DNA of 64,000 nt from Promethearchaeota archaeon (lineage in GTDB: Archaea; Asgardarchaeota; Lokiarchaeia; Sigyniarchaeales; SOKP01): assembly GCA_011364925.1 (NCBI GenBank), contig RDOA01000011.1:1-64000 (forward strand), given 5' to 3'. Under the pieces are notes generated by a model, which worked only from the letters and a program-made list of their open reading frames with translations, ran no database searches and was not told the origin of the DNA. The position numbers and the translations under genes were made by a program. Positions 1 through 64,000 of this stretch are shown here, piece by piece (within the stretch, counting starts at the first letter, position 1; each line of letters starts with the position of its first letter).

Positions 1-2
1 CG

Positions 3-1475
3 CAAATCTTATCTTATGCTACTGAGGAGGAATTACGAGTTATCAATCAAATTTTAAAAAGAAGAAAAACTAGGACTATTTCAGGCGTTTCCGTTATTGC
101 AATAATGACAAAACCACTTCCTTGTCCAGGAAATTGTGTTTACTGCCCAGGTCAAGATTCCCAACCCAATCAAAAAGTAGCTCAATCTTATACAGGTCGT
201 GAACCAGCTGCGATGCGATCAATTCACAATAACTACGATCCCTATGCTCAAGTGCGAAGTAGAATCAATGATCTAGAAGCGATTGGCCATATTGTAGATA
301 AAATCGAGCTTGTGTGCATGGGTGGCACATTCCTTTCTGCCCCCACTGAATATCAAGAAAAATTCATTAAAGGTGCTTATGAAGGTATTGTAGAAACAAG
401 GGTAACCAATTTAGAGGAAATAAAAAGACTTGCAGAAAAATCAAAAAGAAGGTTAATAGGATTAACAATTGAAACTCGTCCAGATTATTGCACGGAGCCA
501 TATGTAGACATGATGTTAAACTATGGGGCAACACGAGTAGAAATAGGAATTCAAACTGTATTTGATGAAATTTATAAAAAAGTAAATCGAGGTCATACTA
601 CTCAAGATAGTATCGATGCCATAAGGATTGCGAGAGATGCGGGTTTAAAAGTCAATGCTCACATCATGCCTAATTTGCCTGGTTCCGACTACGCTAAAGA
701 CCTAGAAATGTTTGATCATCTTTTCAATTCTCCTGATTATCGACCAGATATGTTAAAGATTTACCCTTGCTTAGTAATTAAAGGAACACTATTGTATGAT
801 TGGTGGAAAGCAGGTGAATACAAACCATATTCCTTAGATGAATTGATAACCTTAATAGCGACTGTAAAACAAAAAATTCCTTTGTATATGAGGATTCAAA
901 GAATTATGAGAGATATACCTGCGTTTCTTATTGAAGCTGGTTGCAAAAAGAGTAATTTAAGACAATTGGTACACGAGAGATTAGAAAATCTTAATGCTAA
1001 ATGTAATTGTATAAGGTGCCGAGAATATGGAATTGCTAAAAAAACTTCAAACATAGATCATAACACTTTTAAAGATATTAAGTTGTACCGCTACGATTAT
1101 GAAGCTTCAAAAGGACATGAAATATTTCTCTCATATGAGAATCAAAAAGAAAATTATCTTGTAGCGTACTTGAGATTGAGAAGACCATCAGAATTTGCTC
1201 ATCGACAGGAATTGAATGATGGAAAAACAATGATAGTAAGGGAAGTGAAGGTTGTTGGTGAATTAGTTCCCAAAGACAAAAAACCATATAGAAACTTACA
1301 GCTTCAACACCGAGGTTTTGGAAAATTACTTATGGAAAATGCTGAAAGGATAGCATCTGAGGAATTTGACTCTAAAAAATTAGCTGTAATAAGTGGTATA
1401 GGTGTAAGGGACTGGTTTTACGAGATTGGCTATAGCCTCGATGGACATTATGTCTCAAAACCTCTAAAAAATTGA
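3..1475 (+). CDS. elp3: Elongator protein 3 (radical SAM + KAT tRNA U34 acetyltransferase), 5'-truncated by the window edge
   Basis: CPGNCVYCP radical-SAM motif, QSYTGxEPA, GGTF, ETRPD, C-terminal KAT QHRGFG. The frame is open back to position 3 (…RKTRTISGVSVIAIM). Confidence 0.95.
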   Translation, partial: QILSYATEEELRVINQILKRRKTRTISGVSVIAIMTKPLPCPGNCVYCPGQDSQPNQKVAQSYTGREPAAMRSIHNNYDPYAQVRSRINDLEAIGHIVDKIELVCMGGTFLSAPTEYQEKFIKGAYEGIVETRVTNLEEIKRLAEKSKRRLIGLTIETRPDYCTEPYVDMMLNYGATRVEIGIQTVFDEIYKKVNRGHTTQDSIDAIRIARDAGLKVNAHIMPNLPGSDYAKDLEMFDHLFNSPDYRPDMLKIYPCLVIKGTLLYDWWKAGEYKPYSLDELITLIATVKQKIPLYMRIQRIMRDIPAFLIEAGCKKSNLRQLVHERLENLNAKCNCIRCREYGIAKKTSNIDHNTFKDIKLYRYDYEASKGHEIFLSYENQKENYLVAYLRLRRPSEFAHRQELNDGKTMIVREVKVVGELVPKDKKPYRNLQLQHRGFGKLLMENAERIASEEFDSKKLAVISGIGVRDWFYEIGYSLDGHYVSKPLKN

Positions 1476-1598
1476 TTTTTTCGTGTTTCAAATTGCAAAT
1501 ACGGACCAATTGGATTTAATAAGCGTTAAAGATTTAAACAAAAAAAATTAAATCTTCTTTAATTTATCATGATAACAGATCAACATCTGTGATTTGCG

Positions 1599-3926
1599 TT
1601 GGAAAGTAGACCCTTAGAAGAGCTTGTTCGAGAAATTCCTCATCTTTCTTTAAACGTGTCATTGTCATACACGCGAGCTTTAATTGAATCTCCCGAAAAA
1701 CCAATGATTATTAGACAAGCATTAGGTTTAGAAAAAACGTTAGTAAATCTTCCTACAATTATACGACCCGATGAGATAATCGTTGGAACTTTTGATAATA
1801 AAATTCCTGTTGCTATTCCTAGAATGGAAGGAAGTGGATTTAGAATTTTAAAAGAATTAACCACGCTTCCAAATAGAGAAGTAAACCCTATCAACGTAAA
1901 AGATGAAGATAGAATAAGATTAGAGAGAGAAATTGCTCCATTTTATGAAAAATTTAAAGTTGACACATACGCGAGAGAAATCGCTGATGAAAGCGTATTT
2001 GAAACTTCCTTTAGTGGATGTGCTTATGTTGCAACTGAAATTGGAGGTATAGCTCATGTTGTGGTTGATTATCCAAGACTAATTACCATAGGTTTAAAAG
2101 AATACATTACCATTTCTCAAGAAAAAGTGACTATCTACAAACGCTTAGAAACTAAGGAAAAGCTTGTCGATGAGAAAATAGCATTTTACGAAGCAATGAT
2201 AATTATCTGCAAATCGTTAATAAATTATTCTCATAAATTTTCAAAATACGCTACTTTTCTTGCTGAAAAAACAGAGAATGAGGAAAGAAAGAACGAATTA
2301 TTAAAGATTGCCGAAGTATGTAAAGCAGTACCCGAAAATCCACCAAGAGATCTCCATGAAGCGATTCAGTTTATTTGGTTCGTTCATATGGCGCTTCATT
2401 TGGAAAACTTTGAACACGGAATTTCGTTTGGTAGAATTGATCAATATTTATGGAAATTCTATGATGGGAATAAAGAAACTGCTGTAAAATTAATTAAAAA
2501 CTTGTTACTTAAAACTAATGAAATCATAGCTTTATATGATACTGTCGCAACTCAGTATTTTGGTGGTATGGCAACTACTCAAAACATCCTAATAGGTGGG
2601 ATTGATAAAAATGGTGTTGACGCTACAAATGATCTTACATATATTTTTCTGGACGCAACAGATCAAGCAGCAGTTCCAAGTCCAAATTTGGTAGTGAGAT
2701 TAAATAAAAATACTCCTACTAAACTTATTAAAAAAATTGCAGAAATCTTAGCAAAAGGTAAAAATGTTATAGGGATATATAACGACGAATTAATCGTTCA
2801 AACCCTACAAAATTGTGGATTACTTTTAGAAGAAGCACGCGATTATGGAGTAGTTGGATGTGTCGGATTATCCACATCTGGAACGTCTTACGACAATACT
2901 GGAGCTATATTTTTAAATATGCCGAAAGCTTTGGAGCTTGCCTTAGGGACAGATAAATCTTTTGTCAGCAGATACATCGAGAATTATCGTGAACCTGGTA
3001 ATTTCAAATCAATAGAGAATGTATTAGAAATTTTTAGCGTAAAACTTAAAGCCTTGATGAGAATGGCAGTTACAGCAGCGAACGCTTACCAACAAGCACA
3101 CAAAGTAGTAAAGCCAACCCCTTTAATGTCACTGTGTATTCGAGGAAGTTTTGAGAAAGGAATTGATGTAAATGAAGGCTCCGCTAAGTATAATTTTTCA
3201 GGTATTCATGTGACTGGTTTTTCAGATGTCGTAGATTCACTAGCCGCTATAGATTGGGCTGTTTTTAAAGAAACGAAAATAAAAATGGAAGATTTAATCA
3301 ACTCTTTGAAGCAAAATTTTAGAGGTAGTAAGGACATTCAAAGTTACCTGATGTATAAATGCCCAAAATACGGAAATGATGATGAAAATGCAGATATTTA
3401 CGCTCAAAAAGCCATAAAGATTCTTGCGGAATCTGTAAATGGACTAAAAAGCGCTCGAGGAGGTGATTACAGAGTGGGGATTCACGCAATGACGACTCAT
3501 GTTGGTTTTGGAATCTTTACTGGAGCACTTCCTTCTGGTAGAAGAAAAGGAAGGCCATTAAATAGGGATATAGCTCCAGGATTTACTGGTGAAAAAGGAA
3601 TAACGGCCGCTCTTAACAGTGTAACCAAAATTGACCACTCACTACTTACTAATGGTGTTGCTTGTACGCTCAATATCGATCCTAACATAGTTTTATTGGA
3701 TGATGGGAGGATATTCGAATCAATCCTAAGAACTTATGTGAAATTAAATGGTTCTCATCTACAATTTAACGCTATATCTCTAGAAACGCTTGTAGAAGCT
3801 CAAAAATATCCCGATATTTACAAAGATTTAATGGTAAGGGTGTCAGGTTATAGTGCGAGGTATACTGAATTACCTATAGCTGTCCAAGATGACATCAAGG
3901 AACGATATTGTTATTCTAAATTATAG
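1599..3926 (+). CDS. Glycyl radical enzyme (PFL2/PflD-like family), substrate unknown
   Basis: IRPDEIIVG, SFGRIDQYL, Cys loop VVGCVG, PKYGNDD, C-terminal glycyl-radical motif LMVRVSGYS. Confidence 0.9.
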   Translation: MESRPLEELVREIPHLSLNVSLSYTRALIESPEKPMIIRQALGLEKTLVNLPTIIRPDEIIVGTFDNKIPVAIPRMEGSGFRILKELTTLPNREVNPINVKDEDRIRLEREIAPFYEKFKVDTYAREIADESVFETSFSGCAYVATEIGGIAHVVVDYPRLITIGLKEYITISQEKVTIYKRLETKEKLVDEKIAFYEAMIIICKSLINYSHKFSKYATFLAEKTENEERKNELLKIAEVCKAVPENPPRDLHEAIQFIWFVHMALHLENFEHGISFGRIDQYLWKFYDGNKETAVKLIKNLLLKTNEIIALYDTVATQYFGGMATTQNILIGGIDKNGVDATNDLTYIFLDATDQAAVPSPNLVVRLNKNTPTKLIKKIAEILAKGKNVIGIYNDELIVQTLQNCGLLLEEARDYGVVGCVGLSTSGTSYDNTGAIFLNMPKALELALGTDKSFVSRYIENYREPGNFKSIENVLEIFSVKLKALMRMAVTAANAYQQAHKVVKPTPLMSLCIRGSFEKGIDVNEGSAKYNFSGIHVTGFSDVVDSLAAIDWAVFKETKIKMEDLINSLKQNFRGSKDIQSYLMYKCPKYGNDDENADIYAQKAIKILAESVNGLKSARGGDYRVGIHAMTTHVGFGIFTGALPSGRRKGRPLNRDIAPGFTGEKGITAALNSVTKIDHSLLTNGVACTLNIDPNIVLLDDGRIFESILRTYVKLNGSHLQFNAISLETLVEAQKYPDIYKDLMVRVSGYSARYTELPIAVQDDIKERYCYSKL

Positions 3927-4044
3927 GCAGGTAACTGTATTTAATTCGAAGTATTAGTTTTTAGATTTTACATACAATATATTCAAATTGTAAAATGAAT
4001 TAAACAGTTCATAGTAGTAGTATTTTATTCTTAAATGATGTAAT

Positions 4045-5964
4045 ATGGACAATTTCGATTATGAAGAATTAGGATTAAAATGTGGTTTAGAAATCCATCA
4101 ACAACTTGACACTGAAACGAAACTATTTTGTAGATGTCCTAGTACACTTCAAGGAACTAGAACGCCAGATTTTACTACAAAGAGATATATGAGACCCGTT
4201 TTAGGAGAGATGGGTACATTTGATAAAGCGATGTTAACTGAATATAAAAAAGGGAAAACAATCATTTATGAAGGATACAACGATGTTATTTGTACTTACG
4301 AATTAGACGATACTCCTCCGTTTTCCTGCAACGATGAAGCTAGAAATATAGCATTACAAATTGCGTTACTTCTTAACGCAAATATAATCGAGGAGATGCA
4401 TGTAAGTAGAAAAAATTATCTTGATGGAAGCGTCCCTTGTGGATTTCAACGCACGATGATTTTAGGCACTGATGGATACATACAACTAAACAACGATAAA
4501 AAAGTCAGAATCGATATTTTGAGTTTAGAAGAAGAAGCTGCTAGGAGAATTAAAACTGAAAATAAAACCAATTATTATAGGTTAGATAGACTCGGTATTC
4601 CACTAGTAGAAGTAACAACTAAACCAGATATAAATACACCAGAAGAATGTAGAGAATGTGCTGAAAGAATAGGATTACTGTTGTGGATAACTAATGTAAA
4701 AAAAGTTCTTGGCTCAATCAGGCAAGATATAAATGTAAGCATTAAATCAGGAACTAGGATTGAAATTAAAGGCGTTCAAAAATTGAGTTGGATTCCTTTA
4801 CTAATTAATCAAGAAATTTCACGCCAGCTTCACCTAGTAGAAATTAGGGAGGAGTTAAAAAAAAGAAAAATAAATGAAGATAACTTACCTCAAGAACCCG
4901 TAGATTTGACAAATATCTTGGCAAAAAGTAAATCTAAGTTCATTTCTAATGGAATTAAATCAGGAAAGAAAGTTTATGGCTTCAATTTTAAAGGATTTAA
5001 AGATATTTTTGGGAAGGAACTAATGGAAAATTACAGATTTGGAACCGAGGTAAGTAGTAAAGTCAAGGTCATCTCAGGTTTAAAAGGGATAATTCATTCA
5101 GACGAAAAATTAGAAAATTATAATTTTTCTAAAGATGATGTTAAAAATGTTAAAGATAAATTGGATTCGAAAGAAGGGGACTGTTTTGTGCTAATTCTTG
5201 GATCTGTCAAAGAACTTAATAAAGCATCTGATATAATAATTGATCGTATTGAATTGGCTTTTAAGGGCGTTCCTCCAGAGACGAGAAAAGCGCTTGAAAA
5301 TGGAACAACTGAATTCTTGAGAGAACTTCATGGTGGTGCTCGTCTCTATCCAGACACAGACTCACAAGCAATAATGAATACCGATGAAGAAATAAAGAAG
5401 ATACAAAATAATTTACCCAATTACCCATGGGAAATAATTGAAAATTACGCTATAAAGTACAATATTGAAGAGAGCTCTGTTAAAGAATTAATTTTTGAAG
5501 GGAAGCTAACTCTATTTGAAAGCTTAATAGAAATTTACCCAAAGAAACCCTCAATTGTTATAAACACCTTATTAAACAAAGCAAAAGCAATTAAAAGGGA
5601 AGGAAAAGAAATAGAAAACGTAACGGATGAAGATTACAAAAAAATCTTCTTAGAATTGAAAAATAAAAAGATTGGTAAGGAAGCAATAGATGATATAATG
5701 AGATTAAAAGCAGATTCTCCAAATCTCACTATCGAACAATCTATAGAGAAACTTAACCTCGAAAGTCTTTCGCTTGAAGATTTAAAATCATTAATCGGGG
5801 AAGTCATAAATAAAAATCTTAATCTCGTTATAGAAAGAGAAATGAAATCCATGAGCCCACTAATGGGAGAAGTAATGAAAGAAGTAAGAGGTAAAATTGA
5901 TGGTCAAATTGTGTCTAATGAATTGAAAAAACAACTAACTAACAAATTAAAGGAGATGAAATAA
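4045..5964 (+). CDS. gatE: Glu-tRNA(Gln) amidotransferase subunit E
   Basis: GLKCGLEIHQQL, KLFCRCP, GFQRT, LDRLGIPLVEV, IRQDINVSI, GARLYPDTD, C-terminal Yqey-like domain. Confidence 0.97.
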   Translation: MDNFDYEELGLKCGLEIHQQLDTETKLFCRCPSTLQGTRTPDFTTKRYMRPVLGEMGTFDKAMLTEYKKGKTIIYEGYNDVICTYELDDTPPFSCNDEARNIALQIALLLNANIIEEMHVSRKNYLDGSVPCGFQRTMILGTDGYIQLNNDKKVRIDILSLEEEAARRIKTENKTNYYRLDRLGIPLVEVTTKPDINTPEECRECAERIGLLLWITNVKKVLGSIRQDINVSIKSGTRIEIKGVQKLSWIPLLINQEISRQLHLVEIREELKKRKINEDNLPQEPVDLTNILAKSKSKFISNGIKSGKKVYGFNFKGFKDIFGKELMENYRFGTEVSSKVKVISGLKGIIHSDEKLENYNFSKDDVKNVKDKLDSKEGDCFVLILGSVKELNKASDIIIDRIELAFKGVPPETRKALENGTTEFLRELHGGARLYPDTDSQAIMNTDEEIKKIQNNLPNYPWEIIENYAIKYNIEESSVKELIFEGKLTLFESLIEIYPKKPSIVINTLLNKAKAIKREGKEIENVTDEDYKKIFLELKNKKIGKEAIDDIMRLKADSPNLTIEQSIEKLNLESLSLEDLKSLIGEVINKNLNLVIEREMKSMSPLMGEVMKEVRGKIDGQIVSNELKKQLTNKLKEMK

Positions 5965-7323
5965 GTGGAAAATAAATTAAAAGGATATAAGGGGAAATCT
6001 ATAAATTTTTTAAAAAAAAAATCGATAGAAATTTGGGACATCGTTCAAATAACAACAGATAGAACCCTCTTAGAAGGAATTCTAATGCCTAGAAGTGAAT
6101 ATTCCGCACCCGATTTTATAGAAATTAAGTTAGAAAACAACTATAATGTTGGAATCAATGTTTCTGAAATAAAAAATATAAAAAAAATAGGAAAAAGAGA
6201 AGCACATTACAAGTTTCCGGAAAAAGAATTTCCATACAATAAAAATGTACCTAAAGTTCAAATGTTAGGGACAGGAGGAACGGTCGCTTCAAGATTAGAT
6301 TATACAACGGGCGCTGTTATCCCTTCTTTTACTCCCAGCGAATTGTATAGCTCTGTTCCTGAATTAGCAGAAATTTGTAACCTAGATTGTGAAATTGTTT
6401 TCGAGATTCTATCAGAAAATATGAAATCTGAATATTGGCAAAAATTAGCTGAAAAAATATTACAAGCTATAGAATCTGGTTTTAACGGAGTAATTATAGG
6501 ACATGGAACTGATACTATGTCATTTACTAGTGCAGCCTTGTCTTTCATGTTAAAAGACCTTTCTATTCCAGTTGTCCTAACAGGAAGTCAAAGAAGTTCT
6601 GATCGTCCTTCTTCTGATGCTGCTCTAAACTTAATAAATGCTGCGGTCGTAGCAACTTCCGATATAGCAGAGGTAGTAGTAACTATGTTAGGTTCTCCCT
6701 CGCACGATTATGGATTAATTCATAGGGGAACATTAGTAAGAAAAATGCATTCTTCTGTTAGAAATACGTTTCGAACAATAGATGATATTCCAATTGGAAT
6801 GGTAAAAGACCGTAAGATTAAAACTTTTTATGACAACTATAGAAAGCGAAGTACAACTGAAACTACTATCAATACGAACTTTGAGAAAAAAGTAGCTCTT
6901 GTTTATTTCTATCCGGGAATGGAAAAAGATATAGTTGATTTTTATATTGATAAAGGATACAAAGGTATTGTATTTGCTGGTACAGGTTTAGGTCATGTGA
7001 GTACAGACATCTACGATTCGATAGAAAGAGCAATTCAAGATAATATAACTCTTTTGATGACCACTCAAACGATTCATGGTTTTGTTGGGATGAATGTCTA
7101 TTCAACTGGAAGAGAACTCCAAGATTTAGGAGTCATCCCTGGAAGAAATTTATTACCTGAAGTTGGATACATTAAATTAGGATGGGTTTTAGGACAAACT
7201 AAAGATCCAAAAGAAATAAAAAATTTGCTAATGTCCAATATTGCAGGTGAATTTATAGAAAGAGAAATTCCAATTGCGTTTAATTACAATATTGACGAAT
7301 TATTAAGAAATAATAAACTGTAA
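5965..7323 (+). CDS. gatD: Glu-tRNA(Gln) amidotransferase subunit D
   Basis: GTGGTVASRLDY, HGTDT, GSQRSSDRPSSDA; abuts gatE. Confidence 0.97.
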   Translation: MENKLKGYKGKSINFLKKKSIEIWDIVQITTDRTLLEGILMPRSEYSAPDFIEIKLENNYNVGINVSEIKNIKKIGKREAHYKFPEKEFPYNKNVPKVQMLGTGGTVASRLDYTTGAVIPSFTPSELYSSVPELAEICNLDCEIVFEILSENMKSEYWQKLAEKILQAIESGFNGVIIGHGTDTMSFTSAALSFMLKDLSIPVVLTGSQRSSDRPSSDAALNLINAAVVATSDIAEVVVTMLGSPSHDYGLIHRGTLVRKMHSSVRNTFRTIDDIPIGMVKDRKIKTFYDNYRKRSTTETTINTNFEKKVALVYFYPGMEKDIVDFYIDKGYKGIVFAGTGLGHVSTDIYDSIERAIQDNITLLMTTQTIHGFVGMNVYSTGRELQDLGVIPGRNLLPEVGYIKLGWVLGQTKDPKEIKNLLMSNIAGEFIEREIPIAFNYNIDELLRNNKL

Positions 7324-7432
7324 TTTATCCACTCAGCATTTCTCTAGAAATCAATAAATTCTTTCCAAAATAATAAAAAATTTAAACTTTTAATAATTAG
7401 ATCTTACTAATTCGATATAACAAGTGAACCTT

Positions 7433-8161
7433 ATGGGAAAGCGAATATTAGCTCGAAGGAAGGGATATGGGAATCTATGGGCCCGATCTCCTAGTCATCG
7501 ACATGTGGGAGAAGTAAAATATCGTCCCTTCAAAAAGAATGAGAAAACATTAAAATTTAAAGTAATTGAATTAGTTCACGCTCCTGGAAGAGGTACTCCA
7601 ATAGCAAAGATAAAGTACGAAGACGGTCAAAAAGACTTGTGGCTCCCTCCTGAAGGTATCTATGAAGGACAAGAATTTATTCAATCTAAAACGGGATACG
7701 GTCAAGAAGTGAAAGTAGGAAATATCTTACCTTTGAGGAAAGTTCCTATTGGAACATTAGTCTTTAATATTGAAGGAACTCCCCTGGATGGAGGTAAATT
7801 TGCAAGAGCCTCTGGAGTTGCTGCCATTGTACGAAATAGGTCAGGTAAAAATATCGAATTACTATTCCGTTCAAAAAAGACTAAATGGTTTGATCAAAAT
7901 TGCCTTTGTACCGTTGGTGTAGTTGCAGGAGGCGGGAGGACTGATAAACCATTCCTAAAAGCAGGAAATGCCTACCACGCATATAGCTCTAAAGCTAAAA
8001 AATGGCCAGTAGTTCGTGGAGTAACTATGAATGCGACAAGCCACCCTTATGGCGGAGGGGCAAAGCAGAGTCCTCATAAACCAACAACCACATCCCGCAA
8101 CGCTCCTCCTGGCAGAAAAGTTGGACAAATAGCTGCTAGAAGAACGGGACATCAGAATTAG
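7433..8161 (+). CDS. rpl2: 50S ribosomal protein uL2
   Basis: MGKRILARR, HAPGRGTP, GVVAGGGRTDKP, WPVVRGVTMN..SHPYGGG, PPGRKVG. Confidence 0.97.
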   Translation: MGKRILARRKGYGNLWARSPSHRHVGEVKYRPFKKNEKTLKFKVIELVHAPGRGTPIAKIKYEDGQKDLWLPPEGIYEGQEFIQSKTGYGQEVKVGNILPLRKVPIGTLVFNIEGTPLDGGKFARASGVAAIVRNRSGKNIELLFRSKKTKWFDQNCLCTVGVVAGGGRTDKPFLKAGNAYHAYSSKAKKWPVVRGVTMNATSHPYGGGAKQSPHKPTTTSRNAPPGRKVGQIAARRTGHQN

Positions 8162-8307
8162 AATCATATTTATATTCTTCTCAAAGTGTTTTAAACGAAA
8201 AAACTATCTTCTTCTTGATAATCACTTTTTAATAAAATTTTGAAATAAGAATATTAACTGATCTAAGATTATTTTAAATATAGAAATTATAAATCTATAA
8301 ATTTGAC

Positions 8308-9666
8308 ATGGAACATAAATTTATTAATCCTGTTGAAACTCGTTATCGAACGGAATTAGCTGAACTTTTTACTGAAGATAAAAAATTGGAATATTGGCTA
8401 AAAATTGAGGCCGAGTTAGCTAAAGCACACGCAAAATTAGAAAATATTCCTCAAGATGCTGCCGTAGAAATCAATAAAAAAGCTAATTTGAATTATGTTA
8501 AACTGAATCGAGTAAAAGAGATCGATAAAGAAATACATCACGATTTAATGGCTATGGTTAAGGCGTTGTCTGAACAATGCGAAGGTTCTGCTGGTAAATA
8601 TGTTCACTTGGGAGCAACCAGTTATGATATTGAAGACACAGCAACTGCCCTTCAGTTAAAGGATGCATTGCTCTATATCAGAGGTTCTTTAAAAAATCTT
8701 CTAATAACTTTAATTAAACTTGTTGAAGAAAAGAAGGAACTCATATGTATTGGAAGAACTCATGGACAACATGCAATTCCGACCACCTATGGAATGAGAT
8801 TTGGTGTTTGGGCATATGAAGTGGATAGGCATTTAGACAGATTAAAAGAAGTTCTCGATCGTATCTCTTATGGTAAAATGTCTGGTGCTGTGGGTACAAT
8901 GGCTAGTTTTGGGGAAAAAGGCATTGAAATTCAGAAGATTGTAATGAAAGAACTTAATTTAAATCCAGCTTTGTTAACAAACCAAGTTATTCAGAGAGAT
9001 CGGCACGCTGAGGTTATTTTTTTGACATCATTAATAGGACAATCATTAGCCAAGATCTCAAGGCAATTCCGAGTACTCCAAAGAAACGAGATTGCGGAAA
9101 TGTTCGAACCCTTTGAAACGAACCAAGTTGGGAGCTCTACTATGCCTCATAAGAGGAATCCTCATAAATCTGAACGGATATGTAGTCTAGCACGTGTTCT
9201 AAAATCCAATGTAATTCCCGCCTTAGATAATATAATATTGGAGGATGAAAGAGATTTAACGAACTCTGCAAACGAGAGAATAATTATTGCTGAAAACTTC
9301 ATTCTATTAGATTTCATGATAAAACAACTAACTAATATCATCGATGGGGCTGAATTCGACGAAAGTAACATAGAAAAGAATTTAAACCTTACTAAAGGAG
9401 CCATCTTATCCGAAAAAATTATGGTTAACCTTGTTGATAAGGGTATAGGGAGACAGGAGGGCCACGAAATTTTAAGGAATGCAGTAATAAAATCAAAAAA
9501 CGAAAATCGTTCACTTAAAGAAATTTTACTTGAGAATCCGAAGATTATGGAGATTTTCACAAACACCGAAATCGATGAATTATTAAACCCACATAATTAC
9601 TTAGGAAAAGCTTTTGAACAAGTTGATAATGTGTTGCAATTTTTGAAAAATAAATATCAAATATAA
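8308..9666 (+). CDS. purB: Adenylosuccinate lyase
   Basis: HLGATSYD, GRTHGQHA, GSSTMPHKRNP. Confidence 0.96.
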   Translation: MEHKFINPVETRYRTELAELFTEDKKLEYWLKIEAELAKAHAKLENIPQDAAVEINKKANLNYVKLNRVKEIDKEIHHDLMAMVKALSEQCEGSAGKYVHLGATSYDIEDTATALQLKDALLYIRGSLKNLLITLIKLVEEKKELICIGRTHGQHAIPTTYGMRFGVWAYEVDRHLDRLKEVLDRISYGKMSGAVGTMASFGEKGIEIQKIVMKELNLNPALLTNQVIQRDRHAEVIFLTSLIGQSLAKISRQFRVLQRNEIAEMFEPFETNQVGSSTMPHKRNPHKSERICSLARVLKSNVIPALDNIILEDERDLTNSANERIIIAENFILLDFMIKQLTNIIDGAEFDESNIEKNLNLTKGAILSEKIMVNLVDKGIGRQEGHEILRNAVIKSKNENRSLKEILLENPKIMEIFTNTEIDELLNPHNYLGKAFEQVDNVLQFLKNKYQI

Positions 9667-9668
9667 AA

Positions 9669-10865
9669 ATGTCTGAAGATAAAGATATATACTCTCAATT
9701 AGGAGTCTCTTCAAAAAAGGAAGAAGTCCATAAAGCAATAAAGTTCACTGATCCTGGCTTATTTCCCGGATCATTCTGTAAAATTGCGCCAGATGTAAGT
9801 AGAAGAGATAATTATTGCTCTGTTTTCCATTCTGATGGGGCAGGTACAAAATCTAGCTTAGCGTATATGTATTATAAAGAAACAGAGGATATTTCTGTGT
9901 TCAGAGGGATAGTAAGAGATGCTTTAGTTATGAATATAGACGATATTATATGCGTAGGGGCTACGGGTAATTTCTTTGTTTCCAACAATATTGGCAGAAA
10001 TAGCCGGTATATCTCTGGAGAAATTATTAATACAATTATCAACGAATACTACAGTTATAGCGAAAAGCTCTCTGAATACGGTTTAAATATAATTGTGTGT
10101 GGGGGCGAAACAGCCGATGTTGGGGACATTGTCAAAACGATACTCGTCGATGCGTCGGTCTTTTCTACGATGAAGAGGAACGAGGTAATTAATGCATCCG
10201 ACATTCAAAACGGTGATATAATAATTGGATTAGCAAGCGATGGCAAGGCTTCTTATGAAGACGATTTTAATAGCGGAATAGGGAGTAACGGATTAACTTT
10301 AGCTAGACATGGACTTCTCTCCCACACATACTACACGAAATATCCTGAATGTTATGATAAGAACCTCAATGAGCATTTAACCTTCTTTGGAAATTATCAA
10401 CTTACAGATAAGGTAAAAGATTTAAGTATGAACATTGGAAATGCACTTTTATCTCCTACAAGAACTTATAGTCCTATATTACTTGAGATATTAAAACACT
10501 ATCGTAATGATATTCACGGTATTATCCATAATACTGGTGGTGGTCAGACGAAAGTCCTTAATTATGGTCAAGGAATTAAGTATTTGAAAAATAATCTCTT
10601 CAAACCTCCAATAATTTTTGAATTGATACAAAAATCTTCAGAGACTCATTGGAAGGAGATGTATCAAGTATTTAACATGGGCCATCGAATGGAACTCTAT
10701 TGTAATGAATCGATAGCTAAGGATGTTATGAGAATCGCAAAGAAGTATAATGTTGATTCAAAAATTATCGGTCAATGTGAAGAATCGCATCTGAAAAAAA
10801 AGAATACACTTGAAATTAAATCAGAATTTGGATCATTTGAGTATAAGCAAGATAGTAAAAGTTAA
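9669..10865 (+). CDS. purM: Phosphoribosylformylglycinamidine cyclo-ligase (AIR synthetase), Bacteroidetes-type
   Basis: GVSSKKEEVH, DGAGTKS, GGETADV, GSNGLT, LLSPTRTY, HNTGGG, VFNMGHR. Confidence 0.9.
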   Translation: MSEDKDIYSQLGVSSKKEEVHKAIKFTDPGLFPGSFCKIAPDVSRRDNYCSVFHSDGAGTKSSLAYMYYKETEDISVFRGIVRDALVMNIDDIICVGATGNFFVSNNIGRNSRYISGEIINTIINEYYSYSEKLSEYGLNIIVCGGETADVGDIVKTILVDASVFSTMKRNEVINASDIQNGDIIIGLASDGKASYEDDFNSGIGSNGLTLARHGLLSHTYYTKYPECYDKNLNEHLTFFGNYQLTDKVKDLSMNIGNALLSPTRTYSPILLEILKHYRNDIHGIIHNTGGGQTKVLNYGQGIKYLKNNLFKPPIIFELIQKSSETHWKEMYQVFNMGHRMELYCNESIAKDVMRIAKKYNVDSKIIGQCEESHLKKKNTLEIKSEFGSFEYKQDSKS

Positions 10866-10872
10866 TATCGAA

Positions 10873-11847
10873 GTGATAAACATTTTTGATGTAATTTGTA
10901 TCGGGGCAGCACTCATTGATATCGTTGCTCAAGTAGACAGGCACCCACACGATGATGATGAGGTATTTGTATCACAATTGAATTTATTTTCGGGAGGCGC
11001 TGCTGCTAACACTGCTTACGCCTGTGGAAAAATGGGCTTATCAGTAGCTTTTATTGGAAAATTAGGAGAAGCAGATGTCTTCAATAATAAAATAGTTAAC
11101 GATTTCAAAGAAGGCTCTGTTGAGACTAAGTTAATTAAATACTCAACTTTTTATAAGACAGGATCTACATATATTGTTTTAAATAGTAAGGGAGAAAGGA
11201 GGATATATGCCTATAGTGGTGCCGCTAATTATCTATCTGAAAATGATATTTTGGAAGAAGAGATATCTGGAACTAAACTTATCTATCTAAGTAGCCTCAG
11301 AAACATAGAACCATTTATATATGCTTCAAATCTTAGCAGAAATTATAAAATTCCTGTCGTTCTAAATCCTGGTATGTTGATCGTAGAACAAGGCTTTGAT
11401 AATATCAAAGAATTATTAGAAAAAGTTGATATCTTAATACTTTCTAAAAATGAATTTAAAACATTGTTTAATTTCAGAGAGAATAATCTAAGTAAAAATC
11501 TAATTAAAGAAAATTCCACGACTCTATTCTCTTTAGGAATAAAAGTTATAATTGTCACACTTGGTAAAAAAGGATCATTTTTATTAACTCCCAAACACCG
11601 CGAGATAATACAACCTCTAAAAGTAGAAAAGGTACTAGATACCACAGGAGCTGGTGATGCTTTTTCTGCAGGTTTTATATTTGGCTTACTTCAGAATTTC
11701 AGACTAACATTTGAACACTTGAAAAGTTATACAAAAATTGGTAATTTCGTAGCTGGACATTGTATACAAAAGTTAGGTGCGAGAAATGGAATTCCAGAAA
11801 GAAAAGATTTAGATTTTTTTTTGGACAGCGAGAATAAAAAAATTTAA
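10873..11847 (+). CDS. PfkB/ribokinase-family carbohydrate or nucleoside kinase
   Basis: FDVICIGAA, GGAAANTA, DTTGAGDAF. The start is uncertain (GTG 10873, ATT 10882, or TTG 10810 overlapping purM). Confidence 0.9.
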   Translation: MINIFDVICIGAALIDIVAQVDRHPHDDDEVFVSQLNLFSGGAAANTAYACGKMGLSVAFIGKLGEADVFNNKIVNDFKEGSVETKLIKYSTFYKTGSTYIVLNSKGERRIYAYSGAANYLSENDILEEEISGTKLIYLSSLRNIEPFIYASNLSRNYKIPVVLNPGMLIVEQGFDNIKELLEKVDILILSKNEFKTLFNFRENNLSKNLIKENSTTLFSLGIKVIIVTLGKKGSFLLTPKHREIIQPLKVEKVLDTTGAGDAFSAGFIFGLLQNFRLTFEHLKSYTKIGNFVAGHCIQKLGARNGIPERKDLDFFLDSENKKI

Positions 11848-11898
11848 AATATTTCGATATAATTATCTTTTAATCATACTTGTTTGCCGATGTAAATT

Positions 11899-12957
11899 AT
11901 GAGAAGAACCGATAATCCTTTAAAAATGATATTAAGGCAACGATTTTATTATCTTTTAGAAGTTTTAATCGTTTTTCTTGGTATTTTTATTTTCATGCTC
12001 ATCCCAGCTTTTCTATTGCCATTATTTATTGGTCATAATTCTGTTGCCTTTGAACCTCTTTATTATTGTTTAAGAATGATTATAATTGTTTGTGCGATTC
12101 CCTTATTTTTGTATTTAGCTAATTTTATAATGGAAAAACAGCGTAAAAGATTAATATTAAAAGAGGATATTAGTCCCTCTAAAAACTTCTTAAATTTATT
12201 TAAAATAACTAAAAAAAATTTTAAATTTCAGCTTTTATACGGTATATTGTTGCTTTTTCTAATCTTTATACCATTAGATTTTTTTACATATTTGTTAATA
12301 CCTGAAATGCTCTCTTACACATCGACTGTACTGGTTACCGGATATAATTCTTATTTTTTTGGAGATTATTCTATTTTCGTCTTGTCGATTGTATTCATTC
12401 CTCTCTTTGTTGCAATTTATGAGGAATCTTTAACAAGAGGCTTTTTAACGAATAGAGGTTGCGATTATTTTAATAAAATGTCAGCTGTGATAATAAGTTC
12501 CTTTTTTTTTGGATTAGGACATTTTGGTTACGCCTTAGTAAAACCCTCGATTGATTTACCTATCATCTATCCAACAATTTGGTTTCTACAAACATTTCTA
12601 GTGGGAATTGTTCTTTCGATGGTAGTATTAAGACGCCATTGGCTCTTTCCGGTAATTTTTGCACATACTTTTAATAATGTGATTTCGTCTTTTGCGATTT
12701 GGAATCATATAAATGGTCAAGATTTTTCATTCATGGCGATCTATGTCTATATACCATTACTTATTATTGGTATAATACTATTCATTTGGCAATTTTCTAG
12801 AATTAAAGAGAGTTTATCGATAGGTTTTAACGAATTCAAGACCTATTTCACACGTGATAAAAGTATAAAGGAAAAGTCATTGGATGTAATTATTAGGATA
12901 ATAATGGACTTATTATTTGGAATAATTATCTTCTTGGTTGGTGTAATTTTATTATAG
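11899..12957 (+). CDS. CPBP/Abi (CAAX-type) intramembrane glutamic protease
   Basis: Multiple TM helices; EExxxRG, FFGLGH and HTFNN motifs. Confidence 0.85.
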   Translation: MRRTDNPLKMILRQRFYYLLEVLIVFLGIFIFMLIPAFLLPLFIGHNSVAFEPLYYCLRMIIIVCAIPLFLYLANFIMEKQRKRLILKEDISPSKNFLNLFKITKKNFKFQLLYGILLLFLIFIPLDFFTYLLIPEMLSYTSTVLVTGYNSYFFGDYSIFVLSIVFIPLFVAIYEESLTRGFLTNRGCDYFNKMSAVIISSFFFGLGHFGYALVKPSIDLPIIYPTIWFLQTFLVGIVLSMVVLRRHWLFPVIFAHTFNNVISSFAIWNHINGQDFSFMAIYVYIPLLIIGIILFIWQFSRIKESLSIGFNEFKTYFTRDKSIKEKSLDVIIRIIMDLLFGIIIFLVGVILL

Positions 12958-12972
12958 TGAGAATTGGTAGCA

Positions 12973-13497
12973 ATGGTCAAATTTGGAATACTTTCTGATA
13001 CCCATTTATCAATTAATCATGATCTTAACTTATCCAAATCTTTGATACATCAATTAAAAGAGATTTTCCTAGATGTTGACGAAATTATCCATGTAGGAGA
13101 TATTAAAGAACTCTTTTTTTTAGACCTGTTAAGAGAAATAGCTCCAGTACAGAGTGTAAAAGGTGAAGCAGATAAAATTTCGGGTTTAAAAGAATTCATA
13201 AAGTTTTCTGCAAACAATTACAATATTGGCGTTATACATAAGCAACCTGAAAATGTACAAGATTTTTTTAAGAAAGAAAATATTCATATCCTTATTTTTG
13301 GGCACACTCATCAACCACTCATAAAGGGTACACCTTATAACACACTATTAATTAATCCCGGAAGCCCCACACTCCCCAAAGCCCCTCCACCCAAGCGAGG
13401 ATTTGATGAACCAATACCAAGACCTACTGTAATCACTCTAAAAATTGATGAAGATAATATCTTATCTACTTTTATAATAAATCTCAAAATTATGTAA
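12973..13497 (+). CDS. YfcE/MJ0936/Vps29-family metallophosphoesterase-fold protein
   Basis: SDTH, HVGD, GHTH, NPGS motifs. Confidence 0.85.
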   Translation: MVKFGILSDTHLSINHDLNLSKSLIHQLKEIFLDVDEIIHVGDIKELFFLDLLREIAPVQSVKGEADKISGLKEFIKFSANNYNIGVIHKQPENVQDFFKKENIHILIFGHTHQPLIKGTPYNTLLINPGSPTLPKAPPPKRGFDEPIPRPTVITLKIDEDNILSTFIINLKIM

Positions 13498-13593
13498 AAA
13501 TAAAGTTAAATATAATATAGTTCATATTAATTATACATAAATTATAGAAAACCTATAGTATATGATAAATAAAACTGCTAAGTGTTTATCCGT

Positions 13594-13992
13594 ATGGTAT
13601 CAAGGCTAGAACTTGTATTAAAAGAACTAAACGAGAATGGAAATTTTAGAGCGTCTTTGTTTTCAACATCAACGGGTTTGGTTTTAGCTTCCCAAAAATC
13701 TAGTGATGTTGATGATAGAGTAGTTGCTGCTATGAGTTCATTATTAAGCGATGCAGCTTATAAAGCTTCTGAAGAAATGAATTTGTCCATGCTTTCAAGT
13801 ATAAAAATAAAATATTTTGAAGACTATATTGTATGCAGAAATATACTAATGCCTGATCAAAAAACGCAATTCATTCTAGCTGTTTTATCTAAGAAACCCG
13901 AATCCTATGAAATTGAATCTTATTATGATCAGCTTCTTGATTGGGCTGTAGATAACGCAACACCTGATTTAGAAAAACTTTCTTCTATTTAA
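13594..13992 (+). CDS. Roadblock/LC7 (MglB/LAMTOR-like) domain protein
   Basis: LxxL helix, STGLVLAS, VAAMSSLL…A…, terminal FILAVL strand; about 130 aa. Confidence 0.8.
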   Translation: MVSRLELVLKELNENGNFRASLFSTSTGLVLASQKSSDVDDRVVAAMSSLLSDAAYKASEEMNLSMLSSIKIKYFEDYIVCRNILMPDQKTQFILAVLSKKPESYEIESYYDQLLDWAVDNATPDLEKLSSI

Positions 13993-14104
13993 TAAACATT
14001 ATTCTTCCGTAGTAATCATATTCTTTTCTTTAAAAGTCAGGATTATAACTATTTTTATAACTTAGAACTGTTAAATTTAATAGTTATTGTTTTATTTTGA
14101 GTTT

Positions 14105-15142
14105 ATGAAAGCAGCATTCATAAAAAACCATGGTAGCTCAGATCAACTACTAGTTGGAGATCTCGAGGTTCCAAAAATAAAGACAACCGAAGTATTAGTT
14201 AAGGCAAAATATGGAGCTTTAAACCATATTGATGTTTTTTTGATAAAAGGCTGGCCAGGATTAAAATTAAGTATGCCTCATGTACTAGGAAGCGATGGAA
14301 GTGGAATTGTAAAGGAAGTTGGAGCTGCGGTAACAACTATTCGTGAAGGAGATAAAGTAGCAATAAATCCTGGATTAAGTTGTGGTAAATGCGAATATTG
14401 TTTATCTGGCAATCAGAATTTCTGTAAAATTTTTTCTATCTTGGGAGAACATAAATGGGGGACTTATTGCGAATATTTTAAAATTCCTGAAGAAAATGCT
14501 ATACAATTACCTACCAATTTCTCTTATGAGCTCGCTGCAGCTGCACCACTTGCTTATTTAACAGCTTGGAGGCTTTTAAAAACTCAAGCAAAGATAAAAA
14601 AAGACGAACTAGTATTGATCCATGGAGCTGGAGGAGGAGTATCTACAGCAGCTATTCAAATTGCGAAATATTTTGGAGCAAAAGTTATAACGACGACCAG
14701 CGATCAAGAAAAAATGAAAAAAGCTAAGGCTATTGGTGCAGATCATGTTATCAATTATAAAGCAAATCCTAATTACAGTAAAACGATATATTCTGAGTTA
14801 ACTCAAAAGCGAGGAATTGATGTTATAGTTGATAGCGTAGGAAAATTAACATTACCGATTAGCCTTCGACTTTTAAAACCTGGAGGTCGGCTCGTTATTC
14901 CGGGCGCGACCACAGGACCTACAACTGAGATTGATATTAGACAAATTTTCTGGAAACAACTCAAAATCATTGGTTCAACTATGAGCAATCAAAAAGAGTT
15001 TAGAGAGGTAATGAATTTAGTTTTCAATGGAGTATTGAGACCTGTTATAGATAAAAAATTCCAGTTGGAGGAAATAATTGACGCCGAGAACTATTTAAAT
15101 GAAAGTAAACAGTTTGGTAAAGTAATAGTAGAGATTTCCTAA
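14105..15142 (+). CDS. Medium-chain dehydrogenase/reductase (Zn-binding ADH/quinone oxidoreductase-like)
   Basis: PHVLGSDG, structural Zn site CGKCEYCxxxxxxxC, GAGGGV; the catalytic Zn Cys is replaced (LNHID). Confidence 0.9.
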   Translation: MKAAFIKNHGSSDQLLVGDLEVPKIKTTEVLVKAKYGALNHIDVFLIKGWPGLKLSMPHVLGSDGSGIVKEVGAAVTTIREGDKVAINPGLSCGKCEYCLSGNQNFCKIFSILGEHKWGTYCEYFKIPEENAIQLPTNFSYELAAAAPLAYLTAWRLLKTQAKIKKDELVLIHGAGGGVSTAAIQIAKYFGAKVITTTSDQEKMKKAKAIGADHVINYKANPNYSKTIYSELTQKRGIDVIVDSVGKLTLPISLRLLKPGGRLVIPGATTGPTTEIDIRQIFWKQLKIIGSTMSNQKEFREVMNLVFNGVLRPVIDKKFQLEEIIDAENYLNESKQFGKVIVEIS

Positions 15143-15145
15143 ATC

Positions 15146-15787
15146 CTATTCTGATAATATCAAAAAGAACTCGTATGATTCATCTGCAACTTTAGTTTCA
15201 AATCCCAAATAGAAATGATCCGCTCCATTAATAATTCGGTATCTCTTCGGCTCTAAATAATAATCATAATGTTTTTTAAAATTTTTATAGGGCGCGATGT
15301 TATCCCGATTTCCTTGAATAAATAATTTGTGTTTTTCACTCTGCGAAAGGTTTTTATATTCCGATCCCATAAAATCCCATGGAAAAGAAATAGCACAATA
15401 ACCAATTATCTGCTTACAATAATTTATTGCAGAACAACCTATTGCAGCACCATAAGAATAACCATAAATTATTACTTTTTCGAAGTTATGCTCATTCAGA
15501 AGAAAATCGATACAAGCTTTAACATCACGGAGTTCTCCTTGTCCATTAGTATGATATCCCGTCGAACATCCAACTCCTCTAAAATTAAATCGTAAACAAG
15601 AAACATTCTTTTGAATAAAATTATCAAAAATACAAGAAACTACATTATTATACATATTACCTCCATATTGAGGATGTGGGTGACAGACTAAAGTAGCTAT
15701 AGGTACTTCTAGTTTACTTGATGTATACAACTCAGCTTCAAGCTTTCTATCATTATCGCTTATGAATATTTTTTCAACACTACACAT
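15146..15787 (-). CDS. Alpha/beta hydrolase (COG2945-like)
   Basis: HPHPQYGGNMYNNVV, RFNFRGVG, GYSYG nucleophile elbow, ADHF. Confidence 0.9.
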   Translation of the reverse strand: MCSVEKIFISDNDRKLEAELYTSSKLEVPIATLVCHPHPQYGGNMYNNVVSCIFDNFIQKNVSCLRFNFRGVGCSTGYHTNGQGELRDVKACIDFLLNEHNFEKVIIYGYSYGAAIGCSAINYCKQIIGYCAISFPWDFMGSEYKNLSQSEKHKLFIQGNRDNIAPYKNFKKHYDYYLEPKRYRIINGADHFYLGFETKVADESYEFFLILSE

Positions 15788-15843
15788 AATTTTAATTAAT
15801 CATTAATCTATAATAATAATACTGTATATAAGATCTGGTGAAA

Positions 15844-16698
15844 ATGAGTTATAATCGTATCTTAATGGAGAAAAAGTTAAAGGAATATTTAATCGAAGAT
15901 AACGCTTTTATCGACATTAGCTCAAAATCGATTCCTAAAGACTCAACCACAAATGCAAAGATTATTGCCAAAAGCGACGGGTTTTTGGCGGGATTAGAAG
16001 AACTCGAAACCTTATTTCATCTTTTAGATGTGAATATCACTCCTAAAAAAAAAGATGGCGATGAAATCTTCACCGGAGATATCATAGCAGAATTGACCGG
16101 AAGAACCATAGATATCTTGTTAGGCGAACGGGTAGGGTTAAATCTTCTATCTCATATGAGCGCGATATCAACAACAACTCGGAGATTTGTTAAAATAATT
16201 GAAGAGTCTGGTAAAAACGTAAAAATAGCTTGCACGAGAAAAACATTACCTGGTTTAAGAATTTTTGAAAAAAAAGCTGTAGACATTGGAAAAGGAGATA
16301 CTCATCGCTTTAATTTAGATGACATGATTCTTTTAAAATCCACCCATTTGAAATATTATAACGGAAATGTAGCTGAACTACTCAAGTATACGAAACGTAA
16401 CGCTAGTTTTACGAAAAAAATAGAAATTGAGCTAGAAAAAGTTAACGATGTCATTTCAGCAGCAGAAAACGGTGCAGATATAATAATGCTGGACAACATG
16501 AACCCTGATAATGTTCAAGACGCAATTAATTTATTGAAGCAACACAATTTACGTGATCAAGTTATAATTGAAGTGTCCGGAAATATTACACAAGAAAATA
16601 TAGTAGATTACTTAATTTCAGGACCTGATATAATTAGTACGAGTATTTTAACTCAAAAACCCACTGAATTTGTAGATATATCCCTTCAATTCGAATGA
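15844..16698 (+). CDS. nadC: Nicotinate-nucleotide pyrophosphorylase (quinolinate phosphoribosyltransferase)
   Basis: ERVGLN, CTRKTLPGLR, HRFNLDD, GADIIMLDN, EVSGNIT. Confidence 0.88.
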   Translation: MSYNRILMEKKLKEYLIEDNAFIDISSKSIPKDSTTNAKIIAKSDGFLAGLEELETLFHLLDVNITPKKKDGDEIFTGDIIAELTGRTIDILLGERVGLNLLSHMSAISTTTRRFVKIIEESGKNVKIACTRKTLPGLRIFEKKAVDIGKGDTHRFNLDDMILLKSTHLKYYNGNVAELLKYTKRNASFTKKIEIELEKVNDVISAAENGADIIMLDNMNPDNVQDAINLLKQHNLRDQVIIEVSGNITQENIVDYLISGPDIISTSILTQKPTEFVDISLQFE

Positions 16699-16710
16699 AT
16701 CTTATCAAAG

Positions 16711-17103
16711 TTAATCGATTATCACTTCGTGAATAGAACTTATTACATCTTTAATTTTAACTAATGCTTGATAAAGATCCTTTATAATTCCGAACTCACC
16801 TACTACTAGTACAATCTCAATCTTTTTATCAGCAATTCTCCAATCAGTAATAGCTTTAATAATTAAATGAAAATTATGATAAAGTTCAGAAATTTCATCT
16901 GTAATTGGTTCTTTAAAAGGATATACAAGATTTATATTCATAATCCTATATCCATCTAAATTTTCGAATTTTTCATGACTCTCAATAAATTTTAATATAG
17001 AATCTCTCAAGGCTTCACTTTTTGAACTGAACCCACTTTGATTTCGAACTTTCTCGAATCTATCTAACAAATCATCGCTAATTTGAAGAGAAATGATTTT
17101 CAT
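16711..17103 (-). CDS. Ribbon-helix-helix (CopG/NikR-like) transcription regulator with ACT-like C-terminus
   Basis: IISLQISDDLL…GFSSKSEALRD RHH signature. Confidence 0.8.
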   Translation of the reverse strand: MKIISLQISDDLLDRFEKVRNQSGFSSKSEALRDSILKFIESHEKFENLDGYRIMNINLVYPFKEPITDEISELYHNFHLIIKAITDWRIADKKIEIVLVVGEFGIIKDLYQALVKIKDVISSIHEVIID

Positions 17104-17172
17104 TATATATTCTATAAGATAGAAACATAAATAAGTGTATGAAAAATCAATTAAAAAAAAAGTAAGGAAGAA

Positions 17173-18774
17173 CTATGCCCTTCTTTTCTTTAGGATTATC
17201 ATAGTAATTCCAACGGCGGAGAGAATACCTCCTGGAATGGTCATACCATATAACAAACCAAGGGAGAGTACTGATGGATTAAAAGGCAAATTCATATCGT
17301 ATTGAGCCAAAATCGGGACAACCTCATCTCTAAATATTGGTAACCATTTAAGTATTGCATCTACATGGCTGTTCTCCAAATTTAAAGATGTCATAATTTC
17401 TATACGAGTTGGTTGATTTCGGTTATTCAATAAACTATACCAAGATTGAATTCCATCTGGGTTGACTAACGCAAGGTCATTTGAGGCATCAAACAAGCGT
17501 TCTGCCGATTCTAATAAAATTTCCGATGGTGTAGGTACACCAACCTCCCATCCTGAAATCCCATTACCAACTGGAAGGATTAATCCATTTGGATATAATG
17601 TTCCATTAGTCCATTGAGCATAGAATAGAATCTCAGAGTATCTTGTTACAGTCATCCCCCTGTCGTATAAAAACAAACCTGGTACCACATTTTCTTTAAA
17701 CGAATGGTTATGACCCCAAAGCCAATTAATTATAGCATCAAATTGAAAATCTTCAAGATTTAAAACTGTTTTTAAAGTTTCTTTTGTTGTATTAGCTATT
17801 TCATCAGTACCATTAGCTGCAAGCCATTTTGCTAAACCATCAGTCTCCTGTAATGATGGTAATTCACCACGATAAGTGATATTCATAAAAGCATAATCAT
17901 TTTCGGGGTTAAACAGTTCAAGGGTAGTAGCCAGAGAAAGATTAGTTGCTTGTGGAAAACCTGCTTCAAATCCAGTAACGCTATAAGGTAATCCAAGTAA
18001 ATCACCAAGATCGAGTTGACCCATTGAAGCATTTGCCCATTGGTCATAATACATAAGATTCGCAATATCTACAGTCGACAATCCTACATACTCAGGAGGA
18101 CACATTGAACTATTAAGAATTAGATTTATAGCTTCAACCATATAATAATCGATAATATAGCTAGTTAGATTAGTTAATTGACCCCATGTGGAGTTATAAT
18201 TTGTTGTGATAAAATCTCGTTTTGAATTATTCTCCATTGCTTCTTCATAGACATTCAAGTAATCTAATACACCCCAACCTACCTCTACATCTTCCATTAA
18301 ACCGGGTAATCCGATTGTCTCATTACCAAAGGTTAACTTTTCGAGAGCGGTGGCAGTATAGTTTAAGGACATTGTAGCGTTAGTTATATATTCAGATATA
18401 CCTTTAATTGGAGGATAACCCAAACTTGTTAGAAGAGTACTCAGTGTTTGGTAATTAAAAATTAAATTAATTCCAGCCATTGCAAGAAGATTGTAGAACT
18501 CGCTTAAACTGCCAGCTACAAATGTACAGTTGACTAAGAAATGGATTAAAGGAAATCCTTCTGTATACACGCCTGATAACACATCTGGTATCGCCATGAT
18601 TTTAAGAGTATTATTAATTTCAGGGACCATTTCTTGTTGAATACCTAGAAGCGCTTCTGGAACTCCTTCAGCCATTTCATTATTTATCATCATGCTCATT
18701 CCTACTCCAGTAGGTATTAATCCAACTCCAATAATAATTGCAAGAATACTTAAAACCTCACCTTTCTTAGACAT
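17173..18774 (-). CDS. Membrane-anchored glycoprotein with N- and C-terminal hydrophobic helices and an internal repeat
   Basis: N-terminal hydrophobic helix, C-terminal TM followed by KKRRA, about 15 N-x-S/T sequons. Confidence 0.75.
   Translation of the reverse strand: MSKKGEVLSILAIIIGVGLIPTGVGMSMMINNEMAEGVPEALLGIQQEMVPEINNTLKIMAIPDVLSGVYTEGFPLIHFLVNCTFVAGSLSEFYNLLAMAGINLIFNYQTLSTLLTSLGYPPIKGISEYITNATMSLNYTATALEKLTFGNETIGLPGLMEDVEVGWGVLDYLNVYEEAMENNSKRDFITTNYNSTWGQLTNLTSYIIDYYMVEAINLILNSSMCPPEYVGLSTVDIANLMYYDQWANASMGQLDLGDLLGLPYSVTGFEAGFPQATNLSLATTLELFNPENDYAFMNITYRGELPSLQETDGLAKWLAANGTDEIANTTKETLKTVLNLEDFQFDAIINWLWGHNHSFKENVVPGLFLYDRGMTVTRYSEILFYAQWTNGTLYPNGLILPVGNGISGWEVGVPTPSEILLESAERLFDASNDLALVNPDGIQSWYSLLNNRNQPTRIEIMTSLNLENSHVDAILKWLPIFRDEVVPILAQYDMNLPFNPSVLSLGLLYGMTIPGGILSAVGITMIILKKRRA
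17308..18084 (-). repeat. Two-copy intragenic protein repeat (about 120-140 aa units)
   Basis: YYDQWANAS/FYAQWTNGT; GFEAGFP/GWEVGVP; LFNPENDYAFMN/LFDASNDLALVN; LNLEDFQFDAIINWL/LNLENSHVDAILKWL; FKENVVP/FRDEVVP. Confidence 0.85.
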
Positions 18775-18980
18775 GACACATCAAATCTTTATATTACACT
18801 TTTTTAATTTATAAAATCTACAATTTCTATCATAAGATAAAATACTATTTAAAGATTTATCAATTATTGATCACGATCAATGCTCACTATTAATTAATAA
18901 TATGTCCAATCATTTTTGATAATAATCAAAAATAAGCTTAATAAGAAATTTGAAATAGTAAAAAATAAAGTATAAAAATT

Positions 18981-19823
18981 TTATAATAATTTATTGATGA
19001 AATCAATACTCGTCTTAATTTCCTCATTTGATGAGAGTTCAATAATTAACGCGTCTTTATAATGATGACTTCGGATGGTATCTAGAATTGCTTTGAAATT
19101 AATTTTCCCTGAACCTAGCGAAGGATGGGTATCCGACTCAACAGTATAGTTTTCAACGAGATGCACATTTTTTATGATTTTATGAAATCGTTCCCATAAC
19201 ATATCTACATTTCCATTATTAGTGTAAAAATGACTGGTATCATATGTTAGGAACAAGTCTGGTCTCCCAATTGATTCTAAGATTTGTGCTATGTTATCTT
19301 GATCCAACATAATATGCGTGTTCTTAGTCATATTTTCTAAACAAATTGTTAAATTAAGGTTTTTTGTATAATCCAGTAATTCATTAAGCGCTCGAGACAA
19401 TTGAATCGTATTGAAAACTCTTAATGACTCTAATAAAAAATTAGCTAATCCCGGATGGATTGTTATTAAATCTACATTAATCCTCTTGCACAATTTTGCA
19501 GTTGTTTTATAAGCTTCAACTGAAGCTTGAGAAATAAGATTATTGTGAGAGCACAAGTTAACATCAATAAAAGGACCGTGAACCTGCTTTTTTAATGAAT
19601 ATGAGTTTACTAGCTCAATAAATTCTTCTCTCTTAACTTCTGAATATAAATCCTGAGGATCCACAACAATCTCAACAATTTTAATCTCATTTTCTTCAGC
19701 GAACTTAAGGCATTCCTCTGTTGCGAGGTATAACATATTAGGAATATCATCATACTTACTGCTGAGACCATAATCAATAATATTACCCAAAGAACTTATT
19801 CCTAACTCCACAATTATTCTCAC
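18981..19823 (-). CDS. Sugar phosphate isomerase/epimerase (AP-endonuclease-2 TIM barrel)
   Basis: HGPFIDVNL, TIHPG, LENM, DTSH, HLxE, DTH..LGSG, IIE. Confidence 0.85.
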   Translation of the reverse strand: MRIIVELGISSLGNIIDYGLSSKYDDIPNMLYLATEECLKFAEENEIKIVEIVVDPQDLYSEVKREEFIELVNSYSLKKQVHGPFIDVNLCSHNNLISQASVEAYKTTAKLCKRINVDLITIHPGLANFLLESLRVFNTIQLSRALNELLDYTKNLNLTICLENMTKNTHIMLDQDNIAQILESIGRPDLFLTYDTSHFYTNNGNVDMLWERFHKIIKNVHLVENYTVESDTHPSLGSGKINFKAILDTIRSHHYKDALIIELSSNEEIKTSIDFINKLL

Positions 19824-19829
19824 ACCATT

Positions 19830-20504
19830 TTATGAAGATCTTAGTCTTCTAGGATAAGAAGCAAACAAGCTGGTAAACATTTTCTCGTGTTCTTCAAGAT
19901 TTTCTTCAGGGATAGCTAACGGTTCTCCGATTTGCAATGCACCCCAATATACTTTTGCCAGCTTTTCCAGGATTACAGCAAAACGTACCACATGATCCAA
20001 AGATTTACCACATACAATAGCGCCATGATTTGCTAGAATCGCTGCATTATTTCTACCTAAGGCGTTCAGTGCGCTCACTCCCATCTCTTCCGTGTGAGCT
20101 TCAGTAATTTCAGTACATCGAATTTCACCACCAAGAAAAATCAACTGTTGTTCCATTATAATTGGAATGTTTTTTCTTAGAATTGAAAGCATAGACACAT
20201 AAGGAGAATGATTATGGATAACGCATTTAACTTTAGGTCTATCCTTATATACTGCAAGATGCATTTTAACTTCAGTAGATGGAATTTTACCCGTACCTAT
20301 TACATTCCCGCTTAAATCCATGTGTACAATCAAATCAGGAGTCAATAGATCATACTTAGTTGAAGTGGGAGTCACAAGTATTTCGTTGCTATTTACCCGA
20401 ACACTGACATTACCTTCTCCATCCTCAACCAATCCTTTAGCGTAAATTTCTTGAGCTCCTCTTACAACTATTTTTCGCAATTGTTCTAATTTATCCGTTT
20501 CCAT
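19830..20504 (-). CDS. Class II aldolase/adducin family (FucA-like)
   Basis: GNVSVR, TPT, PSTEVKMH, IHNHS, LANHG Zn ligands. Confidence 0.9.
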   Translation of the reverse strand: METDKLEQLRKIVVRGAQEIYAKGLVEDGEGNVSVRVNSNEILVTPTSTKYDLLTPDLIVHMDLSGNVIGTGKIPSTEVKMHLAVYKDRPKVKCVIHNHSPYVSMLSILRKNIPIIMEQQLIFLGGEIRCTEITEAHTEEMGVSALNALGRNNAAILANHGAIVCGKSLDHVVRFAVILEKLAKVYWGALQIGEPLAIPEENLEEHEKMFTSLFASYPRRLRSS

Positions 20505-20646
20505 ATGAATTTAAATTAAGGATTGATTAAAAACATATTTTCATTGATTTATTACGAGTAACTAAATTAAAAATTCATTTTACTCCGATTTTTTATATTC
20601 TTTTTAGAAATTATAATAATGTCATAGTTCTTAGAAACGATTTAAT

Positions 20647-21735
20647 ATGAACCGGTTTATCTTACATTGCGATTTAGATTGCTTTTTTGCAGCAGTTGAG
20701 GAACGAGATAATCCAGAATATGTAGGTAAACCTATTATTATAGGAGCAGACCCAAAGGATGGTAAAGGAAGAGGAGTGGTTAGTACTTGTAATTATGAGG
20801 CTCGAAAGTTCGGACTCCACTCAGCGATGCCTATATCCCAGGCGTATAGAAAATGTCCTCATGGTATTTACCTTCATCCTAATTTTGAAAAATATCAAAA
20901 AGCATCGAAGGAAGTAATGGAGATTGTTAATTCTTATTCAGATAAATTTCAACAGGTAAGTATCGATGAAGCATATCTTGATGTATCTGATATATGCCAA
21001 GATTTTAAAGAGGTAAGAGAATTAGCTGAAAAATTAAAAAGTGAAATACAAAACAAAATAGGTATTACGATCTCAATAGGATGTGCCCCAACTAAATCTA
21101 TTGCAAAAATCGCTTCTGATTATAATAAACCGAATGGATTTACCATCGTTGAACCAAATCAAATAAATAGTTTTTTAAGTAATTTAGATATTACCCGAAT
21201 TCCTGGAATTGGAAAAAAATCTAAACAGTACTATAACAATAAAGGAATCAAAACTATTGGTGATATTACTAATCTAACGCGCTCTCAGATGGAACATTTA
21301 TTTGGGAAAAACGGGGAATGGGTATGGAATGTTGCACATGGCTTTGATACTCGGGAAGTAAAGGAATTTAGTGGCGATAGGAAATCTATAAGTAAGGAAA
21401 GAACTTTTTATGAGGATACTGATGATCTCAATGTGATTATATCAAAGCTTGAAGATATTAATAATAGATTGCATGATATTATAGTTAAAAATAAGATATA
21501 TTATAAAACGGTAACTCTCAAGATAAGATTTAAGGGATTTTTAACGTATACTCGTTCAAAATCCTTTCCTCATCATGTTCAAGATAAAAGCCAAGCGTTA
21601 AAAGTAATTATTGAACTATTGAATCAATTTTCAAATGAAAATAAGAAAGTCAGGCTTGTTGGAATAAAGTTATCAAATTTAGAAAAAGCTCTGAATTTCT
21701 CCCAAACTACTATAATAAGTTATTTAGAAGTTTAA
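20647..21735 (+). CDS. dinB: Y-family DNA polymerase IV (DinB/Dbh)
   Basis: HCDLDCFFAAVE, CNYEARKFG, SIDEAYLD, KPNG, C-terminal PIP-like QTTIISY. Confidence 0.95.
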   Translation: MNRFILHCDLDCFFAAVEERDNPEYVGKPIIIGADPKDGKGRGVVSTCNYEARKFGLHSAMPISQAYRKCPHGIYLHPNFEKYQKASKEVMEIVNSYSDKFQQVSIDEAYLDVSDICQDFKEVRELAEKLKSEIQNKIGITISIGCAPTKSIAKIASDYNKPNGFTIVEPNQINSFLSNLDITRIPGIGKKSKQYYNNKGIKTIGDITNLTRSQMEHLFGKNGEWVWNVAHGFDTREVKEFSGDRKSISKERTFYEDTDDLNVIISKLEDINNRLHDIIVKNKIYYKTVTLKIRFKGFLTYTRSKSFPHHVQDKSQALKVIIELLNQFSNENKKVRLVGIKLSNLEKALNFSQTTIISYLEV

Positions 21736-21745
21736 ATTAAAGTAA

Positions 21746-22687
21746 TTAGCTATTCTCAAGAACGTTACTAGATTGTAATGCTTGTATTAAATCATTGTGC
21801 ATAAGTCCATTCGAGGCAATAAGACCGGGGGCAGAAACAATGCATTTTTCATCTATGTATTTAATAGATTCACCTTTTAAATCAGTTATCATGCCACCAG
21901 CTTCTCTAACCAATAAATCTCCCGGCAGAAAGTCCCAAGTATATGAATGTTGAATGTTTAAAGGTTTAACATAAATTTCAGCTGAACCATCTGCTATCAT
22001 ACACAATTTAGCCATACTATCCATCCGAATGTAACTTGAAATACCAATCGAATTAGCAAATTCCAACACCCATGGTTTATTGTAATGTAGAGAATAACAC
22101 ATGCGAAACTTCTTTATATCTTCATTACTACTTACTTTTAATTTAGTAAAGGCAAGGTCACCAAACGATACCCTCGCTCCTTGATTTTTTTCAGCTGCAA
22201 ATATAGCTAATTTCATATCTTTATAATTAGGAACACCAATAGCACATATTTTTGGTTCAAAACCAATCATAAATCCAATTCCTATAGCATATGCTAAATC
22301 TTCCTGAAAACCCTTGGTACCATCAATAGGATCGACTGTCCACTGGCGATTAGAGCTTGGACCGCGGTAATTTAGCATTTCTTCTAAATCTCCTTCAAAC
22401 TGGACCTGATTTGATTTATAACATCTCTTTATTAATTCTTCAATTTTTGGATTAAAAAAGTCGCCACTTTCCTCTTCAGCGATAATTTGGTCGTTAGGAA
22501 AATTTTTCCTAATTTCAGATATTATTAAAATCTGAGACGCAAAATCTGCTAATGTGACGGGGGAATCATCTTTCTTTATATACGATGAAGAATGTTTGAT
22601 TTTAAACCATTCTGTAATTTTGGCAGCAATTTCTACTAAATTAATGGCTAAAGAGGATTCTCTGCTATAGTCAACCATAGATATCAA
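21746..22687 (-). CDS. HAL2/MET22/SAL1-like 3'(2'),5'-bisphosphate nucleotidase (inositol monophosphatase superfamily)
   Basis: KxDxSPVTLADFASQ, IAEE, DPIDGTKGF, RMDSMAK, WD..G..LVREAGG. Confidence 0.82.
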   Translation of the reverse strand: MISMVDYSRESSLAINLVEIAAKITEWFKIKHSSSYIKKDDSPVTLADFASQILIISEIRKNFPNDQIIAEEESGDFFNPKIEELIKRCYKSNQVQFEGDLEEMLNYRGPSSNRQWTVDPIDGTKGFQEDLAYAIGIGFMIGFEPKICAIGVPNYKDMKLAIFAAEKNQGARVSFGDLAFTKLKVSSNEDIKKFRMCYSLHYNKPWVLEFANSIGISSYIRMDSMAKLCMIADGSAEIYVKPLNIQHSYTWDFLPGDLLVREAGGMITDLKGESIKYIDEKCIVSAPGLIASNGLMHNDLIQALQSSNVLENS

Positions 22688-22729
22688 CTTTTTTTTATAA
22701 AGAAACTTGGATTTATGATCATGTCAAAG

Positions 22730-24415
22730 TTAGATTTTTTTAGAATCTTTAAAAAGATCAAAAACATCCATTTCATAATCAATTGTGTCTTCAGGGAGGA
22801 GAGAAGGCTCTTTAATTAATTTCGCTAAATAATAAATTTTAGATCCCCTTTCTAAATATCGTAACACAGTGTAGGCACCTTCTAAATGACTCCCACAGCA
22901 TAAACTTCCATGGTTTGCGAGAATTACAGCATTTCTCTCTTCTAAACTTGCAAGCACATTCTCAGCTAAATCTAGACTCCCCGCTTCTCCATATTTTGCA
23001 CATTTTACTTCTCCTCCTAAGTAAGGAACAAGTTCTTCCATTACGGGAGGTAAAGTTAAATTGAGAGTGCTAAGTATTGTTGAAAATACACCATGAGAGT
23101 GGATTATCGCATTGACATCTTCACGTTCTTTATAAATGCCTAGATGGAGATTCTTTTCTACTGATGGATTTCTTTCCCCTTCAATAACTTTACCATCTAG
23201 ATTTATAATTAAAATGTCACTCGATACCATTTCTTCATAATTTACATTACTAGGCGTAATCAATACCATTTCTTCGTTCTCTCTTCTTATTCTCATGCTC
23301 ACATTTCCCGCCGATCCAATAACATGACTATCATCTAGTAATCTTTTACAAATCCTTACAATTTCTTCTTTGCATTTTTTGATTGACTCATCCAATGGCT
23401 CCTTTTTTTCTTTATATTCTTCAAAAACTTCAGGATTTAACACATGTGAAGGAATTCCTTTATTTAACCAAGTTTCAATATCAGCAAGGAGCATTTTTGA
23501 TTGTCTCTGTATAACCTCGTTTGTATTTCCACAAACATGAGGCAATACTATGACATTATCTAATTTTAAAAACTCATTATCTTCATCAATAGGTTCTAAG
23601 GGAAAGACATCTAATGCCGCTCCAGCAATATCTCTATTTTTTAGAGCTTGGAATAAGTAATCGTAGTCTACTAAGCTTGCTTTCGCAGTGTTTATTAAAA
23701 ATGCTGTTTGCTTCATCATATTTATATATTCTTCATTAATTAAATTATCATTCTCGTCAGTTGCAACAGCATGAATAGTGATAAAATCGGACTCTTTCAT
23801 TAACATATCCAAGTCTGTTTTCTCACCGTATTTTTCAACAATTTCATCTGAAACTAACGGATCGTAAATGAGTAGCTTAACTCCAAATGGCTTTAAGCGT
23901 TCAGCAACTCGATGTCCTATTTGACCAAAACCAATAATTCCAATTGTCTTATCCATTAGTTCACTCCCCATAAACCTATTATAACATTTAATCCAATCTT
24001 CGAATTCAATTATTTCAAAATCATCAGAATGCAAAAACTTATCAACTTGAGTCAAATTTCTCGCTAAAGATATTATTAATCCTATTGTTAACTCAGCAAC
24101 CGCAACAACATTCCTAAGAGGAGTATAAATAACAGGGATTTTTTTGTGTGTGGCAGCCTCTAAATTAATATTAAATGGATCGCCTCTGCAAGATCCAATC
24201 AATTTTAAATTAGTGCTTTCAAATAATTCAGCCTTTTTTAAATCATCTGCAACCGTAATAAAAATATCATAGTCTTTTAACTTTTCAATCATTTCATTAA
24301 CATCAAAATAAATAATACCAGTTTCTCTCCAGCTCTCATATGTAATATCTAATTTCGTTTCCAATTTTTCTAAAACATCATCAGATATACTTGCAGTAAT
24401 AAATGCTCTCATCAC
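22730..24415 (-). CDS. Fusion of a D-isomer 2-hydroxyacid dehydrogenase (YoaD-like) and a class II aldolase
   Basis: N-terminal CRGDP, RNxxAVAE, GFGQIG, LDVFxxEP, PHxxG; C-terminal GNVS, TPS, PSVE..LH, IHSH, NHG. Confidence 0.9.
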   Translation of the reverse strand: MMRAFITASISDDVLEKLETKLDITYESWRETGIIYFDVNEMIEKLKDYDIFITVADDLKKAELFESTNLKLIGSCRGDPFNINLEAATHKKIPVIYTPLRNVVAVAELTIGLIISLARNLTQVDKFLHSDDFEIIEFEDWIKCYNRFMGSELMDKTIGIIGFGQIGHRVAERLKPFGVKLLIYDPLVSDEIVEKYGEKTDLDMLMKESDFITIHAVATDENDNLINEEYINMMKQTAFLINTAKASLVDYDYLFQALKNRDIAGAALDVFPLEPIDEDNEFLKLDNVIVLPHVCGNTNEVIQRQSKMLLADIETWLNKGIPSHVLNPEVFEEYKEKKEPLDESIKKCKEEIVRICKRLLDDSHVIGSAGNVSMRIRRENEEMVLITPSNVNYEEMVSSDILIINLDGKVIEGERNPSVEKNLHLGIYKEREDVNAIIHSHGVFSTILSTLNLTLPPVMEELVPYLGGEVKCAKYGEAGSLDLAENVLASLEERNAVILANHGSLCCGSHLEGAYTVLRYLERGSKIYYLAKLIKEPSLLPEDTIDYEMDVFDLFKDSKKI

Positions 24416-24512
24416 TTCTCACCTCATTAAATAATATAAAGCAAATTTAGATAAAGATTAATAAAAATCAAATAATGAAATTGTGAATCAATAAAAAAAT
24501 AATTGAATTTTC

Positions 24513-24863
24513 TTAGAACATCAAGCTTTTTAACTTCATTAAATTCCGAATTTGACCTTCAACAACCTTAATTTTTCCAGAAGAATAGGCTTTTACTGCT
24601 CCAAGCTTTTTATTAAATAGTTCTAACATAATCTTTTCTGAAGAAAATTCAATTTTTACGGGAGCTTTTTCATCACTAGTATTATCCTTTACCTCAATTC
24701 CTTGATCGTTATGTACTAGAATCATTACATTTCGATTAGTATCTAAGAATGTTACCTGTATCGGTTCCTCGTAATTGGCTAATTTTTTTCTAATTTTTTC
24801 AGTATTATTATAACGGTTCTCAATTTCTTTTAAGCAAGCTTCTATACTATTAAACTCCGACAT
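24513..24863 (-). CDS. SCP2 sterol/lipid-carrier domain protein
   Basis: 116 aa; LFNKKLGAVKAYSSGKIKVVEG…LMKL is the typical SCP2 C-terminal signature. Confidence 0.78.
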   Translation of the reverse strand: MSEFNSIEACLKEIENRYNNTEKIRKKLANYEEPIQVTFLDTNRNVMILVHNDQGIEVKDNTSDEKAPVKIEFSSEKIMLELFNKKLGAVKAYSSGKIKVVEGQIRNLMKLKSLMF

Positions 24864-24951
24864 TACATCACACCCCTATAATACTAATTTAACTTTTAAA
24901 TGAATTAATTATCTTTCGTTTTTAAAATTAAATAAATTAAATAATTTAAAG

Positions 24952-26475
24952 TTATAATGTATCAACTTTATTTTTAAGGTTCTTCCATTCAATATAAACA
25001 GATTTATAAATCTCCGAAATGCTATGGTCATTTTTTATTTTCTCATAAGTAATTAGATCCTTAACCATAGGCTTGTAATCTGAATAAACATTTAACGCCT
25101 TCAAAACATTCATAGCAACACCAATAAAAGCCGATTCTTTTATTAATGGAACTAGTAATTCCGAATCTAATATATTCGCTAACAATTGGTTAAATTCTTT
25201 TGATTTAGACATTCCTCCTGCACAAAATGGTTTTGTATCGAAATCAACAAAGCTATTAAGTGCTTCATAATTTTCATATAATCCAAAAGCGATATTTTCA
25301 AGAATACTTCTCGCAAAATCCTCAATGTTCGGTAGCTCATCAGAAACCATCATTGGAGGTTGAAATGCGAATATACCTCTCTTTATTGAAGTCTGATTTT
25401 TAATATTCATATTTTCAGGTCCCAAATAAGCGTAAGTGGATAAAGCTCCTGGTGAAGATTTCTTCAAATATGTGTCCATCAGTAAATCGGGATTGTCATT
25501 TGAATTGGAGAGAAAACATTGCTTAAACCAATTATATGAAGCTCCTGTGTTTCCAGCGTGCCCTTCCAATAACCATTTTCCTTTTAGTGAATGACAAGAT
25601 GTCCAATAATTGCACGAGGCATCAATTATTGGCTCATTTAGTACAAGATCAATAGGGGCTGTTGTACCTAAACTGAATCCAATATCTCCTTGTTCAATTG
25701 CCCCCATACCTAACAATGTTGCTTGTGTATCTCCACCTGATTTTACTACGGGAATAGTACCTTGATTAAGATTAAATTTTTTAGCCATCTCAAGTTTTAA
25801 TTGACCAACTACAGTTCCAGATTCGACTATATCTGGGAAGAAATCTGGATTGAAATCAAAAGCTTGTATAATTTCACTACTCCATTCTCTCTTTTTTATA
25901 TCTAATAATTGAGATTCTGCTGCAGCAGAAAAATCACTAACATAGATTCCAGTAAGTTTGTATACCAACCAATCATCTAACGCTAGGACTTTTCCTATTT
26001 TATCATAGGTTTCTTCCTCCTCTTCTCTAAACCATAACAACCTTGCTAGGCAAAATAAAAAAGAAGGACAATGACCAGTTATATCAAACAGATCTCGCTC
26101 TATAAATTCGTTCTCTATTAAATACGCGGAATCTATTCCACGAATATCTATATTTGGGCCCCCGTAAAGTACTTTTCCCTTCTTGTCTAAAAATACTGAC
26201 GCCATCCTTTGAGCGCAAGTTGATATTCCTATAACTTTGGAATTTTGATTCGTAATTTTAGAAATTGCTTGGTTTACTCCTAAAATTAATTTGTTCCAAA
26301 GATCCTCAATGTCAAATCTTTTAGCAAAACCATCTAGATCTTCGTTAAAGATTTTAATAGTTTGACTGTTGGTATGAATTAATTTTAAATCTTCTGAAAC
26401 TAAACCAACTTTCACGGAATTAGATGAAACATCGATTACGATGATAAAATTTCCATTATTTTCCATAGTTTTCAC
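24952..26475 (-). CDS. FGGY-family carbohydrate kinase (YoaC/LsrK-like)
   Basis: IDxSSNSVK, AQR, PNIDIRG, RLLWFRE, GGDTQ, LGTT, GGMSKS. Confidence 0.88.
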   Translation of the reverse strand: MKTMENNGNFIIVIDVSSNSVKVGLVSEDLKLIHTNSQTIKIFNEDLDGFAKRFDIEDLWNKLILGVNQAISKITNQNSKVIGISTCAQRMASVFLDKKGKVLYGGPNIDIRGIDSAYLIENEFIERDLFDITGHCPSFLFCLARLLWFREEEEETYDKIGKVLALDDWLVYKLTGIYVSDFSAAAESQLLDIKKREWSSEIIQAFDFNPDFFPDIVESGTVVGQLKLEMAKKFNLNQGTIPVVKSGGDTQATLLGMGAIEQGDIGFSLGTTAPIDLVLNEPIIDASCNYWTSCHSLKGKWLLEGHAGNTGASYNWFKQCFLSNSNDNPDLLMDTYLKKSSPGALSTYAYLGPENMNIKNQTSIKRGIFAFQPPMMVSDELPNIEDFARSILENIAFGLYENYEALNSFVDFDTKPFCAGGMSKSKEFNQLLANILDSELLVPLIKESAFIGVAMNVLKALNVYSDYKPMVKDLITYEKIKNDHSISEIYKSVYIEWKNLKNKVDTL

Positions 26476-26492
26476 TAGTTACAACTTCAAAA

Positions 26493-27146
26493 TTAGGATG
26501 AAGTTAGGTATTTCCGGACAACTTTTCCTCTTGGAGATTCCTCTTCAAACAATATTGCTTGAAAAGAATAAATTTTTGTACTTTTTATATCTCTCCACGC
26601 ATCGGGTGAAAGCCATGCTTTAGAACAAGTATGTTGCAAGAAAGTTTCCACATCCCAATTCCTATCATAGTCAACAGGCACCTGTGGAAGTAATAATCCT
26701 CTACGCATACCTCTCTCTGCTATCAATCCATCTCGACCTATTACGATTTTTTCAATATACTCGCTCGGATCACTTACTTCTATTAATTTAGGAGGAGTTA
26801 ATATCGAAATTTCAATAATAATGTTATTCATTTCTTCAAGAGTAACTGGTGAAAAGCGTGAATCTTCTATAGCTGAGCTAACTGAAACCTTATGAACAAC
26901 ATCATATAAGGGGAAATTAGGCTCGATATACCCTATGCAACCTCTTAAAGGATTTCCTTTAATATTATGAACATTTAAAGTTACAAATGCACCATAGTTG
27001 TCTTTAAACTTATTCTTTAAATCGTCAGGGATTGTTATTCTTTTACTATTCTTAAGGAAAAATTCGATGTTATCTCTTGCAAATTTAATTAGAGTTCTAC
27101 CATCCTCTAATGAAAATAAATCATTTTCTATCATACTTCCATTCAC
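26493..27146 (-). CDS. AMMECR1/AmmeMemoRadiSam protein A (TIGR00296)
   Basis: GAFVTL, LRGCIG, DSRF, EISILTPP, GRDGL, GLLLPQV. Confidence 0.93.
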   Translation of the reverse strand: MNGSMIENDLFSLEDGRTLIKFARDNIEFFLKNSKRITIPDDLKNKFKDNYGAFVTLNVHNIKGNPLRGCIGYIEPNFPLYDVVHKVSVSSAIEDSRFSPVTLEEMNNIIIEISILTPPKLIEVSDPSEYIEKIVIGRDGLIAERGMRRGLLLPQVPVDYDRNWDVETFLQHTCSKAWLSPDAWRDIKSTKIYSFQAILFEEESPRGKVVRKYLTSS

Positions 27147-27195
27147 CGAAAACAGTTTCAGTATATAATAGTAGATGGTTAACTTTAATATTAAC

Positions 27196-28590
27196 TTAAT
27201 GAGATTGCTTTAATATTTTACCATGAAATTCAGTATTATCATTATTTATTTCTAATCCACTTAGAAACACTTTCCATATATGAACCATGGTTTTATAATC
27301 CTCAAATGGAGTAAATTTTGCTTTTGTTTTGAAAACTTCCGAGTTAATAGGAGATTCTGGAATTTTTTCAACTACGATTAAATCCGCGTCATAACCTTCC
27401 TTGATAAAACCTTTATTTCTTAGGTTAAATATTTCAGCAGGATTTTCTGAGGCAACATTTACAAATACATTCAAGGACAATTCATTTCTAAAAACTTTAT
27501 CCAATATAGTTAGGGGGTAGGTTTCAAAACCCGGAAATCCTGAAGGTGCGTTAATATATTTCTGTGCTTTCTCTTTTTGTGTGTGAGGGGCGTGATCTGT
27601 CCCAATTAAATTTATTCTTCCCCTTTTTAGTTCTTTAAATAAAAATAATGAGTGTTCTTTATCTCTTAATGGAGGTAGAACTTTCCCATAATTAGGATTG
27701 CTTAATTGTAAAGTATTATCTAATAATATATGGTGTGGAGTTGATTCGAATGTAATTTTTAAGTTTGGCTTCATATCTAATGCTTTTTGTATTAAAGAAA
27801 AACTATCAATGCAACTAATGTGACAAAAATGAATAATTGGATAATTCGCTGCGCTTAAATCTAAATCTGTTATTATTTTATAATAATTGTCTAAAATAAA
27901 GTTCACATATTTAGCCTCTAAAGAGACAGGATACATCATATTGTGTACTTCTAGAATTGGTAAGTTATTCAACTTACCATTATTAAATATTTCATTCTTC
28001 CCTTCAGGAGATATAGGCCAATCTGGATGTATAAAAATAGGAATTTGCATATTAGAGGAGATATTTAGGAGTTTTTGAACATTTAAATAATTTGTCCAAT
28101 CTATTCCGTTTAAAGAATCTAATGGATAAATCTTGAAACCAAAAACGCCTAATTGAATAATCGAAATAATTTCTTCTAGATTTATTTCATTAGGAACTCC
28201 TGCTATAAAACCTACATTAATTTTTATTTTATTTTCTGCTTCTTTCATCCATTTTTTAACTTGTTTTGCGTTTATAGCTGGTGGAACTGTATTGGGCATG
28301 TTAAAAACTGTTGTAATACCAGAAAACGCTGCTGCTAAGGTTCCAGATGAAAATGTCTCTTTTTCACTCTGTCCTAAATCTCTTAAATGTGAATGAATAT
28401 CAATTATGCCGGGTAAAATTATTCTTTTTTCGCAATCTGTTACAATCCCATCTTTATTCTTGCTGAGAATTGATTCCATGGCGTTTTCGATCTTATCATT
28501 TATTATAGATATGATTTTACCATCAATGATAAGTAAAGCTCCATCTTGGAGTGAACCATTTACATATATAATTGCGTTTTTTAATATCAT
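27196..28590 (-). CDS. pyrC: Dihydroorotase
   Basis: PGIIDIHSHLRD, MPNTVP, HIS, TPHH, PPLR, TDHAPH. Confidence 0.85.
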   Translation of the reverse strand: MILKNAIIYVNGSLQDGALLIIDGKIISIINDKIENAMESILSKNKDGIVTDCEKRIILPGIIDIHSHLRDLGQSEKETFSSGTLAAAFSGITTVFNMPNTVPPAINAKQVKKWMKEAENKIKINVGFIAGVPNEINLEEIISIIQLGVFGFKIYPLDSLNGIDWTNYLNVQKLLNISSNMQIPIFIHPDWPISPEGKNEIFNNGKLNNLPILEVHNMMYPVSLEAKYVNFILDNYYKIITDLDLSAANYPIIHFCHISCIDSFSLIQKALDMKPNLKITFESTPHHILLDNTLQLSNPNYGKVLPPLRDKEHSLFLFKELKRGRINLIGTDHAPHTQKEKAQKYINAPSGFPGFETYPLTILDKVFRNELSLNVFVNVASENPAEIFNLRNKGFIKEGYDADLIVVEKIPESPINSEVFKTKAKFTPFEDYKTMVHIWKVFLSGLEINNDNTEFHGKILKQSH

Positions 28591-29252
28591 CGATTAATTA
28601 ATTTTTCAGAATTCTCTCTTTGATCAATTAAAAAATTAATGTATAATATTTTATTTTCAATCCCTTTTATATCAAAAAGGTTAGTATACTTAAATCTGTA
28701 TTTATTATCGACAATTCTAAATAAATTAAATGAAATCTGTGAGTTTTGGGGGAAAGAAAAAATAAAACAGTAATCCCCTAAATAGTTAAATTCATCTAAG
28801 TTTTTAATAAAAAATAACGAATTTTCCTCAGGAAATCCGTTAATAATTATTACTTTATCATAATTTAGATTAGAAACATTTTTTAAAATTGATTCATCCT
28901 TAACTACTCTTTTAACAAAGATTCCCGGAGTAGAGATATGGAAATTTTTAGATTTCGTATTCTCACTGGAATATATTTTAGCCAATGCTCTCTGTAACAG
29001 TAATGCTTGAGATCTCTCATCTGAGCCTAAGTATCTTAGAGAGATCCCTTCAAATTTAATTAAAATCTGAAACGAATCAATATAGATGTATAAATTATTA
29101 TTTTTTCTTATTGAATAGGAACAACAGAATGACTCTCGTATAATTGAGCAAATATTATAAATATCAAGAGGAGTTCTTCCTAAATCGATTGTGCGTTTGG
29201 AAAATTCAGAAATTTTATCAATTAATATTAAAAAGTTAACCAAACTTATCAA
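28587..29252 (-). CDS. TrmY-like tRNA pseudouridine-54 methyltransferase homolog (C-terminus divergent)
   Basis: SYSIRK, KFEG..LRYLGSDERS…LLQRAL, STPGIFV; lies next to srp54. Confidence 0.65.
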   Translation of the reverse strand: MISLVNFLILIDKISEFSKRTIDLGRTPLDIYNICSIIRESFCCSYSIRKNNNLYIYIDSFQILIKFEGISLRYLGSDERSQALLLQRALAKIYSSENTKSKNFHISTPGIFVKRVVKDESILKNVSNLNYDKVIIINGFPEENSLFFIKNLDEFNYLGDYCFIFSFPQNSQISFNLFRIVDNKYRFKYTNLFDIKGIENKILYINFLIDQRENSEKLINR

Positions 29253-29266
29253 TATGAATATTTAAT

Positions 29267-30643
29267 TTAAAAATTAAAATCTTTACCTAATTTGTCCATG
29301 AATTGAGCTCCAGCTTTTCCCATCCCAGGGAGACCCGGCATTCCCTTCCCTTTTTTTTGCATTTGAAGAGCCCTTTTCATAAATTTCTTCATTTGATTAT
29401 ATTGATCAAGCATTCTATTTATTGTGGTGTAGTCTGTGCCGCTTCCTATGGCAATTCTCCTTTTTCTGGTCTTTTTAATGATTTTTGGATCATCCTTTTC
29501 TTCTTGAGTCAGTGAATTTAAAACTACTTCCCATTTCTCTAGGTTTTTTTCAGCGTCATCGGTTAAAGCCTCGGGGATATTACCTCCTCCCATCATAGCT
29601 AAAATTTGTTTCATTTTACCAACCTTTTTTATGCTTTTTAGTTGAATATAAAGATCGTCCAATGTGAATTTACCTTTCATCATCCTTTTGACCAGATCTG
29701 GGTCTACATCTATTTCAGCTTCTTGTACTCGCTTAACTAGACCATCAAGATCAGGAACACCTAATAGCGTGCCCACAAAAGTAGTAGGATTAAATTCTTC
29801 GAAATCTTCTAACTTTTCACCTACTCCTATAAATCTTATCGATTGGTTAGTGGCAGCACAGGCTGAAAGAGCTCCTCCTCCTTTAGCTGTTCCATCCAAT
29901 TTAGTGACAATAATACTTCCAATATTTGTAGCCCTCGCAAACTCCTCTGCTTGTGGATATGCTTGTTGTCCAAGACTTCCATCGATTACTAAGATTACTT
30001 CGTTAGGCTTTAAGCTAGCTTCAATATTTTCCATTTCCTTCATTAATTCCTTTTCTTCCTTGTGTCGTCCTGCTGTATCAACTATGATAATGTCATACCC
30101 GTCATTCATCGCTTTTTTAGTTTCTCTAACAGCGAGTTTAATAGCATTTTTCTCATTTGGATTACCATAGCATGCAACACCAATTTGATTGGTCAATTGA
30201 ACAAGCTGTTCATACGCTCCCGGTCTCCATGTATCTGTTGTAACTGCTGCTACTTTGTATCCCTTACTTTTATAAAATCGCGATAGCTTTCCAACAGTTG
30301 TAGTTTTACCTGAACCTTGAATTCCGACAAGTAATATTATATTGCTCTTTCCAGGCTTTATTCTAATGGGAGCGGGTTTTCCCCCAATTGTTCTAACTAA
30401 TTCATCATGGACAAGTTTAATAACAAAATCCTTACGCCTTGCTCTTTTTAAATCAGTATTCATGGCATCCTTTTTAATATTTTCAGTCATCTGAAAAACA
30501 AGTTCAACTTTCACATCAGCGCTCAGTAAAGCTCTTTGTAAATCTTGAATAATTGCATTAATTACCTCCTTATCTATATTAGGCAACCCTCGCAACTTAC
30601 GCATTATTGTCTCTAAATCTTTCCCTAGTTTTTTGAAGACCAT
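29267..30643 (-). CDS. srp54: Signal recognition particle protein SRP54
   Basis: GIQGSGKTTT, DTAGRH, TKLDGTAKGGG, Met-rich M domain RIAIGSG. Confidence 0.97.
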   Translation of the reverse strand: MVFKKLGKDLETIMRKLRGLPNIDKEVINAIIQDLQRALLSADVKVELVFQMTENIKKDAMNTDLKRARRKDFVIKLVHDELVRTIGGKPAPIRIKPGKSNIILLVGIQGSGKTTTVGKLSRFYKSKGYKVAAVTTDTWRPGAYEQLVQLTNQIGVACYGNPNEKNAIKLAVRETKKAMNDGYDIIIVDTAGRHKEEKELMKEMENIEASLKPNEVILVIDGSLGQQAYPQAEEFARATNIGSIIVTKLDGTAKGGGALSACAATNQSIRFIGVGEKLEDFEEFNPTTFVGTLLGVPDLDGLVKRVQEAEIDVDPDLVKRMMKGKFTLDDLYIQLKSIKKVGKMKQILAMMGGGNIPEALTDDAEKNLEKWEVVLNSLTQEEKDDPKIIKKTRKRRIAIGSGTDYTTINRMLDQYNQMKKFMKRALQMQKKGKGMPGLPGMGKAGAQFMDKLGKDFNF

Positions 30644-30781
30644 AATTAACCGACTTTTTCATTAATGTTGTAATAATTAAAATAAACAAAAACTAATATT
30701 TTTTTTTAAATGATTATAATATTATATAAAAAAGAAATATGAAAATAAAAAATATTACTGATTAAATGGAGAAAATATAAT

Positions 30782-31210
30782 ATGTCAATTCGTAGAACTG
30801 AAATTCAAAAACTTAAAACGGGTCAATTTATAATGGTGGAAGATGAACCATGTGTCATTAAATCCACTGAACGATCTAAGAGTGGTAAGCATGGACATGC
30901 GAAAGTCAGAGTCGTATGTGTAGGTGTGTTCGACAATAACAAGCGATCTCTCACAATACCCTCTGGTCACATGTGCGAAATTCCTGAGATAATCAAAGGT
31001 ACAGCTCAAATTAATTTTATCGAAGATAATTCTATTAACATAATGGATTTAGAATCCTATGAGTCTGTAGATGTCAACTGGCCAGTAGAAGAAGAATTGA
31101 AAACTAAATTGAAGGAATTACAAGTAAATCCAAAAAAGATGTCTTTAGCTCAAGTGGAATATTGGCAACTTGCTGGGAAAACTTTGATTAATAGAGTTAT
31201 CGTAAATTAA
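30782..31210 (+). CDS. eif5a: Translation factor aIF5A
   Basis: SKSGKHGHAK hypusination motif. Confidence 0.96.
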   Translation: MSIRRTEIQKLKTGQFIMVEDEPCVIKSTERSKSGKHGHAKVRVVCVGVFDNNKRSLTIPSGHMCEIPEIIKGTAQINFIEDNSINIMDLESYESVDVNWPVEEELKTKLKELQVNPKKMSLAQVEYWQLAGKTLINRVIVN

Positions 31211-31312
31211 AAAAAAGCAAAAATTCTAGTCAAAAAAAAATCTTTTCTTAAATTTCTAAATTTTTAAAATGTAATATTCTTGAGAAAGATCTAAAGAAGC
31301 AGACTGAGACTT

Positions 31313-32239
31313 ATGGACAAAAAACCAGTTTCATTAGCTTGTAGAATGGATTCCGAAAAAGCTATTAAATTAACTAAAGAAATATTTGAATTTTTAGTGA
31401 AAAATGGCGAAGTTGTTCAAATGGAAACCCGAATAGCCCCTAAAATCTTTCCTCATAATGCTGTAGACTTAAAAGAAATGACAACTGATAATACTAAGTT
31501 TCTAATTTCCGTTGGTGGAGACGGAACCATCCTAAGAGTGGCAGGAAGTCTGCCAAATCGTAATGCACCGCCTATATTAGGGGTAAATATTGGATCAATC
31601 GGTTTTTTAGACGAATCAAATGAAAGAACTGTATTTAATGATATAATTCGTGTTTTAAAAGGGGAATATCTTATTGAAAAATGTTCCAAATTGGCCTCAT
31701 TTATTGTTAAAGATTCTGAAGAAATACGATTGGGTAATGCGTTAAATGAAATTTTAATTGTGTCATCAAAAAGCTCAAAAGTTCTTCTAGCCTCAGTTAA
31801 AGTTGATGGATGTTTTCTCAATCGCAGTTATCTAGATGGGATTATCATATCTACTTCTGTAGGCTCTACAGCTTACAATCTGAGTGCAGGAGGTGCGATC
31901 GTTAAGTCCACGATGGACTCTATGCAATTAACCCCCTTAAATAGCTTCGCTCGATCAGGTTTGAAACCATTAATACTTCCAATTGAGAGTGAACTTGAGA
32001 TCCAACTTCTTAGGCAGCGATTAAGCGCAAAAATTATCATAGATGGCCAAAGAACCTTAAAAGAAATCCATCCAAAGACTATTATTAGGATACGTAAAGC
32101 TAACTCTCACACAAGTTTTATACGTTTATCTAAAAGTATAAGCGATAATTATATTAGACGATTAAGAAAAAAAATATTAGGAACCCTTCGTGTTCCTCTT
32201 GATGATGCAGCTGAAGAAGAATTCAATTCTGGTTATTGA
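31313..32239 (+). CDS. nadK: NAD+ kinase
   Basis: GGDGT, GxIGFL, ALNE, DG..STxxGSTAYNLSAGG. Confidence 0.94.
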   Translation: MDKKPVSLACRMDSEKAIKLTKEIFEFLVKNGEVVQMETRIAPKIFPHNAVDLKEMTTDNTKFLISVGGDGTILRVAGSLPNRNAPPILGVNIGSIGFLDESNERTVFNDIIRVLKGEYLIEKCSKLASFIVKDSEEIRLGNALNEILIVSSKSSKVLLASVKVDGCFLNRSYLDGIIISTSVGSTAYNLSAGGAIVKSTMDSMQLTPLNSFARSGLKPLILPIESELEIQLLRQRLSAKIIIDGQRTLKEIHPKTIIRIRKANSHTSFIRLSKSISDNYIRRLRKKILGTLRVPLDDAAEEEFNSGY

Positions 32240-32756
32240 TACAAATATTTTTCTAACTGGAATAAATTTTAATTATTTTCAAGAAATACTATTTACCACG
32301 CCAGCGATAATCAACGAGACTCAAGTCGAAAAGTATAAAGAACAAAATAGAAATCTATTACAAAGAATTGAATTAGCCAAAGAACTAGGAAAACTAATTA
32401 TACAAAAACCTAAAGAATATTACATTCAATTAGTTGAAGAAAAATCTAAAATTACTGGAGATTGTAATGCGTTATCAAATAACGATCTCGAACTAATTGC
32501 ATTAGCTTTAGAGTTGAAAGAAAATAATAGTCAAGAAGTCATTCTTTATACAAACGACTACTCCATAGAAAATTTATGTAGTGAATTAAATATCAAATTC
32601 AAAACTTTATTTAAAAATGGGATAAAAAATAAGATATATTTTGAGGTATATTGCCCTTACTGCAATATAGTATATAGATCTGAAGATTTAAATAAAAATT
32701 GCGAAAGATGTGGGTTAAAACTCAAAAGGCGTTTTTCGAAAAAAGAAAAATTATAG
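32190..32756 (+). CDS. nob1: Nob1 rRNA-processing endonuclease (PIN + Zn ribbon)
   Basis: VIDTN, LSNND, TNDYSIEN, CPYC…CERCG. Confidence 0.88.
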   Translation: MFLLMMQLKKNSILVIDTNIFLTGINFNYFQEILFTTPAIINETQVEKYKEQNRNLLQRIELAKELGKLIIQKPKEYYIQLVEEKSKITGDCNALSNNDLELIALALELKENNSQEVILYTNDYSIENLCSELNIKFKTLFKNGIKNKIYFEVYCPYCNIVYRSEDLNKNCERCGLKLKRRFSKKEKL

Positions 32757-32816
32757 TGCAAAATATATAGGAAAAAAACCAAATTTATATTGAATTAAAA
32801 CATAAAAAGATAAACT

Positions 32817-33872
32817 ATGGGCATTAAAATTAACGAGTTAGTCAAAGATGTTAAGAGAACTATTACCTTTGAAAATCTTCTAAATAAATACATAGCAATC
32901 GATGCTTTTAATACCATTTATCAGTTTTTAGCAATCATTAGGCAAAGAGACGGCACTCCTTTAAAAGATTATAATGGAAATGTAACTTCTCATTTATCAG
33001 GATTATTCTACAGAACAATCAATTTTTTAGAGCATAATATTAAACCTATTTATGTATTTGACGGAATTCCTTCTGAATTAAAATTAGATACTATAAAGGA
33101 GCGGAGGAAAATCAAGGAAATTGCTAAGGAAAAAATGGTTATTGCTCAAGAGAACGAGGACTTTGGAGAAGCAAAAAAATTTGCTCAGATGACTTCAAAA
33201 TTAGATACTGAAATGATAGAAGAGAGTAAAAAGTTATTAAGTTATCTTGGGATACCAATTATTGAAGCTAGTTCTGAAGGTGAAGCTCAATCTGCTTTTC
33301 TTGTTGAAAAAGGGGATGCTTGGGCATGTGCATCCCAAGACTATGACACATTACTATTTGGAGGGGAAAGATTACTCCGGAATTTTGCTGTGAGCAGAAG
33401 TAAAAAAGTCAAAAACACTACGGTAACTCTCGATATAGAATATATCTCTTTGTCAAAATTTCTTGATAATCTAAAAATCACTCGAGAACAGTTAATAGAA
33501 ATGGGTTTATTAATTGGAACAGACTTTTTTCCCGGAATTAAAGGTATTGGGCAACACAAAGCTCTCGATCTAATTAAAAAGTATGGTTCTATAGAAAATA
33601 TTGTAAAAAACCATGTAAACATTGGAAATATTGAAATTGACATTGAAAAAGATATAATTGAACAAGTAAAAGATATCTTTTTAAACCCAGATATCAAAAA
33701 AGATTATCCAAAAATAATCTGGGAAAAAATAAATTACGATAAAGTTGAGGAATTACTGATTGAACAGCACAATTTCGCAAAACCGAGAGTCCAAAACGCA
33801 ATTGAACGGCTAAAGAAGCAAAACTCATCTAAAACCCAAGTTTCTATTGATAGTTTCTTCAAAAAAAATTAG
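32817..33872 (+). CDS. fen: Flap endonuclease 1
   Basis: DAFNTIYQFL, TSHLSGLFYR, EGEAQ, SQDYD, GTDF, PIP box QVSIDSFF. Confidence 0.97.
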   Translation: MGIKINELVKDVKRTITFENLLNKYIAIDAFNTIYQFLAIIRQRDGTPLKDYNGNVTSHLSGLFYRTINFLEHNIKPIYVFDGIPSELKLDTIKERRKIKEIAKEKMVIAQENEDFGEAKKFAQMTSKLDTEMIEESKKLLSYLGIPIIEASSEGEAQSAFLVEKGDAWACASQDYDTLLFGGERLLRNFAVSRSKKVKNTTVTLDIEYISLSKFLDNLKITREQLIEMGLLIGTDFFPGIKGIGQHKALDLIKKYGSIENIVKNHVNIGNIEIDIEKDIIEQVKDIFLNPDIKKDYPKIIWEKINYDKVEELLIEQHNFAKPRVQNAIERLKKQNSSKTQVSIDSFFKKN

Positions 33873-33956
33873 TTATTATTTTAAAAAAAGGAAAAATTTT
33901 TACAAACTTATTATTTCATATTTATATATAATTATATTTTATGTACTCGATCGAAA

Positions 33957-36179
33957 ATGTCCGCTAAAGAAAACGAAAAAAGGGATACGAACAGTAAAGT
34001 TATAGCTCTACGCGTACAAGAAGCTAAAAAGAGAGATATAGGGCGAAATATCGCTCGGATTGATCAAGAAGCTATGGAGGAATTAGACATTAAAACGGGT
34101 GACGTCATAGCCTTGATTGGAAAGAAGGAGAGCGCAGGGATTGCTTGGCCAAGTTATCCTCAAGATAGTGGCTTAGGGATAATTCGTATTGATTCTCGAT
34201 TAAAAAAAAATACAGGTACAAGCATAGATGAAACAATCCAAATTAGAAAAGTAACCGCATTAACTGCTCAAAACATTGTCTTAGCGCCTATTAGCGTAAA
34301 AATCAAATCAAACCCTCGATTTGAAACATTCGTGAAAAGGAAGCTACATAATTATCCAGTTACAATTGATGATTTTATTTATATTTCAATTGGTATTAGC
34401 AGAGAGATCACATTCAAAGTTAATAACATCAGACCTGGTGGAGTGTGTATAATTAAACCAGAAACAGCTCTGCACATTAGCGAACATATCACAGAAGATG
34501 AAGAAAGAGGTGCGGATTATGTTACCTACGAGGATGTTGGTGGTTTAGATCGAGAAATTCAAAGGGTAAGAGAAATGGTCGAGCTCCCCCTTAGACATCC
34601 CTCTTTATTTAAACGATTAGGAATTGATCCACCTAAAGGAGTATTGCTAAGAGGTCCACCTGGGTGCGGAAAAACATTATTAGCAAGAGCCGTTGCTAAT
34701 GAGAGCGAAGCATTTTTCATTTCAATTAATGGACCAGAAATTATGAGCAAATTCTATGGCGAATCTGAGAAAAAGCTTAGAAATATTTTTATAGACGCAG
34801 AAGAAAAAAGCCCTTCTATTATCTTCATAGATGAAATCGATGCAATTGCTCCGAAAAGAGAAACTGTTACTGGTGAAGTGGAACGAAGAGTTGTTGCCCA
34901 GCTATTAGCTCTAATGGATGGACTGCACAGTAGAGGGAGAGTAATTGTTATTGGGGCAACAAATAGACCTAATAGTTTAGATCCCGCATTAAGACGTCCA
35001 GGTAGATTCGATCGAGAAATAGAAATAAAAGTACCAAACGAAAAAGGGAGAAGGGAAATATTTCAAATTCATACTAGGAACATGCCTCTTGAGAAAATCT
35101 CTCTAAAAGAATTTGCTAACATCACTCACGGATTTGTGGGAGCTGATATTTCTGCAGTTTGTCGGGAAGCAGCAATGTCTGCACTTAGAAGATATCTACC
35201 CCAAATTGATTTGGAATCTGAAATAATTGATCCAGAATTGCTTGAGCAAATAAAAGTTACTAAAGATGATTTTGAAGAAGCTTTAAAGGAAGTCATGCCC
35301 TCTGGAATAAGAGAAGTATTTGTAGAAGTGCCAAATGTTACTTGGGATCAAATAGGTGGATTGGAAGATTTAAAACAAAAATTAATAGAGTCTGTCGATT
35401 GGCCCTTATCCCATCCAAACATTTTCGAACGTATGGGAATAACTCCTCCGAGGGGAATATTACTTTATGGTCCACCGGGATGCGGAAAAACGCTATTAGC
35501 TAGGGCAGTCGCTCATGAAAGCAAAGCAAATTTTATTTCAATCAAAGGTCCTGAATTGTTATCCAAATATGTGGGAGAAAGCGAAAAAGCTATTCGTGAA
35601 GTATTTCGAAAAGCAAAAATGGCTGCTCCTTGTATCATATTTTTTGATGAATTTGATTCAATAGCTCCAAGTAGGGGTAGATATACTACTGATTCAGGCG
35701 TCTCTGAAAAAGTATTGTCGCAATTCTTAACTGAATTAGACGGATTAGAAGTAAAAAAAGACATTATCGTAATAGCAGCAACAAACAGACCTGATATTTT
35801 AGATCCCGCTTTAATAAGACCTGGGAGGATAGATCGAATTTTACTAGTTCCCGCTCCTGACGATGCAGGAAGAGAAAAGATTTTACAGATCTTTACTAAG
35901 GATATGCCTTTAACAAGTAGCGTAGATATACTATCCTTAAATAAGAAGTTAGACGGCTACTCTGGAGCTGATATTGAAACATTATGTCGTGAAGCAGGAA
36001 TGATTGCCCTAAGAGAAAACATGAAAGCAAGAAAAATCTCGCGAGATCATTTTAAATTAGCTATGGAATCGATTAATCCAAGCATCAATCAAAAGATGAT
36101 TAAATTTTATGAAAGTTTTGGAAAAAAATTAAAAAATGTAATCATAAGTCAAACAAAAGAAGATCGAATGGTCATTTAA
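33957..36179 (+). CDS. cdc48: Cdc48/VCP/VAT AAA+ ATPase
   Basis: N domain plus two AAA modules (GPPGCGKT x2, FIDEID/FFDEFD, RPGR). Confidence 0.96.
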
Positions 36180-36250
36180 TATTCATAAAATTAATTTGGG
36201 AGTAATTATTTCTGATCCTTGAATATATTTTTAATCTTTACTTAATTGAT

Positions 36251-36256
36251 AGGTGA
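36251..36256 (+). promoter_or_regulatory. Shine-Dalgarno-like AGGTGA upstream of a putative ATT/ATC start
   Basis: AGGTGA lies 3-6 nt before ATT(36260)/ATC(36263). Confidence 0.5.
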
Positions 36257-36259
36257 AAA

Positions 36260-36535
36260 ATTATCGAATCACAAAGATGGAATCAAAAACCTATAGTTAA
36301 TTCTTTAATCGATATATTAATCAAAAATAAAGGAGAAATATTAGATAAACGATTGGAAGAACTACTTAGAAAAGAATTTCCCTACATAAATCCATTGATG
36401 CTAGAGGAATTACTAATGAAGTTAGAAAGCAGAAGCATAATCAATGTTTTTCGAGTTTCTAAAACGAAAAAAATGATTGTACTTAACAAAAGAAATCAAG
36501 AGATTAAACCAGAAGTTATGGAAGAGCTAAACTAA
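36260..36535 (+). CDS. Small winged-helix-like protein downstream of cdc48
   Basis: The frame is open from 36257 (KIIESQRWNQKPIVNSLIDILIKNKGEILDKRLEE…LMKLESRSIINV). The ORF track calls only 36353-36535. Confidence 0.7.
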   Translation: MIESQRWNQKPIVNSLIDILIKNKGEILDKRLEELLRKEFPYINPLMLEELLMKLESRSIINVFRVSKTKKMIVLNKRNQEIKPEVMEELN

Positions 36536-38053
36536 TTTAAGTTTCTTCCAATTTATACATTCTTGCGATAAACATATATTTTCAGACTTAGATTTGAATC
36601 TTCGTTCCCTGATGTCAACAAATATGGGATAATTTACTGCGTTTCCCATTACTAACATCTCTCCTACGCTTAGACTTGATATCATGTCAGCGTAATCTTT
36701 GGTAATAGTCTCCGAACTATCCATCAAATGTTTTAAATCGTAGGGATTTTTAATATTAAGAATTAATTTAGAATTTGTCTGAGAAAGAGCTGTAGTACTT
36801 AACTTTTTAGGCCTCTGGCTTATTAAGCATAAACAAGCCATGAATTTTCGTCCTTCTCTAGCAATAGTTTCAATAATGTATTTTGATAATGCTTTAGAAT
36901 GAGCTGCTTCTGGGCAGAACTGGTGTGCCTCTTCTACTATTAGTAAGAATGGCGGAATTTCGTTATTTCTTCTTAAATAAAATAACTGATTACAAATATA
37001 ATCAACAATTATCTGTTTTTTACGTATTGAAATTTCTTTTTGAAGATTAAAAATAGAGATTTCACCCTGGTTTACAATATTCTTAATGTTTGGGTTCTCT
37101 TGAGGTCCAAAAAGATTGAGTCGTTCTAAATCGGAGAGCCATCCAATTAATGCTTGGTTTGTACTTTTTCCTCCCTCTGGTTCTTTCTCAATTAATTCTA
37201 TAATGCTGCTTAAAGTAAAATTTCTCTTCGTTTCATCGCTTTTTCTCAATTTTTTAATATATTTAGACAATTCTCTTATCTGAACATTGGAAATCTGCTC
37301 TTGATATTTCTTGTATGCAACGGCATTCAAATGGGGTACGGAAATTTGAAAATATGATGTATCGATTAACTTTATTTTTTTCTTAAAGCTTGGTACAGAG
37401 TTTAAATACTGATATTCTCCATGAACATCAATTAATATAATCGCAGGAGTTCCTGAGTCTTCCTTCCTTGACAATAATTCTTCAATAATAACTGATGTAA
37501 GGTAACTTTTTCCGCCTCCCGAAATTGAAAGAATCGCAAAATGTTTATTTAGAAGGCGATCCATGTTAATACAAGCATCTAGATTTGATACCTTTACCTT
37601 ACCCAAATTTAACCCATACTTTTCATCAAGACCTACAAAATCCTTAAGAATATCATCTTCAACTAAATACACTTCTTTTCCTGGACTTGCAGGATACATC
37701 ATCCTTTTAATTGTCTTAATTTCAGATTCATCAGAATCTGTGAATTCTATAATCCCTAAGTTTCGAACAATTGCTACAGCGTATTCAAAATCCTCGCTCG
37801 GAAATAACCCTTTAAGAATATTTGGATTGTTTTCGTTGTTGTAAGCCTTGATTGTTAAAGCGTCTGAAAAATATTCGTTTAACAGCACGATTTTCTCGAC
37901 GATCCCAATCAAAAATCCTTCAATTGATTTTGTAAACACAAATAACCCTTTTCTGACAAGCAATCCATTTGTTCGCTTGTTTATTACAAAGGGATATTTC
38001 AAAACATCAGGTAATTGAAGAAAATTGAACACAATTCCAAGTTTTATTGACAT
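36527..38053 (-). CDS. HerA/DUF87-family ATPase
   Basis: KHFAILSISGGGKS, DVHGEY, VEEAH, REGRKF, SQRP. Confidence 0.9.
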   Translation of the reverse strand: MSIKLGIVFNFLQLPDVLKYPFVINKRTNGLLVRKGLFVFTKSIEGFLIGIVEKIVLLNEYFSDALTIKAYNNENNPNILKGLFPSEDFEYAVAIVRNLGIIEFTDSDESEIKTIKRMMYPASPGKEVYLVEDDILKDFVGLDEKYGLNLGKVKVSNLDACINMDRLLNKHFAILSISGGGKSYLTSVIIEELLSRKEDSGTPAIILIDVHGEYQYLNSVPSFKKKIKLIDTSYFQISVPHLNAVAYKKYQEQISNVQIRELSKYIKKLRKSDETKRNFTLSSIIELIEKEPEGGKSTNQALIGWLSDLERLNLFGPQENPNIKNIVNQGEISIFNLQKEISIRKKQIIVDYICNQLFYLRRNNEIPPFLLIVEEAHQFCPEAAHSKALSKYIIETIAREGRKFMACLCLISQRPKKLSTTALSQTNSKLILNIKNPYDLKHLMDSSETITKDYADMISSLSVGEMLVMGNAVNYPIFVDIRERRFKSKSENICLSQECINWKKLKLV

Positions 38054-38154
38054 TGATTTAGATAAGAATGGAAATTAATAAAAATAAGATAAGTGATAGA
38101 AATTACTGATTTTAAAGGAAAGTAAAATGTAAAAATAATAGGGGAAAAAATATT

Positions 38155-38766
38155 CTATTTTTCTAATTTTCCCATTATCCTTAGAATTACATAATATCCA
38201 TTTTTCCAAAAGTAGATCATAAATAATGTAACTGCTAAAACTGCAAATAGCGAAACTCCAGCAAATAAAATCCAGTTTCCGGTCAAAAATGAAGCAAAAA
38301 ATATTGATAAAGGTGAATCTGGGTCAGGAGAAACTAAAATCTCTTGAATTATTGAAATTACAACACCGATTAGAATTGCCATAATACTTATTAACAATCC
38401 ACCAGCTGCGATTTTAACATCTATGCGATTTTTGTACTTTTCTTCGATTTCTCTCACATTAAAAATGAAATGTAGCACCCATTTTCTCCCTTTTTTAAAT
38501 AATCCAAAGAAGAATATCAAAAGAAAAAACAATACTGCCAGTATCCCTGCGATTATTGCGATCTGATAACCTAGGGTTAAAGTTAAGAATGCGTTTAGCT
38601 TCCCAGTAGGCATTAAGAAATCGAATATTGACCAGATTCCCCCTGTAATACATGTTAAGCAAGCAAGAACGATAAGAATGTAAAATATATTCCCTATTAC
38701 TTTTTGGTTTGAAGTATAAACTTTTTCAGAACTTGAATATGGTACTGTTTGTTCCATTTTTTTCAC
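38155..38766 (-). CDS. 4-TM membrane protein with twofold internal repeat
   Basis: Four hydrophobic segments; LGYQIAIIAG…FKKG matches TGNWILFAG…WKNG. Confidence 0.7.
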   Translation of the reverse strand: MKKMEQTVPYSSSEKVYTSNQKVIGNIFYILIVLACLTCITGGIWSIFDFLMPTGKLNAFLTLTLGYQIAIIAGILAVLFFLLIFFFGLFKKGRKWVLHFIFNVREIEEKYKNRIDVKIAAGGLLISIMAILIGVVISIIQEILVSPDPDSPLSIFFASFLTGNWILFAGVSLFAVLAVTLFMIYFWKNGYYVILRIMGKLEK

Positions 38767-38860
38767 TAATCTGTTTTATTTAAAAAATTTATAACATTTT
38801 AAATATATAAAATTGAGTATTATAGCTAAGATTTAAAAAAAACAAAAAAAAAAAAATTCT

Positions 38861-40399
38861 TTATTCAGAATCTTTACTTTGAAGCGTCTCAATAAAAGTT
38901 TTATGAAAATTCTTTTCATTTAGGATTGTATATAACTCATTCGATAAATTAAATACTTTATTATAAAAATTCTGCCGATTTGCGTCAGGAATCCATTTTT
39001 TATCTATCTTACATATGTTTTCAGCAGCAGAAACAACATCTGAAAACAAACCTGCACCAGCAGCGGCTAAAATTGCAGCACCTAAAGAAGTGGCTTCCTC
39101 AATCACATTTCTGACACATGTCATTCCTAAAACATCGGAATAGATTTGATTCCATAAATCTGATCGCGACCCTCCTCCAGTAAGTTTTAATTCTTTTGGA
39201 TCAAGTCCTAATTCTCTAAAAATTTCTATGTTTTTCTTCACTTCAAATGCGACACCCTCTAAAATCGATCGGATAATATCTCTTCTTTTATGACCCAAAG
39301 ATAATCCGTAGATCAAACCTCTCGCATATGGGTTCCAATATGGTGCTCCCGCTCCAACTAAATGAGGAATCGATAGTAGCATGTTAGCGCCCATAGGTGA
39401 CTTCTCAGCTTCCTCTGTCATTATTTCATAAGGATCTACATTTTGTTCAGTGGCAGATCTGCATTCTTCATTTCCTAATTCATCCCTAAACCATCTTAGA
39501 AAAGCACCAGTCGTGAAGATACTTGCCTCTTGAACCCAAGCACCAGGAATTGCGTGGCAACTGCATAAAACTCGTTTACTAGGGTCAAAATTCGGTTTTT
39601 CTAAATAAGCTAACATGAAACTTCCAGTTCCAGTAGTCAACTTTACATTTCCGGGTGAGACAACTCCTACTCCCAATGCCGCCGATTGCTGGTCTCCTGC
39701 TCCTGAAACAACCATAGTTTTTTTATCAAATAGAATTTCATCATTATTAATTTCCCCTATTTCTACTCCACTTTCAATCGCTTCTGGCATCTTATCAAGA
39801 TCTAGTTCTAATTCTGAAGCAATGTCTTCCGAATATTTGAAATTGTTAATGTCGAATAACATAGTTCTTGAGGCATTAGAATGGTCGGTGTAATATTTCC
39901 CAGTTAGCTTATAAATAATAAAATCTGCTACCAAAAGGAATTTATATGCTTTTTGATAAATTTCTGGTTTTTTGTCTTTAAACCAAAGAATTTTTGTTGC
40001 CGAAAAATACGGATCTATCGTTAACCCTGTAGTTCGATATATTTTGTCAATGCCAACTTTTTTTTTTATAAATTCGACTTGATCGGTTGTACGTCGGTCC
40101 TGCCAAACTATTGCGTTATGCAATGGATTACCGTCCTTATCTACGGGTACAATAGTTTCTCTTTGGTTAGTTACAGATAAACTTACTATTTGTGATTTAT
40201 CAATTCCACTCTTTTTTAGCGCACCCTCAGTGGTTTTTTTAATGGACTCCCACCAAGAATTCGCATTCTGCTCTACAAAAGAAGGAGATGGATAATAACT
40301 TTCCCACTCTTGATAATCACTTGATATAATCGAGCCAGCTAAATCAAAAATATAAGTCCTACAACCAGTAGTTCCAAGGTCAAGTGCGGCTATAAACAT
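38861..40399 (-). CDS. FGGY carbohydrate kinase (xylulokinase/glycerol kinase-like)
   Basis: DLGTTGCR, TNQRET, WQDRRT, ASRTMLF, GDQQ, GAGAPYWNP, GGGSRS. Confidence 0.92.
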   Translation of the reverse strand: MFIAALDLGTTGCRTYIFDLAGSIISSDYQEWESYYPSPSFVEQNANSWWESIKKTTEGALKKSGIDKSQIVSLSVTNQRETIVPVDKDGNPLHNAIVWQDRRTTDQVEFIKKKVGIDKIYRTTGLTIDPYFSATKILWFKDKKPEIYQKAYKFLLVADFIIYKLTGKYYTDHSNASRTMLFDINNFKYSEDIASELELDLDKMPEAIESGVEIGEINNDEILFDKKTMVVSGAGDQQSAALGVGVVSPGNVKLTTGTGSFMLAYLEKPNFDPSKRVLCSCHAIPGAWVQEASIFTTGAFLRWFRDELGNEECRSATEQNVDPYEIMTEEAEKSPMGANMLLSIPHLVGAGAPYWNPYARGLIYGLSLGHKRRDIIRSILEGVAFEVKKNIEIFRELGLDPKELKLTGGGSRSDLWNQIYSDVLGMTCVRNVIEEATSLGAAILAAAGAGLFSDVVSAAENICKIDKKWIPDANRQNFYNKVFNLSNELYTILNEKNFHKTFIETLQSKDSE

Positions 40400-40512
40400 A
40401 ACTAGTTTTCCTCATTAGATTTTTAATTTGAGTGATAAGATATAGATCAGACCATATATATAAAAATAATAGTACTTCTTTATGAAGAATTTTATTTCAT
40501 AGAATTTAGCTT

Positions 40513-41202
40513 TTAGTGTAATTTCTTCTTGTATCCACAGTATGGACATATAAAACTGGCTAATCCCACATTGAAGCCTTTAATCTCTGTAATCAGCTTA
40601 TTACAGTTTGGACACCTAGGTGAATAATCAGGAAACCATTGTCCTTTGATATTTGGCATCTCTTTAAGCATATTATAGAATTTTAGTTTATCTAGATTCT
40701 TTTTATTAAATTTTAATATGTGTTCTTCGTCAGCAATTGATTTTCCTTTAGGGGTTAATACCATCAAAAATTTCATTTTTTTAGGGTTGTTTAACAAGGA
40801 AAGTGTCCGTAATATTGCTCCTTCTTTATATTGCTCAAACAATTTAGCTAATTCTGGAGGGGCTAATGCTACTAATATTGCATGAGTGTCTTTTGCTTCA
40901 AGTTTGACCTTTTGTATAAGGAATTGGAAAATTCTTCTTTCCTGATCCATTCCCCAGATAAAATTCCATGGTTTAATATCATAATCTTCCTCATTAGGCC
41001 CAACAACTCTTTTAATACACTCAACTCGTGAATAATGTTTAAATTTATACATATTAGAGAGTAAATCATCAAAAAAACTAGGTTCAATCACAGGATAAGA
41101 TTTAATTATATCTTTGAGCGATAGCAACTTAACTTCGGTTAATACTTGTGTGTTAAGAGTATCCCACGGGGTAAAAGTGAAAATAGAAAAAAAATTACTC
41201 AC
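40513..41202 (-). CDS. Hypothetical protein with C-terminal Zn ribbon
   Basis: CPNC…CPYCG at the C-terminus. Confidence 0.7.
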   Translation of the reverse strand: MSNFFSIFTFTPWDTLNTQVLTEVKLLSLKDIIKSYPVIEPSFFDDLLSNMYKFKHYSRVECIKRVVGPNEEDYDIKPWNFIWGMDQERRIFQFLIQKVKLEAKDTHAILVALAPPELAKLFEQYKEGAILRTLSLLNNPKKMKFLMVLTPKGKSIADEEHILKFNKKNLDKLKFYNMLKEMPNIKGQWFPDYSPRCPNCNKLITEIKGFNVGLASFICPYCGYKKKLH

Positions 41203-41315
41203 GATTCATCATTTTTTTATTAGTATTTACGATAAGATAATGGTTTAAAATATAAAAATAAGATTTAAGAAATATTGCTCTTAATTTTTAATTAAAAACT
41301 AAAAGAGCCTGTTAG

Positions 41316-42467
41316 ATGAATGGAATTTGGGACATAAAAGCTGATGCTATAAAGAAAGGAGATAAACTCAGAGATGTATCATCTCTTACTGATAAGACCG
41401 TAACAGATGAAGACGGTTTTACACATTACTTCTTCAGTAAAACTAATTTTTATAATCGCTGGTACACTATACCGGAAGAGGATTTCAAACTTTTCGAAAA
41501 CTTTATTGAAGGGGGATCTAGGGCTTATCCTTCTGATGGTAGTATTCCATGCGATATCGTAGCGAGAGAAGCAAGAAAAGTCCTCGAGAAAATCGTACTC
41601 TGTTCAGAAAATCCCAATCACCATTACTGTGAGGATGCCCGTGAAGTATTGAAAAATGGTAAATTTTCGTCTGTCAGAGGAACTTTAAAACTATATTTGG
41701 GTAAATATACAACCCGAGATTGGAGAAGAAAAAGATTTACAGACGATATCGATTTTTGGATGTTTCAAACCAATCTTTTAGATTCTTCATTAAAAGAATG
41801 TAGTTTTATAAAAAACAAAGAAACAGGAGAATGGGAAAAAAATATAGAATGGAAGAAGTTCGAAACTAATGAAACTAAACATGAAACTCTATTTGCTGCT
41901 AATAACCTTAATCAGCTGTTGGATTTCGGAGCAGGTAGTTATCTTGAAGGCTCAAGTTTAAAGGAAATCTTTGATAAAAAAATAAAAAGAGGACACGATG
42001 TAGATTTAAGCGATATTATAAATGTTGCTATGGTAAACAATGGCATAGATGGAGTTCACAAAAATGAGTGGTTAGATGCATGGAATTCTTTTGAACAGGC
42101 AGCAAATACACGAAATACGCGGACTACTTCCAATCTAATAAGTATTTGCAGATTCTCTTTTGCTATTGCTGATCATCTCGAAAAGGTTGGAGAAACCATT
42201 AAAAAATATAAAAATCTAATTTTAGATTCATCAAAATATTCAGACGAGAAGATTAAATCACTTTGTAACGTTTCTATTCATTGGGAGGAATATTACAATA
42301 CTCATAGTGTAGATGATACAAGAAAAATGATATATGATTTTTACGAAGAACAAGTAAGAGAAAAGCCGATACACGCACAAAACCTGAGAATTTTCGCGAA
42401 TAAGATACTTAAATTATTGAATTCTAAATATAGTTATCTTAAAATAATGTTTGAGATTGAAAATTAA
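41316..42467 (+). CDS. Putative nucleotidyltransferase (Pol-beta superfamily; AbiEii/DUF1814-like motifs)
   Basis: VRGTL…RFTDDIDFW and KKIKRGHDVDLSDI motifs. Confidence 0.55.
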   Translation: MNGIWDIKADAIKKGDKLRDVSSLTDKTVTDEDGFTHYFFSKTNFYNRWYTIPEEDFKLFENFIEGGSRAYPSDGSIPCDIVAREARKVLEKIVLCSENPNHHYCEDAREVLKNGKFSSVRGTLKLYLGKYTTRDWRRKRFTDDIDFWMFQTNLLDSSLKECSFIKNKETGEWEKNIEWKKFETNETKHETLFAANNLNQLLDFGAGSYLEGSSLKEIFDKKIKRGHDVDLSDIINVAMVNNGIDGVHKNEWLDAWNSFEQAANTRNTRTTSNLISICRFSFAIADHLEKVGETIKKYKNLILDSSKYSDEKIKSLCNVSIHWEEYYNTHSVDDTRKMIYDFYEEQVREKPIHAQNLRIFANKILKLLNSKYSYLKIMFEIEN

Positions 42468-42519
42468 TTTTAGATTTATAAAATAAAAATTTAATAATTC
42501 GTGTTCTAATCTTTCAAAC

Positions 42520-42816
42520 ATGACTCAATTTAAGATTGTTGTTAAAAAAAGGTGCTTTTTTTGTGATAAGCTGTTGTCTTGGCTCCAAGATAAAGATGTC
42601 GATTATATTGTATTAGATTACCAAGACCCTAAAGATTTCAATGATCCTTTAATGAAAAATCCAACATTTAATAGCCTATACTGCGATATGAGTGCATGTG
42701 TAGAAAGTTTACCCCTCGTAGTAAAAAATGATAATGAGTTCTTTTACAGCGAAATCTGGGATTTAGTAAATAATACGATTATAGAAGAAAAAGCTAAGGA
42801 AATATTTGAGATTTAA
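42520..42816 (+). CDS. Glutaredoxin-like protein
   Basis: CFFC..LLSWL, VDY, SLP (cis-Pro-like), extra CxxxxC. Confidence 0.7.
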   Translation: MTQFKIVVKKRCFFCDKLLSWLQDKDVDYIVLDYQDPKDFNDPLMKNPTFNSLYCDMSACVESLPLVVKNDNEFFYSEIWDLVNNTIIEEKAKEIFEI

Positions 42817-42890
42817 AATCTTCGTGAAACTGAACTTTCACGATCATTATAGAATACAATAGTAAGATTTTGAGAAGGAAGCTAATAATA

Positions 42891-44111
42891 TTAATCAGTA
42901 GATTTTTGATTACTTACAAATCTATCTTTCGTGATTCTGTGCAGTAAAAGAAAGCCAATTACAGCAATAAGAGAAAGAATACCCGCAAAATACCAAATCC
43001 ACCGTCCGCCAAGAGTATCACCAATTAATCCTGCAATCAATACTGCAAAAAGATTGGGAATCGCCCAATGAAAGCCAAAAACAGCCATATAGCGGCCTCT
43101 TTTATCTTCTGGAGCAAAAGTTCCTGCTACAGACATTGCTAATGGCATTTCAATCATTTCTCCTATAGTTATTATTATCATAGCGATGAAGAACAGATAG
43201 ACTTCGGAAATAAAGCCATACATTCCAAAACCGACTATATAAAAAAATACACCAAGAGCTATAACCTTCATTGGGGCATATTTTGACATTTTTTTTGTAA
43301 TCCAAAATTGAAATACTACTACCATTAAAGCGTTCGTGCTCAATAAATAACCGAACATGTCTAATGGAAATCCATGATATTTAAAAAGAAATAGAGACAA
43401 GGTACTATTCAATTGCATATAAACAATAACTGTTATTGCAGATATAGCTAGAAATAAAATATATTGCCAATCTTTTAATACTTCTTTATATCCTTTAATA
43501 GTTTTAATGAGAGAATCATTATGGCCTCCTATTTCTAATTCTGGCTTTGTCTCAGGGATTATTGTATAAACAATAACAGCTGTGATGAGACTGCCAATAG
43601 CGTCAATAATAAATAAAAGTAAAAAGGATCGGGTAGCAATTATACCACCCAGTATTGGACCTGCAACTGCAGAAAGATTAACAGCTACTCGAAGTATACC
43701 AAAACCTTCAGCTTGTTTTTCTTTTCCTAATAAATCTGTTACCATTGCCTGTCTTGCAGGTCCCCCAACATCACCCAACATACCTAAAATGGCTCCAACT
43801 ATATAAAACAAGATAATATTATCTAAAAATCCTAAAATAATACTCCCCATTGCACTGGAAATCAATCCAAATAAGAGCATCAAACGACGACCATACTTAT
43901 CAGCAAAGGCTCCTCCCATCGCTGAACCAACTAAGGAACCAGCAGAAAACATTGTAAACATCAAACCGACTTCAGTCCATGTTATCCCAAAACGATGATA
44001 AACATATATAGAAAAATAGGGGAAGAGGATAAATCCACCCAACCTATCAATAAATGTGGCAAGTACCAAAATTTTAAATGGTTTGGGATATTGGAAGTAT
44101 TTTTTAAACAT
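42891..44111 (-). CDS. MFS transporter
   Basis: 12 TM helices, GAFADKYGRR motif A. Confidence 0.92.
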   Translation of the reverse strand: MFKKYFQYPKPFKILVLATFIDRLGGFILFPYFSIYVYHRFGITWTEVGLMFTMFSAGSLVGSAMGGAFADKYGRRLMLLFGLISSAMGSIILGFLDNIILFYIVGAILGMLGDVGGPARQAMVTDLLGKEKQAEGFGILRVAVNLSAVAGPILGGIIATRSFLLLFIIDAIGSLITAVIVYTIIPETKPELEIGGHNDSLIKTIKGYKEVLKDWQYILFLAISAITVIVYMQLNSTLSLFLFKYHGFPLDMFGYLLSTNALMVVVFQFWITKKMSKYAPMKVIALGVFFYIVGFGMYGFISEVYLFFIAMIIITIGEMIEMPLAMSVAGTFAPEDKRGRYMAVFGFHWAIPNLFAVLIAGLIGDTLGGRWIWYFAGILSLIAVIGFLLLHRITKDRFVSNQKSTD

Positions 44112-44305
44112 TATCCGATCAGATTTGGAAGGGTTTGATTTGCTAGTATAAAGAATTATGATTAATATACATTCTTATAATGAAATTTTTTTGAATTAAG
44201 TGAAACAAAAAAATTAAGAATTCTTTTATAGTGAATTCTAATTATATTTTTTAATGGAAATATGATTATACTTATACAGTTTAAGTAGTATAAAGAGGAT
44301 TGAAA

Positions 44306-45550
44306 ATGTTTGATTATATAATCTCTGATGAAGCTAAAAAAATAAAAGAAGAAGTACGAGCGTTTGTAAGAGACGAAGTACCTCACTCTTTAATTAAAAA
44401 GATGGATAAAGAAGAAATTAATTACCCAACAGAGTATTTACAGAAACTTGGAGAAAATAATCTTATAGGTTTAAGGTTCCCTAAAGAATATGGTGGTCGA
44501 GGTTTAAATTGGGAATGTGAAGTTGTCGCTCTTGAAGAAGTAGGAGTATTAGGAAGTTCGTTACCGTGCTTATATTCACTTCCTATAATTACAGGAGAAG
44601 CTATGAATATGTTTGGGTCTCAGGAACAAAAATTAAAGTACTTAAAACCGATGTGTGAAGGTAAAAAATATACTGCAGAAGCATTAACAGAACCAAGAGG
44701 AGGATCAGACTTTTTTGGTGCAACTTGTACGGCAATCAAAGATGGTGACTATTACATTTTAAACGGAGAGAAGCGCTTTGTGGTCGGTGCTGAGGGTGCG
44801 GATTTCTTCTTAGTTTATGCTAAAACTGATTTAAATCCAAAAGCGGATCCGCGTTCCTCGCTTAGTTTATTTATTGTTGATCGAAATAAAGGCGTCGAGA
44901 CAGAATATATATACGGACTTTTAGGGACTAGAGGTGGTGGTGCAGGCAGATTAAAATTTAAGGAGGTCCAAGTCCCTAAAGAAAATATTATACTAGGAGA
45001 AGGAAAAGGAGGTTTAATTTTTTATCAAATGATGGTTCCTGAACGCCTTACGACTGCATCTGGTTCATTAGGATCAGCTAGGACATGTTTACATATTGCT
45101 ACCAAATATTCAACTAAAAGGAAAGCTTTTGGACAAACGATTAATAACTTCGAAGCTGTGAATTTTAAAATAGCTGACAGTATAACGCTTTTAGATGCTG
45201 CTAGATCGATTGTTCTAAACACAGCAAGGACTATTGATGCTGGGGCGCCAGCGGCTTTACAAAGAAGATTAGTCTCTGAATCAAAGAAATTTTCCACTAA
45301 AGCTTGTTGGAAAATAATTAATTATGCCATGCAAGTAATGGGGGGAATTGGATATACAACAGTTTACCCCATTGAAAGAATACTTCGTGATTCAAGAATT
45401 GGGGAAATTTGGACTGGAACTTCCGAAATAATGAATTTAATTATTCAACACGAGTATTATAAGGAAATATTAAGTGAAAAATGGTTGGATCGGGACGTAG
45501 AGCAGGACGCTCTCGAAAGCGATGCAGAAGAAGAGAAACATTATGGTTAA
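44306..45550 (+). CDS. Acyl-CoA dehydrogenase
   Basis: [38 protein letters not shown]. Confidence 0.93.
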
Positions 45551-45727
45551 TTAATAAATTAGATATTAGTGCATTTAATTTCTTTATATTTTTTTTAACA
45601 GTATCGTTAGAGACTATTTTTCTGTATTTCTCTCTTATGATAATTTTATTTTGCTCTATTGGTTAAATATGTAATTACGAAAGCTTTTTTTCATTGAACC
45701 ATTTTATAAGGACATAATATATATGAA

Positions 45728-45733
45728 GGGAGA
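45728..45733 (+). promoter_or_regulatory. Shine-Dalgarno-like GGGAGA upstream of a putative ATA start
   Basis: 6 nt spacing to ATA at 45740. Confidence 0.5.
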
Positions 45734-45739
45734 TATTGC

Positions 45740-46960
45740 ATAGAAAAAGATCTAATAACCACATTAAATCTTTCAGCTGTAACTTTTCTGGTATTACTTG
45801 GATTAAGCATTGTAGCCCCAATTTTGCCATATTATGCTGAAACTTTTAATGTAAATTATACACTAGTTGGACTTGTGGTTTCTGCATTTGGGATAGCCCG
45901 TATGTTCATCGATTTGCCCGCAGGTTTAATGGGTCAAAAATATAACAAAAAAATCCTAATGCTCTTGGGACTAACACTTGTATCTATATCCTCAATCTTA
46001 GCAGGAATAGCTCAAAATTACTGGATTTTGTTAGTAGCTCGAGTCATAGAAGGCTTCGGTTCTGCAATTTATGTAACTATTGCTACTATTTTTATTGCGT
46101 TGGTTGCAAAACCAGAACGAAGAGGTTTTCTTATGGGTATTTACTCTGGCTTTTTATTATTAGGTAGCATTTTTGGACCAAGTTTTGGTGGTATTATTGC
46201 TAATATTTATGGAATCAATGCCCCTTTTTTTGCTTATGCCATAGTATCCGCTATAGGGATAATTCCCACTCTTACTCTGCCGAGTATAAAGAATTCGGAA
46301 AACGAAAACACCGTTAGGCTAAGAAAACTTTATAGTGAAGCTTGGTCGATTTTGAAAAAGCCAAATTTCCTTTTCGTACTCCCTTCAATCTTTTGCTTTT
46401 TTTTTATACGAACAGGAGTACGAAACACTCTTGTACCACTTTTTTCACTAAATGATCTTAGCTTAAACGAAATTGATATTGGAATATTATTGACATTAGC
46501 AGCTATAGCAACTACTATTACAATGCTACCTGTAGGCATTATTTCGGACAAAATAGGACGTAGAACTCCTCTATTGATATCTCTTATCTGTTCTGCTTTT
46601 GTAACTCTATGGATACCTTTTACATTAAATTTGGTTTATATATCATCCGTAATGTTTGCTTATGGAGCGATGATCGGATTATCTGGTCCGATTTCAGCAT
46701 ATATGACAGATATTGCACCTAAAAACAAGCTTGAGATTTATATGGGTATGTATCGTACGATAGGAGATATAGGTTTTGTACTTGGTCCGTTATTAATGGG
46801 ATCCGTTGCAGATCTTACAAATATTACTGTATTAAGAGGAGGTTCTCTGATCACATTGATAGGCTGGCCCCCTTTTGCTGTAGCGGCTTCTATAATGGTA
46901 TTATCGGGACTAATTCTCTTTAAAGCCCCTGATCCGAGACCTAATGGTATTATATCATAG
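45740..46960 (+). CDS. MFS transporter (DHA1/TetA-like)
   Basis: ISDKIGRR motif. TM1 (IEKDLITTLNLSAVTFLVLLGLSIVAPILPYY) lies upstream of the first TTG at 45824. Confidence 0.9.
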   Translation: MEKDLITTLNLSAVTFLVLLGLSIVAPILPYYAETFNVNYTLVGLVVSAFGIARMFIDLPAGLMGQKYNKKILMLLGLTLVSISSILAGIAQNYWILLVARVIEGFGSAIYVTIATIFIALVAKPERRGFLMGIYSGFLLLGSIFGPSFGGIIANIYGINAPFFAYAIVSAIGIIPTLTLPSIKNSENENTVRLRKLYSEAWSILKKPNFLFVLPSIFCFFFIRTGVRNTLVPLFSLNDLSLNEIDIGILLTLAAIATTITMLPVGIISDKIGRRTPLLISLICSAFVTLWIPFTLNLVYISSVMFAYGAMIGLSGPISAYMTDIAPKNKLEIYMGMYRTIGDIGFVLGPLLMGSVADLTNITVLRGGSLITLIGWPPFAVAASIMVLSGLILFKAPDPRPNGIIS

Positions 46961-46970
46961 TCTTATGCTT

Positions 46971-48119
46971 TCATTTTTGTTTAGATAGATATCTTATTTT
47001 TACAAGTAAATCTCGTATTTCCATTTTGTCATTTTCAGATGTAATATATTTCTTTTTTATTCCCTCTAATAACGGGATAGCCTTAACTTTATTACCTTGT
47101 AGAGATACCATATGTCCAAATTTCTCTTCAAGAACTAATTTCATAGCAGCTAAACCAAAACGTAATCCAAGAATTCTGTCAAATGAATTTGGAGTTCCTG
47201 CTCGCATAGTATGCCCTAAAACAACACTTCTACACTCAAATTCTACATCATTCTTCTTAAACTCATTCATTAAATCGTCTCTTAAATTTAATTCGTCAAC
47301 AATAATCTGAGAGATATTTAATTTAGCTAATAATGGGTTTCCAAATGAATCTTTAGGTAATTTATCAATTACTTCTTTTGATATAGTTTTGAAGTCTCGT
47401 TCTAATGATTTTAAATTAGGATAAGCGCCCTCAGAGGTTGCAATGATATGATAAGTATATCCAGAATCAACTCTTTTCTTTAAAACATCTACAATGTCCA
47501 TTTCAAAATCAAAAGGAGTTTCAGGAATTAATATAATATCTGCACCAGCAGAAATTCCGCTATACATTGTTAAAAAACCCGCATCTCTTCCCATTATTTC
47601 TACTACAAACACTCTTTGGTGAGAACGTGCGGTTGTTGTTAAATTATCTAACGCATTGGAAGCTAATTGTACTGCGCTCCAAAAACCAAACGTATAATGA
47701 GTACCAGCTAAATCATTATCTATAGTCTTTGGACATCCAACAATTTTAGCTTTAGCATATTTAAACATAGAATTAGCGATTCCAAGTGTGTCATCCCCTC
47801 CGATCGCTATTAAAGCATCAATGCCCAAATTTTTAAAATTCATTGTCAATTCCTTAGCTTTCTCCTCAACTGAACTAACTCCTTTAAAAGGATTTGTCCG
47901 ACTAGTATATAATAAAGTGCCTCCTACAGTGTGAAGATCGTCATGCTCAGCAATGTTTAGAGGAATTGTTTTATTTTCAATAAACCCTTTCCATCCTTTT
48001 AATATTCCTACGCATTCTACCCCTGCATCAAATGCTTTCAACATTATTCCATATATTACAGAATTCAAACCTGGGCAATCTCCACCTCCTGTGAGGATTC
48101 CAACTTTTTTAACTGTCAA
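46971..48119 (-). CDS. pfp: 6-phosphofructokinase, probably PPi-dependent
   Basis: TGGGDCPGLN, GGDD and PKTIDND (PPi-type residues), MGR. Confidence 0.9.
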   Translation of the reverse strand: MTVKKVGILTGGGDCPGLNSVIYGIMLKAFDAGVECVGILKGWKGFIENKTIPLNIAEHDDLHTVGGTLLYTSRTNPFKGVSSVEEKAKELTMNFKNLGIDALIAIGGDDTLGIANSMFKYAKAKIVGCPKTIDNDLAGTHYTFGFWSAVQLASNALDNLTTTARSHQRVFVVEIMGRDAGFLTMYSGISAGADIILIPETPFDFEMDIVDVLKKRVDSGYTYHIIATSEGAYPNLKSLERDFKTISKEVIDKLPKDSFGNPLLAKLNISQIIVDELNLRDDLMNEFKKNDVEFECRSVVLGHTMRAGTPNSFDRILGLRFGLAAMKLVLEEKFGHMVSLQGNKVKAIPLLEGIKKKYITSENDKMEIRDLLVKIRYLSKQK

Positions 48120-48195
48120 TTATTTCATACCTTCCTTAATTTTAATTTTAAAAAAAATATATAATTAGAAATTATGAATTATTCACTTATTATTT

Positions 48196-48765
48196 TTAAT
48201 TCACTTCATCATTTTCAAATTTTTGGAATGAATATTTTGATTTGTCTTCCGGTAAGATATAACTTCCTCCCCCTAAATCAGTTAATATTAGCGTGAATTC
48301 GAATTCTCCTTTTAAAGCTTTGCGCAGATTTCTTAAAATCTTATCAAGTTCATCTATTTCAGCGTCATCATTTTCGAGATTTTTGCGATAAATTGAAACT
48401 GCATTTTCAAATCTAAATAATACGCCTTCAATATTAGTATAATAAAAATCTGCGCTAGGACCTGGTTCCACACTTAATTCTAATTCTGGGATTTCCAACC
48501 TACCTATAGGAGATCGATAAATTTTTGATTTTAAATCTTTTTCATTCGATACTTTTAAAGTTATTTTTCCAGGAGCATTATTGGTTGTTAAAGGGATAAT
48601 ATCATTGTTAGAAAATTGACATTTATCACATTCAAACTTAATTAGTAACATTTTATCTCCATCAGAAACATCATAAATCGTTTTAGTCATTTTTATTTTT
48701 CCTATTTTGCATGAAGGACAGATGAAAGAAAAGTCTATTTTATCACTAGTACGTTTTTCTTTCAT
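48196..48765 (-). CDS. ZPR1 zinc-finger protein (single unit)
   Basis: CPSC…CDKC, IPELEL.VEPGP, TNIEG, D..GGSYI. Confidence 0.9.
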   Translation of the reverse strand: MKEKRTSDKIDFSFICPSCKIGKIKMTKTIYDVSDGDKMLLIKFECDKCQFSNNDIIPLTTNNAPGKITLKVSNEKDLKSKIYRSPIGRLEIPELELSVEPGPSADFYYTNIEGVLFRFENAVSIYRKNLENDDAEIDELDKILRNLRKALKGEFEFTLILTDLGGGSYILPEDKSKYSFQKFENDEVN

Positions 48766-49003
48766 TATTATTCACTCACTAAATTATGGATGCAAAGTTC
48801 AAGCTACTATGAAAAATCATTAATTTCAGTGGTCTACTTATAAATTTTATTCAGAAATTTTTAATTTATTGCTAGTTACTTTACCTTAGTAGTTCTATTT
48901 ACGATAATTTTATAAGTTTTCCAAAAAAAAATACTATATTATAATTTTCGGCTATAAATGTAATCATAATTATAAGATCGAATAAGTAAAAGGATGGAAA
49001 AAA

Positions 49004-49588
49004 TTGAAGGATAATGGAATAATAGAAATCACTTTTCATGGTCGAGGAGGTCAAACAGCTATAACCGCCAGTCAACTTCTAGCTCAATTGGCTTATGAAG
49101 AAAGTTTTAAAGACGCAATCGCAATTCCAATTATAGGTGCTGAAAGGAGAGGAGCACCAATTCAAGCATTTACAAAATTGTCTCGAAATAAAATAATAAA
49201 GACTTATGATAGTGTAACTAATCCTAATTATATGCTTATTTTTGATCCCACTCTGTTAGATATTCCTAGGATTCTCGAAACGATAAAAAGCGGAGTTACA
49301 TTATTGATTAACACTAAACATCCGATTGATACATGTGAATTTCCTGAAAACATCAAAATTTTTATTGTTGACGCAACTGGAATCTGTATTAACTTAGGTT
49401 TTATGCACTCAAGTGGTCCCATTTTGAACATTCCAATGTTGGGGGCATTTGGGCAGATAACCAAATTTTATAATCTTGATACTCTTAAAAAAGTAATCTA
49501 TAGCGAATTTGGAGAAGAAAGAGGTAAGAAAAATTTAGAAGTCGCTATAGAAGCATATAATAGTGTTAAGGAGGTTGAACTTATATGA
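49004..49588 (+). CDS. porG: 2-oxoacid (pyruvate/ketoisovalerate):ferredoxin oxidoreductase gamma subunit
   Basis: HGRGGQ, GAERRGAP, N..MLGA. Confidence 0.9.
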   Translation: MKDNGIIEITFHGRGGQTAITASQLLAQLAYEESFKDAIAIPIIGAERRGAPIQAFTKLSRNKIIKTYDSVTNPNYMLIFDPTLLDIPRILETIKSGVTLLINTKHPIDTCEFPENIKIFIVDATGICINLGFMHSSGPILNIPMLGAFGQITKFYNLDTLKKVIYSEFGEERGKKNLEVAIEAYNSVKEVELI

Positions 49589-49923
49589 ACAAGGTGAAAT
49601 GGAAGAACATATGTGAAGATAAAGATAAACGCCCTGAAGTTCAAGAGTACAAAAACTGGCAAGAGTTACCTCCAATTCCAATTTCACTTCCAATTAAGGG
49701 AAGTATTGGAACAACTGGGGATTGGAGAACATTCAAACCCGTTGTTGACCGAGAAACTTGTACAAAATGTGGTATATGCTGGATGTATTGCCCTGAAGGT
49801 ACGATCCTCAGAAATGAACAAGGAGAATTTGAAGTTGATTATATATATTGTAAAGGATGTGGCATATGTGCCAAAGAATGCCCCACAAAAAGTATAGAAA
49901 TGATAAGAGAGAGTGAAGTATAG
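49585..49923 (+). CDS. porD: 2-oxoacid:ferredoxin oxidoreductase delta subunit
   Basis: TGDWRTFKP; two [4Fe-4S] motifs CTKCGICWMYCP and CKGCGICAKECP. Confidence 0.93.
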   Translation: MNKVKWKNICEDKDKRPEVQEYKNWQELPPIPISLPIKGSIGTTGDWRTFKPVVDRETCTKCGICWMYCPEGTILRNEQGEFEVDYIYCKGCGICAKECPTKSIEMIRESEV

Positions 49924-49924
49924 T

Positions 49925-51181
49925 ATGGTAGAAGCACAACAAGATATTATTCAAAAAAAAGAAACAAAAATTATTAAAGGTAATATTGCAGCAGCTTACG
50001 CTGCGAAGTCAGCACGCGTACAAGTGATTAGTGCATACCCCATTACACCTCAAACAACTGTAGTAGAAAAACTATCTGAGTTTGCAGATAAAGGTGAGAT
50101 GCCCGGAACTCAATATCTTAAAATGGAATCAGAACATTCCGTAATGGCTTCTATTATAGGTGCAAGTACTGCTGGTACTCGCACTTTTACGGCAACTTCT
50201 GGTCAGGGTTTATTTTACATGTATGAGATGGTTCATTGGGCAGCGGGTGCTCGCTTACCTATTGTTACGACGATTTCATCGAGAGGTCCAGCCCCTCCAT
50301 GGAATATCTGGGCAGATTTTACTGATGTGATAAGTTGTAGGGATACAGGGTGGATGATTTCGTTTGCATCGGGGCACCAAGAGATATACGATGATATATT
50401 AATGTCATATAAAATATGCGAAGATCACGATATCCTATTACCTAAATTCGTGGCTTACGGTGGATTTACTCTATCCCATACATCAAAACCGGTAATTATC
50501 GAGGAACAAGAGGATGTGGACGAATTTTTGCCACCACTTCCTGATGAGAAAGGATGGCCTCACATTTTTCTTGATCCTGAGAGACCAATGATGCACGGGA
50601 ACCTCATTATGCCATCTGGTTTTTACAATGAATTTAGGTTAAAAATTCATTTTACTCATACCTTAGCTAAGCAAAAAATAAAGGATGTTTCTACCGAATT
50701 CGAGAAAAAATTTGGTCGATCTTATGGAAATGGTTTAGTTGAAGAATATAAAATGGAAGATGCGGAAATAGCTGTTCTTAATTATGGAGAACTCGCAATG
50801 CAGATGGAAGACGCAGTTGATGATCTTAGGAATGAAGGGTATAAAGTAGGGTGTGTAAAGCTAAGATACTTTCGACCATTTCCTACTGAAGAAATAAGAC
50901 AAATCGCTAAAAAAGTTAAGGTTTTGGGTGTAGCCGATAGGGCTACTGCCTTTGGTTCTCCAACTGGAGGACCTGTAAGCAGTGAAGTGTTAGCAGCTCT
51001 GTATGGTTCAGGAACGAGTACAATAATTTTACCAATCGTAATGGGTTTAGGCGGTAGAGAGGTAGGATTAGAACAGCAAAAAAATCAGTTAAAAGTATTG
51101 AATCATTTAAATGAAACTGGAGAGTTTCCTAAAGATATGATCGAAGGTACTTTCTGGGATGGATTATTGGAGGTTGATTAA
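49925..51181 (+). CDS. porA: 2-oxoacid:ferredoxin oxidoreductase alpha subunit
   Basis: YPITPQT, ESEH, TATSGQG, FRPFP, GLGGR. Confidence 0.93.
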   Translation: MVEAQQDIIQKKETKIIKGNIAAAYAAKSARVQVISAYPITPQTTVVEKLSEFADKGEMPGTQYLKMESEHSVMASIIGASTAGTRTFTATSGQGLFYMYEMVHWAAGARLPIVTTISSRGPAPPWNIWADFTDVISCRDTGWMISFASGHQEIYDDILMSYKICEDHDILLPKFVAYGGFTLSHTSKPVIIEEQEDVDEFLPPLPDEKGWPHIFLDPERPMMHGNLIMPSGFYNEFRLKIHFTHTLAKQKIKDVSTEFEKKFGRSYGNGLVEEYKMEDAEIAVLNYGELAMQMEDAVDDLRNEGYKVGCVKLRYFRPFPTEEIRQIAKKVKVLGVADRATAFGSPTGGPVSSEVLAALYGSGTSTIILPIVMGLGGREVGLEQQKNQLKVLNHLNETGEFPKDMIEGTFWDGLLEVD

Positions 51182-51183
51182 AC

Positions 51184-52122
51184 TTGGTATCAATAAAAGA
51201 AGCATTAGAAATTGGACAAGAAGAATTTTTTTTAGCGGGAAACTCTACATGCGCAGGATGTGGGCTTGAAATCGCTTTAAGATGGGCTATGAAAGCTCTT
51301 GGACCAAATACAGCGTTAGTTACACCCGCGAGTTGTTTGAATGTTGTTGTAGGATTGTGGCCAAAGACAGCTCCAAATTTTCCTTTCATGAATATGGCGT
51401 TTGCAGCTGCTGCCGCCGCTGCCACAGGAGTTTCTGCTGCATTTGAAGTAAAAGCTCATAGATTTCCAGGGAAAGTCTGGGAGAAAATGACCACACTGGT
51501 TTTCGCTGGTGATGGTGGTACAACAGATATTGGAATTCAAGGTTTAAGCGGCGCAGCTGAGAGAAACTCTAATATTATATACTGCTGCTATGATAATGAA
51601 GCGTATATGAATACAGGGATTCAAAGATCATCAAGTACACCACATGGTGCGATTACAACAACAACCACTTTAGGAAAGGAGAGATATAAGAAAAATTTAC
51701 CTCGAATAATGGCCGCACATGATCTTCCTTATGTTGCAACTTGTTCTGTTAGTGAACCACTAGACATATACGAGAAGTTTAAAAAAGCGAAATCGATTGA
51801 GGGGTGTAAATATATACATATCTTAGCATCTTGTCCTCCTGGATGGGGTATTGCTTCTGAAGAATCTGTGGAAATCCCAAGATTAGCTGTTAAAACGGGT
51901 TCTTGGATTTTATATGAAATTGAAAATGGTGTTTTGAAATTATCAAAAAAGAGCAAGCCGTTATTAGACCCCTCAAAAAGAGCTCCTTTAATTGACTACT
52001 TGTCGAGACAAAAACGATTTTCAAAATTATCAGAAAAAACTCTGATTGAACTTCAGGAGAGACTCGATCTAGAATGGTCCAAACTTGCTGATGAGTTATC
52101 TTGCCAAGAACATAATCAGTAA
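51184..52122 (+). CDS. porB: 2-oxoacid:ferredoxin oxidoreductase beta subunit
   Basis: CAGCG, GDGG…DNEAYMNTGIQ TPP motif, CPPGW. Confidence 0.93.
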   Translation: MVSIKEALEIGQEEFFLAGNSTCAGCGLEIALRWAMKALGPNTALVTPASCLNVVVGLWPKTAPNFPFMNMAFAAAAAAATGVSAAFEVKAHRFPGKVWEKMTTLVFAGDGGTTDIGIQGLSGAAERNSNIIYCCYDNEAYMNTGIQRSSSTPHGAITTTTTLGKERYKKNLPRIMAAHDLPYVATCSVSEPLDIYEKFKKAKSIEGCKYIHILASCPPGWGIASEESVEIPRLAVKTGSWILYEIENGVLKLSKKSKPLLDPSKRAPLIDYLSRQKRFSKLSEKTLIELQERLDLEWSKLADELSCQEHNQ

Positions 52123-52167
52123 AGAAACATTCATAATATTATTAAGCTATAATTTAAATGAATCCAT

Positions 52168-52836
52168 ATGGGTTTTTTAATAAAACTTAAAGGAAAAAGT
52201 ATTGGAGATTTGGATTTCATTTTTGAGATTGCAATCGAGAACATTATTGAAGGTAAATTAATTGCCTTTCCAACTGATTCAGTTTACGGTTTAGGGGGAG
52301 ATCCTCTTAATCTTGAATTGATAAATAGAATTTATGAAATTAAGTATCGAGATCGATCTAAAAGTTTATTATTATTAGTTGCAGATATTGAAGAAGCAGA
52401 AAAGATCGCTGTATTTAACAAAACAAGTTATAAGTTAGCAGAACACTTCTGGCCGGGGCAGTTAACGCTGATATTAAAAAAAAAAGAGCCTAATATGATT
52501 CCACCGGAGGTTACAGCTTTTAAGAATACAATCGGTATTCGAGTTCCAGAAAACGAGATCATTCAATCTTTATTAAGAAAGTTAAGGTCAAAAGGATATT
52601 TTGGTGGATTAATCGGAACATCAGCAAACTATTCTGGAGAACCTCCTTCAATAAGCGGGGATGAGGTTGCAAAGAAATTTTTATCACCAATTGATTTAAT
52701 ACTTGATGGGGGTAAAACAAAGTCACAAGTTTCGACAACAATCCTTGATTGTTCATCAGAAAAGTTAAAGATCTTAAGATTAGGAATTATAGGACAAGAT
52801 CAAATTGATGATATAATTAAATCATCGAATGAATAA
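52168..52836 (+). CDS. tsaC: L-threonylcarbamoyladenylate synthase (TsaC/YrdC single-domain)
   Basis: FPTDSVYGL, KxR, FWPGQLT, TSANYSG, STTI. Confidence 0.92.
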   Translation: MGFLIKLKGKSIGDLDFIFEIAIENIIEGKLIAFPTDSVYGLGGDPLNLELINRIYEIKYRDRSKSLLLLVADIEEAEKIAVFNKTSYKLAEHFWPGQLTLILKKKEPNMIPPEVTAFKNTIGIRVPENEIIQSLLRKLRSKGYFGGLIGTSANYSGEPPSISGDEVAKKFLSPIDLILDGGKTKSQVSTTILDCSSEKLKILRLGIIGQDQIDDIIKSSNE

Positions 52837-52852
52837 CTAAAAGGGGGTCATT

Positions 52853-53383
52853 TTGAATAATTTCAACTTGTTGGTTTCAACATCAAGATTCAATGAAGTA
52901 AATGCAAAAGCAGAGCTTTGGTTTATTTTGTTAATATGTGGTGATAATTATCCCGTAATCTCAGGAATTAAGTATCCAGGTTTAATAACCGCAGCAACTA
53001 ATATCGACAATAAAGAAGTTATAAAAAAGATCAAAAATCTACTTGTCAAGGATCCAAATTTCTTCCAATTCATTCTAAAGATCATTCCTATTGACTATGT
53101 TTGTGAGACTAAAATACAAATTATAAAAGAAATAGTAGAAAAATATTATCCTCTTTATTTAGAAAAGTCAAATTCTTTCAAAATCGAATTGAATCGTAGA
53201 AAAAACGAAAAAATTGAAAGAGATGTAATTATTGAATCAGTAGCAAAAAATATTGTTAATCGCGTTGATTTAGACAATCCTGACATTATTCTAAGGATTG
53301 AATTACTTGGAAATATTTGTGGGATCTCCTTTTTAAGACCAGATGAAATTATTAAAATTTCAAATAAAATGAGTCAGCTTTAA
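52853..53383 (+). CDS. Stand-alone THUMP domain protein
   Basis: LKIIPID, SFKIELNRR, VDLDNPD..LRIE. Confidence 0.88.
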   Translation: MNNFNLLVSTSRFNEVNAKAELWFILLICGDNYPVISGIKYPGLITAATNIDNKEVIKKIKNLLVKDPNFFQFILKIIPIDYVCETKIQIIKEIVEKYYPLYLEKSNSFKIELNRRKNEKIERDVIIESVAKNIVNRVDLDNPDIILRIELLGNICGISFLRPDEIIKISNKMSQL

Positions 53384-54051
53384 TAAGAGCTCCTCTTATC
53401 TAAACTTAACAATACCATTTTTTCACATATCAAATCATTCAGTGCCTTAAATAAGCTCTGTAGATTGACTTGTTCTGCGTATATTTCGCTCTCATCTATA
53501 CCATATGACTTTAAGATAACTAATATTTGGTTATTAGAAAAACCGAAGTAATCTTTAATTATTTTATATTTTTCTTCAGAATTGTCTTCAAAATTTATAT
53601 CTAATTCCTTGAAATTCAAATGCTTATTGATTTCCATTTGAATTTGATCAATATTATTTTTTGGAGTAATGATACAATAACTAATTCTTCTATTTCGCAA
53701 ATTGTTTTCAATTACCCCAAAATCTTTAAGGCTTATTTTAATTTGTCTTTTAGCAGCTAAATATAAGAAAAATTCTAGATTCTTCTTATTTGAAATATTA
53801 GCATTTATATGGAAAGCTTTTTGGACAAAATAACAAGCATGTAATATATGCTCAATATTTAAAATATGCTTTTCATTAAAAAATTGTAATACTGTGTCTT
53901 TATGTAAATCTTGTACACTCTCGATTAATTTAACTAAATCATTTATTCGAACTTCATCAGGATTGATTTCAATCTGGTTAATTCCTACATAATAATCAGA
54001 CACACCATGAGTTCCCTTAATAGAATAAATCTTCATAAAGGTAAACTCCAT
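53380..54051 (-). CDS. cgi121: KEOPS subunit Cgi121
   Basis: LQFFN…HILHA…KAF…ISNKKNLEFFLYLAAKRQI…FGV; C-terminal EKMVLL. Confidence 0.8.
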   Translation of the reverse strand: MEFTFMKIYSIKGTHGVSDYYVGINQIEINPDEVRINDLVKLIESVQDLHKDTVLQFFNEKHILNIEHILHACYFVQKAFHINANISNKKNLEFFLYLAAKRQIKISLKDFGVIENNLRNRRISYCIITPKNNIDQIQMEINKHLNFKELDINFEDNSEEKYKIIKDYFGFSNNQILVILKSYGIDESEIYAEQVNLQSLFKALNDLICEKMVLLSLDKRSSY

Positions 54052-54809
54052 TTAAACCATAGTGGCATTAACACATAGTTAATTCTAATATATATTAAAA
54101 AAATTGTTAATAGAATCAAACAAATCGAAAATATCCAATCTTTTAAAGAGAACTTGATCATATAATAAAAAGTGCGTTCTTTTTGATTACCGAAGGATCG
54201 AGATTCTAAAGCTTCAGCGACATTAAAAGCTCTTTTAATAGAACTTATAATTAATGGAACTAAAAGAGGAAAGAGATTTTTAATTTGATTAACAACCCCT
54301 TTTTTTTGCATTTCATACCCTCGACTCTGTTGCGCGTCGATGATATTTTGGGTTTCAATTGCAATAGTAGGGACAAATCTAAACGCTAGAGAGAAGGAAA
54401 ATGCATACTCATAAGGAATTTTCATAGTAATAAGAGACAAAGCTAAATCGTTAGGATCTACTGTTAAAAAAAACAAAGAAAACGCGGAAATCATTATCGA
54501 AATTCTAAGTATCATAGCAATCGCAAAGGAAAATCCGTATACATTTATAAATAGAGTGTTGAGAATAATTATAAAAATATAAAGAAAAGCCATACCTTTT
54601 ACGCTCTTCAGCCATTTTTTAAACAATTTTCCAACTATGATTATTGGAAGTAATGTAATTAATATGCATAATAAGGGAATTATTTCTTGAAACAAAAAAG
54701 CGTTAATTGTATAAGTTATCGCTAGTAATAATTTGGTTCTTGGATCTAATCTATGTAAAAAAGTATCCTTCTTTAAAAATTTAAAAGCACTCAAAAATTC
54801 TAAAGACAT
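54033..54809 (-). CDS. ecfT: ECF transporter transmembrane component T
   Basis: LHRLDPRTK, RFVP, AQQSRG, ALESRSF. Confidence 0.92.
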   Translation of the reverse strand: MSLEFLSAFKFLKKDTFLHRLDPRTKLLLAITYTINAFLFQEIIPLLCILITLLPIIIVGKLFKKWLKSVKGMAFLYIFIIILNTLFINVYGFSFAIAMILRISIMISAFSLFFLTVDPNDLALSLITMKIPYEYAFSFSLAFRFVPTIAIETQNIIDAQQSRGYEMQKKGVVNQIKNLFPLLVPLIISSIKRAFNVAEALESRSFGNQKERTFYYMIKFSLKDWIFSICLILLTIFLIYIRINYVLMPLWFKWSLPL

Positions 54810-55685
54810 CTATGCATCTCCCTCTTTTAATTTTATTGATTCAATGTTTAGACGACTTGAAAGAAAGTCAACAATTTCGTGTTCTTTAATGAGTTCTTTA
54901 GGGATGATAATACCTATTTTTTCCAATTCTTTCTTGAGTAAATATAATTGTGGTAAAATTAACGATGATTTTGATATAATAAACTCATTAGTGAAGATTT
55001 TTTGCGTCGGACCATCAGCAATTATCCGTCCTGCTTCCATCAAGATTGTTCTTGGAACATATTCGACTGTGAATTCAATATTATGGGTTACCATTATTAT
55101 TGTTTTGCCCCGTTCTAACTCTTTCCTTACTAGTTCAAGGAAAAACTTAATTTCTTTAGCATCTTGACCTAATGTTGGTTCATCAAACACAATAATATCA
55201 GGATCGCGACAAAGAATTGATGCTATAGCCAATTTTTTTGATTCTCCTCCTGATAATGTTAATGGTGATCTCTTGCGAAATTTTTCAAGGTCAAATTCAT
55301 TCAGTATTTGGTTTATTTTAAATTGAATTTCGGCTTTATCTAAATTTAAATTTTTCAATGAAAATTTAATTTCATCTTCTATTGTGTTAGAAAATAATTG
55401 GTGCATTGGATTCTGGAAAACAATTCCAACCTTTTTAGATATCATTGCTATAGTTTTTAAGGCTATATTTTCTCCTTCTATAAAAACACTTCCTCTTGTA
55501 GGTCGAATTAAACCGTTGAGTGTACGAATTAATGTAGTTTTTCCTGCTCCATTTTGTCCCATAATTGCTACAAATTCGCCTTGTTTAATATTTAACGAAA
55601 CTTGCTTTAGAGCTACTGTCTCATTCGAATACATGAAATCGACGTTATGAACCATGATTATGGGTAATAATTTATTATACTTCAT
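54810..55685 (-). CDS. ecfA2: ECF transporter ATPase
   Basis: GQNGAGKTT, FQNP, LSGGE, DEPT. Confidence 0.92.
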   Translation of the reverse strand: MKYNKLLPIIMVHNVDFMYSNETVALKQVSLNIKQGEFVAIMGQNGAGKTTLIRTLNGLIRPTRGSVFIEGENIALKTIAMISKKVGIVFQNPMHQLFSNTIEDEIKFSLKNLNLDKAEIQFKINQILNEFDLEKFRKRSPLTLSGGESKKLAIASILCRDPDIIVFDEPTLGQDAKEIKFFLELVRKELERGKTIIMVTHNIEFTVEYVPRTILMEAGRIIADGPTQKIFTNEFIISKSSLILPQLYLLKKELEKIGIIIPKELIKEHEIVDFLSSRLNIESIKLKEGDA

Positions 55686-55696
55686 AGCTAGTTAAG

Positions 55697-56536
55697 TTAT
55701 ATCATTGATTTTATTATTTTTATTGCATCTGGGATCGAAACAGGAATATCATGCTTAAATTGGTTTCTTTTTCTTAATTCATTAAAGACTGAATAAATTT
55801 TCGGCTTATTAACATTCAAATTCTTAAAAGTGTCAGAATTAATAATTTTATCCTTAACGCCATAATCTAAAACCTCTCCACCTTTCATTAAAATAATATC
55901 ATCTACGATTGGCAAAATTAAATCCATCCTATGTTCGCTAATTATAATGGTTATGCCTTTTTCTACTTGAATCTTTTTTAAGAGAGCAAGTATTTTCTTA
56001 GCGAATAATGGGTCCAGATTAGCAGTTGGTTCATCTAATACTATGATGTTAGGTTCAATCACTAAGATTGATGCGATTGCAACGCGTTGTTGTTCTCCAC
56101 CACTTATTTCAAAAGGAGCTTTATCTAAAATATCCTCAATTTCAGTTAATTTTATAGTCTCGTCAATTTTTTGTCTTATCTGCTCTCTTGGAATTCCAAG
56201 GTTTTCCAAACCGAACGCTATCTCGTGTTCTACATTCATAGCTATTAGTTGATTCTCTGGATTTTGGAAAACTATTCCCACATCATTAGATAATTCAGAT
56301 ATAGTCGTTTCATTAGTATTTTTACCTGAGACTTCCACGAATCCTTTATAGTAACCTGCATAAAACTGGGGAATTAACCCATTTAAGCATCTAATCAATG
56401 TTGTTTTTCCAGATCCGGTTTCCCCAGCCAATAAAATAAATCTATTTTGCTTTATTTCTAAATTAATATTCTTAAGCGCATACTCATCGTTTCCTTTATA
56501 TCGAAAGTGAAAATTATTAAATTTGATCAAACTCAT
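55697..56536 (-). CDS. ecfA1: ECF transporter ATPase
   Basis: GETGSGKTT, FQNPENQ, SGGEQQR, LDEPT. Confidence 0.92.
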   Translation of the reverse strand: MSLIKFNNFHFRYKGNDEYALKNINLEIKQNRFILLAGETGSGKTTLIRCLNGLIPQFYAGYYKGFVEVSGKNTNETTISELSNDVGIVFQNPENQLIAMNVEHEIAFGLENLGIPREQIRQKIDETIKLTEIEDILDKAPFEISGGEQQRVAIASILVIEPNIIVLDEPTANLDPLFAKKILALLKKIQVEKGITIIISEHRMDLILPIVDDIILMKGGEVLDYGVKDKIINSDTFKNLNVNKPKIYSVFNELRKRNQFKHDIPVSIPDAIKIIKSMI

Positions 56537-56576
56537 ATAATCAGATTTCCATACTTCTTTTAATTTATAAGGAAGA

Positions 56577-57572
56577 TTAATTAATTAAAGTTTTTTTTAT
56601 CTTGTCTATTAAATGGTTGAGGGTTTTTTCTGAATCATTTCTACCATTCAATGTTGCAGCACCTTCATGTCCACCACCACTCACATCATCTATTTCGCTA
56701 ACAATTTTACCTAGGTGTAAACCAGTTTTTAAACGGATTTGTTTTTTAGCTCTAGTTGTAATTCTAAAACCAGCTTTTTCTTCTGTTATTACAATTGCTA
56801 CGTCGAATCCAATCCTCGTTAGAAGTGCAGCCGCAGAAGCGGTAAAGCTGCTAAGGTGTGAAATTCCAACTAACCATTCGTTAATTCGAATTATTTTAAC
56901 TCTTTGGAGTGCTTTGATTTGTGCAATTTTCTCTGAAATGTCTCGATCTTTTTCTAATAACAGTAATATATCTTGAATCTCAACCTCATCATTTACAAGA
57001 TTTGATAGGTGTTTTATAGTTCTATTATTTCCATGTTTGAGGAATCCTGAATCTGCTAATATTGCCGATATAAGGAGATATCTATACGGAATTGGAATGT
57101 ATATTCTGTGATCTTCAAAAAACTCTACTACTATTTCTGATGTAGAAGAATAATTATCATGAATCAAATTGAGTGATAAAAGATTATTTGGATAATTTTT
57201 CTGTAGATTTAAATGATGGTCTAAGAAGACAAAAGGAATATCTAAATTTGATTTGTCAAAAAGCTTTACTTGATCTAAATTATTCGTGTCTAGAATTACT
57301 ATCACATCGATATCTAAGCTTTCTTTACCAATTTGAATGTCAAAATCAAAATCAGGAAATTTCCGACTGAAATTTTCTAAATAACTTTTAGTTTGTTTAG
57401 ATAATTCTGAAAAAGTTACATATATCTTTTGATTTGGATAAAAATTTTTAAAAAAGAGCCTTAAAGCTAAACTGGATATAAATCCGTCAAGATCAACTAA
57501 ATCATGAGATGTTATTAAAAAATTTTTTCCTTTTAAATACTTTAAAATTTCATCTCTCTTAGAAGTATTCAT
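56577..57572 (-). CDS. DHH/DHHA1 phosphoesterase
   Basis: H..DLDG, LDT, DHH, DSG, GGGHEGAA. Confidence 0.9.
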   Translation of the reverse strand: MNTSKRDEILKYLKGKNFLITSHDLVDLDGFISSLALRLFFKNFYPNQKIYVTFSELSKQTKSYLENFSRKFPDFDFDIQIGKESLDIDVIVILDTNNLDQVKLFDKSNLDIPFVFLDHHLNLQKNYPNNLLSLNLIHDNYSSTSEIVVEFFEDHRIYIPIPYRYLLISAILADSGFLKHGNNRTIKHLSNLVNDEVEIQDILLLLEKDRDISEKIAQIKALQRVKIIRINEWLVGISHLSSFTASAAALLTRIGFDVAIVITEEKAGFRITTRAKKQIRLKTGLHLGKIVSEIDDVSGGGHEGAATLNGRNDSEKTLNHLIDKIKKTLIN

Positions 57573-57588
57573 AAATCTTCCAAATTAG

Positions 57589-57945
57589 TTATTTGGATTG
57601 AAGATCTGCTTGAAGAGATTTCTGCATATTCTCAAAAGTGCTTTTGGTTCTCTCAATTTTTTGAGCCAAAGTAGTAGAACGCATAGACAAAATTTCTTTA
57701 TCAGATTTTTTTTCGTCTAATAACTTATTTCTATCACTTTTAACCAAAATACCACCAATCTGCTTATATACAACTGTATCCGGACTAGCTTTCTCCAACT
57801 CTTCTAAGGCCAATTCCGTTTCTCTTATGGAACTATCAATTTGCAGCTTTTGTTGGGTAAGTAGTTCTAAGGATTGTCCTAACTGAGTTAAATTTTGAAA
57901 TTTCTTTTTAGTTTCTTCATCTAACTGGTCCAAATTTATTGTCAA
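57589..57945 (-). CDS. pfdB: Prefoldin beta subunit
   Basis: Coiled coils flanking the VYKQIGGILV hairpin; superoperon position. Confidence 0.93.
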   Translation of the reverse strand: MTINLDQLDEETKKKFQNLTQLGQSLELLTQQKLQIDSSIRETELALEELEKASPDTVVYKQIGGILVKSDRNKLLDEKKSDKEILSMRSTTLAQKIERTKSTFENMQKSLQADLQSK

Positions 57946-57997
57946 TGAATATCACATATTAGTTTTATAACAAGAAATGTAGTTTGAAATATGAAAT

Positions 57998-58267
57998 TTA
58001 CGAATTCTTCACAATTTTCAGAACACCCTCAAGTATCCTACCAAAACTTATGATTTCATTGATACTTGCTCGGAAAGCAGTGATATCATTACTTTCAATC
58101 TGAAAAATTAAGGATTTTTCTTGTTTTTGCAAAGAAATTTTAGATCTTTTCGATTTTTGAATGTTGAATTCTGGTAAAAAAGAATTATACGAAATATTAC
58201 ATAAATCAGGATTTTTAAAAAGAATTTCAATTGTAGACTTGATTTTGAAAGAAGTATTTTTTTCCAT
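57998..58267 (-). CDS. pcc1: KEOPS subunit Pcc1
   Basis: PE…RS.I…IESNDITAFRASIN. Confidence 0.88.
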   Translation of the reverse strand: MEKNTSFKIKSTIEILFKNPDLCNISYNSFLPEFNIQKSKRSKISLQKQEKSLIFQIESNDITAFRASINEIISFGRILEGVLKIVKNS

Positions 58268-58557
58268 TATTCTTCTGTAGTCTCAAGTTCTCGCTGCTTC
58301 CGTTTTGCTATTCTAAAGGATTCTGCACCACGAGGTGTTTGAGTATTATAAGCACCTCCAGTAAACTTTGCATTGCATTTCTTGCAATACCATATACCCG
58401 TCGAAATTCTATTTATCGATCCTCTTGTTTCGCAACGAGGACATTTCAATTTTCCGCTTTTTTGATCTTCCATAACAAGGCGCCACTTTTTCCTTACATT
58501 GGCTCCGTAACGAGGTCCAAAAGTAGCAGAAATCCCAGTTTTTTTCGTTTTACCCAT
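58267..58557 (-). CDS. rpl37ae: 50S ribosomal protein eL43 (L37ae)
   Basis: TKKTG…FGPRYG, CPRC…GIWYCKKC…FTGGAY. Confidence 0.96.
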   Translation of the reverse strand: MGKTKKTGISATFGPRYGANVRKKWRLVMEDQKSGKLKCPRCETRGSINRISTGIWYCKKCNAKFTGGAYNTQTPRGAESFRIAKRKQRELETTEE

Positions 58558-58715
58558 TGAGATCACTTAGTCTTTTTCTTATATTCTGTTTAAATAAAAA
58601 CTCAGATACACTTTAAATTTTTCTAATTAAGAAAAATTAGGTTTACTTAGAATTTAAATCAAGTTTAGATAAAAATTAAAATTTTAAAAAATATAATTTA
58701 TTAGGATTGTTAATA

Positions 58716-59534
58716 TTAACGCTTATACTGCCACAGATTTAATTCTTTTATGATCTTCTTGGCGAGTTCCATAGATTTTTTGACTAACATTTCAATTTCT
58801 TCCATAGAAAAGGTAGCAGTGCCACTTTTTTGTATTGATGCTAATTTATTTTCAGTTACTGAGATGGAGAGCATTCCATCGCAAACAAGTTCCTCTGGTA
58901 GACTAGGGTCTAAAAAGATCATATCACCTATTTTTCCATAGGTTACTACCATAGGCAATTCATTTACTATTGTTTCTCCGGTTAAATAATTACCTGTCCA
59001 TTCGACGTTTCCATCAACCCACTTTCCTTCTGGAATTTGACTTGATATTAAAGCGCTTAAGGCACTTATTCCTCCCGCATCAATTAAATTTCCAGAATAG
59101 TTAATTACATATATATCCACGAATAAAATATATACCATTTCATTCTCTTTAATACATAACTTTTTCGTCTGGACACAATCCGCATGGCGAATGCCTCGAT
59201 CAACAACGCGTGCAAGTTCTATTGATTGTTCGTCTGGAGGACCTCTTTCAAATAGAGGAGATGCTAAGGGTAGTAACTCTGCCATAAACGTACAAACACC
59301 TTCATTTGGTAGGTCAGGAAAAGGGGGGCCTACTTCGTATTTTAAACCAGTAATCACCTTTGTGTCCCCTAAAGTAACTTCAGAAGAACCTTCTGCTGAA
59401 GTAATAACGTCACATTTTACGGTCCAATCTCTGTAATCCCAAAGACCTCTTCCATCAATCCTTTCACCTTTTTTTAAATTGGAAAGAATATAATTCTTCT
59501 CAATTGTTGAAATCACTCGTTTTATATTCATCAT
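58716..59534 (-). CDS. rrp42: Exosome subunit Rrp42
   Basis: RIDGR, AEGSS.V.LG.T, PFPDLPNEG, ELARVVDRGIR. Confidence 0.95.
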   Translation of the reverse strand: MMNIKRVISTIEKNYILSNLKKGERIDGRGLWDYRDWTVKCDVITSAEGSSEVTLGDTKVITGLKYEVGPPFPDLPNEGVCTFMAELLPLASPLFERGPPDEQSIELARVVDRGIRHADCVQTKKLCIKENEMVYILFVDIYVINYSGNLIDAGGISALSALISSQIPEGKWVDGNVEWTGNYLTGETIVNELPMVVTYGKIGDMIFLDPSLPEELVCDGMLSISVTENKLASIQKSGTATFSMEEIEMLVKKSMELAKKIIKELNLWQYKR

Positions 59535-60298
59535 GCTCCTTTTTCTCCTCCTTTGTATTGTTCCTGTATATCTATATACTTCTTTTTAAGAGCTTCGAGT
59601 TGAATTTCATGAATTTTATTAAGAGCTTCTTTAGCTAAAACTAAACATTCACTAAACTCCTTGATATCCATAGTACCATCGAATTGAAGTAATGACAATT
59701 CCTCGTTGAACCATGTAATGGCACAGGGAAGATCTGCTTCACCAGCTTTATCCTCTATTCCGGATAAATCAGTGATGAGTTCTCCATCGATTTTTCCCAT
59801 AGCTACAGCACTTACTAAACTTCTCATAGGGATGCCTGCATCTGCAAGTGCTAAAGCTGCAACTGTAGTAGAAGCACATCTAGTTCCTCCATCTGCATCC
59901 ATCACATTAATAAACACTTCAAAGGATGTACCGGGGTAAAGTTCTAGGAATAAAACTGGATCTAAACAGTCAGTTACAACCATAGATATTTCTTTTTCCC
60001 TACGACCTGGAGCTGGACGTTTTCTTTCAAACACAGAAAAAGTCGCCATTCTATAAAAAACCCTTAGAATACCTTTATCAGGTTTTGCTAAGTGGTGTGG
60101 ATGAACTTCTCTAGGACCGTATACAGCAGCGTATATCTTATTATTACCCCATTCTAAATACGCTGAACCATCAGCGTTTTCTAATACTCCTACTTCCATT
60201 TTTATTGGTCTTAATTCGTGTTTATCTCGACCATCAAGTCTTTTCCCGTCTTCGCGAAATAACTTTTCTGGATACTCGTCTTTAATAATTAATGGCAT
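59531..60298 (-). CDS. rrp41: Exosome subunit Rrp41
   Basis: RLDGR..ELRP, ADGSA, YGPRE, DGGTRCA. Confidence 0.96.
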   Translation of the reverse strand: MPLIIKDEYPEKLFREDGKRLDGRDKHELRPIKMEVGVLENADGSAYLEWGNNKIYAAVYGPREVHPHHLAKPDKGILRVFYRMATFSVFERKRPAPGRREKEISMVVTDCLDPVLFLELYPGTSFEVFINVMDADGGTRCASTTVAALALADAGIPMRSLVSAVAMGKIDGELITDLSGIEDKAGEADLPCAITWFNEELSLLQFDGTMDIKEFSECLVLAKEALNKIHEIQLEALKKKYIDIQEQYKGGEKGA

Positions 60299-61108
60299 TT
60301 AATTTATACCTCTTATCTTTTTTTCATTTTCAATATATACAGACATTCGGTCTGTTAAACCAACAGTATGAGCTTCTCGTTCAATTTTTTTAATAGCATC
60401 AATTAGCAATCTCTCGTGAGCAATATCGCCTCCTTTTAACCATATTCGACCATTCTGAGTCACAAAGATATTGCAATTAGTCAAATTCTTTAACATTTTA
60501 ATCATAGATCCACTACGTCCAATTACTCTTGGTATTTTGGGAGGATCAATTGAGATGACCAATCCATCTCGCCTTTTACCTAAATATTTGCCTACTGTAG
60601 TTAATTCTGGTGCGTTTAGCCTGTCTGCTGATAATACCTTAACGATTAATATATCTCCAACCTCATATTTCTCGGTTGAGTCATCTTGATGATTTGGTGC
60701 TCCACCTCTAAAACCTCTAGGTTTTCCTCTTTTAACGGTGTTCTTTGGTTTCAAAATTCCTTCCTCTTTCGCGTTTATATCACAAATATATTTGACTGGA
60801 TTTTTATCAAGAACTAATGCTATTATTTTATCTCCCGGTCTGGGTGTATAAAACCCCCTTAGCGGAATAACATTTATATAATTTTTTTTAACTTGTTTTA
60901 ATCCAATATTTAAAGAAATTATTTTTGTTCTCTCGCTATTAAAAATAGTCCCTCTTCCAGGGAGGAAATTTTCAGTATCTTCTGTTAAAATTTCACCGGG
61001 GACTACAAGATCCCGAGTTGTTTCATCATCGTCAAATTCATCGATTTCCTCATCTTCGTTATCTTCAGTAGTAGGTTCTTCAGTAGAATCATCTTGGTCA
61101 TTTTCCAT
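60299..61108 (-). CDS. rrp4: Exosome RNA-binding subunit Rrp4
   Basis: VVPGE, S1 domain, KH domain PRVIGRSGSM, NGRIW, EAHTVGLTDR. Confidence 0.95.
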   Translation of the reverse strand: MENDQDDSTEEPTTEDNEDEEIDEFDDDETTRDLVVPGEILTEDTENFLPGRGTIFNSERTKIISLNIGLKQVKKNYINVIPLRGFYTPRPGDKIIALVLDKNPVKYICDINAKEEGILKPKNTVKRGKPRGFRGGAPNHQDDSTEKYEVGDILIVKVLSADRLNAPELTTVGKYLGKRRDGLVISIDPPKIPRVIGRSGSMIKMLKNLTNCNIFVTQNGRIWLKGGDIAHERLLIDAIKKIEREAHTVGLTDRMSVYIENEKKIRGIN

Positions 61109-61199
61109 TTATTTTCACTCTCATATTGTAATTAATGTATACACTTAACCATATTTGTAAAAAAATATCATCAATAAAAACTAGCTAAATGTTTTCTGA

Positions 61200-61991
61200 T
61201 TAGGATTTCATAAGCTTTGTTTGAACTCTTCCATGAGTTAACTTATTCAATTTATCTATTAATTCCATTTGTAAACCAGCAGGTAAAGTTACAACTGATA
61301 CCCATGATCCGTCTGATTGCCACTCCTCTTTTTTAATCTGAGCTAATTGCGCTACAATATTGTATCCCTTTGCCGTAAAGTCCGAAGGAATTTTTAGCGC
61401 AAGTTCAATTTGTTCCATCCTAATAGGTATGATGGCACGTATTTGTTTAACAACATCCTCTACTTGTTCTTCTGCATTCCTCATTAAGTCAATTTTAACT
61501 TTTGCTTCTTCGATAGCTTTTTCTATTCTCTGATAGGGGTGTGGTTTATTGTTTTGAGGATTAATCGCATTTTTTGTAATAATTGTAATAATCTGCTTCA
61601 ACTTTTTCTCTTTTTCTTCTTCTCTTTGCGTTCGAGTCCATTGAATCTCTCCATCTAATAAAATATAACTTGCGATAATTCTTCCTTCATTCGTATTAAA
61701 AACAGCTTCCATATCACCGTCAGTAGCTTTCTTCCCTCTTCTCAAATCCTCAAAAACGATAAAGCTTTCAAAAATTAGTTCTAATGAGATTTGAGGAATT
61801 TTTAAAAGTTCATTAACAGAAATACGAGATTTTTCTTTTCCTTCTGCAAGACGTTTATTGATTTCTTCGCGAATGATCTTTTTAGCTTCCCATGCTTTAT
61901 CTGGCGCGAGTAACATCTCGAACGTTCGACCTTCTTTTTCTATCCGTCCAATGATGAAACCGCCCAAATCTATCCTTGCTCTGTCTATCAT
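61200..61991 (-). CDS. Ribosome maturation factor SBDS/Sdo1
   Basis: FE..PD, GEIQ.T..QR, INPQ..PHP..RIE.A, EEWQSDGSW. Confidence 0.93.
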   Translation of the reverse strand: MIDRARIDLGGFIIGRIEKEGRTFEMLLAPDKAWEAKKIIREEINKRLAEGKEKSRISVNELLKIPQISLELIFESFIVFEDLRRGKKATDGDMEAVFNTNEGRIIASYILLDGEIQWTRTQREEEKEKKLKQIITIITKNAINPQNNKPHPYQRIEKAIEEAKVKIDLMRNAEEQVEDVVKQIRAIIPIRMEQIELALKIPSDFTAKGYNIVAQLAQIKKEEWQSDGSWVSVVTLPAGLQMELIDKLNKLTHGRVQTKLMKS

Positions 61992-62106
61992 CGTAATTCT
62001 CTCTAACTAGTGGATAAAATTATCGCGTTTCTCTTCGTATTTTGCCTTCTATTATAAGATAAACGTTAAAGGGGTTTAACCTTGATTTCTAAAAATGTCT
62101 GGATGA

Positions 62107-62823
62107 TTATATTTTAGCAAGTAATTCTTCTTTTTCTTGATCATTTAACAATTTAAATTTCGCATCGTCTTTCATAATGAATGCTACATCGCATGTATCT
62201 TTACTTAAATTCTCTCCCATTAGTTCCTTTAGAGTCCTTAACGGCAATAACTTTAATTCTTCATCACTAATATCTTCTTTATAATTTTCTTCAAGGAAGG
62301 TTCTTGCTTCAGTCGCTCCAGACCCAATAGCAAAAGCTTTATATCCCCACATAGCTCCACTTGGATCTGTTAGATACAAGGAAGCCTTTCCATTGGTATC
62401 GACTCCAGCTATAAGGAAGCTAACCCCAAAGGGACGCACCCCCGCATTCTGAGTAAAAAGTTGTAGATATTCACAAATATTAAGTGTGCTATCTTTAACA
62501 GATATTTTTTCATCATAATTCAAAATATTAACTTGTGCTTGGACGCGAGCTCTATCAACTAGGACTCTTGCGTCTGCTGTTAAACCGGCAATAGCCACAC
62601 CTATGTGATCGTCAACTTTAAAAATTTTCTCAGAACCAACCACTTCTTGGAGTTCTGAACTTTTTTTCTCTACAGTAAATACAACAGATTTATTATTTCT
62701 ACATACAATAGCCGTTGTTCCTCTCCTCACGGCTTCTATGGCATATTCAACCTGAAAAAGACGACCCTCAGGGGAAAACTGAGTTATCGCCATATCATAG
62801 CCTCTTCCTGCTTGCTGGAACAT
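62107..62823 (-). CDS. psmA: Proteasome alpha subunit
   Basis: GYDMAITQFSPEGRLFQVEYA, GLTADAR, RPFGVS, TDPSG. Confidence 0.97.
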   Translation of the reverse strand: MFQQAGRGYDMAITQFSPEGRLFQVEYAIEAVRRGTTAIVCRNNKSVVFTVEKKSSELQEVVGSEKIFKVDDHIGVAIAGLTADARVLVDRARVQAQVNILNYDEKISVKDSTLNICEYLQLFTQNAGVRPFGVSFLIAGVDTNGKASLYLTDPSGAMWGYKAFAIGSGATEARTFLEENYKEDISDEELKLLPLRTLKELMGENLSKDTCDVAFIMKDDAKFKLLNDQEKEELLAKI

Positions 62824-63001
62824 AATTCTCTCCTAATAGAATTTTTAATTTATTTTTATTACATATATTTTTTTACTTTTTTAATAAACAAATAATCAAT
62901 AAAATTTATATTTTGTCTAAATAAACTATAACCTTTCTTGTAAGTGTTAACGGATTAAAGTACAAAAATAATTGAGAGAAAATTGGGTTAAATCGATTAA
63001 T

Positions 63002-63385
63002 TTACGCCCACGCAACCTTATTAATAAAAATAGACCATTCGAGTACAATTAAACCTTCATCTCTAGTGTGAGCTATTAGATAAACTCCTTCTTTCGTAAT
63101 CGAACCAACAATATTTCCCTTACCACCAACTATATTCTTAGCAGCTAATTGTATTTCATCGTTTTTCAATATAGCATATCTAGAATTTTGAAACATCAAA
63201 GCAGATTCTTTTTCCTTCCATGCTTTTAGAATTGCTTTAGCTTCTTCGTTTGAGAACTCAAAATCTTCGGATTTAAAGAGTATGTTACCTTCAGAATCTA
63301 ATGCAAATATTTCTTCCATCCCTTCAAATTCATGTAATTCATTAACTAAATAATCAAAACGTCGTTGTTCCATGGCTTGTATCAT
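63002..63385 (-). CDS. Profilin-like protein
   Basis: About 125 aa; IFALDSEGNIL, EEAKAI, FQNSRYAILKN..QLAAKNIVGGKGNI pattern resembling Asgard profilins (from memory). Confidence 0.65.
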   Translation of the reverse strand: MIQAMEQRRFDYLVNELHEFEGMEEIFALDSEGNILFKSEDFEFSNEEAKAILKAWKEKESALMFQNSRYAILKNDEIQLAAKNIVGGKGNIVGSITKEGVYLIAHTRDEGLIVLEWSIFINKVAWA

Positions 63386-63542
63386 AAACTTCTTATGGTT
63401 TTATTTAGAGGATTATAAAATTACAACAATTTAAATTTATTTAGAACGAAATAAGCGAAATATTTGATTTGATTTGAAAAACGAGAAATTTTAGATTAAA
63501 GAAATTATTATAAAAGTTATACATTAACTCCTATAATATTGA

Positions 63543-64000
63543 ATGTTCATGGTGAAAAGCTTAGTTCTCTCTGATAAAATCTACAATGGCTTTATAAAAA
63601 GAAATAAAGATGATATTTCGGTTAGATATCTCAAATACTTAAACGAAATGACCCAGAGTTTTTCTAATACAAAGATCAAAATAAAAAAATTACGCCAATT
63701 TGATAATCGTTTTGAGATTCTAATCTCTGGTCCAGAAGAAATCTTCATCTTTAATATGCTCAAGAAAAAAGTAGGAACTATTATTGATTTTGATGAAATT
63801 GAGATTGGAAAAGTATATAAAGGAGTTATGGGAGATGTAGGGAAGGTAGGGTTCGGAATCTTCGTAGATTGTGGTATTCTAAATCCAAAAGTCGATGTAT
63901 TACTCAATCTTTACGATTTACGCACCCAGTTATGTAAAGCCAGACCTATGTCAATAACGGAAGTAATAAATGCATACGATTTTATCGATCAATTTCCTGT
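63543..64000 (+). CDS. DUF2110-family archaeal protein, 3'-truncated by the window edge
   Basis: Open frame MFMVKSLVLSDKIY…GKVYKGVMGDVGKVGFGIFVDCG runs off the end; absent from the ORF track. Confidence 0.75.
   Translation, partial: MFMVKSLVLSDKIYNGFIKRNKDDISVRYLKYLNEMTQSFSNTKIKIKKLRQFDNRFEILISGPEEIFIFNMLKKKVGTIIDFDEIEIGKVYKGVMGDVGKVGFGIFVDCGILNPKVDVLLNLYDLRTQLCKARPMSITEVINAYDFIDQFP

Follow-up and report, generated by a model that had tools for sequence, protein, structure and literature searches.

The locus analyzed here raises the question of whether six genes lying close together in a Lokiarchaeia genome make up one pathway and what such a pathway acts on. The window, by which we mean the whole stretch of DNA analyzed, comprises positions 1 to 64,000 of the forward strand of contig RDOA01000011.1 (Promethearchaeota archaeon, assembly GCA_011364925.1; GTDB lineage Archaea; Asgardarchaeota; Lokiarchaeia; Sigyniarchaeales; SOKP01), and the region in question covers positions 18,981-26,475. 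The original prediction described six co-oriented minus-strand genes and assigned them to a single pathway, related to the Bacillus subtilis S-box operon yoaDC, whose substrate would be a sugar that contains sulfur or derives from SAM; the HAL2-like phosphatase and the second aldolase/TIM barrel pair were counted as pathway steps. All six open reading frames are present on the minus strand with the domains described (Table 1). However, a dinB gene lies within the run on the plus strand (NF002677 370 bits versus a cut-off of 256; Pfam IMS 173 bits). The kinase, SCP2, fusion and phosphatase genes are on one side of it and the second aldolase and TIM barrel genes are beyond, and there is therefore no unbroken co-oriented set of six genes.

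Table 1. Genes and domains of the region, in window coordinates.
Feature	Position	Strand	Basis	Relation to module
FGGY kinase, 507 aa	24952..26475	-	Pfam	member
SCP2-fold protein, 116 aa, soluble	24513..24863	-	Pfam	member
2-Hacid_dh::Aldolase_II fusion protein	22730..24415	-	Pfam	member
D-2-hydroxyacid-dehydrogenase-family domain, fusion aa 1-335	23411..24415	-	Pfam	
Class II (FucA/DrdA-type) aldolase domain, fusion aa 340-561	22730..23398	-	Pfam	
HAL2/SAL1-like IMPase-family phosphatase, 313 aa	21746..22687	-	solved-structure matches	neighbour, non-member
DNA polymerase IV (DinB), 362 aa	20647..21735	+	NF002677, Pfam IMS	
Second, free-standing class II aldolase/epimerase-fold protein, 224 aa	19830..20504	-	Pfam	separate unit
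Xylose-isomerase-like TIM barrel, 280 aa, MJ1311-like	18981..19823	-	Pfam AP_endonuc_2	

Comparison with other genomes divided the region into a module, consisting of the kinase, SCP2 and dehydrogenase::aldolase fusion genes, and three genes that are merely its neighbours. The parts of the module occur in about half of 151 Asgard genomes, where dehydrogenase and aldolase are mostly encoded separately, 1.5-2.5 kb apart on the same strand. The usual gene order in 28 fetched Asgard loci was SCP2-dehydrogenase-kinase-aldolase, and an SCP2 gene was present in 21 of 29 loci when the window was included. An aldehyde:ferredoxin oxidoreductase (AOR) gene was found nearby in 14 of the 22 unfused Asgard loci and also in six bacterial loci; aldo-keto reductase is another recurrent partner. 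AOR partners occur in both Asgard archaea and Anaerolineae, which suggests that the product is an aldehyde.

Bacteria of at least ten phyla carry the four parts joined in one polypeptide of about 1,300 aa. An exhaustive kinase search retrieved proteins that combine FGGY, 2-Hacid_dh, SCP2 and Aldolase_II domains in 1281-1481 aa, as well as partial fusions (FGGY-DH, FGGY-DH-SCP2 and FGGY-aldolase). A clustered fusion ORF, mostly of 1250-1540 aa, was found in 73 of 80 bacterial loci, the carriers belonging to Chloroflexota, Myxococcota, Desulfobacterota, Bacillota, Spirochaetota, Planctomycetota, Actinomycetota and others. In a reciprocal search the bacterial kinase and dehydrogenase domains matched the genes of the window best among the paralogues of that genome. 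In a kinase tree the window gene fell into one group (SH-aLRT 96) together with module kinases from Asgard archaea (27) and bacteria (26), and six further FGGY genes of the same genome lay outside it. The bacterial four-domain proteins begin with a kinase domain, and the window kinase is its orthologue. The association of kinase, SCP2, dehydrogenase and aldolase, seen in 28 Asgard loci and 73 bacterial single-ORF fusions, is conserved far beyond chance, and the module is a widespread enzyme set, so far unstudied. A conserved uncharacterised kinase/dehydrogenase/aldolase route had been predicted and does exist; co-occurrence across genomes was shown for these four parts and not for the six genes as one set.

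The phosphatase gene follows the fusion gene in this genome on the same strand after 42 nt, which favours a common role. Its best solved structures were PAP phosphatases, which are housekeeping enzymes (Entamoeba 4hxv, 2e-38; yeast HAL2, 2e-28; SAL1, 2e-23); the alignment shows the DPIDGT and WD motifs, and TIGR01330 scored 149 against a cut-off of 267. A search for orthologues found them in no family but that of the window, where 17 of 25 genomes have one, including some without a detected module; none was found in the module-bearing genus g4. The second aldolase (Pfam Aldolase_II 160 bits) retains the zinc ligands and Glu73 and has Glu at the Tyr113 position; cross-matches of the fused aldolase domain on its orthologues gave about 31-37% identity. 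It ends 6 nt before the TIM barrel gene and adjoins it in 20 of 23 own-family TIM barrel loci (29 fetched), including genomes without a detected module, and dinB is kept beside both genes in relatives. They are a tight pair and a unit separate from the module. Orthologues of the TIM barrel (Pfam AP_endonuc_2 120 bits; closest solved structure MJ1311, 3wqo, 6e-15) occur in 22 of 25 own-family genomes and hardly anywhere beyond; in genus g4 the gene is on a separate contig and lacks the second aldolase. All its NCBIfam matches score far under cut-off, including CbiR (51 versus 105), FrlC (48 versus 305) and OtnI (25 versus 325). The assignment of the TIM barrel as endonuclease IV (Nfo) was rejected (43-44 bits versus 129.65), a true Nfo being encoded elsewhere in the genome (contig C91, 292 bits).

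Phosphatase, second aldolase and TIM barrel make up a block of their own, limited to one Asgard family, whose genes also occur in genomes without a detected module (G008, G099, G117, G135 and G141); together with dinB they all lie outside the functional unit of the module. The proposal of a single six-gene pathway is weakened because the genes do not co-occur as one set. The sulfur argument had rested on the HAL2-like phosphatase, which is outside the module and therefore only a neighbour. A SAM riboswitch would not be expected in an archaeon anyway. Rfam gave zero matches at gathering thresholds across the 64-kb window, and the SAM (S-box) riboswitch is thus absent from it. The motifs quoted in favour of YoaC and YoaD are present in the kinase (PNIDIRG) and the dehydrogenase (YESWRETG, CRGDP, TPLRNVVAVAE and YNRFMGSEL); the likeness itself is putative, and PMC2885750, the one paper found to name both proteins, offers only a guess at function.

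The kinase is an FGGY-family protein (FGGY_N 154 bits, FGGY_C 47 bits) whose closest solved structure is LsrK (5ya0, E 8e-34), and it stayed under the cut-off of every NCBIfam equivalog, including XylB (195 versus 380), LsrK (193 versus 528) and FucK (TIGR02628, 124 versus 470.9). The fused aldolase domain (Pfam Aldolase_II 155 bits) also scored under cut-off with FucA models (NF005302 184 versus 264; TIGR01086 101 versus 400). No module enzyme scores at the curated level of a characterised enzyme for fuculose, xylulose, AI-2 or tetronate, which agrees with the original prediction. The fused domain keeps equivalents of the FucA zinc ligands H92, H94 and H155 and of Glu73, with Glu at the Tyr113 position, and the alignment shows a putative FucA-type active site (zinc ligands plus Glu73), as in a true aldolase. 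Its closest solved structure is 6btd (1e-43), which we take to be the DrdA aldolase. 5-Deoxyribose salvage, or the DHAP shunt, reportedly proceeds through DrdK-DrdI-DrdA or through MtnK or MtnP, MtnA and Ald2. There, as proposed here, dihydroxyacetone phosphate (DHAP) and an aldehyde arise when a zinc aldolase of the FucA fold cleaves a ketose-1-phosphate-like compound that carries an unusual tail. The shunt is entered by an MtnK-type kinase and an MtnA-type isomerase, whereas the module has an FGGY kinase and a dehydrogenase, a fixed SCP2 carrier and often an AOR afterwards; no MtnA-like gene was found in the module loci examined. The 5-deoxyribose salvage paper PMC6079011 lists 6btd. This match favours a SAM-derived sugar, 5-deoxyribose being a radical-SAM by-product. 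With the distribution of the genes described above, we nevertheless consider a six-gene pathway for such a sugar very improbable.

The fold of the aldolases also allows another reading, in which a sugar acid is the substrate: it is oxidised by the dehydrogenase and phosphorylated by the kinase, and the aldolase-fold domain serves as an OtnC-like beta-keto-acid decarboxylase, the products being DHAP or a pentulose phosphate and CO2. A 2-hydroxyacid dehydrogenase would fit an acid substrate, and the OtnC model matches both aldolases at 1e-29 to 1e-30; its scores of 105 and 101 bits stay under the cut-off (250) and are weaker than those of FucA-type models (184 and 145 bits). The kinases of tetronate pathways are DUF1537 proteins, not FGGY proteins as here. 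The TIM barrel, far under the OtnI cut-off, lies outside the module, and a decarboxylase would yield no aldehyde and leave the recurrent AOR and aldo-keto reductase partners unexplained. The three-step logic is documented for LtnD/OtnI/OtnK/OtnC (or DenD in place of LtnD) and for Ltn3D/3OtnK/3OtnC, in which DHAP is reached via a dehydrogenase, a kinase and a class-II-aldolase-fold enzyme (PMC12994016). The module has the same three kinds of enzyme and DHAP as its proposed product, but its kinase and dehydrogenase belong to other families (Ltn3D is an SDR; PMC12994016), the last tetronate step is a decarboxylation, and the module scores far under the respective cut-offs. Overall, a tetronate-type route appears highly unlikely.

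The dehydrogenase domain contains both the NAD-binding Rossmann domain (2-Hacid_dh_C, PF02826, 176 bits) and the catalytic domain (PF00389, 44.5 bits) of D-isomer-specific 2-hydroxyacid dehydrogenases and is probably NAD-dependent. Among solved structures the domain is closest to PGDH of P. horikoshii (1wwk, 4e-49) and to glyoxylate reductases of Pyrococcus. The Arg-Glu-His catalytic triad of the family is incomplete in the window protein: His and Glu are retained, and Arg is replaced by Lys (INTAKASLVD versus INTSRGPVVD). Among Asgard orthologues this position is Arg in 25, Lys in 18 and Ser in 5, while His, Glu and a special (C/T)R(G/N/D)xP loop are conserved across the orthologues. With R/K/S at the catalytic position and this loop, the domain does not look like a standard 2-oxoacid enzyme as far as its residues can tell. 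Oxidation of a non-acid polyol phosphate is not known from any D-2-hydroxyacid dehydrogenase. The carboxylate-binding Arg is kept in 80 of 80 bacterial orthologues, an observation that speaks against a polyol phosphate as substrate.

These properties bear on a soluble-sugar route of the fucose/rhamnose/pentulose type. In such a route the kinase would convert a free ketose to ketose-1-phosphate, the aldolase would yield DHAP and a 2-hydroxyaldehyde (glycolaldehyde, lactaldehyde or glyceraldehyde), AOR would oxidise the latter to a 2-hydroxyacid, and the dehydrogenase would form glyoxylate, pyruvate or hydroxypyruvate, with SCP2 as an accessory. This is textbook chemistry for every family involved, and it agrees with the glyoxylate reductase and PGDH matches, the adjacent AOR genes, the Arg of the bacterial orthologues, and the MFS and GntR/UTRA genes that flank the Anaerolineae loci. 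On the other hand, the catalytic Arg is Lys in the window's family and Ser in five other Asgard lineages, and the fused protein would carry out the first, second and fourth steps, the third being left to a separate enzyme often missing from the locus. Among conserved neighbours, neither the 28 Asgard nor the 80 bacterial loci showed a FucI/RhaA-type aldose-ketose isomerase, and no sugar ABC/PTS transporter is conserved beside the module in either group. SCP2, missing from few loci and often fused or membrane-anchored, would be left without a role. L-Fucose and L-rhamnose catabolism (FucK-FucA-FucO/AldA; RhaB-RhaD) likewise combines an FGGY kinase and a class II aldolase that give DHAP and an aldehyde for a dedicated oxidoreductase, and the Bacillus RhaEW aldolase-dehydrogenase fusion is a precedent for the fusion seen here. 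Unlike these systems, the module has SCP2 and no isomerase, does not reach the FucK, FucA and RhaB thresholds, has Glu at FucA Tyr113 and contains a fused dehydrogenase of the 2-hydroxyacid family rather than an SDR or Fe-ADH. Moreover, the L-lactaldehyde formed from fucose or rhamnose would be turned into L-lactate, and a D-specific family does not use this isomer. We therefore regard a soluble-sugar route as unlikely.

The nature of the substrate is suggested by SCP2. The window protein gave a Pfam SCP2 score of 30 bits (cut-off 21.3) and an AlphaFold model with pLDDT 87.7; the Foldseek matches listed at E<=1e-3 (top E 6e-7) were all SCP2-type lipid-binding domains, including the alkylsulfatase C-domain, Thermus SCP2, AF1534, human SCP2 and UbiJ. 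According to the model the protein has the SCP2 lipid-carrier fold and is a putative lipid-binding protein. In bacterial fusions SCP2 is an internal domain, and in three Asgard lineages the protein has two predicted transmembrane segments. The SCP2 fold and the predicted membrane anchoring hint at a hydrophobic substrate, as do some bacterial neighbours, among them long-chain acyl-CoA ligases, TetR regulators, an alpha/beta hydrolase and a PigE-like aminotransferase. A lipid-linked substrate had been offered as the alternative to a sulfur sugar and is the better supported of the two, because SCP2 belongs both to the module and to the bacterial fusions. In three bacterial loci the fusion is located within hopanoid clusters (SHC 775 bits, HpnB 389, HpnA 446), and hopanoid side chains terminate in a tetrol of the type proposed below. 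Squalene-hopene cyclase was found in only 11 of 50 bacterial carriers and was not found in the genome of the window; hopanoids therefore cannot be the endogenous substrate in most carriers. The SCP2 protein of the window is soluble, and the genes beside the module here include none for lipids, transport or AOR, which speaks against a polyol lipid.

We give an even chance to the reading that kinase, SCP2 and dehydrogenase::aldolase form one catabolic unit, a polyol-entry DHAP shunt acting on a hydrophobic substrate; the module probably splits a three-carbon sugar phosphate from the sugar-alcohol end of a hydrophobic molecule. SCP2 would hold the hydrophobic part of the substrate, and the FGGY kinase would phosphorylate its polyol tail, R-CHOH-CHOH-CHOH-CH2OH, at the terminal primary hydroxyl. 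The NAD-dependent dehydrogenase would then oxidise the neighbouring C2 hydroxyl to give a ketose-1-phosphate-like end, from which the zinc aldolase would release DHAP and an aldehyde three carbons shorter. The aldehyde would be oxidised or reduced, in most other Asgard lineages by the adjacent tungsten-type AOR and in this genome by one of about 15 AOR paralogues encoded elsewhere or by an aldo-keto reductase. The comparisons show that the four parts belong together and that an aldehyde-handling enzyme is their frequent partner; the order of the steps and the hydrophobic nature and identity of the substrate are proposals. SCP2 could instead be a structural or channelling component.

The proposed entry resembles the Brucella erythritol pathway, in which the FGGY kinase EryA phosphorylates a polyol and the dehydrogenase EryB then forms a keto-sugar phosphate. 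EryB, however, is of the FAD-dependent glycerol-3-phosphate-dehydrogenase type, its product is isomerised rather than aldol-cleaved, and no lipid carrier takes part. A parallel for the carrier is provided by UbiJ and UbiT (6h6o, 6h6p), SCP2 accessory proteins of ubiquinone biosynthesis, in which a small SCP2 protein also serves soluble enzymes acting on a hydrophobic substrate; the relationship is at the level of fold only, with no sequence kinship, and the enzymes served are different. Neighbourhoods of the module are otherwise mixed and include peptidase, aminotransferase and hydrogenase genes, a diversity that counts against the proposed reading.

The genes of the flagged stretch were called from an ORF listing together with Pfam/NCBIfam scans of the window, which has a G+C content of about 32%. 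Relatives of its fusion protein bear the names Lokiarchaeota or Promethearchaeota, so the source is an Asgard archaeon. The six minus-strand genes of the original prediction were confirmed in this way, and all of the sequence motifs quoted for the kinase and the dehydrogenase were found. The co-oriented run is not uninterrupted: a plus-strand dinB gene, overlooked previously, lies between the phosphatase and the second, free-standing class II aldolase (ALD2). The window gave no Rfam match and therefore contains no S-box riboswitch. A tRNA scan of the window found none, and a promoter/terminator scan gave counts close to the shuffled expectation with bacterial models, which are ill-suited to an archaeon.

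Genes of the flagged stretch, a second kinase gene of the window, and long SCP2 proteins of three related Asgard loci
Feature	Position	Strand	Basis or remark
TIM barrel (xylose-isomerase-like, MJ1311-like)	18981-19823	minus	ORF listing, Pfam/NCBIfam
Class II aldolase ALD2	19830-20504	minus	ORF listing, Pfam/NCBIfam
dinB	20647-21735	plus	NF002677, 370 bits, above cut-off
IMPase/HAL2-like phosphatase	21746-22687	minus	ORF listing, Pfam/NCBIfam
D-2-hydroxyacid-dehydrogenase::class II aldolase fusion, 561 aa	22730-24415	minus	ORF listing, Pfam/NCBIfam
SCP2	24513-24863	minus	ORF listing, Pfam/NCBIfam
FGGY kinase	24952-26475	minus	ORF listing, Pfam/NCBIfam
Second FGGY kinase gene of the window	38861-40399		FGGY_N, 243 bits; outside the module clade in the kinase tree
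Long SCP2 proteins (267-283 aa, two N-terminal hydrophobic segments, long charged linker)	L029:9216-10019; L158:10407-11258; L159:10268-11083		

A six-gene operon was rejected on co-occurrence, since three of the six genes (those for the phosphatase, ALD2 and the TIM barrel) do not co-occur with the others. The real object is a module smaller than first described and without a reported function: three genes with four parts, namely an FGGY kinase, an SCP2 protein and the dehydrogenase::aldolase fusion. Conservation of this four-part set extends over most Asgard lineages and no fewer than ten bacterial phyla.

The distribution of the remaining three genes was followed in 151 Asgard genomes. Orthologues of the TIM barrel are present in 22 of the 25 own-family genomes and nearly absent elsewhere; ALD2 directly adjoins it in 20 of 23 TIM loci of that family, usually in divergent orientation with respect to dinB. 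The ALD2-TIM pair occurs in G008, G077, G099, G117, G019, G030, G135 and G141, and in these genomes, which are 92-100% complete, the fusion query matched distant paralogues only. The module-bearing genus g4 has its TIM barrel on a different contig without ALD2 alongside, and no HAL2-like phosphatase was found there. The phosphatase itself is restricted to the window's own family (17 of 25 genomes) and was also recovered from genomes in which no module was found. Among solved structures it comes closest to PAP phosphatases of eukaryotes (Entamoeba, yeast HAL2, plant SAL1), and its presence in a single Asgard family among the 151 genomes makes its distribution patchy and eukaryote-like. The phosphatase/ALD2/TIM block is thus a separate family-specific neighbour unrelated to the module, and a tempting six-gene operon call is corrected in the annotation. 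Within the family, dinB is usually inserted into the block on the opposite strand. In one relative, L055, the three genes are adjacent and co-oriented without dinB, so that they may form a second small sugar-phosphate unit. The TIM barrel is MJ1311-like; its assignment as an endonuclease IV beside dinB was rejected (43 versus 130 bits), and the true Nfo is on contig C91 of the same genome.

When the 151 genomes were searched with the fusion protein, about 74 had a match at orthologue level (manual count of rows with E <= 1e-74). Full-length fused orthologues were found in the window's own family and two further families. Most other Asgard families have the dehydrogenase half (approximately 45% identity) and the aldolase half (approximately 40-47%) as separate same-strand genes 1.5-2.5 kb apart. 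Mapping of 28 fetched Asgard loci placed the FGGY kinase gene between the separated halves. With the window as the twenty-ninth locus, 21 of 29 carry an SCP2 gene, and the commonest gene order is SCP2-dehydrogenase-kinase-aldolase. The next gene in 14 of the 22 unfused loci encodes an aldehyde:ferredoxin oxidoreductase (AOR; Pfam AFOR_N and AFOR_C). No AOR adjoins the module in the window's genome, which has about 15 AOR paralogues elsewhere.

Occasional neighbours in Asgard loci are aldo-keto reductases (5 loci), NiFe hydrogenase (5, by large-subunit match) and M20 peptidases (4). In L022:1999-6058 and L023:12103-16118 a four-subunit NiFe hydrogenase (FeS, FAD/NAD, small and large subunits) adjoins the module, and a large-subunit match lies near it at L161:3936-5195; such a hydrogenase may be the electron acceptor for the AOR or the dehydrogenase. 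The M20 peptidase genes (for example L024:5803-7107 and L162:11335-12615) are unexplained by any model offered. Outside the window, contig C21 of the same genome carries a divergent class II aldolase-like gene directly adjoining an AOR (18831-21213), as well as another FGGY kinase and a 2-hydroxyacid dehydrogenase. These genes may represent a paralogous aldehyde-producing route.

An exhaustive HMMER search with the window kinase recovered several long bacterial proteins, the architectures of which were taken from Pfam. Single chains of 1281-1481 aa combine FGGY, 2-Hacid_dh, SCP2 and Aldolase_II domains, and partial fusions comprise FGGY-dehydrogenase (888 aa), FGGY-dehydrogenase-SCP2 and FGGY-aldolase (746 aa); by source name, some of these proteins are from Actinomycetota and Syntrophaceae/Smithellaceae. 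Seven four-domain proteins were aligned and used to scan species-representative genomes, which gave 346 relatives; 80 loci were fetched. Carriers among these are Anaerolineae (including the cultured Bellilinea caldifistulae GOMI-1, locus L098), other Chloroflexota, Myxococcota, Desulfobacterota, Bacillota, Spirochaetota, Ca. Uabimicrobium, Thermoleophilia, Halioglobus and Margulisiibacteriota. In 73 of the 80 there is a clustered fusion ORF, for the most part 1250-1540 aa long.

Orthology of the Asgard and bacterial modules is supported by reciprocal tblastn and the kinase tree. Bacterial kinase domains matched the window gene with 220 bits versus 162 for paralogues, and dehydrogenase domains with 222 versus 128; for the aldolase domain, BLAST did not discriminate between the window's two aldolases as the orthologue. 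In a quick IQ-TREE analysis, 28 Asgard and 26 bacterial module kinases formed one group (SH-aLRT 96), separate from six other FGGY kinases of the window's genome, with a supported branch dividing the Asgard from the bacterial members. As this was a quick search, and long branches or skewed composition affect several rows, the tree is supportive rather than final.

The best matches of the module enzymes are not characterised fuculose or xylulose pathway enzymes, and every NCBIfam equivalog fell below its curated cut-off. The kinase scored 195 versus 380 for XylB, 193 versus 528 for LsrK and 124 versus 471 for FucK; the fused aldolase domain 184 versus 264 and 101 versus 400 for the FucA models and 105 versus 250 for OtnC; and the dehydrogenase domain 212 versus 454 for phosphoglycerate dehydrogenase (PGDH) and 211 versus 455 for glyoxylate reductase. 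The nearest solved structures are LsrK for the kinase, Pyrococcus PGDH and glyoxylate reductases for the dehydrogenase, and 6btd, which we take to be the DrdA aldolase, for the fused aldolase. Structure 6btd is listed in a paper on 5-deoxyribose salvage (PMC6079011). For one homologue of the fusion, the protein atlas gave only clusters of that protein itself and generic dehydrogenases. Our literature search found neither a paper assigning a function to the four-part set nor a functional study of the domain combination, of Rv0727c-Rv0729 (serA2/fucA/xylB) or of MJ1311. The current labels "AI-2 kinase", "phosphoglycerate dehydrogenase" and "ribulose-5-phosphate epimerase" are probably all wrong.

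Both aldolases retain the zinc ligands and catalytic Glu of FucA and have Glu at the position of FucA Tyr113. The recurrence of an AOR or aldo-keto reductase partner suggests that an aldehyde is released, and the same partners disfavour decarboxylase-type chemistry such as that reported for tetronates (PMC12994016), which we retain as a minor rival to aldol cleavage. The dehydrogenase of the window retains the catalytic His and Glu and has Lys in place of the family's carboxylate-binding Arg. Among 128 orthologues, Arg is found at that position in all 80 bacterial proteins; the Asgard proteins have Arg (25), Lys (18, confined to the window's own family) or Ser (5). In the orthologues a distinctive loop, (C/T)R(G/N/D)xP...N(I/V), stands where GxGxDN(I/V)D is usual. 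An essential carboxylate clamp would be expected to be invariant, yet this position varies, which is why we favour a phosphorylated polyol rather than a 2-hydroxyacid as the putative substrate of the dehydrogenase. In Rossmann folds, "YDP" after the glycine-rich loop is of the NAD type; the dehydrogenase has this motif and is therefore predicted to prefer NAD. The fusions yield a clear prediction that is testable on purified protein.

Several features hint at a hydrophobic substrate. The SCP2 protein was modelled confidently (pLDDT 87.7), and its Foldseek matches listed at E <= 1e-3 were all SCP2-type lipid-binding domains, including UbiJ. Two N-terminal hydrophobic segments, absent from the window's copy, are present in SCP2 proteins of three Asgard loci, which suggests from sequence that SCP2 is tethered to the membrane in these lineages (L029, L158 and L159). 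Bacterial module neighbours include long-chain/steroid-type acyl-CoA ligases, TetR regulators, an alpha/beta hydrolase, an SDR and a PigE-like class III aminotransferase. The YoaC/YoaD link and the sulfur-containing or SAM-derived sugar originally favoured could not be supported, and lipid head-group scavenging, proposed then as the alternative, fits better. Should the substrate prove to be a lipid-linked polyol, the module would let anaerobes feed on membrane lipids in a new way and might explain hopanoid side-chain shortening in sediments. Also recurrent at the bacterial module are M28-like peptidase genes (L141:5005-6213 and eight other loci) and, in Anaerolineae loci, a class III aminotransferase, an MFS transporter and a GntR/UTRA regulator, all unexplained by any model offered.

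In three deltaproteobacterial/Thermodesulfobacteriota MAGs the fusion gene lies within a hopanoid cluster (L107:12062-19990, L109:544-16512 and L118:1-11998). These clusters contain genes for a squalene synthase-like protein, squalene-hopene cyclase (775 bits versus a cut-off of 431), HpnG (170 versus 187), HpnB (389 versus 379), HpnA (446 versus 368), an HpnJ-like radical SAM protein and FPP synthase. The side chain of bacteriohopanetetrol terminates in a tetrol suited to a kinase-dehydrogenase-aldolase sequence. The module could be imagined as the missing biological means of shortening the polyol side chain of bacteriohopanepolyols, or of a different tetrol-ended lipid, a reading we consider improbable because squalene-hopene cyclase was found in only 11 of 50 bacterial carriers and not in the genome of the window's archaeon. 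In this scheme, phosphorylation of bacteriohopanetetrol at C35 and oxidation at C34 would precede cleavage of the C33-C32 bond to DHAP and a C32 hopanoid aldehyde, which the AOR would oxidise to C32 hopanoic acid. The product would have the same C32 carbon skeleton as that of chemical periodate (Rohmer) cleavage (PMC12583986). With no cyclase in the window's genome, any hopanoid use there would be scavenging; Asgard archaea and many hopanoid-less sediment bacteria would harvest three carbons anoxically from the membrane lipids of others. Such a route, if true, would give a common geolipid an enzymatic origin. In L109, a 338-aa FGGY fragment is encoded just upstream of the full fusion gene.
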